Of a stretch of 32,235 bases of DNA, positions 1-32,235 are shown piece by piece (the first letter of the stretch is position 1; each line of letters begins with the position of its first letter). Source of the stretch: Octopus bimaculoides (lineage: Eukaryota); NCBI RefSeq assembly GCF_001194135.2, contig NC_068997.1, forward strand, positions 41,213,798-41,246,032, in the 5' to 3' direction. Under the pieces are notes generated by a model that did no database searches, had not been told where the DNA came from, and was given only the letters and a program-made list of their open reading frames with translations. The position numbers and the translations under genes were made by a program.

Positions 1-41
<41 letters not shown>

Positions 42-1051
42 GTATAGGTTGGTGGGGTGAGAGAGAGAGAAGGTACATTGTTATATTTGCTCAAGCTTTA
101 GTTGTTAAAAAGAAGTGGAGGTACATCAAAATTGCTTTATCCATTCATTGTATGTGATTATCTATTTCCAATTTTTGCAGCTGATCCTGCAAAATCTCTA
201 ATTTTTTTTATTTTTTTTTTTAATTATTATTCTTCAGTTCCTTACAGTTTCTATTCTGCTTCAGTTTCATTAGTAGCCCCTTTTCTCCATTCTATTGCCC
301 TTATTTGTCCCCCTTTTTTTGTGTATAAAAACTACAGCTCATTTGTGATGACTGCTATCTGAAATACACACAGAACTTATGAAACATGTCCATGTATGTT
401 CTCCATAAATGTCTGGTTTCCAAGAAATATATGCAGTTCTTTTGTTTTTCTTTAATTTATTATTCTGTTTAAAGGTTTGGATAATTCTAGATAATGTTTT
501 GGTATAAAAGAAATCTCAATAAAGAAATAAAAAGGGACAAAGAAAACCATTTTGGCAGGGTTCTTTAACTGCAATATTTTAGATACTCCTTAAAAATAGA
601 ACTAATATTTCAATTTCTGAATACACAGAATATGTATTTTCACTTTTATATTTCTATAAAACATCATAAACATCTCCTTCAACAATTTTAAGCAGGGGAA
701 AAATGCAATTACTCTTTCTCCAATTGAGTCTTGCTGGCATCCAGAGAAAACTCTCCATTTATCTGATACATTCATTTACTAGTCAATAAAATACTTTAAA
801 TTTATATGTTAGGATGCTAGAACGTTTGAAAATGTCTTCATTTGATTTCACACATTTTCTAGTCAGAATACAATTTAATTCCTTCTAACTATTTGGCATA
901 TTTAACAAACCTTCATATTTATAATATTCAACAAACAAAGCAGGAGATTTTTTTTAGTTTATCTCTTTATTTTCTATTTATGACATATTTTAGAGAACAT
1001 TGAAAATGTTACCTAAAATTTAGCTATTTTTAATCTTGAAATCAATTTATA

Positions 1052-1268
1052 GGTGGCAGGCTGGCTGAATCATTAGCAAGCCAGGAAAAATGCTTAATAG
1101 CATTTCATTTGTCTTTACGTTCTGAGTTCAACTTCCACTAAGGTCGACTTTGCCTTTCATCCTTTCAGGGTCAATAAAATAGGTACCAGTTGAGTGTTGG
1201 GGTTGATGTAATTGACTGACCCCTCCTCGAAATTGATGGCCTTGTGCCAAAATTTGAAACCAATATTC
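1052..1268 (+). mobile_element. SINE family A copy
   Basis: Contains GAGTTCAA (B-box-like) and the body ...GTCGACTTTGCCTTTCATCCTTTC...GTACCAGTTGAG..., shared with at least six other copies in the window. Confidence 0.8.
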
Positions 1269-3096
1269 AAATTAATTCAAGATTTTTTTTTCTATCTGCT
1301 AATGTTGTTCTAATTCTTTCCCTGTGTAATGAGTGTTGAACCCTTATTTCAAACTCATTCACCCTATCAAACAGGGAGCTATAAGAATCATCATCATATA
1401 TTCAGGTAAACTACTAGAAGTAAGGAATTTCTATACCACTAGATAAACAGAAGTGTGTTAAGTATTTATTACTTCTTAGTTTTATTCTTTCCACACTGCT
1501 GATTCTTCTGGTATCTTGTCTGTCGAGGAAAAATTATTTCATATAATATCATCTCTCTCACTTTGTTCAAATCAGTGATTTAGAAAAATCTTCTAATTTG
1601 GATTTATCCATCACATAAGTAGTTTTTAACTTAATCTGTCCCCCTTCTAGTTGCAGTTTTATTGGCATCTTACCAATGTTGCCCTACATTAGGATAAATT
1701 AGAAATGCCATGAAAGTTATTTCATTTTATAACTTTGAATTATTGCTTTGTCCACATTGCAGGAAAGCAAAAAAAAAAAAGAAGAAATATTATTTAGTCA
1801 TCCTACTTTATCAAGTTTCCATTGCCATTCTAAAAATATTTCATTAGATAAATCTCACTTGCACTAGCACAACTATATAGTTCTTTTTTTCTTTTTCTTT
1901 TATATTTTCATTGTTTTCTTCTCAGTACTAATGTAATTAGTCTACTAATTATATTTTAATCTCAGGAACATTTTCACATAAGTGAAGACTAGTCAAACCC
2001 TTTATTACTGTTATGAAACTTCTCCTGTTCTTTTACATGGTACTTAAACTTACTAGGGTGCTATTTAGCATAGGCTTAGGACTGGACAGCCCATCACAAA
2101 CCCCATTGGTCCCATCTACTAATATTACCCTGCACCAAAGAATACAAAATGTCTGCTACAGATAGGTTTGTCTTTGCTCCAAATATTACAAAAAAAAAAA
2201 AAGAAAAATGAATTGAAATATTATTTTCAATTATTTTACAATCTATTTTTGAAGCGATGCAGAAAGAATTTTAACATTCCTAATGAGTTTCTCTTGTTTT
2301 TATTGTGTTCATTACTGCCTCCTCCTCTTCCTCTGGTTACTTGTCCTGCCTATTTACATTTATTTTTCATTCAAGCTTTCAAAGGATATGTATGTGAGTG
2401 TTTGTATGTGTGTATGTGCCTGTGTCTATATGTATATATATATGTACATATATATATATAACTGTGTGTGTGAGTGTGATGCATGCATGTAGTTTCAATT
2501 CATTACTGTAGCAATACCTTTTTGCTAATTTAGGTTTTGTTATTATGTATTTATGTCTCTTAAGAAGTTCACAAAGGAAAGTAATAAACCAAACTAAAAC
2601 TAGGAGTTTTAGTCTTTTTTTTTTTTTTTCCGTCACTTCATTTCCCATCAATATCTTTTCTTCAAATCTACAGTGACTTTGTTTATTTTGATAAATATTT
2701 GAATTTTGCCAACTGAATCATTATCTCTTCCTATCAAGCCATCATTTGTAGTTAGCACTACTATCATGCCATTTCTGGGTTGCTAGGACAGCCATCTCCT
2801 TGAATGAAAGTTGCCTGTTAACAAAAAAAAAAAAAAAAGTTTTTCCAAAAATTCTATATCGTTAATAAATAGTAAATAAATGAATTTAAATATTTTTCAC
2901 TTTTTTTTTCCTTTCTTTCAATTGACCTCTTCATATCACTGACCTTCTACCATAGCTAAGCTAACTGGTCTAACAATGTAGAGAAACTTGTAGCCAGTTT
3001 GATGCCATAGCAAGAAGTTACAGTAGGAGAAAGACAACAACTACAATTCATTGTAGATAATAACTTAATTGTACATATTTAGGTTCGTTAAGAATT

Positions 3097-3248
3097 GAGT
3101 GGTTGGCATTAGGAAGGGTATCCAGCTGTAGAAACCAAACAAAAACAGACTGGAACCTGGTTCAGCTCTCTGGCTTACCATCTCCAGTCAAAACATCTAA
3201 CCTATGCCAACATGGAAAACAGGCATTGATGATGATGATGATGATGAT
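3097..3248 (+). mobile_element. Retroposon family D 3' end with (GAT)n tail
   Basis: TTAGGAAGGG(T/C)ATCCAGCTGTAGAAAC...CATGGAAA...GATGATGAT, shared with the copies at 5213 and 5797. Confidence 0.75.
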
Positions 3249-3489
3249 ATTTTACAAAAAATTTCTCTGAAATTTGGCCTAAAAAACATTCTAAATGTAT
3301 GAGACTCAGTCCTGAATCCCTGTAAACCATTCAGAACCTTTTTACATCTTAATTTTATTTTATTCTGCCTAAAGAGATTAATTAGTTGCTGAATGTTGTT
3401 CTGTATAAAGTAGATTAGCTATTGAAAAATCACTGTTCAATAATTATTTCTCTGAGATTATTGAAGTATCTTTTATGCCCAGAATATAT

Positions 3490-3670
3490 TGGGTTGTTTG
3501 GTTAAGAATTTCATTTAGCAATGAACCACATGATCTCAGGTTCAATCCCATCTAATGGCACTTTGGATAAGTGCTTTCTTTTGTAGCCTCCAGCTTGACT
3601 AAAGCCAAATGAGGAAAATTTGGTCAAAGGAAATTTTAAGTTGGAATTTTCTTATGTGTATACTCACAAA
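3490..3670 (+). mobile_element. Degraded SINE family C 5' half
   Basis: AACCACATGATCTCAGGTTCAATCCC...GGCACTTTGG...GACTAAAGCC matches the family C head and body. Confidence 0.6.
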
Positions 3671-4012
3671 CACAATGCAAGTTAGTCTTTATTTCCTCAC
3701 GTCTTCATACAGACCCAGCTTGAGCAGCAATGGTATTTATTTTCCACATAATCAATTCATCCAGTTGCTTGGTGGATGTGATGTGCAAAGACCTGCAGAA
3801 TAAAGTAGCGTGTTTGAAAACAAGGGCTGACTTCAAGAAGAGTATCCAGTCTACCACCTCAAAGAGTTTTGTCCAACTTTTTTGCCAGCATAGAAAAAGT
3901 GGACATCCAGAAGATGATGACTCACTATTTCCATTTTAAATCAACAAATAGAGCATGTCTAGTGTTCCTCCTTAACTAACTGCTGTGAAAAACCATTGAA
4001 AATACTATAGGA

Positions 4013-4574
4013 TTAACCCTTTAGTGATCAGATTACTTTGCCAAATGTACTGGTACTTCGTTGGTTACAACAATGAGGATTCTGTTTCATCCAATTGCCA
4101 AAAGAGCCTGCTTGTGAAATGAATGTGCAAGTGGTTGAGCATTCCACAGACACATATACCCTTAACATAGTTCTCAGGGAGATTCAGTGTGACACAGAAT
4201 GTGACAAGGCTAACCTTTTTGAATTAAAGTACAACTCATTTTCGCCATCTAAGTGAACTGGAGCAACATGAAATAAAGTGTCTTGCTCAAGGATACAACG
4301 TGCCACTGAGAATCGAACTCACGACCTTACAATTGTGATCTAAATTCCCTCACCACTAAGCCACATGCCTTCACTCAAGTGTAATGTTTATTAATTCACA
4401 TCATTTTGAATTAATCATGCATTATCTTGTAGCTTTGGGATTTCAATGATTTGATTGTTTATTTTTAGAATGATATTGTAGGCTAAGTGTGAGAGGCTGG
4501 ATCTGGTTGGTTTGAACATAAAACATGTAGAATATTTCAGCTGGATATGGCCAGTTTAAATGCTAAAGGGTTAA
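4013..4574. mobile_element. piggyBac-type MITE interrupted by a SINE
   Basis: Termini TTAA-CCCTTTAG ... CTAAAGGG-TTAA (TTAA target duplication plus inverted ends). Interior matches 14781-15007. Confidence 0.75.
4051..4374 (-). mobile_element. tRNA-derived SINE family B, nested in a MITE
   Basis: Minus-strand head with A box TGGCTTAGTGG and B box GTTCGATTC. Near-TSD CAAATGTA / CAAGTGTA at 4042-4049 and 4376-4383. Confidence 0.85.
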
Positions 4575-4720
4575 TTTAGTCCATATAGATATAATATGTT
4601 ACCAATTATTTTAATTTCATTTGGCAATTTCAATTCAATTGTAATTTTAACAGGCAATTGATACCACAGATTAATACTTGATCATTCCCTGATATATTTT
4701 GATTTATTGTAAGTAATATC

Positions 4721-5023
4721 TGGTATTCCATCAGTTAGGATGATAAATGTTTCAGTTGATCCGATCGACGGAACAGCCTGCTCATGAAATTAACATGCAA
4801 GTGGCTTAGCATTCCACAGACATGCAAACCCTTAACATAGTTCTTGGAGAGATTCAGTGTGACACAAAATGTGACAATGCTGGACCTTTGAATTCTAAGT
4901 GCAACTCACTTTTGCCAACTGAATGAGCTGAAACAACATGGAATAAAGTATCTTGCTGAAGGACACAATGCACTTCTGGCAATTGAACTTAAGGCCTTAT
5001 GATCATGTGCTGAATACCCTAAC
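4721..5023 (-). mobile_element. SINE family B copy
   Basis: Colinear with 4051-4374; the head is eroded. Confidence 0.8.
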
Positions 5024-5212
5024 CTACACAAATTATGAGTAATCAAATAAAATTAAAAACAGTCTTAATTAACCATAAAACCTTGCATTTGTTCCAACTG
5101 TGAATGAAAGCCAGAATTGACTGCTATCATGCTGTCGAACCATTTAGTATAACATATTTACAAATACACCTCAAATCTGTAACATACCAAAATATATTAA
5201 AGAATATTACAC

Positions 5213-5367
5213 TCTCGGAGTGGTTGGTGTTAGGAAGGGCATCCAGCTGTAGAAACTCTGCCAAATCAGATTGGAGTCTGGTGTAGCCATCTAGTTCGCC
5301 AGTCCTCAGTCAAAACGTCCAACCCAAGCTAGCATGGAAAGCGGATGTTAAATGATGATGATGATGA
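5213..5367 (+). mobile_element. Retroposon family D copy
   Basis: Same body and (GAT)n tail. Confidence 0.75.
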
Positions 5368-5470
5368 GGAATATGTATGAATACATTGTCATTCCTTCAT
5401 AACAATATTATTGCACTTGTCAAATTCTAAATACTGGTACTAGTGGAGTTTGCCAAGGGAGCCTCTAATG

Positions 5471-5728
5471 CAGTGGCTCTCAACCAGGGTCCCTATGGTC
5501 CCTGGGAGTCCATATAATATTTTATTGCTAAAATCTATGTGCAGTTACTTAGCTATACTTCTACAATACACAAAATACTTTAACAATTTATTTTTTTAAT
5601 TATTCCTAATAATATTTGATTATAAAAATGTAATAGGATTTTCTTAAGCATTGAATGGCTTGGAGGGTCCATCTGAGTAAAACAGGAATCAAAGGGGTCC
5701 TCAGGCACAAAATGGGTGAGAGGCACTG
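5471..5728. mobile_element. hAT-type MITE
   Basis: TIRs CAGTGGCTCTCAACC ... GGGTGAGAGGCACTG and a perfect 8-bp TSD CTCTAATG (5463-5470, 5729-5736). Confidence 0.85.
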
Positions 5729-5796
5729 CTCTAATGATGGCTTGATCTGCTAGAAAAAGAACATGTTGGATAATGTTGTCCTGACTTTCCTGTATG

Positions 5797-5938
5797 TAGG
5801 GCATTAGGAAGGGCATCCAGTCATAGAAACCATGCTAAATCTGACTGGAACCTGATACAGTTCTCAAGCTTACCAGTTCCAATAACACTAAGCTATGCCA
5901 GTATGGAAAGCAGCTGCTAAATGATGATGATGATGATG
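5797..5938 (+). mobile_element. Retroposon family D copy
   Basis: Same body and (GAT)n tail. Confidence 0.75.
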
Positions 5939-6552
5939 GAAATGGTGAAATGGTTACAGATGTAATACTTTCGATCATAGGTTTGCTTGATCTGGGTTAA
6001 ACAATTCACAGAGTCTTATTGACTTCCTCTTGCAGAAATCAAATATTTCTAGAAAAGCCTGCTCAAAATAAGTTTGTAGTCATTGATATAGCAACTTCCT
6101 CCATTATATCAATTAATAAACATAGGAGCTAACAAAAGGGTCCTCTATACCAGTGGTAGGACACAGGGGAGCTACTGTGGCCCACAAGTGGGTCTCAAAA
6201 TCTTTTTAAATTTTATGTATTTGTGGCCAGACAAACACTGAGCTGTCGATGGCTTTCAGATAGTGTTTTATGTCATTTGTTAACATGAACATTGTTAGTG
6301 ATAGAATGAGAAAGATATGTGGAGATATTATTGTAAGATATACATAATGGTCTTGTGGTTTGCCAGCTCCCATCACACTGTCTAATTCATGCCACTATGG
6401 AAAAAGGTTGTTAAAGGATGATGATGCATGCCAAAAAATATTGTAAGTGGGCCTAGGCAAAAAGAAATTACAGTTCCCTGTTCAACAAGGTCATTCAACC
6501 TTCTTGAGATAACAACAAAATTCCCCTGATAGCTCACTTTACTATCTTAGAT

Positions 6553-6857
6553 TGGCACTCTGTCAGTTATGACAATGAGGGTTCCAGTTGATCCAATCAA
6601 CAGAACAGCCTGCTTGTGAAATTAAAACATAAGAGGTTGAGCACTCTACAAACACACATACTCTTAACTTAGTTCTCGGAGAGATTCAGCATGATACAGA
6701 AAGTGACAAGGTTGGCCCTTTAAATTATAGGTACAAGTAATGCATTTTTGCCAGCTGTGTGGACTGGAGCAATGTGAATTAAAGTGTCTTGCTCAAGGAC
6801 ACAACATGCTGTACCCCAACCACTAAGCCCCCCAACCACTAAGCCGTATGCCTTCAC
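6553..6857 (-). mobile_element. SINE family B copy
   Basis: Colinear body; the head is partly deleted and carries a duplicated CCCCAACCACTAAG. Confidence 0.8.
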
Positions 6858-7649
6858 CAAACTCCATTGTCTTAAAAAACAGAAAGTTAACATTGAATAT
6901 TACATATGTCTGAGAAACAATTAGACAGCCATGACCAAAATTCTTTTTATTGTTGCTTTACTGAATCCAGGATGATCTAACATTAAAATAAACTGAACAC
7001 TGCAGAGGGTCCATCTCCACCTAATAACTGGGACTGGAAATGCAAGATTCTCACATATTTTTCAGTTTATGGAAAATGTTTCATCTTGCTTGTAGGAATC
7101 CAATAGATATGTGGCTCAGAAGTCAGGATGTCAGCAAAATTTCATTTTATTTTAAATACTTGTCATTGTATCATTGTTAGAGAAACTAAAACCTTGGTTT
7201 TAAATTAAATTATAATTTTTAATTTGCCTTTATGATAAGTTTGTATAGAATGAATTAAATTATTGCACTGAATGCTTGCTAACGTTTGTTCAAAGATTAG
7301 TTTGTGCATCAAAGCAACTGTAAAAATTGTGAAGAGGCACATGTTGTTAGGAAGATATACTGCTGATTTGTTTATTTGGTATATGTAAAGATTCTGTTTT
7401 GGTGACATAGAAGGAGACTTAGTAGCCTTACCTTTGTTGGAGGATGATAAAGCATCTGTTTGGCAGAAATGGGACATATTTGGCATGAGGTGTTCAGGGT
7501 GTGTGGGAAAGTGTGTATCATTTTGTAAATATTATTTTGTGTGTGCGTGTGTGGTTACAAGTGATGAGACAGTTATGTATATAGAATGTGGTATGAGAGA
7601 CAAAAAAAACCTAGTGTCTCCCAGGAGATAATGTGAAGGAGGGGTAGCA

Positions 7650-8600
7650 TCATCAAACTCTCGATGCTAGAGGATAAACATATGTAGAGCTTTTAAAGGC
7701 AGGCAACTTTCCTTGAAAATATGGCTGAAAGCTTTCCTGATTTTAAGAGTAACTACATTGACATGTGATGTATGAAAGCAGATCTCTGGCAAATCCAGAG
7801 GTTATACAAGTGTTCATCGAGGAAAGAAAGACAATGAAGGTGATAAAGAACTTGTTCATTACAAATTAGCTGCAGAAATTTTATGCCATCTGGATATTAT
7901 CTATTATTTATAGCCTCGCAAGAAGCAATTGTCTCCTGAAGGTTAAAAGTACTGAATGGAATAGGAACAGTCTGTTCTGTAAATGACCATTAAGCTACAA
8001 CGATGAGGTTTTAAAATGCTGACTAAATGTTATTAATCACATATTTATCAGCCATTGTTTTCTCTCATAAGTAAAATAACAATGTTATTATGATGAAGAA
8101 TTATCACAAATTGGTGTGTGTTTTATTAGCAGAATGAAAAAATGGGAAAAATCTGTGTTTTATGGAACTAATGTAGTCATCTGTGCAATGGAAAGCAAGA
8201 GGAAGAGGTATAGTGCTGTAGTTTTTATAATCACAGAATCTGTTTCATATCTGGAATGACAGAAACAAAATGTGGATGGTTAGAAACTTCATAATGTGTG
8301 TAATTAATTAGGTTGTATAAGTGAGGAGAGAAGCCTGGATCTGGAAACAATGGTAAGCAATCATAGATTTGACAATATCCATAGCTCAATGATGCAGGGA
8401 TTTTCAGTTTAAGGATTCTTTTTAGAAGCAAATATTACTCAAGCTGTTTCTTACATATAGTTCCAGTAGAAATTAGACTGTAATACTATTACAGAGACTT
8501 AGAAAAATATTCCTTAATCAGGCACCATTTTACAAAAAACAGGACAGCTGGGTTTTCTTCTAGGCATGTGAGAAAATAATCAATGATGCCACAAGAGTCA
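7650..8600 (+). pseudogene. Decayed piggyBac-like transposase remnant
   Basis: Frame-broken motifs appear in piggyBac order: AFKGR (7689-7703), SRGY...GKKDNEG, SGYYL, GIGTV, WNDRN, RSKYY/ITQA. Many stops and frameshifts; recognised by eye only. Confidence 0.5.
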
Positions 8601-8830
8601 CGCATATGGAATTGACTCATGGCTCTGCATAAACATTTAACAAGAGCTCTGTAAAATATTGAAGACTCTAAAGAAGTGCCTTCTCTATTCTCATCTGTTG
8701 ACCCCAACACCAAGATGAATATTTTAATTTAAGGTATTTGATAATACTCTGAGGATTTGGGAGTGGTTTGAGAATCTTACCTAAAATGAAATACTCTCAA
8801 GAGTTTCAACTCAGGTCGAAAGTAAGATAT

Positions 8831-9048
8831 ATATTGGTTTCATGTTTTGGTACAAGGCCAGCAATTTTTGGGGAAAGGCTAAGTTGATTTGATTAGCATC
8901 AGTGCGCAACTGGTACTTATTTTATCGACCCTGGAAGGTTGAAAGTAAAGTTGACCTCTGCAGCATTTGAACTCAGAGCATAAAAACGGATGAAACACTG
9001 TTGAGCATTTTGCTCAGTGTGTTAATGATTCTACCTACTAACCACCTT
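8831..9048 (-). mobile_element. SINE family A copy with 10-bp TSD
   Basis: Family A body, flanked by AGTAAGATAT at 8821-8830 and 9049-9058. Confidence 0.85.
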
Positions 9049-9060
9049 AGTAAGATATTA

Positions 9061-9275
9061 AATGTATTCTTTTCTACTCTAGGCACAAGGCCCGAAATGT
9101 TTGGGGAGGTGGGGCCAGTCGATTAGATTGACCCCAGTACACAACTGGTACTTAATTTATCGACTCTGAAAGGATGAAAGGCAAAGTCAACCTCAGTGGA
9201 ATTTGAATTCAGAACGTAAAGACAGATGAAATACCGCTAAGCATTTCACCCGGCGTGCTAACGTTTCTGCCAGCT
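9061..9275 (-). mobile_element. SINE family A copy with 10-bp TSD
   Basis: Family A body, flanked by TAAGATATTA at 9051-9060 and 9276-9285. Confidence 0.85.
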
Positions 9276-9358
9276 TAAGATATTATATACCTTAAAGATA
9301 TTATATACCTTAAAGATATTATACCTTAAAGATATTATACCTTAAAGATATTATATAT
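9276..9358. repeat. 16-18 bp tandem repeat (CCTTAAAGATATTATA)
   Basis: About five direct copies are visible. Confidence 0.85.
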
Positions 9359-10389
9359 TGACTAATGATTAATGGAGAGGCAAGATCTTTTGTCCTGTAC
9401 ATAACTGATGCATATTTTATTAACTTGGTGTTGTGAAAGTAGATCCTGAAGCAAGTAAGAAAAACATATAGTTTAGTTCTATAATACTTCTACCTCTCTA
9501 CAGTTTTTACTTTAATTAATAATCTATTATAATTAAGCAAACAGATGATAGCCCTGAAGCAGAAAGTTTACTTTTCTTAAAGATTTCCATGTTTACCTTC
9601 TCACAGTAAATTTTGAGAATTTGATTGTTTTATAGTTGGCCTACTTCTAGTTTGCACTGTTTCAAACTCCCAGTTCATTTATCAGACAAACTTTTGAACA
9701 TCAAATCTCTTATCAGTGAGGAAGGTTCTGAGCTAAACAATCATTGCAGAAGTTCCCCAAAGCCCAGCAGTTAATCTGTAAAATCTGAAGTAATGTTATG
9801 AAGCTAATAGCTATCTTAGACTAAGCTACAAGAATAGTTATGAAATATTAGCTGAACTGAGAAATAGAGGAAATGAGTTATTAGAAAACAAACAATACAC
9901 TACAAAATATCTTTCAAATTTTGTTTATTTCCACATCAATATAAAGCTTTGTGTTGAATTTCTCTCAAGTAGAGATCTTTACCAGAGTCTCTTTCTAGCA
10001 GGTCATATATTCACTCTGGCTAACATGAACTGAATCACCTACTCGTTTGCCAACCTCATCAACACAATAGCATGCACTTCCGTTACATTGGATTTTGTTG
10101 TAATTACCGTTGGATTCACAAAGGAACAGTTTGCCAATCATGCCAGATTTTTCATATGCAAACTTATGGCGGGCACAGTCTGAAAGAAACCATAAAGAAA
10201 GTTTTAGAGAAAGTTAATGAATCAATATTTATCTATCATCTCAATTTTTTGTGGTAAATACAAAAGTTATGTTAATGTTAACATATTTAAAGAAGTGAAC
10301 TTTAAGAAAATACAGTAATCCTTCGTCATATCATGGTTCAATTATTGTGCACTCAGTACTTTGCAGATTTTTCTGGACTGGCTCTTGTG

Positions 10390-10500
10390 CGAGTGGCACA
10401 TAAAATACACCATTTTGAGCGTGGCCGTTGCCAGTACCGCCTGACTGGCCTTCGTGCGGGTGACACGTAAAAGCACCCACTACACTCTCTGAGTGGTTGC
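10390..10500 (+). mobile_element. Probable family D upstream segment
   Basis: Ends ACTCTCTGAGTGGTT, matching ACTCTCGGAGTGGTT at the start of the 5213 copy. Confidence 0.55.
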
Positions 10501-12089
10501 TCTCCTTAGACAAGATACTCAACTCCACTTACAGCCACTAGATAAACGAGGTACACCATCATGTTAAAACAGCCAAGGCTTGAGCCAACAAGAGAGTTTC
10601 TATGCTGTCACTCCAACTGCTAGAAATAACAACTAAATCTTTCTTAAATCACATCCTGCCATCTTAAAAACACACAGTAATCCTCAGGATACAAAGAGAC
10701 AGGATGGTCATTGAGAGAGTGTCTTTGTTAAAGAATAACAGCAAATGAGTTTCTATTGCAAGATTTTATATGCTTAAGGAACTAAAATAACTTTATGTTA
10801 GTCATTATGGAAAATATTAGGATTTCAAAAATGTGACACAGCCAGAATATTTCAGATGACTTTATCAAGGGATACAAAGTATCTTTCAGAATCTCTTCCC
10901 TCTGTTAATCCTAGTCTTCAAAATATAAAAATATTTTCTGAAATACCAAAAAAGCTGAGCTGTCAGATCCAAGTACAATATACTTTTGTGCAACTATCTC
11001 ATAATTATTTCTCTATATAATTACGTGTAACTGTTATATTTTTAATGAATAAAGGCAGCTGCCATGTTTTTAACACTGGAATCATCTCTTTAAAACGATT
11101 GCCTTGTAGGCAATGCTAGATGAATTCATTTAACTTGTAGAGAATTATAACTTACTGCAATTCGTTCTTTGGCTTTCATGAATAGCTGATTCGAATTTGG
11201 GGATATGAGTACCATCTGTGTGTGCACAGTAACACCTATGAAATAAAAATGACATTAATAAAAGACATTTTTCAGCTGCCTTAAAATCAGTTGTTTTTTT
11301 TTATATATATAATCACATCACACTAAATATAAAACGAAATATGAATCATATAAGTTTCTTNNNNNNNNNNNNNNNNNNNNNNNNNNNNNNNNNNNNNNNN
11401 NNNNNNNNNNNNNNNNNNNNNNNNNNNNNNNNNNNNNNNNNNNNNNNNNNNNNNNNNNNNACAGAAGAACCGCTGTGTCTCGACAGTTTGCAAAGTTATT
11501 GACCAGTCATGTCAAAAACGAGGGCCTTTAGTCAAATATCATTCAAATCACACAGTGCTCCCTTCTCAATGAACAGACACATGGGTCAATGTAGTTTTAG
11601 ACACACTATGTTTAAATTACATAAAAAGCCTCATTAATCATAGGTGTCATAGACTAAGACTAACTTGTGTTTTAAGCAACAACAACAACAACCAGTTTAT
11701 TTACTGGATAATTTAGCTTCATGCTAATTAGTTCCATCATTTTCAGATTATATTTTAATTACCAGCAACCCAATCTTTACAAATTCAGTATTCTTCAAAT
11801 CAGTTCCACCATTAAATTTTGTTTATTTCTGTTTGTTTCTCATGGTTTAATCAGAGGAGAAAGAAGAGCTTTAACTGATTACCTCATCGCATGGTCACCA
11901 TGACTAGTGCGGCATTGGAGGAGGGGTAAGGGAAGACTAAGGTGTAAGTCATTGACTGCCTGAAACTGGGGACCTGGAGCAAATGATTGTATCAGAGTGG
12001 ACTCAACTAAAAGTATATAAGGATCAGGTAGTGTTCCAAGAATAAGTACAGTTCACCTGACTGGGTTTTCTATAAAACATTTAAATCAT

Positions 12090-12570
12090 AATGATACAAT
12101 ATTGTGAAAACACTAAACCACAATAATTGGATCATACTGTACCATAAGATATTTGTATCACAATATCACAGTATTGGGATTATAGCAATGCTATGATATT
12201 GGGATCACAACATACCACAATATAGTAATTACAATGATACCTTTACATTAGGACCCCATCATTTCATAATAAGGGATTGCAAGGACACCACAATATTGGG
12301 ATCACGTCATCCCACAAAGGTGAGATGACTTTAATTGTATAATATTGAGATTTCAATTATAGGACAGGATATTAGGATTACAACAATGACAGTCAACCGT
12401 GGGATCACAAGTATGTAATAATAATGAGATCACAACTATCCACACAACTGAAGTCTTAATGATAGCATGGGATTTGGGATCATGACTACACCATGATATT
12501 GGGACCATAACTACAGCACTGGTATCCCAATGATATAGCAGGATATTGGGATTGTAATGATTCCATAATA
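12090..12570. repeat. Degenerate minisatellite of about 24-25 bp (core ACAATATTGGGATCAC)
   Basis: The core recurs with GGG at 12176, 12201, 12273, 12298, 12401, 12476, 12501 and 12548, with eroded units in between. Confidence 0.75.
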
Positions 12571-13599
12571 TACATAGTACAAAGAGGAGGCCTTCGATCA
12601 AAGTTAAGAAACACTTATAACAACATGAGTTAACACATTAAGTATCAATAATGTCTCAGGTACATCAACTCCTTTCAATCAGTTTTCCTAACTGGGAGTT
12701 CTCTCCCTTGCTTTCATATGTTTTTATTTAGGTATTGTTCAACAATGCTTACCTCATCTTAATATAGTTATATAGTACATATTTATTAAAATTATTATGC
12801 TCACCATATTAATTAAGTTAGCTTTAACTTCACTATTTAATACTAGGTGTGTTAGCTAACCCGTAAGTGTATATTCTTCATAAGGAAGGCATCCATGAGA
12901 AATTTTCGCTATTACAGACATCGTTATTCAGTAGTTCTGAATGCTGTATAATGGTTAACTCTTTCTTTCTCCAAGGGATCTCCTCATGAAAGAATTTCAT
13001 CTCAGCATTGAAAGAAACACAATTACAAAATAATTTCTGTTGCTTACAGCAGGGAACTGTACCTCCATATGATATATCTACTAGACTATTGTGGGTTAAG
13101 AATTTATCTGTAGACTTTAGCCAACACTACATATAGACAGATGTAAATATCTTATACTTGTATATTGTATNNNNNNNNNNNNNNNNNNNNNNNNNNNNNN
13201 NNNNNNNNNNNNNNNNNNNNNNNNNNNNNNNNNNNNNNNNNNNNNNNNNNNNNNNNNNNNNNNNNNNNNNNNNNNNNNNNNNNNNNNNNNNNNNNNNNNN
13301 NNNNNNNNNNNNNNNNNNNNNNNNNNNNNNNNNNNNNNNNNNNNNNNNNNNNNNNNNNNNNNNNNNNNNNNNNNNNNNNNNNNNNNNNNNNNNNNNNNNN
13401 NNNNNNNNNNNNNNNNNNNNNNNNNNNNNNNNNNNNNNNNNNNNNNNNNNNNGGCTATTTTCAGTACTGTTGTATAAAGTATAGGATGTTTGATAGTGCC
13501 AATAACTGATCTTGTGTATGAATATAATGCTTCTCTGAGTATCTCAAATGGAATTCAGTTCCATACATAGCATCAGCAAAGCGAATATTAATTTTTGCC

Positions 13600-13730
13600 A
13601 TTGGTACAAAGCCATATATATTTGTATGGGAAGGTTAGAAGCGATCAAGTGGCTTTCATTATTTGCCTGGTAATTATTTTATTGACTCTGAACAGTTGTA
13701 AAGCAAGGTTCACATTAAATGGTTATGGAC
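13600..13730 (-). mobile_element. Degraded SINE family A fragment
   Basis: CTGGTAATTATTTTTATTGACTCTGAA...GCAAGGTTCAC aligns loosely to the family A body. Confidence 0.5.
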
Positions 13731-13835
13731 TCTGGAATTAAAGAGACTAAGTCTTCAGTTCATCACCTTGCAGTTTTCTTTACCAATACACTGCATTAAA
13801 TATTAAACTTCCACAGTTTCAAATTGAAAGAAACA

Positions 13836-13945
13836 TCACTTACTGGTGCAAGTCCTGGTATGTTCGTTGCAGACAAGATTATGACCACATTTAGTGATGG
13901 CTGGCATTTCAAGCAATCCTTCAAGAATGCAGAGATCGCCTTCCT
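13836..13945 (-). CDS. Coding exon 2 of the same peptide
   Basis: Acceptor (tta)n-tttcAG at 13947-13946. The phase-1 join gives K-EGDLCILEGLLEMPAITKCGHNLVCNEHTRTCTSK*. This adds 4 Cys for an even total of 12; the spliced product is 91 aa. Confidence 0.88.
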
Positions 13946-13948
13946 CTG

Positions 13949-13949
13949 A

Positions 13950-13997
<48 letters not shown>
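13949..13997. repeat. (AAT)n microsatellite
   Basis: Read directly from the sequence. Confidence 0.95.
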
Positions 13998-13999
13998 CA

Positions 14000-14700
14000 T
14001 GGATTCATGCTTGCTGCCCAAGAAACAAGCCAATAAACATCCTCACAAATGGAAAAGACCCAAATGTAGAATCTCTGACAAATTATTCAAGACAACGGAC
14101 TGTATTGTTTCAGAGTGCTACACCCCTATTCCAAATGAATATAAAACTAAGCTTGACTGAGTTGGCAAATGTATTCACTGGACAGTGAAAACATTTTCTC
14201 CCTTTATTACCTTAGCGGTGCATCTTTTTGCCACCTCTTCTGAGACAAATGTGAACGCCACTGAAGCGTATCCTTTGAAAAACGTATAAATACTGGTATG
14301 AGTACCATCCATTATCAGTAAGTGAAGCAAAAGATGCAACAATTTTGTGGAATTTTATGATCTGTGAAGACCGTACCATAACCATCAATTGGCCTGATAT
14401 CAGCATTAAAGATTTTTAAAATAAAACATTAAAAAATGTATCTCCTAAAGAATATGGGAAATTTGTGGTGTGCAAAAACCTTGAAATTGAGATTAGCAGA
14501 ATATGGCATTTGAAAACATAAAGCACCCCTGTTGTAAGTGGTATGCCTGGAGTCCTAAAGAAAGATTGTTAATGGGTTTCTTGAAAACGTCCCTGATGAG
14601 CCCAACATTTATGAAATTCAAAAATGTCATTCACATCATGGCTTGTATTTTTTTGCAAATTTCTATCTTTGTAACACCAAATGATTAATACTGAATTACC
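14000..14700 (+). mobile_element. 5'-truncated R4/Dong-like (restriction-like endonuclease) retrotransposon in the peptide gene intron
   Basis: Decayed C-terminus: GFMLAAQ, DPKCR..., WYEYHP...ILWNF...RTITINWPDI..., LEIEISRIWHLKT. Starts directly after (AAT)n. Confidence 0.8.
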
Positions 14701-14780
14701 TTCTTTTATATATTATTTCTATACTTTATAATTTTGATTTATGTTTCTGTATACTGAGTCTTAATTAATTTTATACCATG

Positions 14781-15007
14781 TTAACACTTTAGTGTTCAGA
14801 TGACTGTCAAATGTAATATTTATTTATTCACATTGTTTTTAATTAATTATTTATTAATTTGTAGCTTTTAGGTTTCAATAACAACATTGTCTATTTTTAG
14901 AATGACATTGTAGGGTTTGTATGAGATGTTGGATCTGGTTGATTTGAACATAAAAAAATGTAGAATATTTGGGCCAAACCTGACTGGTTTAAATACTAAA
15001 GAGTTAA
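14781..15007. mobile_element. piggyBac-type MITE in the peptide gene intron
   Basis: Termini TTAA-CACTTTAG ... CTAAAGAG-TTAA. Colinear with the 4013-4574 copy once its SINE is removed. Confidence 0.75.
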
Positions 15008-15331
15008 AGCTACATTATGCTGTGAAATGCCACTTTGACATAACAGTACCTGCCTTAGGAAACTGGTTGATAACCAGCATGGATTGTTAATCACTATTAA
15101 CATCATCATTTAACATCCAATTCCCCTGCTGGAATGGATTGGATGGTACAACAGGAGTTAATGTGTTCGGGGACTATGCCAAGCTCCAATGTTTCCTTAA
15201 GCATAGATGTCTTTCCAAATGCCAACCATTTTATTAAGTTTACTGGTGCTTTTTACTGAATGTTATTGTAAGCTCTACCATACTTTCATCTTTCAATTCC
15301 AACAAATTATCTTGGATAAGAACCAACTTAC

Positions 15332-15497
15332 TCAAATATTTTATGCAAATATCACAACATCCACAATATCCTTTTCCTATTTCACCATCTGCACAGTTTT
15401 CTACAGTTCCACAGGTTACAATACTGCAGACGTTTGGTGGGCAGACGTAAGCACTGGCTGCTACAACACTCAAGGCAATGAAGAAGATGTACTTCAT
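15332..15497 (-). CDS. Coding exon 1 of a secreted 12-Cys peptide (IGFBP-N / FPI-1 / neuroparsin-like)
   Basis: ATG at 15497 in the context gtcaaccATG. Translates as MKYIFFIALSVVAASA (signal-peptide-like) then YVCPPNVCSIVTCGTVENCADGEIGKGYCGCCDICIKYL. Ends at a phase-1 donor A|GTAAGT (15331-15326). An upstream acceptor catttcAG lies at 15516-15515. Confidence 0.9.
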
Positions 15498-15780
15498 GGT
15501 TGACAAAAATAAATCTGAAATGATTAAAAAAAATATGTGCTTTGCTATTGAAATGAATTGTAAAATTTTGGCAAGTATATATTCAACAAATAATTAAAAG
15601 GTGATGATTAGATAATAACTGTAAGTTATGATCACAAGCTAGTAACAGAAAGCACACACACCCACCCATAAATGCTTAAAAACGACATTCAAACTGCGTA
15701 TCAATCTCTGTTTAGACACTCACATTACTTCTTACACTACAAAGCATCCAATCACTCCCTCTTCTTATTTCCATAACATA

Positions 15781-15959
15781 AGGGGGGGGGGCAATCGATT
15801 AGATCGACCCCAGCACACAACTGGTACTTAATTTATCGACCCCGAAAGGATGAAAGGCAAAAGTCGACCTCGGCGGAATTTGAACTGAGAACGTGAAGAC
15901 AGACGAAATACCGCTAAGCATTTTGCCCGGCGTGCTAACGTTTCTGCCAGCTCGCCATC
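15781..15959 (-). mobile_element. SINE family A copy
   Basis: High similarity to the 9061-9275 copy. Confidence 0.85.
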
Positions 15960-16239
15960 TTATCTTTATCGCTTTAGTATCTTTATATGGTGAGTAAAAA
16001 CATAATGAAGAGAACATGTGACAACGTATGCAAAGTAAATATGCTTTAAGCTACGAACGTCAGCTTTTCTATGTCACCCACCAACCGCAGCATGAAGGAT
16101 ATTAGATCTGGAAAACAAAGGAGAAGGGATGGTTATCACTGACACGCCCTTGATCCAAACAGTAACAGCAACCAGTTTAAGAATTCCCATAAATAAATAT
16201 GTAAATAGCAGTATAATTCTCCTCAAAATTACAGCTTAC

Positions 16240-16300
16240 CGTCTACTTGGAAACAGAAGGTCGTATTTTTATAATAATAGAGCAGACGTTCTATATATAG
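16240..16300 (-). promoter_or_regulatory. Putative TATA box and short non-coding first exon of the peptide gene
   Basis: Minus-strand donor ACG|GTAAGC at 16239 and TATATATA at about 16292-16299. The acceptor 18 nt before the ATG implies an upstream UTR exon. Confidence 0.35.
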
Positions 16301-16419
16301 TACATTTCTGTTCACAGGTCCTCGTCGTCAACATCTCCTTTATCACATAGGTCAGCGGGCACAGGGATGTCCTAGGGCTAAACAACAACATCCCCTTTAT
16401 GATATGAGTAACAGATTTA

Positions 16420-16650
16420 CCATCATCCTTATCGTCATCATCACCGTCGTTTTCACCACCACCACAACTACTCCCACCATCATCGTCGTCGTCGTCAGCA
16501 TCGTCAGCATCGTCATTGCCTCATCATCAGCTTCATCTTTACCACCACCACCACCACCATCGTCATCATTGTCGTAATCGTCGTCGTCGTCGTCGCCATC
16601 TTAATCCTTATCGTCATTAGTAGCAGCAACAATAGTACTATCGTCGTGGT
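16420..16650. repeat. Compound (CAT)/(CAC)/(CGT) trinucleotide tract
   Basis: Read directly from the sequence. Confidence 0.9.
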
Positions 16651-16929
16651 TTTTACTTTTCTGCTTTTTCATGCTGGTATGAGTTAGAAGAAACCTATTT
16701 AGGCAGTATTATAAGGCTGAATGCCCTTTCGGTTGCCGACCCTAAACTTGTTCTTCAATGTATTTTCTTCTCTGGCCTTTATATGTCCAAAGTCGGAACC
16801 ACTGAGCTGCAACCTTTATTGTTTATGGATGATACAAACATCACACAAACAGTGTCATGTGTAGACTTGAAGAAATAAACATTCATGCACACACACACAC
16901 ATAACATATAAGCATGCATATATAAACGT

Positions 16930-17337
16930 ATGTGGCTGTGTGGTAAGTAGCTTGCTTACCAACCACATGGTTCTGAGTTCAGTCCCACTGCGTGGCACCT
17001 TGGGCAAGTGTCTTCTACTGTAGCCTCGGGCCGACTAAAGCCTTGTGAGTGGATTTGGCAGACGGAAACTGAAAGAAGTCCGTCGTATATATATATATAT
17101 ATATATATATATNNNNNNNNNNNNNNNNNNNNNNNTGTTTGTGTGTCTGTGTTTGTCCTCCCAGCATCGCTTGACAACCGATGCTGGTGTGTTTACGTCC
17201 CCGTAACCTGGCGGTTCGGCAAAAACGACCGATAGAATAAGTACTAGGCTTCCAAAGAATAAGTCCTGGGGTCGATTTGCTCGACTAAAGGCGGTGCTCC
17301 AGCATGGCCACAGTCAAATGACTGAAACAAGTAAAAG
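16930..17337 (+). mobile_element. tRNA-derived SINE family C with internal (TA)n
   Basis: Head TGGCTGTGTGGTAAG...GAGTTCAGTCCC, central microsatellite, conserved 3' half ending GAAACAAGTAAAAGAG. Confidence 0.85.
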
Positions 17338-17838
17338 AGTAAGAGTAAAAGAGAGAACCAGGAAATAGAAGGGAGAAAAGGGAAGAGGGGAAGGAAGAAA
17401 GGAGAAAGAAAGGAAGAAGATAAGGAAGTTCACTGTTTAAGACTATTTAAGCACTAGATTTATACACAAGCTCTTACAAGTCATACCGTAAGCCCAACGA
17501 GAAATTGACCTAAGCTAACGCCACATTCTGCTATCTGACTGGCTTCAGCATTCAAGAGTTTCACTGGTTTAAGGAGTGAGGAGAAAGAACTCAGTCAACG
17601 CTGTTGGATAATTTAGAAAACTTCAAACTGGTTTATTAAGCATTAAGAGACAAATATAAGAAATAAACAGAACGACTCCAGCTCGAGTCGAATGGTTTAG
17701 AAAGTAAATCTTATAAAGTGGAACAAATTCAACAGCTTCACATGTTAGTGTTACAAACTATTTTATATATGCAAAGACACGTAGCGTATTATACATATAT
17801 CGACGTTTGTATACGTATTTATATTTGTATATATAAAA

Positions 17839-17881
<43 letters not shown>
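17839..17881. repeat. (GATA)n microsatellite
   Basis: Read directly from the sequence. Confidence 0.95.
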
Positions 17882-19589
17882 TTCGTATATGTATGTATGT
17901 ATCTTCGAAACGTCTAGTTAGATTAGAAGCAGCTGACGAAGGATTAATTCCAAGTGGTTATCTGTTTTCCTATGTGTTCGTTCCGTTGTCTGTAGTTCAT
18001 TTTTCTAACGTCCTGTACCCCGATATGCATCTATATACACATGTAGATGTAAGTATGTACATATATGTGGGTGTACATGCATACATATTCTTTGTATTAT
18101 GTATGTATTTACACACACACTTACACATTACGCATTCCGGAAAAGAGACATTATTATCTATCTTTACCGTATTGTGATCTCCATTATTAAAAGTTGTATC
18201 TCTCTTCATATGCACACTTTCGTGCGTGCGTTCGCGCACATGTATTTGTGTGTGCTCGCACTCGCGTGTATATGTACGCGCGTGTCTATGTGTTCCAGAG
18301 AAGAGATAAATTTATACTTTGTTTTCATCAATCTTTATTCTATTGTTATCTTCATTGTTAAAAGATATAGACGGGCTCTTCACAGTTGTTGGAAGAAAAC
18401 AAATATTCAAGTGAACATTCAAATAATTTTATTTGATTCCGCAAATTAATTACAATATACACTATAGGAATTAATACTAATTAGACTGTATAGTGATATA
18501 TTCTCAAATTAGTCTCGTAAACAATTTGATGATTTTTAATATTCTTTTTATTAGAGGAAGTATGATTACTGTGAAATGAATAAATTGGTAGAGATCTGTT
18601 ATTAAATTCTTCAAATGGAAGTTTCCTGTCGAATTAATAATAGTTTTTCAGTAAATTCAAAAATAAACGGAACTGATTAAAATATGTCAAAAGTCTTCCT
18701 TCTACAGAAATAATACTTAGAGTTATTGTTGAAAAGTGTTGATAGAGTAAGATAAGAAAGGGGGAGAGAGGTGACCTATACAGTAGTTTGCCAAATACAT
18801 GACACTGTTTAGATTTATTCCTCACAGTTCTATTTTCAAACTCTGCCAGGTTCAGCTTAACATTCCATGTCAGAGTTTATTCAATCAATATAAGCTGAAC
18901 GACATTATTGGCTTTAAAACAAGTCAAAATAAAGTCACCTAACGAGATAACAGTGCTAAGCAGTGATGTGTATAAATACAAACGGGTAACCCGTTCAAAT
19001 ATGTTTGAGAAGGCATATTCGAAAGCTATTCATTACATTTTGTCATGGAGAAAATTCCTCGCTGTAGACAACCCACGGCGATCCCTAACAAGATTGTGGG
19101 ATGTATGCATTTTGGTGTGATTCGCTCCGAAAGTTTGTATTTATACACGTCCCTACTTAGCGCTGCCACTCCGTAATTTATTTACTATGATGACGGGAAT
19201 ATCATAAGAGGAACCAGTCTCGTGTATTAGTTCGTGGCGTTTGTCTATCCAGTCTCTGCTGCTGAAGAGGAAATTATCACTCCGAAATGCATGCATTTCA
19301 GTCAGGTCAAGGGACGCTGTAGACAACTATTTGTCTACAGAGAGAAATTTTCTCCCTGACAAAAATACAGTGAGTGGCTTTCATAGGGATTCGAACACGC
19401 TTCAAGTATATTTGAACTGGTAACAAGTTTGTAAAAGTCGCCTTGTTTCTATGTCACCTTTAACATTTTTTCAATGCTGCCTGGATTTGTTAGATGATAT
19501 AAGTTACTGCACACGTTGTGGGGCAGTAAGTTAGTTTGATGGAGTCTGCACCCTCTGGTATGGATTTTTTTTCTCTCTTTTTCTATAGA

Positions 19590-19790
19590 CATAAAGCCTG
19601 AAATTTGGTACGAAAGTGGGGCTCGTTAATTAAAGCGACACCAATGCTCGACTAGTTTTATCAACCCCGAGAAAATGAAAAACAACGTTGACCTCGATGG
19701 AATTTGAACTACTCAATGTAAAGCCGGAAGAAATGCTGCAAAGTTTTTTGTTTAGCACGCCAACAATTCTGTCATCTTGCCTTCATCTAC
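19590..19790 (-). mobile_element. Degraded SINE family A copy
   Basis: TTTTATCAACCCCGAGAAAATGAAA...GTTGACCTCGATGGAATTTGAACT matches the family A body. Confidence 0.7.
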
Positions 19791-19949
19791 TGTGAAATTA
19801 CAATGAATACGCATATATCCTTTTACATGGTTTCGCCAGAAGAGGAAAGACAGTTCTCATGACGTCTTTCAATGTCTCTGAGACTGGAGAGAGGGGAAGA
19901 AAAAAAATCGCAGACCGGAAACATAGTTCTAATGCTTGTGACAGCTGAA

Positions 19950-20300
19950 AATCACCTGACAGTGTTTAACTAACGATATTTCTATGGACAAGATAACAAC
20001 AAAATATATTTTAGATTCAATATTCATGAACAATGTTGATGCCATGAGATAACACGATTCTCAAGTCGTCGGGTCCATTATATTTATACTGAAGCGAAAT
20101 AAGAATATTTGGTGGTGAGGAAAGAAATTAATAAAACAGCGAAGCAAGTGGACAGTCACAGCGTAAAAAGTATAAAGGATGCAAAACTCTTGGGAATCTA
20201 TACTAAATGTGATTGGAGAAAGAGATTTCGATGAAAAATACACTTTAATTGATAAACTGAATAGTTTTCTGTCAGTCTGTGTGGGAGCTTACTAAATATG
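19950..20300 (+). pseudogene. Possible second decayed piggyBac-like fragment
   Basis: ILDSIFMNNVDAM...KRNKNIWW weakly echoes YNxxMGGVD...RKTKKWW. Confidence 0.25.
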
Positions 20301-20467
20301 TCTCATCTTGTAACGAACCTGTCAGATATTTACAATTCTGGCAAATGTCTAGAGAAATAATACTTTTTAAGTAGGACTGCTAGATCGATATTATTAAACC
20401 CGAAGGAACAGGCTAAACTGTATCTTATGAGTTAGTTGAGCGATGAATTGGGAAATGGAGGAACAGA

Positions 20468-20545
20468 AGAGAGAGAGAGAGAGAGAGAGAGAGAAAGTAT
20501 GTCTGTGTGTGTGTGTGTGTGTGTGCGTGCGTACGTGCGTGTGCG
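20468..20545. repeat. (GA)n-(GT)n compound microsatellite
   Basis: Read directly from the sequence. Confidence 0.9.
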
Positions 20546-20744
20546 TGACTGTTTGTACGTGCGCGCTTTCTGTTTGAGATTTCATTCACATTTCGGACTA
20601 AGCCCTGAGTTTCTCACTATCGTTATTCAAAACACTGGCTGCTTCATAACTGAGACGAAGAACAACTTAGGGAAATGTAATGCGTGGGTACAATGTTCAT
20701 GCTTTCCGTAACAGCATTAGTATAACTCATTGAAAATATTTCAA

Positions 20745-21060
20745 CCAGCCCTGGTTCCGGGTTCAGTCCCACTCACTGCATGACACCTTGGGCGAATGTC
20801 TTCTGCTATAGCTTCGGACCGACCAAAGCCTTATGGGTGGATTTGATAGACGGAAACTCAAAGCACGCCGTATATGCGCGCGCGCGCGTGTGTGTCCATC
20901 ACTACTGTTCGACAACCGGTGTTGGTGTGCGTACGTCCCCCGTAACATAGAGACTGATAGAATAAGTCCACGACTTAAAAGAGAAAAATTACTGAGGTTG
21001 ATTTGTTCGTCTAAAATTCTTCAAGGTCATAAGTCTAATGACTGAAATAAGTAAAAGATA
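20745..21060 (+). mobile_element. SINE family C copy, 5'-eroded
   Basis: Colinear with 16930-17337. Confidence 0.8.
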
Positions 21061-21243
21061 AAGTATATAGTATATATGTATGTAAATGTATTATATATAT
21101 ATATAGGTATATTTAATATATCTATACATACATACATTCTATGCATATGTATATATATGTATATATAAGACATTCCTCCAACCAGCTTCAATAATACCAA
21201 ACATTTTCTCGACCCCTCTCTTTTTCTTTATTCGTATGTGGCC

Positions 21244-21322
21244 ACATCAATAACAACTTTGATGTCGCCCCATCAACAGCCACTTTGATATCGTCACATC
21301 AACAGCTACTTTGATGTGACGA
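21244..21322. repeat. 26-bp tandem repeat, three copies, with internal inverted arms
   Basis: CATCAA-N-ACTTTGAT units; CTTTGAT at 21257, 21283 and 21309. Confidence 0.8.
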
Positions 21323-22254
21323 CTTTGTTTACAATATATTGTTAGCGGTAGCGGATCCTGGCTATCGCTCTAGTGTGCAGGAACTCGCAACTGATGGTGA
21401 GCCAAATAGCTCGAAACTGAGTCTGTCTTACGATCCTGTTAGCAGCTAGAGGGTGATAGGGGAGCGGTGTCAACTTTAAGGTTTAAGGTTGTTCCCTGTG
21501 AAATTTATAGCTTAGCGTCTGTGACATGACCTGTTCGTTGTAGGTTTCTGTCTGAATGTGTTTACTTTATGCGTATTTCAGTATTATATATACCTGTCAT
21601 GTATTTGTGTACATCATTAATATATAAGTACATGTTGATGTATGTATTCATATATAAGTTTATATGTATATTTATGCATTCATGTGTGCGTGTGTGTCTG
21701 AAGAGGGCGTCTGTCTCCAAAACTCCAAAGTTGAGTAACATTTTCATGCTTGGATGTGTAACCTACGATAAGAATAACACTAGTTAACAAAGGATTTGTT
21801 CCAAAGAAAAGAATACCTGTATCTTATAAGTTTTTGCATGCATAATTCAAAAATAATGTCACATTATCTGTATCGCCCACAGTTTCTCTGTTCCACGATA
21901 TCCCTCTCAGTTCCTGTTACATGGGCTAAATTTCAGTTAAGCTGTTGAAATGTGAAGCTAACGGTTTAACTCTTGATTAAAATTTTTATGAATAGAATTA
22001 ACCTAGTGAAATCATAAATCCAGCTTTCTGAATCAATGAGTCCCTGAATATATATGAAAAAAGTATGAAATGAACAATGTGTAAAGATACTAACACAGAA
22101 GCACAGAAAAATATGTAATATACTAACACAGAAAAATTAAAACAATACACGTGGGTGAAAAGAATCTCGTGGTGTGAAGAATCAAGTGAGACAAATCAAC
22201 ATAGAACAACGTGCGGCACAGACAATAGTGAAGTGAACCACAACACAGCATGCG

Positions 22255-22300
22255 GTTGTCATGGTAACAAGCTGCCAATGTCACGCTATCTGTTGATTGG
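22255..22300. promoter_or_regulatory. RFX X-box-like motif plus two CCAAT boxes
   Basis: GTTGTCATGGTAAC (22255-22268), CCAAT (22275-22279), ATTGG (22296-22300). Confidence 0.35.
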
Positions 22301-22330
22301 CTAAAATTACCCAAATTTCCCAAACTTATA

Positions 22331-22443
22331 TGACATTCTGTCGGTTACGACGACGAGAGTTCTAGTTGATCCGACGAACTGAACAGCCTGCTCGTGAAAT
22401 TAATGTGCAAGTGGCTGAACGCTTCAGACAGGCATACCCTTAA
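22331..22443 (-). mobile_element. SINE family B 3' fragment
   Basis: TCGGTTACGACGACGAGAG...GAACAGCCTGCTCGTGAAATTAA matches the family B 3' end. Confidence 0.75.
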
Positions 22444-22887
22444 TGTTTAGATCTAAACTTGATAGGTGGCATTGCTTACTTTCCTATAACGTTGCAACAA
22501 ATTTTGATGTAAACTTTTTCTACTGGACCAAATCTCAATTGTCTTATGCCAAAATGTAGTTAGGAACCAGTCCTCTTCAAAAATGTTAACAATCTTCAAT
22601 TAGCGACAAGCTTTTTGAAAGATGCAGCGTGTAAGTAAATTACAGCCTTAAGAATATTATTCAACTACAACCGTAGTTGAATGATATATCGTGGTTATTA
22701 TGTTAAACTGTCGTATGTCCAAATTTGGTCAAATGCGTTTTCTTTCAATATCTATTTTTGCTTGCAATAACTGGTTCTTTTGGTCAAACTATCGTATCTC
22801 CAGCTGCTTCAGATGCCAAAATACCAAAAATTGTCAAAGTGTAGTACAACGGTTTTGAACTTACGGCACTTTTGCATAATAGCAACA

Positions 22888-22889
<2 letters not shown>

Positions 22890-22940
<51 letters not shown>

Positions 22941-22947
22941 CCACACA
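22890..22947. repeat. (CA)n microsatellite
   Basis: Read directly from the sequence. Confidence 0.95.
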
Positions 22948-23439
22948 ATGTGTACATATGTGCTCATCGTTGAACTTGCTCGCATTAAACTGGATGACGG
23001 ATAAATTGGGCGAAATCCGAATAAAGAGGGTAATTGTTAGTATCGACTTTGACTATTAGTGTTGTGTATTCTGAGTGTGTAAGGGGAGTGCTGCAAGTCC
23101 TCTAAATATAGCAAACTTTCCATAACCATTAACCTCATTTAACAATGTAATCATGGAAAACTATGTTTTCTATTTCCTCTCATGAAATATTTTGCAGATT
23201 TTCCTGAAATTGCAACATGCACACACCTACAGTTGTTTGTACCACGATATGTACAGGCCGAAAAGAAGGATAATGAAAAGATGAAAGCATTTATAGGATG
23301 GAAAGCATTTATACACATCCGGTTATTGTTATCTTTTACGACCACTCTTTGTAGCACTCTGCACCCACTAGATTGCCTCTCAATTCATTGTCTACTATTC
23401 GAATTTATTCACCATTACCCTGCTCCATTCTTTCTATCT

Positions 23440-23640
23440 ATATATTATACACATGTATATTTGGTCTATGTCGTCATCTTGGTTCTTGGTTGTTGTACTC
23501 TCAATGTTTTAGCTGTTGTCCTCTCCGGCCTTCTTCATGTGCTCGTTTTATTCGAGAGCGCTGTCAGAATTTCGAAGTGAAACCTTTTTCCAATTCCAAG
23601 GGTTGGATTGTTCTCATTCTATTGTCTATTTTAGTGATAT
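23440..23640 (-). mobile_element. Probable Penelope-like terminal remnant with a degenerate hammerhead core
   Basis: Minus strand reads ATGAAGA-AGGCC...AGCT-AAAAC, a mutated CTGANGA...GAAAC. Confidence 0.4.
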
Positions 23641-24449
23641 TCTCCAGTTAGTTATTACTCTACATGTGATGTCACTAGCTTCTTCAACTTGAACCAGAGT
23701 AAACACATTTGAATGTTTGCTCCCATTAGCTGAAACACTACACTTAACAATGCTTTTATTCATTATAAGTGGTAGAAATTTGGAGCTTTAAACATGACAT
23801 TTTAAAGATTTTATTCTATTTTGTTATTTTGGTGGGTTTCAAGTTTAATGTTTTCTAATTAAAGACTCCTTATGTTTGTTTTTTTTAAAAACTGATTGAA
23901 GGGATTATCGAAACCCAGCCTATGCGATGACTCATTCAGTCATGGTTAAATATATTTTATCATTACTTTGTTCCTCATGAGTTCGTAACTTCCCCCTCTC
24001 TCTCTCCTCGAGGAAAAGCTAAATGACGAAAAACGAACTACAAATATTTCATAACATTCTAAACACTTTATCTCTCCATTAGAATCACATTAGAAATTAG
24101 TTAAAACGAATTACCGCTTTTAGATATCCCTCATAAATTCGTGTAATACCAGGATTACAGCAGAAATCGGTCGCATAAAAGACGGACACACATCAAAATC
24201 TGATTTTTATTCATGCCATCACGCATTAAACAAGACACTCTACACTGCGTGGCATGATGAACATGTGCAATAGTAGTTGATCTCGGTAAATTCAAATTCA
24301 GCTTGATGGATTGAGAAGCTTCCTCAAACTATAAATATATTCGTTGAAATTAATTGAAAAAAAAAAGGACTGGACATATTTCAACTTAGGACACCAACGC
24401 AAAAAGTAGATTAACGACTTACCTATATTGCACGTCTACTTTTACTGCA

Positions 24450-25125
24450 CAATACTCGGACACTATTCACGCTGCTGTCTTTTCAGTGTGGACAAAGGTA
24501 TGATCTGCAGCCTACAACATCAAATGAAAGTCATATTGCAATCCAGACACATACCAACAAGAGAAGATCCTTCATAATAACAAGGATCTGGCAATCATAG
24601 CATCAGCTTCTAAGAGAAAAGATGTAAAGGTCGTGAATGTAGGTGAAAAAGCTGCAACGATCTTCTTAATTTATATTAAAAACAAGTCAGGAGAAAATCA
24701 GAAAATCGTGGTCATTGAATATCAAGACAGTATTCTAAAACAGGTTTACCATGTAAGGTAAATCTGTTTTCAGCTTTTACCCTTCAGGGATATCTCTTTC
24801 AAACAAAGTCTCCAACAGAAGAGATGATGGCCAAGAAATATACTTAGTCTATCCCATGTAGGAGATATGACAGTGAATATAAAAGTGGGACAAACCACCC
24901 GCTGAAAGTAAGGTGAAAGGAACATCGAAATCCGTAATTCATGGTTAGACAGAAAATTTGGTCTTGACTAAGTATTTGTGGAGAGAAAATGAAAGCTCTC
25001 ATGGAACAAAAGTCAGGATAACAGATCGAAGCGACAGAAAGAAAAAGTGAATTTGATGGACTATGATAAGGTCTTCAGTTGTCCGAGTATAGATATTAAC
25101 ACTATTTGGGGCCCTTTAATTATGG
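24450..25125 (+). pseudogene. Possible decayed LINE AP-endonuclease remnant
   Basis: GDMTVNIKVG and CPSIDIN...PLIM resemble the GDFNAKVG and PxADIxSDH motifs. Heavily eroded. Confidence 0.3.
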
Positions 25126-25499
25126 GTGGGAGCATTAAACTCATGACAATAACAAAAAAAACTTGAGACTAACTTTTCTAATTCCCATTATTTAATGAAG
25201 AAATTGGACAATGGCATAGCCAATGGCGTAACTAGAGAGCGTGTCGCCCGAGACAGCCCTCGAGTTGTCCGTCCTTCCACCCCGCATCCAGCAAGTCTCT
25301 CTAGGTTTATATAGTAGTCCCAAGAGTGCCGCCTCCATAAAAGCGTCGCACGAGGCGAACCGTCTCTGGACACCCTAGGTACACTACTGGTGTTGACTGA
25401 GTGTTAAGTAGAGTGGTTTTGTACAGTGTTAAGCACAGTAGTTAGTCAAACCTCTGTGTCAGTTCAGTAGGGGTAAGGAGAACGGAATAATTTACACAC

Positions 25500-25610
25500 G
25501 TAGACCTAATAAAGGAATCATTTGAAATATGGAGATTACCGTATATGAGAGACACTTGAAGAAGGCGAAAGAGTAAAGTTGAAACGTTGTGATTATTTCA
25601 ACGAAAATAT
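25500..25610 (+). mobile_element. Probable Penelope-like terminal remnant with a degenerate hammerhead core
   Basis: TTGAAGA-AGGC...GTT-GAAAC-GTTGTG at 25556-25591. Confidence 0.4.
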
Positions 25611-25627
25611 CATACATATATCCTCTC

Positions 25628-25800
25628 TACCATTGGCACAAGGGCTGAAATTTTGGTAAAGGGGCTAGTCGATTACATTGATCCCAGTGCTCAACTGGTT
25701 TTTATTTTATCAACCCCGAAAGGACGAAAGGCGAAAATCGACCTCGGCCGAATTTGAACTGTCACTAAGCATTTCCCCCAATTCTGTCAGCACGCCACCT
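25628..25800 (-). mobile_element. SINE family A copy with internal deletion
   Basis: Family A body, shortened after GAATTTGAACT. Confidence 0.75.
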
Positions 25801-26494
25801 TATATCAATGTATAATAATAAAACTTCCTCTTTGCAGATATTCATACAAAATTTAAATCTATAAATAGATTGTGAATCATGTTCGGTGTACATAAATTTA
25901 ATTGACAAGGAAGTAGAATGCGTGACAGGCAACAAACCACCTTAACAAGTCGAAATGTTTTCTGTTGTTAAACCCCTTCTCAGCTTTGATCGAGCAACCC
26001 TATGATCAAAGACAATCCATCCGTAAACACCACATTTTTCTCTTATGTGTTGCGAACCTAGATCCACATTATCTAACGTGTCTTTTTCGAAGATTGTGCG
26101 AAGTGGTTTGAATGGATTTGGTTGATGTTTCTCGCTTGTCAAACGACCACGTACAGCTTTACTCTTTCTCTCAAGCAACTTGGATAAATCCATGTGACGT
26201 AAAACAAGTCATTTGGATAAATTTGAGTGGGGAATTGCACTAAATTCATGCTTGGCTCAATCTACGTAACAAAATTTCTCGGTAATATTCTTTAAACTGA
26301 ATCAATAAATAAAATTTATTAAACTATAAATAGTATTTATAAACAATTTTTCCTCTCTTAATCCTTTCTGCTGACAATTGCGTCGATTTTATTCACATGA
26401 ATACCGACTGAAGAGGAATGTCTCGCCTAATTTTAGCAATTTTGAATTGTCCTCGATTTTTATAAGAACTCTAATAGTACATGAGTATTTTTAC

Positions 26495-26560
26495 ATACAC
26501 ACACACATACATACATACATACATACATACATACATACATGCATACATACATACATACAT
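26495..26560. repeat. (CATA)n microsatellite
   Basis: Read directly from the sequence. Confidence 0.95.
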
Positions 26561-27134
26561 ATGAAAGAAAAAGGCTGATTAGAAGACTGCAGATTCAAGC
26601 CATCAATGGAACTATAAAGATATGTAAAACTTTCCAAAAATTTAGCACATAAATACATATGCATGCATCTAGACATNNNNNNNNNNNNNNNNNNNNNNNN
26701 NNNNNNNNNNNNNNNNNNNNNNNNNNNNNNNNNNNNNNNNNNNNNNNNNNNNNNNNNNNNNNNNNNNNNNNNNNNNNNNNNNNNNNNNNNNNNNNNNNNN
26801 NNNNNNNNNNNNNNNNNNNNNNNNNNNNNNNNNNNNNNNNNNNNNNNNNNNNNNNNNNNNNNNNNNNNNNNNNNNNNNNNNNNNNNNNNNNNNNNNNNNN
26901 NNNNNNNNNNNNNNNNNNNNNNNNNNNNNNNNNNNNNNNNNNNNNNNNNNNNNNNNNNNNNNNNNNNNNNNNNNNNNNNNNNNNNNNCACACACACACAG
27001 ACACACGCACACACATAAACATTCATAGTGAAGAAATCGATGAGTTTCGGAGGCCTTTATGGGCACAGCATCACCAATAAAAAAACAGTAGCAGCAACGA
27101 CGACAACAACAACAACAAAGCAACAACAATAATC

Positions 27135-27325
27135 CTTTCTACTGGAGGCACAAGGTCTCAGATTCGCGGGGTAGGGGACTAGTCGATTATATCAGCCTCA
27201 GTGTTTCACCGCTTCTTAATTTATTGAACACGAAATGATGAAAGTCGACCACAACGGAATTTAAACTTAGAACGTAGCGACGGACGAAATAGCGAAATAT
27301 CACCAAGCATTTCGTCCAGCGAGCT
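27135..27325 (-). mobile_element. Degraded SINE family A copy
   Basis: GGCACAAGG...CTAGTCGATTA...AAAGTCGACCACAACGGAATTTAAACTTAGAACGT matches the family A body. Confidence 0.7.
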
Positions 27326-27339
27326 TAATAATAATAATG

Positions 27340-27382
<43 letters not shown>

Positions 27383-27390
27383 TAATAATC
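27326..27390. repeat. (AAT)n microsatellite
   Basis: Read directly from the sequence. Confidence 0.95.
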
Positions 27391-27679
27391 ATACCCGAAA
27401 ACCGCTGTAAAATGCGAGGAAGTATCAAGCTGAAAGATATTGCCTTGAACAACGAAGAAGAGATTCTGTAGTGAGGATTGAGGAAGTGCTCGTCTAAATA
27501 TAAACATCAAACGGATGTTATCGTTTGCTCAACTACTGGGATAGACTGCGTAATTTTGATTACCTCTATTTCTTTTCTTTTTTTTTCCAATCAGTCGGTT
27601 TCTCTTTTCTTTTTTTAATTTGGATTTGTCTGAATCATTCAAGTGCTGCAACTTTTTCTCATACCTTTTCTCTTTTATC

Positions 27680-27972
27680 TTTTAACTCTTGCGTTTTACT
27701 TGTTCCATTCATGGGACAGCGGTCATGCTGGAGTGGAGTACCGCCTTCAAGGGTTTAGTCGAACAAACCAGTCCAGTATTTATTTAGAAAAAAAAAATGT
27801 CAAGTACTTTCTCTATTGGTTTCAATTGTCGAACCGCAAAGTTAGAAAGACGTTAAAATAAAAAAAACATCACCTGTTGGCAAGCAGTGCGAGGACAAAG
27901 ACGAAAACAAAGTCACACGCACACGCACGCAAACATACATATACACACACACACACACATACATACATACAT
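27680..27972 (-). mobile_element. SINE family C 3' half with (CA)/(CATA) tract
   Basis: Reverse complement of the 17140-17330 segment (CATGCTGGAG...CCGCC...GTCGA...GAACCGC). Confidence 0.65.
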
Positions 27973-27978
27973 AGGTGC

Positions 27979-28010
27979 AGGCGTGGCTGTGTGGTAAGAA
28001 ACTCGCTTCC
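27979..28010 (+). mobile_element. SINE family C head, interrupted by a LINE insertion
   Basis: GGCGTGGCTGTGTGGTAAGAAACTCGCTTCC matches the 16930 head up to CTT(C/A)C, then similarity stops abruptly. Confidence 0.75.
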
Positions 28011-29820
28011 GGTCTTGCGCGTTGTGCTGGTTTCTTCCTGTACAGTGGAGTGGGCGTGAGTCGTTCGGCTGCTCCCAATGTTGAACTAAAAAGAACAATT
28101 TGAAAAAATTCGCCGCCGGTGTAAGTTGTTTTTGTTGTCTAGCTGGGCGGTAATTAGTTGCTCGTAATTTTTTTCCAGCAGGTTAGTGTCCAGCTTTGTA
28201 GCACTTGCGCTTGCCTCTGGCGGATCTTTTGTGTGTTCGTAGTTACGAACAAATTGTGTGTTTACTGTTTGTGATGGGTGTGTTCGCTGCCCCACAGCGG
28301 TGAAGATTTTTGTTGGCATTTTAGCCGAAAACCTTTGTGTGTTCGTCTTTTTTGTTTGGCGTTCTGCCGAAATTTTGGAGTTCCTGTTTGGAGTACCTGT
28401 TTGGAATACCTGTCGAAGATTTTGTGACATTAACTTTTTTCTTTTCTTTGGACTATCTACTTCTGCTCTGTCTCTTATTTTTGTTTTTATTTTTCCTTCT
28501 AACTTTTAATTTTGTGAACTAGTGTTTTTTTCTGTGAACTATTTTTGAAATATCTTTTTGGTCATGGAACCTAAAAAGAAAATCACTCTCTTGGGGTGGG
28601 AATTATGCCCACCCAAGCAATGGTTAAAACAAATGGAAGAAAGAGCGGTGGTGTTGCGGACGTATTTTAAGTCATTAGATACCATTACGGTCTTTCCTCA
28701 AGTGGATATCGAGAGAGAGTTGGTGGAACATCTGCCCACCATTAAGTTTATGGCCAGGGGTGTCAAGTACGCAACGGTTTGGTTGCTATTTGAAGGACAG
28801 GACATTTTGTTTCTCCCTACCTATTGCGGGAAGAAATTGACTCGTGCTTGGATCTGTGGACTGCCACCAGGTATAGAGCCTGAGTGGATAAAAGATACTA
28901 TACACCGGGGTCTTGGTGGCAGTGGATCCAAGCTACTAAATGTAAAAATATTGCCTTCAGCTGATTGGGTTGGGTCAAAAGCTGTTTTGACCATATGGAC
29001 CCAATCAGCTAAAGATCTGGTTCTTTCAGATTTTCTAAGGATGGCCGGGCGCATGTATCCGGTGATCCTTTGAGGGACGCCCCCCACCACCCAAGTGTCA
29101 GGGCCGTGGTAAGGTCCTGGAGCAGAATAAGGAAAACGTGCCCGCCGCCCCTCTATTGGAGGGGGAGACGGCGAAAGTTGTGGAGGCGGCTGCCTCCATA
29201 AAAAGAAAGAGAAAGGTGCAAATAATGCACAGGAGGCAGAGGAGGATAGNNNNNNNNNNNNNNNNNNNNNNNNNNNNNNNNNNNNNNNNNNNNNNNNNNN
29301 NNNNNNNNNNNNNNNNNNNNNNNNNNNNNNNNNNNNNNNNNNNNNGAATGAGGCTCCGTCGGTGGGAAGTGTGCCACTGACGGAGCTGCTTGAGGCTCCT
29401 TCCCGTGATGAGGAGGAGTTTGTCCTCCTTTATCGTAAGAAAATTGTTGGATGACCTGTGCGACCGAGAAATTATGTTCGCAGAGTGCACAATCAGTCCA
29501 TTGTGGCCTCCGCAGGTGACTGCGGAGTTACTACAGCATTCAGTGTTGTCAAGGGCCATGGAGACCCTTGACAAAGAAGAGCTCGCATTCCTTTTTGCGG
29601 GCCCAAATGATTGGGGGTTTTTTTTCATGTATTTTTAATGGTTTTTATTGAACTGCTTGAACATTAATTTCGAGGGGTTTTCTGTCGGCGAGCGCCGAAT
29701 ACCCCTCTCATTTATATCATCCATACCTTATCATTCTTCATGTCATTAATGTTTTTGTCCAGCCCGCTGTCCTTCTGGCAATTCTGTGTACAGCCTATAT
29801 GGCTAATTCGATGAAATAAA
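28011..29820 (+). mobile_element. L1/Tx1-like non-LTR element, apparently ORF1-only
   Basis: GC-richer 5' UTR, an ORF1-like frame, and a 3' UTR ending in AATAAA (29815-29820). Flanked by GAA(A/G)CTCGCTTCC direct repeats. Confidence 0.65.
28564..29073 (+). pseudogene. LINE ORF1-like frame, frameshifted at about 29070; continues to about 29638
   Basis: MEPKKK...ICGLPPGIEPEWI...MYPVIL*, then in the +1 frame EGRPPPPKCQGRG. This resembles the EGRPPxCxxC pre-knuckle motif of L1/Tx1 ORF1, with a degenerate zinc knuckle. Confidence 0.55.
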
Positions 29821-29833
29821 GAAGCTCGCTTCC

Positions 29834-29975
29834 GGTATTGGCTAGTTGGCTTCTCACTAGTGAACCAAGGAAGACATGAGTCGTGTGGGCTCTGTCTTAC
29901 GAAAGAAAAACGGAAAACTGCCGAGGTAGGTGACTTTGTTCGTTTGAGCTGGGCATAATTTATTGTTTGTCGTTT
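29834..29975 (+). mobile_element. 5' end of a second related L1/Tx1-like element
   Basis: Starts GGT right after the duplicated target. AGCTGGGCATAATTTATTGTT resembles AGCTGGGCGGTAATTAGTTGC in the first element's 5' UTR. Confidence 0.45.
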
Positions 29976-29986
29976 TTTTTTTTTTC

Positions 29987-30826
29987 AGTAAATGAAAACA
30001 AGAAAGCATCACACTCAGTAACAAAACAGGCAAAGGAATATCTAAGTGAATTCCAAATACAACAAATTCTAGGATTAGGCATACTAGAAACAAGCACAGA
30101 AAAAGCTAAGCGTATGAAAACACGTGCTAAAACTGTTGCCTTAGATATTCTTACAGATAAATGGCAAGAAAAACCTCTCAATGGCAAATACCCAAAGAGA
30201 GCTAATAATGCCGATGTTGACAAATCCCTTACCCATCAATGGCTAATGGCTTCTGGCTTAAAATCAGAAACAGAAGGGTTTATCATAGCAGCCCAAGATC
30301 AATGCTTACCTATAAGAAACTACCAGGCCAACATATTAAAGAATGGCAGCTTCCCAACATGTCGTGTATGTCAACAACAAAATGAAACCATAGATCATGT
30401 TGTCTCCATGTGCAGTCTTCTTGCGCTTACAAAGTATCTCAACAGGTATGATAGAGCAGCACAGTATATTTACTCGGTAATTTGAAAAAACCTGGATCTG
30501 CTCCATGATGAAAACTGGTAGGAACACAGACCACCTCCAGTGCTTGAAAATGATCACATCTCACTCCTCTGGAACTTCACCATTCAAGCTGACAGAAAGA
30601 TAGATGCAAATAGACCAGACATTATATTGAAAGACTTCAGACAAAAATAGAAATTAGCAAAATGTGGAACCTGAAGACTAAAACAATACCTGTTGTCATA
30701 GGTGCCCTAGGAATGATAGCAAAAGGGGGTGATTGCTACCTAGCTCAGATGAGGTCTCTGAGTGAGACTTGGAGCCAACTTGTACAAATGCATAGCAAAA
30801 GTCAAACATGAAATAGTAATATTAAT
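29987..30826 (+). mobile_element. R4/Dong-like retrotransposon 3' fragment 1
   Basis: KWQEKPLNGKY...SETEGFIIAAQDQ, CCHC knuckle CRVC...HVVSMC, LWNFTIQ...RPDII. Internal deletions near 30648 and 30750; degenerate tail AAATAGTAATATTAAT at 30811-30826. Confidence 0.85.
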
Positions 30827-31737
30827 TGGAAAATGGAACCACTGCATGGGCAATACCCCAGAGAAATCGAGGGAAAAGACGAAATCAACACTAGGAGATG
30901 GCTAAGAAAAAGTGATCTGAAAGGATGCACTGAGACATTGATATGTAGCGCGTTGGAACAAGCTGTAAGGACTAATTACACCAAGTTACAAATAGATAAG
31001 AGTAACGAATCGCCCCTTTGTAGGATGTGTAACAGTAGAAACGAAACAATCTCATATGTTGTGAGCGAGTATAGCAGGCTGGCCGAAGAGCACTACAACA
31101 GGAGGTACGATAACGTGACTAAGTTAGTCCACTATGTAGAAAGTACGTCCTGAACAGAGTACGGAAATGGTACGAACATGAATCAGAAGGAGTCACCGAG
31201 AACAAAGAAAATAAGATGCTGTGGGATTTTACAATCCAGTGTGACTCCCTAATCAAGGCTCGGAGACCAGGTATTGTTGTGGTATACAAAGGAAAAAAGG
31301 AAATCAAGATCATAGATATTGCGATACCTGGGGTTGCACGCATTAGTGACAAAAAACTAGAGAAGATTGAAAAATGCAGACCACTAAAAGACGAAATTGC
31401 AAGAATGTGAACTGTGAGGAGTGTATCTGTCATTCTAGTAGCTGCAAGGGCATTAGGGGCACTAACAACGAATTTCGAGAAATATATAAGAGAAATCGGA
31501 ATTGACATGAGGGTAGAACATGCTCAAAAAACTGCTCTACTGGGAACAGCAAAGATTTTGAGATTGGTACTTAGCTGTTCAATGTCTCCTACAATAATTA
31601 ACAATCAAGTATCAAAGCTTATAACGTGCAGAAAGAGACCCCGTGAGACTTCTGACGGCAGGCTGCTGTCCCCTCTCACAGAATCTACTAGAACAAATAA
31701 GACCGAACGTTCTGAGATGTAAAACAACAACAACAAC

Positions 31738-31770
<33 letters not shown>
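30827..31770 (+). mobile_element. R4/Dong-like retrotransposon 3' fragment 2 (different subfamily)
   Basis: EPLHGQY...CRMC...LWDFTIQCD...IDIAIPG...KTALLGTAKILR, then a 3' UTR and an (AAC)(AAT)n tail. Contains stops and frameshifts. Confidence 0.85.
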
Positions 31771-31772
<2 letters not shown>

Positions 31773-32100
31773 GTCGAGAGATATGACAGGTTAGCTTGGG
31801 AAGTTAAGCAGTTGTGGTCGATGAAAACGGTTGCAGTAGTACCAATAATCGTCGGAGCCCTGGGAACAGTGAGCAGAAATCTCGAGAAGTACGTAGAACA
31901 AATAGGGGCTGCAATAAGGGTGGAGCACTTGCAGAAAACAGCACTGCTTGGAACCGCTCGAATACTCCGGAAGGTACTGGAAAAATAAGGGGTGTTACCT
32001 TAGTTCACTGGTAGTGAACAGCTGACACCGTTGTACATCTCCAGCGTTAGAAACTGTGCAAAGGTAATGATGATAATAATAACAATAATAATAATAATTA
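31771..32100 (+). mobile_element. R4/Dong-like retrotransposon 3' fragment 3
   Basis: RYDRLAWEVKQLWSMKTVAVVPIIVGALG...LQKTALLGTARILRKVLEK*, short UTR, (AAT)n tail. Confidence 0.85.
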
Positions 32101-32235
32101 ATTCTGGTTTTATTGGCCACAAGGGCTAATATAAAGTAAAAACATGTAAGGACAAAGACAGGACGAAGGTTACAAAGGGTTTTGTCCGAAAAGAAGAAAA
32201 CGTTCGTGTAAACAGAGGAAAAACAGAGAAAGATA
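32101..32235 (-). mobile_element. Probable 3' end of another non-LTR element, tail-to-tail with fragment 3
   Basis: The minus strand reads a pyrimidine-rich UTR ending CCCTTGTGGCCAATAAAA before the (ATT)n run. Confidence 0.4.

What the first reader, a model, noticed from the sequence alone, without database searches (positions are those of the whole stretch)
13836..15497. Spliced gene for a secreted 12-Cys IGFBP-N / fungal-protease-inhibitor-like peptide, hidden by the ORF track
Seen: two ORF fragments join through canonical GT-AG phase-1 splicing into MKYIFFIALSVVAASA-YVCPPNVCSIVTCGTVENCADGEIGKGYCGCCDICIKYLKEGDLCILEGLLEMPAITKCGHNLVCNEHTRTCTSK (91 aa, 12 Cys, CGCC). Known: a 12-Cys domain with CxCC is the signature of IGFBP N-domains, arthropod neuroparsins, single insulin-binding-domain proteins and insect fungal protease inhibitor-1 (FPI-1). 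Inferred: the spacing (CGCCxxC, then LxEGxxC, then C-x5-C-x6-C) is FPI-1-like, with no Kazal, Ig or thyroglobulin extension. This could be a stand-alone cephalopod secreted inhibitor, immune or gland peptide, or insulin-binding protein.
Basis: partly seen in the sequence, partly recalled or inferred. Interest (0 to 1): 0.7.

Follow-up and report, generated by a model that had tools for sequence, protein, structure and literature searches.

The report
Octopus inhibitor-like gene split by gap
The 91-residue "stand-alone" cysteine-rich peptide is real sequence, but it is only the front end of a larger octopus gene; an assembly gap hides the next exon, and the full secreted protein also carries two thyroglobulin-type domains and most likely inhibits proteases.

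Summary
On the minus strand, 15497..15332 and 13945..13836 join through GT-AG in phase 1 to give exactly the 91-aa, 12-Cys peptide. It is not hidden: the same 91 aa is UniProt A0A0L8GHE0 (Octopus bimaculoides, "IGFBP N-terminal domain-containing protein").

The domain call is supported at family level. A 46-member profile hits AmFPI-1 (PDB 3BT4, E=6e-7). Members match Pfam amfpi-1 (33/46) and IGFBP (36/46).

The "no thyroglobulin extension" claim is wrong. The TGA sits inside a consensus donor (ACC A|GTAAGTGA). Downstream on the same strand are exon 4 (11235..11156) and exon 5 (10179..9995). Both are in phase and encode thyroglobulin type-1 sequence (PF00086, E=2e-8).

The window is collinear with the Octopus vulgaris gene for a 5-exon N-domain+TY+TY protein. 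That gene uses the identical donor. Its exon 3 maps into the window's 100-N gap (11361..11460). The O. bimaculoides annotation therefore holds two fragments (91 aa and 94 aa) of one roughly 216-aa gene.

Relatives occur in cephalopods, gastropods, spiders and moths. None has been studied.

The likely function is a secreted compound protease inhibitor. Binding of insulin-like peptides is the main rival. The N-domain evolves fast (dN/dS about 1.1, all Cys kept).

The parts
15450..15497 (-). Start codon and signal peptide, MKYIFFIALSVVAASA; cleavage is predicted after ASA.
   Evidence: Sequence. Nearly identical in the O. vulgaris orthologue, with dN/dS 0.13. All family members align here with a hydrophobic leader. 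The cleavage site is inferred from the -3/-1 rule; no predictor was available.
15332..15497 (-). Coding exon 1 (166 nt): signal peptide plus Cys 1-8 of the N-domain, including CGCCDIC. It ends TTGA|GTAAGT (phase 1).
   Evidence: The same boundary is present in O. vulgaris L001.
13946..15331 (-). Intron 1 (1386 nt, GT..AG). It contains an (AAT)16 microsatellite at 13950..13997 just before the acceptor.
   Evidence: It is 87-94% identical to intron 1 of O. vulgaris.
13844..13945 (-). Coding exon 2 (102 nt): Cys 9-12 of the N-domain. It ends ACC A| (phase 1).
   Evidence: The O. vulgaris exon 2 has the same length (102 nt) and the same boundaries.
13836..13843 (-). GTAAGTGA: a consensus 5' splice site whose bases 6-8 are the TGA that ends the 91-aa model.
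   Evidence: The O. vulgaris orthologue has the identical context ATCA|GTAAGTGATGTTTCTTTCAATTTGAAA, and its annotated gene splices there to exon 3.
13678..13683 (-). AATAAA 153 nt after the TGA. This is the only feature that could support a short isoform.
   Evidence: It is not conserved in O. vulgaris, which reads AATACA. About 0.3 such hexamers are expected per 300 nt at this base composition (my estimate).
11361..11460 (.). 100-N assembly gap that replaces roughly 0.7-1.3 kb, including coding exon 3 (118 nt in O. vulgaris: linker plus the first half of TY1).
   Evidence: Window 11655..11461 aligns to L001 27321..27549 and window 11311..10504 aligns to L001 28816..29616. Exon 3 of L001 is 27641..27758. 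The picture is the same against paralogue locus L002. No exon with the required phases exists in the sequenced DNA 13835..11241. The gap is unchanged in the chromosome-level assembly.
11156..11235 (-). Coding exon 4 (80 nt): second half of TY1, (V)CYCAHTDGTHIPKFESAIHESQRTNC. The acceptor is tttatttcatag|G (phase 2) and the donor is TGCA|GTAAGT (phase 1).
   Evidence: O. vulgaris has the same 80-nt exon.
9995..10179 (-). Coding exon 5 (185 nt including TAG at 9997..9995): a complete thyroglobulin type-1 domain (TY2, 6 Cys, QC and CYCVD motifs). The acceptor is ggtttctttcag|AC (phase 1).
   Evidence: Pfam PF00086 at E=1.9e-8, 34.1 bits against a cut-off of 20.6. tblastn with homologues reaches E=3e-17. 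PDB matches: thyroglobulin 5e-20, saxiphilin 2e-7, p41 0.013.
9924..9929 (-). AATAAA polyadenylation signal about 65 nt after the exon-5 stop.
   Evidence: Conserved in O. vulgaris.

Best explanation
The finding is the first two coding exons of a five-exon Octopus bimaculoides gene (minus strand, about 15497..9924). The gene encodes a secreted protein of roughly 216 aa: a signal peptide, a 12-Cys AmFPI-1/IGFBP-N-like domain, and two thyroglobulin type-1 (TY) domains with almost no linker.

Exon 3 is lost in a 100-N assembly gap. Gene predictors therefore ended the upstream model at a TGA that lies inside the exon-2 splice donor, giving the 91-aa A0A0L8GHE0. They started a second model at an intronic ATG, giving the 94-aa XP_052830004.1.

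Shown here: the exon structure, the phases, the synteny and the domain identities.

Inferred: the protein acts outside the cell as a multi-headed, tight-binding protease inhibitor. The two TY domains would block papain-like cysteine cathepsins, and perhaps aspartic ones, in the way thyropins do (p41 fragment, equistatin, saxiphilin, tick IrThy). The N-domain would bind serine or metallo-proteases or microbial surfaces, as its nearest studied relatives AmFPI-1 and GmCP8 do. The setting is probably immune, digestive or salivary.

My confidence is about 0.9 for the gene structure and about 0.45 for the inhibitor function.
For: Gene structure:
- The donor overlaps the stop codon, and O. vulgaris has the identical donor.
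- Exons 4 and 5 are in phase. They give ...QRTNC-N-CARHKF, matching the family motif NCNCARDQ.
- With a 118-nt exon 3, the CDS is 651 nt and in frame.
- The window is collinear with the O. vulgaris locus over about 28 kb, at 84-97% identity. The O. vulgaris model is N-domain+TY+TY, and exon 3 maps into the gap.
- The O. sinensis RefSeq models that share 90% clusters with the O. vulgaris proteins have the same lengths (221 and 243/247 aa).
- Thirteen RNA-seq-run contigs of about 1.05-1.2 kb from a decapodiform-type relative carry an uninterrupted 218-aa N-domain+TY+TY ORF.
- The 94-aa model starts MSFLFHR, read from intron 3. It lacks a signal peptide and begins in the middle of a domain.
- The polyA signal after exon 5 is conserved; the one after exon 2 is not.

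Function:
- The N-domain profile hits AmFPI-1 at 6.4e-7 but IGFBP7 only at E=3.
- The best Pfam amfpi-1 hit is 2.4e-7, against 2.5e-5 for IGFBP.
- Foldseek ranks AmFPI-1 first for the N-domain.
- For the full-length O. vulgaris paralogue P0052, Foldseek ranks the tandem TY domains of saxiphilin first (1e-7). The p41-cathepsin L inhibitor gives TM 0.66 and rmsd 1.8.
- Relatives carry 1-4 TY repeats, as multi-headed inhibitors do.
- The N-domain has dN/dS of about 1.1 with 12/12 Cys kept. The signal peptide has 0.13 and the TY part 0.40. This pattern is typical of proteins facing foreign targets.
- Literature on AmFPI-1, GmCP8 and thyropins: PMC3278429, PMC9273619, PMC10889554.
Against: Exon 3 of O. 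bimaculoides itself was not seen; it is inferred from synteny. No O. bimaculoides transcript was available.

No biochemical data exist for any member of this family. Manduca CP8, an AmFPI-1 relative, inhibited none of seven proteases tested (PMC9273619). Many TY domains are not inhibitors.

The IB-like plus TY combination is also the design of the vertebrate IGF-binding proteins, and the full-length model weakly matches IGFBP3 (E=3.5e-3).

The dN/dS estimate rests on 73 codons and one species pair. A value near 1 also fits relaxed constraint.
Confidence: 0.6

Rival explanations
1. Same five-exon gene, but the protein is a carrier or antagonist of insulin-like peptides. It would be a protostome counterpart of the IGFBPs, with the N-domain and a TY domain clamping the hormone as in IGFBP1-6.
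For: The IB-like N-domain followed by TY is the IGFBP1-6 design (PMC7866140). PF00219 gives weak hits in 36 of 46 members. The full-length model matches IGFBP3 in 7WRQ (E=3.5e-3), and its TY domains match the IGFBP1 and IGFBP4 C-domains. Stand-alone IB proteins of molluscs and arthropods (perlustrin, SIBDs) are reported to bind insulin or IGFs (PMC3374290, PMC7866140).
Against: The N-domain is closer to AmFPI-1 than to any IGFBP. TY2 is closer to thyroglobulin, saxiphilin and p41 than to IGFBP C-domains (IGFBP6 E=0.61). There are two TY domains, up to four in relatives, and no L-domain linker. An N-domain dN/dS of about 1.1 is unlike a conserved hormone binder.
Confidence: 0.25
2. The 91-aa stand-alone peptide is a real, major product. 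It would be made by reading into intron 2 and polyadenylating at the AATAAA at 13683.
For: Stand-alone N-domain proteins of 90-120 aa exist in the family, for example the 97-aa scorpion P0010. An AATAAA lies 153 nt after the TGA.
Against: The stop lies inside a consensus donor that the orthologous O. vulgaris gene model uses. The AATAAA is not conserved. Exons 4 and 5 have no start codon or signal peptide of their own and need these upstream exons. The model is explained by the gap.
Confidence: 0.08
3. The O. bimaculoides copy is a decaying pseudogene of a tandemly duplicated family.
For: N-domain dN/dS is about 1.1 and identity to the syntenic orthologue is only 58%, although flanking DNA is 85-94% identical. 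Exon 3 is unseen. A paralogue exists.
Against: All four visible exons are open, with intact GT/AG sites. All 12+9 visible Cys are kept. The signal peptide (dN/dS 0.13) and the TY part (0.40) are under constraint.
Confidence: 0.07

Closest known systems
AmFPI-1 / GmCP8 / Manduca CP8 (Pfam PF12190 amfpi-1; PDB 3BT4), lepidopteran haemolymph 12-Cys proteins
   Same: A secreted domain of about 75-85 aa with 12 Cys, including C-x-C-C-x2-C. It is the best sequence-profile match (E=6.4e-7) and the best fold match. The reported activities are protease inhibition, opsonin and antimicrobial action (PMC9273619, PMC3278429).
   Different: Those proteins are single-domain. The octopus protein carries two TY domains after it. 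The window's own domain does not reach the Pfam threshold. Identity to 3BT4 is about 23%.
Vertebrate IGFBP1-6
   Same: The order of modules is the same: signal peptide, 12-Cys IB-type domain with CGCC, then a C-terminal 6-Cys thyroglobulin type-1 domain.
   Different: There is no L-domain linker (4-10 residues instead of about 50-100) and there are two TY domains. The PROSITE PS00222 pattern and the Pfam PF00219 threshold are not met. The N-domain is split by an intron. Neither domain is specifically closest to its IGFBP counterpart.
Thyropins with tandem TY domains: tick IrThy, equistatin, the saxiphilin TY pair, p41 fragment (MEROPS I31)
   Same: Two consecutive type-1A TY domains (6 Cys each, QC...CYCVD) in a small secreted invertebrate protein. 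The saxiphilin TY pair is the top structural match, and p41 gives TM 0.66 (PMC10889554).
   Different: Those inhibitors lack an N-terminal AmFPI-1/IB-like domain. Inhibition has not been tested for the octopus family.
Stand-alone IB-domain proteins: spider SIBD-1 (3ZXB), crustacean SIBDs, abalone perlustrin, abalone 'IGFBP-5'
   Same: This is what the 91-aa model would be. The fold match to SIBD-1 is TM 0.50. The family does contain stand-alone members, such as the 97-aa scorpion protein.
   Different: The octopus gene continues into TY exons.
Predicted proteins of sister species: O. vulgaris CAI9734987.1/CAI9734988.1, O. sinensis XP_029646721/2 ('thyroglobulin isoform X1/X2') and XP_029646879 ('nidogen-2-like'), Argonauta hians 'nidogen-2-like'
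   Same: These are orthologues and paralogues of the window gene. CAI9734987.1 (P0054) shares five-exon structure and synteny with it. For O. sinensis, only membership of the same 90% clusters and matching lengths were seen; for Argonauta, only the protein sequence.
   Different: They are complete models. The names are misleading transfers based on the TY domain, and none has been studied.

Membership tests
amfpi-1 (PF12190) / AmFPI-1-like 12-Cys domain | About 80-aa secreted domain with 12 conserved Cys (six disulfides) | tested here: met
   There are 12 Cys with spacing 4,4,5,9,1,0,2,9,13,5,6. Eleven are invariant and the twelfth is at least 90% conserved across 46 relatives. They align Cys-for-Cys with 3BT4.
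amfpi-1 (PF12190) / AmFPI-1-like 12-Cys domain | Significant match to the Pfam model or to AmFPI-1 itself | tested here: inconclusive
   The window domain alone gives no Pfam hit at E<=10. The family profile against 3BT4 gives E=6.4e-7. 33 of 46 members hit PF12190, best 2.4e-7. P0007 scores 25.7 bits against a cut-off of 25. Membership therefore holds through the family, not through the single sequence.
amfpi-1 (PF12190) / AmFPI-1-like 12-Cys domain | Fold like 3BT4 | tested here: inconclusive
   AF2 gives pLDDT 82. 3BT4 is the top Foldseek hit, but at E=0.029 and TM 0.43-0.49.
amfpi-1 (PF12190) / AmFPI-1-like 12-Cys domain | Inhibits fungal or serine proteases | not testable with these tools
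   This needs recombinant protein.
IGFBP1-6 | N-terminal IB domain passing PF00219 or the PROSITE PS00222 pattern (GCGCCxxCA-x6-C) | tested here: not met
   There is no PF00219 hit for the window protein. The family's best is 2.5e-5, and the one member whose score was printed (P0010) reaches 17.4 bits against a cut-off of 28. The PS00222 regex does not match: Y for G/P, I for A/L/P, and x8 instead of x6. UniProt's name shows that another automatic rule fires; I could not check which one.
IGFBP1-6 | Variable linker (L) domain between the N- and C-domains | tested here: not met
   Only 4-10 residues lie between the last N-domain Cys and the first TY Cys in the O. vulgaris orthologue and paralogue.
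IGFBP1-6 | A single C-terminal thyroglobulin type-1 domain with 6 Cys | tested here: not met
   There are two TY domains, and 1-4 in relatives. TY2 itself does have 6 Cys.
IGFBP1-6 | High-affinity binding of IGF or insulin-like peptides | not testable with these tools
   This needs binding assays.
Thyroglobulin type-1 domain (PF00086) / thyropins (MEROPS I31) | TY domain above the Pfam threshold, with 6 Cys and the QC and CWCV-type motifs | tested here: met
   Exon 5 scores 34.1 bits against a cut-off of 20.6, with QC...CYCVD. PDB matches are thyroglobulin, saxiphilin and p41. Only the second half of TY1 is visible (exon 4); the first half is inferred from the orthologue.
Thyroglobulin type-1 domain (PF00086) / thyropins (MEROPS I31) | Inhibition of papain-like cysteine (or aspartic) proteases | not testable with these tools
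   Only a structural resemblance to p41 (TM 0.66, rmsd 1.8) and to saxiphilin was obtained.
Stand-alone single-IB-domain proteins (SIBD / perlustrin type) | The IB-type domain is the whole mature protein | tested here: not met
   The stop lies in a used splice donor. In-phase TY exons lie downstream. The O. vulgaris orthologue has three modules.

The most novel reading that the evidence does not exclude
The mollusc and arthropod family 'AmFPI-1/IB-like domain + thyroglobulin type-1 domains' may be the protostome sister of the canonical IGFBPs. In that case the IB+TY design, usually treated as a chordate invention, would date back to the bilaterian ancestor. AmFPI-1-type immune inhibitors, SIBDs and IGFBPs would then be trimmed or specialised descendants of one ancestral two-module binder, and the octopus protein might still bind insulin-like peptides.
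Probability: 0.12. Interest if true: 0.7.

Novelty: new variant of a known kind. Interest (0 to 1): 0.35.

Why it matters
There are three practical points.

1. Two O. bimaculoides database entries (A0A0L8GHE0, 91 aa; XP_052830004.1/A0A0L8I0K9, 94 aa) are fragments of one gene. A paralogue entry (A0A0L8GH43, 70 aa) is also truncated. Anyone mining this genome for "single IB-domain" or venom or immune peptides would be misled.

2. The work defines an unstudied and widespread protostome family: cephalopods, gastropods, spiders and Lepidoptera, plus stand-alone forms in scorpions. It joins an AmFPI-1/IGFBP-N-like domain to thyropin-type domains. Public annotation names its members "nidogen-2-like", "thyroglobulin" or "uncharacterized".

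3. The IB-like+TY order mirrors vertebrate IGFBPs. This gives a concrete protein with which to test whether that design predates chordates or arose twice.

The fast-evolving N-domain on a fixed disulphide frame also makes it a candidate for host-pathogen or predator-prey biology in octopus.

Tried and rejected
- Pfam and PDB searches with the 91-aa peptide alone gave nothing significant. A family profile was needed.
- The word-indexed protein search with the peptide returned only itself.
- An exact-product contig look-up for the 91-aa protein found nothing on record.
- tblastn found no second copy of the N-domain in the window.
- I searched 13835..11241 for the missing exon 3 in three ways: homologue tblastn, a TY motif regex, and enumeration of all AG..GT exons with phase 1 in and phase 2 out. 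None was TY-like. I first suspected the 282-N gap (13171..13452). Collinearity with O. vulgaris instead places exon 3 in the 100-N gap.
- A direct exon 2 to exon 5 join is in phase and gives a neat IB+single-TY protein. I rejected it as the main form once exon 4 and the orthologue structure were found.
- I hoped the chromosome-level assembly had closed the gap. It is identical, Ns included.
- In some searches I mislabelled hits from L002 as a second copy in L001. This was corrected.
- I tried to identify the species or tissue of RNA runs SRR82816xx through the literature, without a relevant hit.
- I tried to link the family to the O. vulgaris posterior-salivary-gland proteome entry TRINITY_DN12299 (PMC7693380). 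No sequences or peptides are in the held supplements, so the link is unverified.
- Literature searches for a described IB+TY protein in molluscs or cephalopods found none.
- Cys-rich ORFs elsewhere in the window are translations of CA/TG microsatellites.
Full report
**1. Observation**

On the minus strand an ATG at 15497 opens an exon that ends TTGA|GTAAGT at 15332. An acceptor, ttatttcag|AGGAAGG, opens a second exon at 13945. The peptide has 12 Cys with spacing 4,4,5,9,1,0,2,9,13,5,6 and the motif CGCCDIC.

The window is eukaryotic scaffold DNA: 36% G+C, five runs of N, microsatellites and decayed retroelements. It is 100% identical to Octopus bimaculoides GCA_001194135.2, chromosome CM046617.1 at about 41.21 Mb, gaps included.

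The very same 91-aa protein is UniProt A0A0L8GHE0, "IGFBP N-terminal domain-containing protein".

**2. What the N-domain is**

Alone, the peptide hits no Pfam family and nothing significant in the PDB. A full HMMER scan of 1.84 billion representatives with the mature part found 49 relatives at E<=1e-3, the best at 7e-12.

An alignment of 46 such domains keeps 11 Cys invariant and the twelfth in at least 90% of sequences. Results with it:
- Its profile hits PDB 3BT4, fungal protease inhibitor-1 of Antheraea mylitta (AmFPI-1), at E=6.4e-7. IGFBP7 scores only E=3.
- Scanned one by one, 33 of 46 members match Pfam PF12190 amfpi-1 (best 2.4e-7) and 36 of 46 match PF00219 IGFBP (best 2.5e-5).
- An AF2 model (pLDDT 82) finds AmFPI-1 first, then spider SIBD-1, then the IGFBP4 and HtrA1 N-domains. 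TM scores are near 0.5 and no hit reaches E<=0.001.

The PROSITE IGFBP pattern is not met.

**3.

The TGA is bases 6-8 of GTAAGTGA, a consensus donor in phase 1. A scan for Cys-rich open segments turned up a thyroglobulin type-1 (TY) exon on the same strand at 10179..9995. It has a strong phase-1 acceptor, a TAG stop and an AATAAA about 65 nt further on. Pfam PF00086 scores it at E=1.9e-8, 34 bits against a cut-off of 20.6.

The nine long relatives that I scanned carry one to three TY stretches after the N-domain by Pfam's count. Reading the sequences directly shows up to four repeats. tblastn with these relatives also revealed an 80-nt exon at 11235..11156. It enters in phase 2 and leaves in phase 1, and encodes the second half of a first TY domain. 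Joined to exon 5 it reads ...QRTNC-N-CARHKF, which is the family's NCNCARDQ junction.

The first half of TY1 (phase 1 in, phase 2 out) is not in the sequenced DNA between exons 2 and 4.

**4. Orthologues settle it**

A profile search returned these complete N-domain+TY+TY proteins:
- Octopus vulgaris P0052 (221 aa) and P0054 (247 aa).
- Argonauta hians P0053.
- Acanthosepion pharaonis P0005.
- Proteins from a spider and from moths.

Cluster look-ups added O. sinensis RefSeq models named "thyroglobulin isoform X1/X2" and "nidogen-2-like". They also identified the gastropods Gigantopelta, Babylonia and Pomacea, and a 97-aa stand-alone form in scorpions.

The window is collinear with the O. vulgaris P0054 locus (L001) from window 27973 to 1, at 84-97% identity, so the two genes are orthologous by synteny. 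The P0054 gene has five coding exons of 166, 102, 118, 80 and 184 nt plus stop. The window's exons 1, 2, 4 and 5 have the same lengths and boundaries. O. vulgaris has the identical ATCA|GTAAGTGATGTTTCTTTCAATTTGAAA, and its model splices there.

The window sequences flanking the 100-N gap (11361..11460) align to L001 27321..27549 and 28816..29616. L001 exon 3 is 27641..27758. The same holds for the paralogue locus L002. With a 118-nt exon 3 the window CDS is 651 nt, or 216 aa, and in frame.

Thirteen RNA-seq-run contigs of about 1.05-1.2 kb carry an uninterrupted 218-aa N-domain+TY+TY ORF of a related cephalopod. That gives transcript-level evidence that the modules sit on one mRNA.

In O. bimaculoides, exons 4-5 are annotated separately as a 94-aa protein (XP_052830004.1 / A0A0L8I0K9). 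It begins MSFLFHR, which is read from intron 3. It has no signal peptide and starts in the middle of a domain.

The AATAAA after exon 2 is not conserved in O. vulgaris, whereas the one after exon 5 is.

Conclusion: one five-exon gene has been split into two fragment models by an assembly gap that persists in the chromosome-level assembly.

**5. How it probably works**

Shown: the product is a secreted protein of about 216 aa. It has an AmFPI-1/IB-like 12-Cys domain followed, after only 4-10 residues, by two type-1A TY domains.

Inferred: it is a multi-headed extracellular protease inhibitor. The reasons are as follows.
- The nearest studied relatives of the N-domain, AmFPI-1 and GmCP8, are haemolymph proteins reported to inhibit fungal and serine or metallo-proteases and to act as opsonins. 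Manduca CP8 did not inhibit (PMC3278429, PMC9273619).
- Small secreted tandem-TY proteins of invertebrates are cysteine-cathepsin inhibitors (tick IrThy, equistatin; PMC10889554).
- By sequence, TY2 is closer to thyroglobulin, saxiphilin and p41 than to IGFBP C-domains.
- The full-length AF2 model of the O. vulgaris paralogue P0052 (pLDDT 77) finds the saxiphilin TY pair first (1e-7). It superposes on the p41-cathepsin L inhibitor at TM 0.66.
- Relatives vary the number of TY repeats from one to four.
- Between O. bimaculoides and O. vulgaris, the N-domain has dN=0.27, dS=0.24 and dN/dS of about 1.1, at 58% identity with all 12 Cys kept. The signal peptide has dN/dS 0.13 and the TY part 0.40. 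Variable loops on a fixed frame fit a protein that meets foreign or fast-changing targets. The sample is small, though, and relaxed constraint cannot be excluded.

A TY protein with a signal peptide was detected in the O. vulgaris posterior salivary gland proteome. Its best hit was a Pomacea "saxiphilin-like" protein, at 42.5% identity over 228 aligned residues and 93% coverage (PMC7693380). It may belong to this family, but I could not verify that.

The main rival is an IGFBP-like carrier of insulin-like peptides. The module order is that of IGFBP1-6, and the model weakly matches IGFBP3 (E=3.5e-3). Against it stand the missing L-domain, the two TY domains, the closer kinship of both modules to inhibitor families, and the fast evolution of the N-domain.

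**6. Comparison with the known, and novelty**

The protein fails the defining tests for IGFBP1-6: Pfam or PROSITE, the linker, and a single TY. It also fails the test for stand-alone SIBD/perlustrin-type proteins. It meets the tests for the TY domain and, through its family, for the amfpi-1 domain.

Orthologues are predicted in sister species under misleading names. I found no paper that describes an AmFPI-1/IB-like + TY protein. A recent survey treats IGFBP homologues outside chordates as scattered and different (PMC11925022).

I rate it a new variant of a known kind: ordinary as a gene, moderately interesting as a family. The main practical result is a correction of the gene model.

Noticed in passing
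window 11361-11460, 13171-13452, 17113-17135, 26677-26987, 29250-29345: There are five runs of N. The three that fall inside locus L014 (the 23-, 282- and 100-N runs) are identical in the chromosome-level O. bimaculoides assembly GCA_001194135.2. That assembly evidently re-scaffolded the old contigs without closing gaps. At least one gap removes a coding exon.
   Followed up: yes
L002 (O. vulgaris OX597830.1:15893907-15921187) versus L001 (15780211-15822858): O. vulgaris has a paralogue (P0052, 221 aa) about 70-100 kb from the orthologue, in the opposite orientation. Its O. bimaculoides counterpart appears in UniProt only as a 70-aa fragment (A0A0L8GH43), also named 'IGFBP N-terminal domain-containing'. 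It is probably another truncated model.
   Followed up: partly
L001 22753-22863 / P0054 residues 1-31: The O. vulgaris and O. sinensis 247-aa models carry a 31-residue N-terminal extension (MFMFCTSFFNNKK...) ahead of the conserved MKYIFLIALSVVAASA signal peptide. This would bury the signal peptide and is probably an over-extended start.
   Followed up: no
window 15795-15962 and 9117-9275: A dispersed repeat of about 120-160 bp flanks the gene on both sides. It has many copies in the O. vulgaris loci at 80-91% identity, including a tandem run spaced 184 bp apart in L002 13661-14289. It looks like a SINE or satellite-type element.
   Followed up: no
window 16932-17357: A repeat of about 400 bp occurs in both orientations at several places in L001 and L002 (80-94% identity). 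It is presumably a transposable element.
   Followed up: no
window 28558-31722: A cluster of 100-170-aa ORFs on both strands gives only a weak, sub-threshold zf-RVT hit (29967-30485, 20.9 bits against a cut-off of 27.5). These look like decayed non-LTR retrotransposon remnants.
   Followed up: partly
window 22787-23052, 26463-26594, 27845-28182, 20436-20574: 'Cys-rich' ORFs here are translations of (CA)n/(TG)n-type microsatellites (CVCVCV...), not genes.
   Followed up: yes
P0004 (Pomacea canaliculata PVD37348.1), residues ~170-270: The Pomacea family member carries a long (NTDxV)n-like tandem insertion between its two TY domains. This is either a real low-complexity linker or an annotation read-through of a repeat.
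   Followed up: no
window 13950-13997: A perfect (AAT)16 microsatellite forms the tract immediately upstream of the exon-2 acceptor. The O. vulgaris orthologue has a different, shorter AT-rich tract there.
   Followed up: partly
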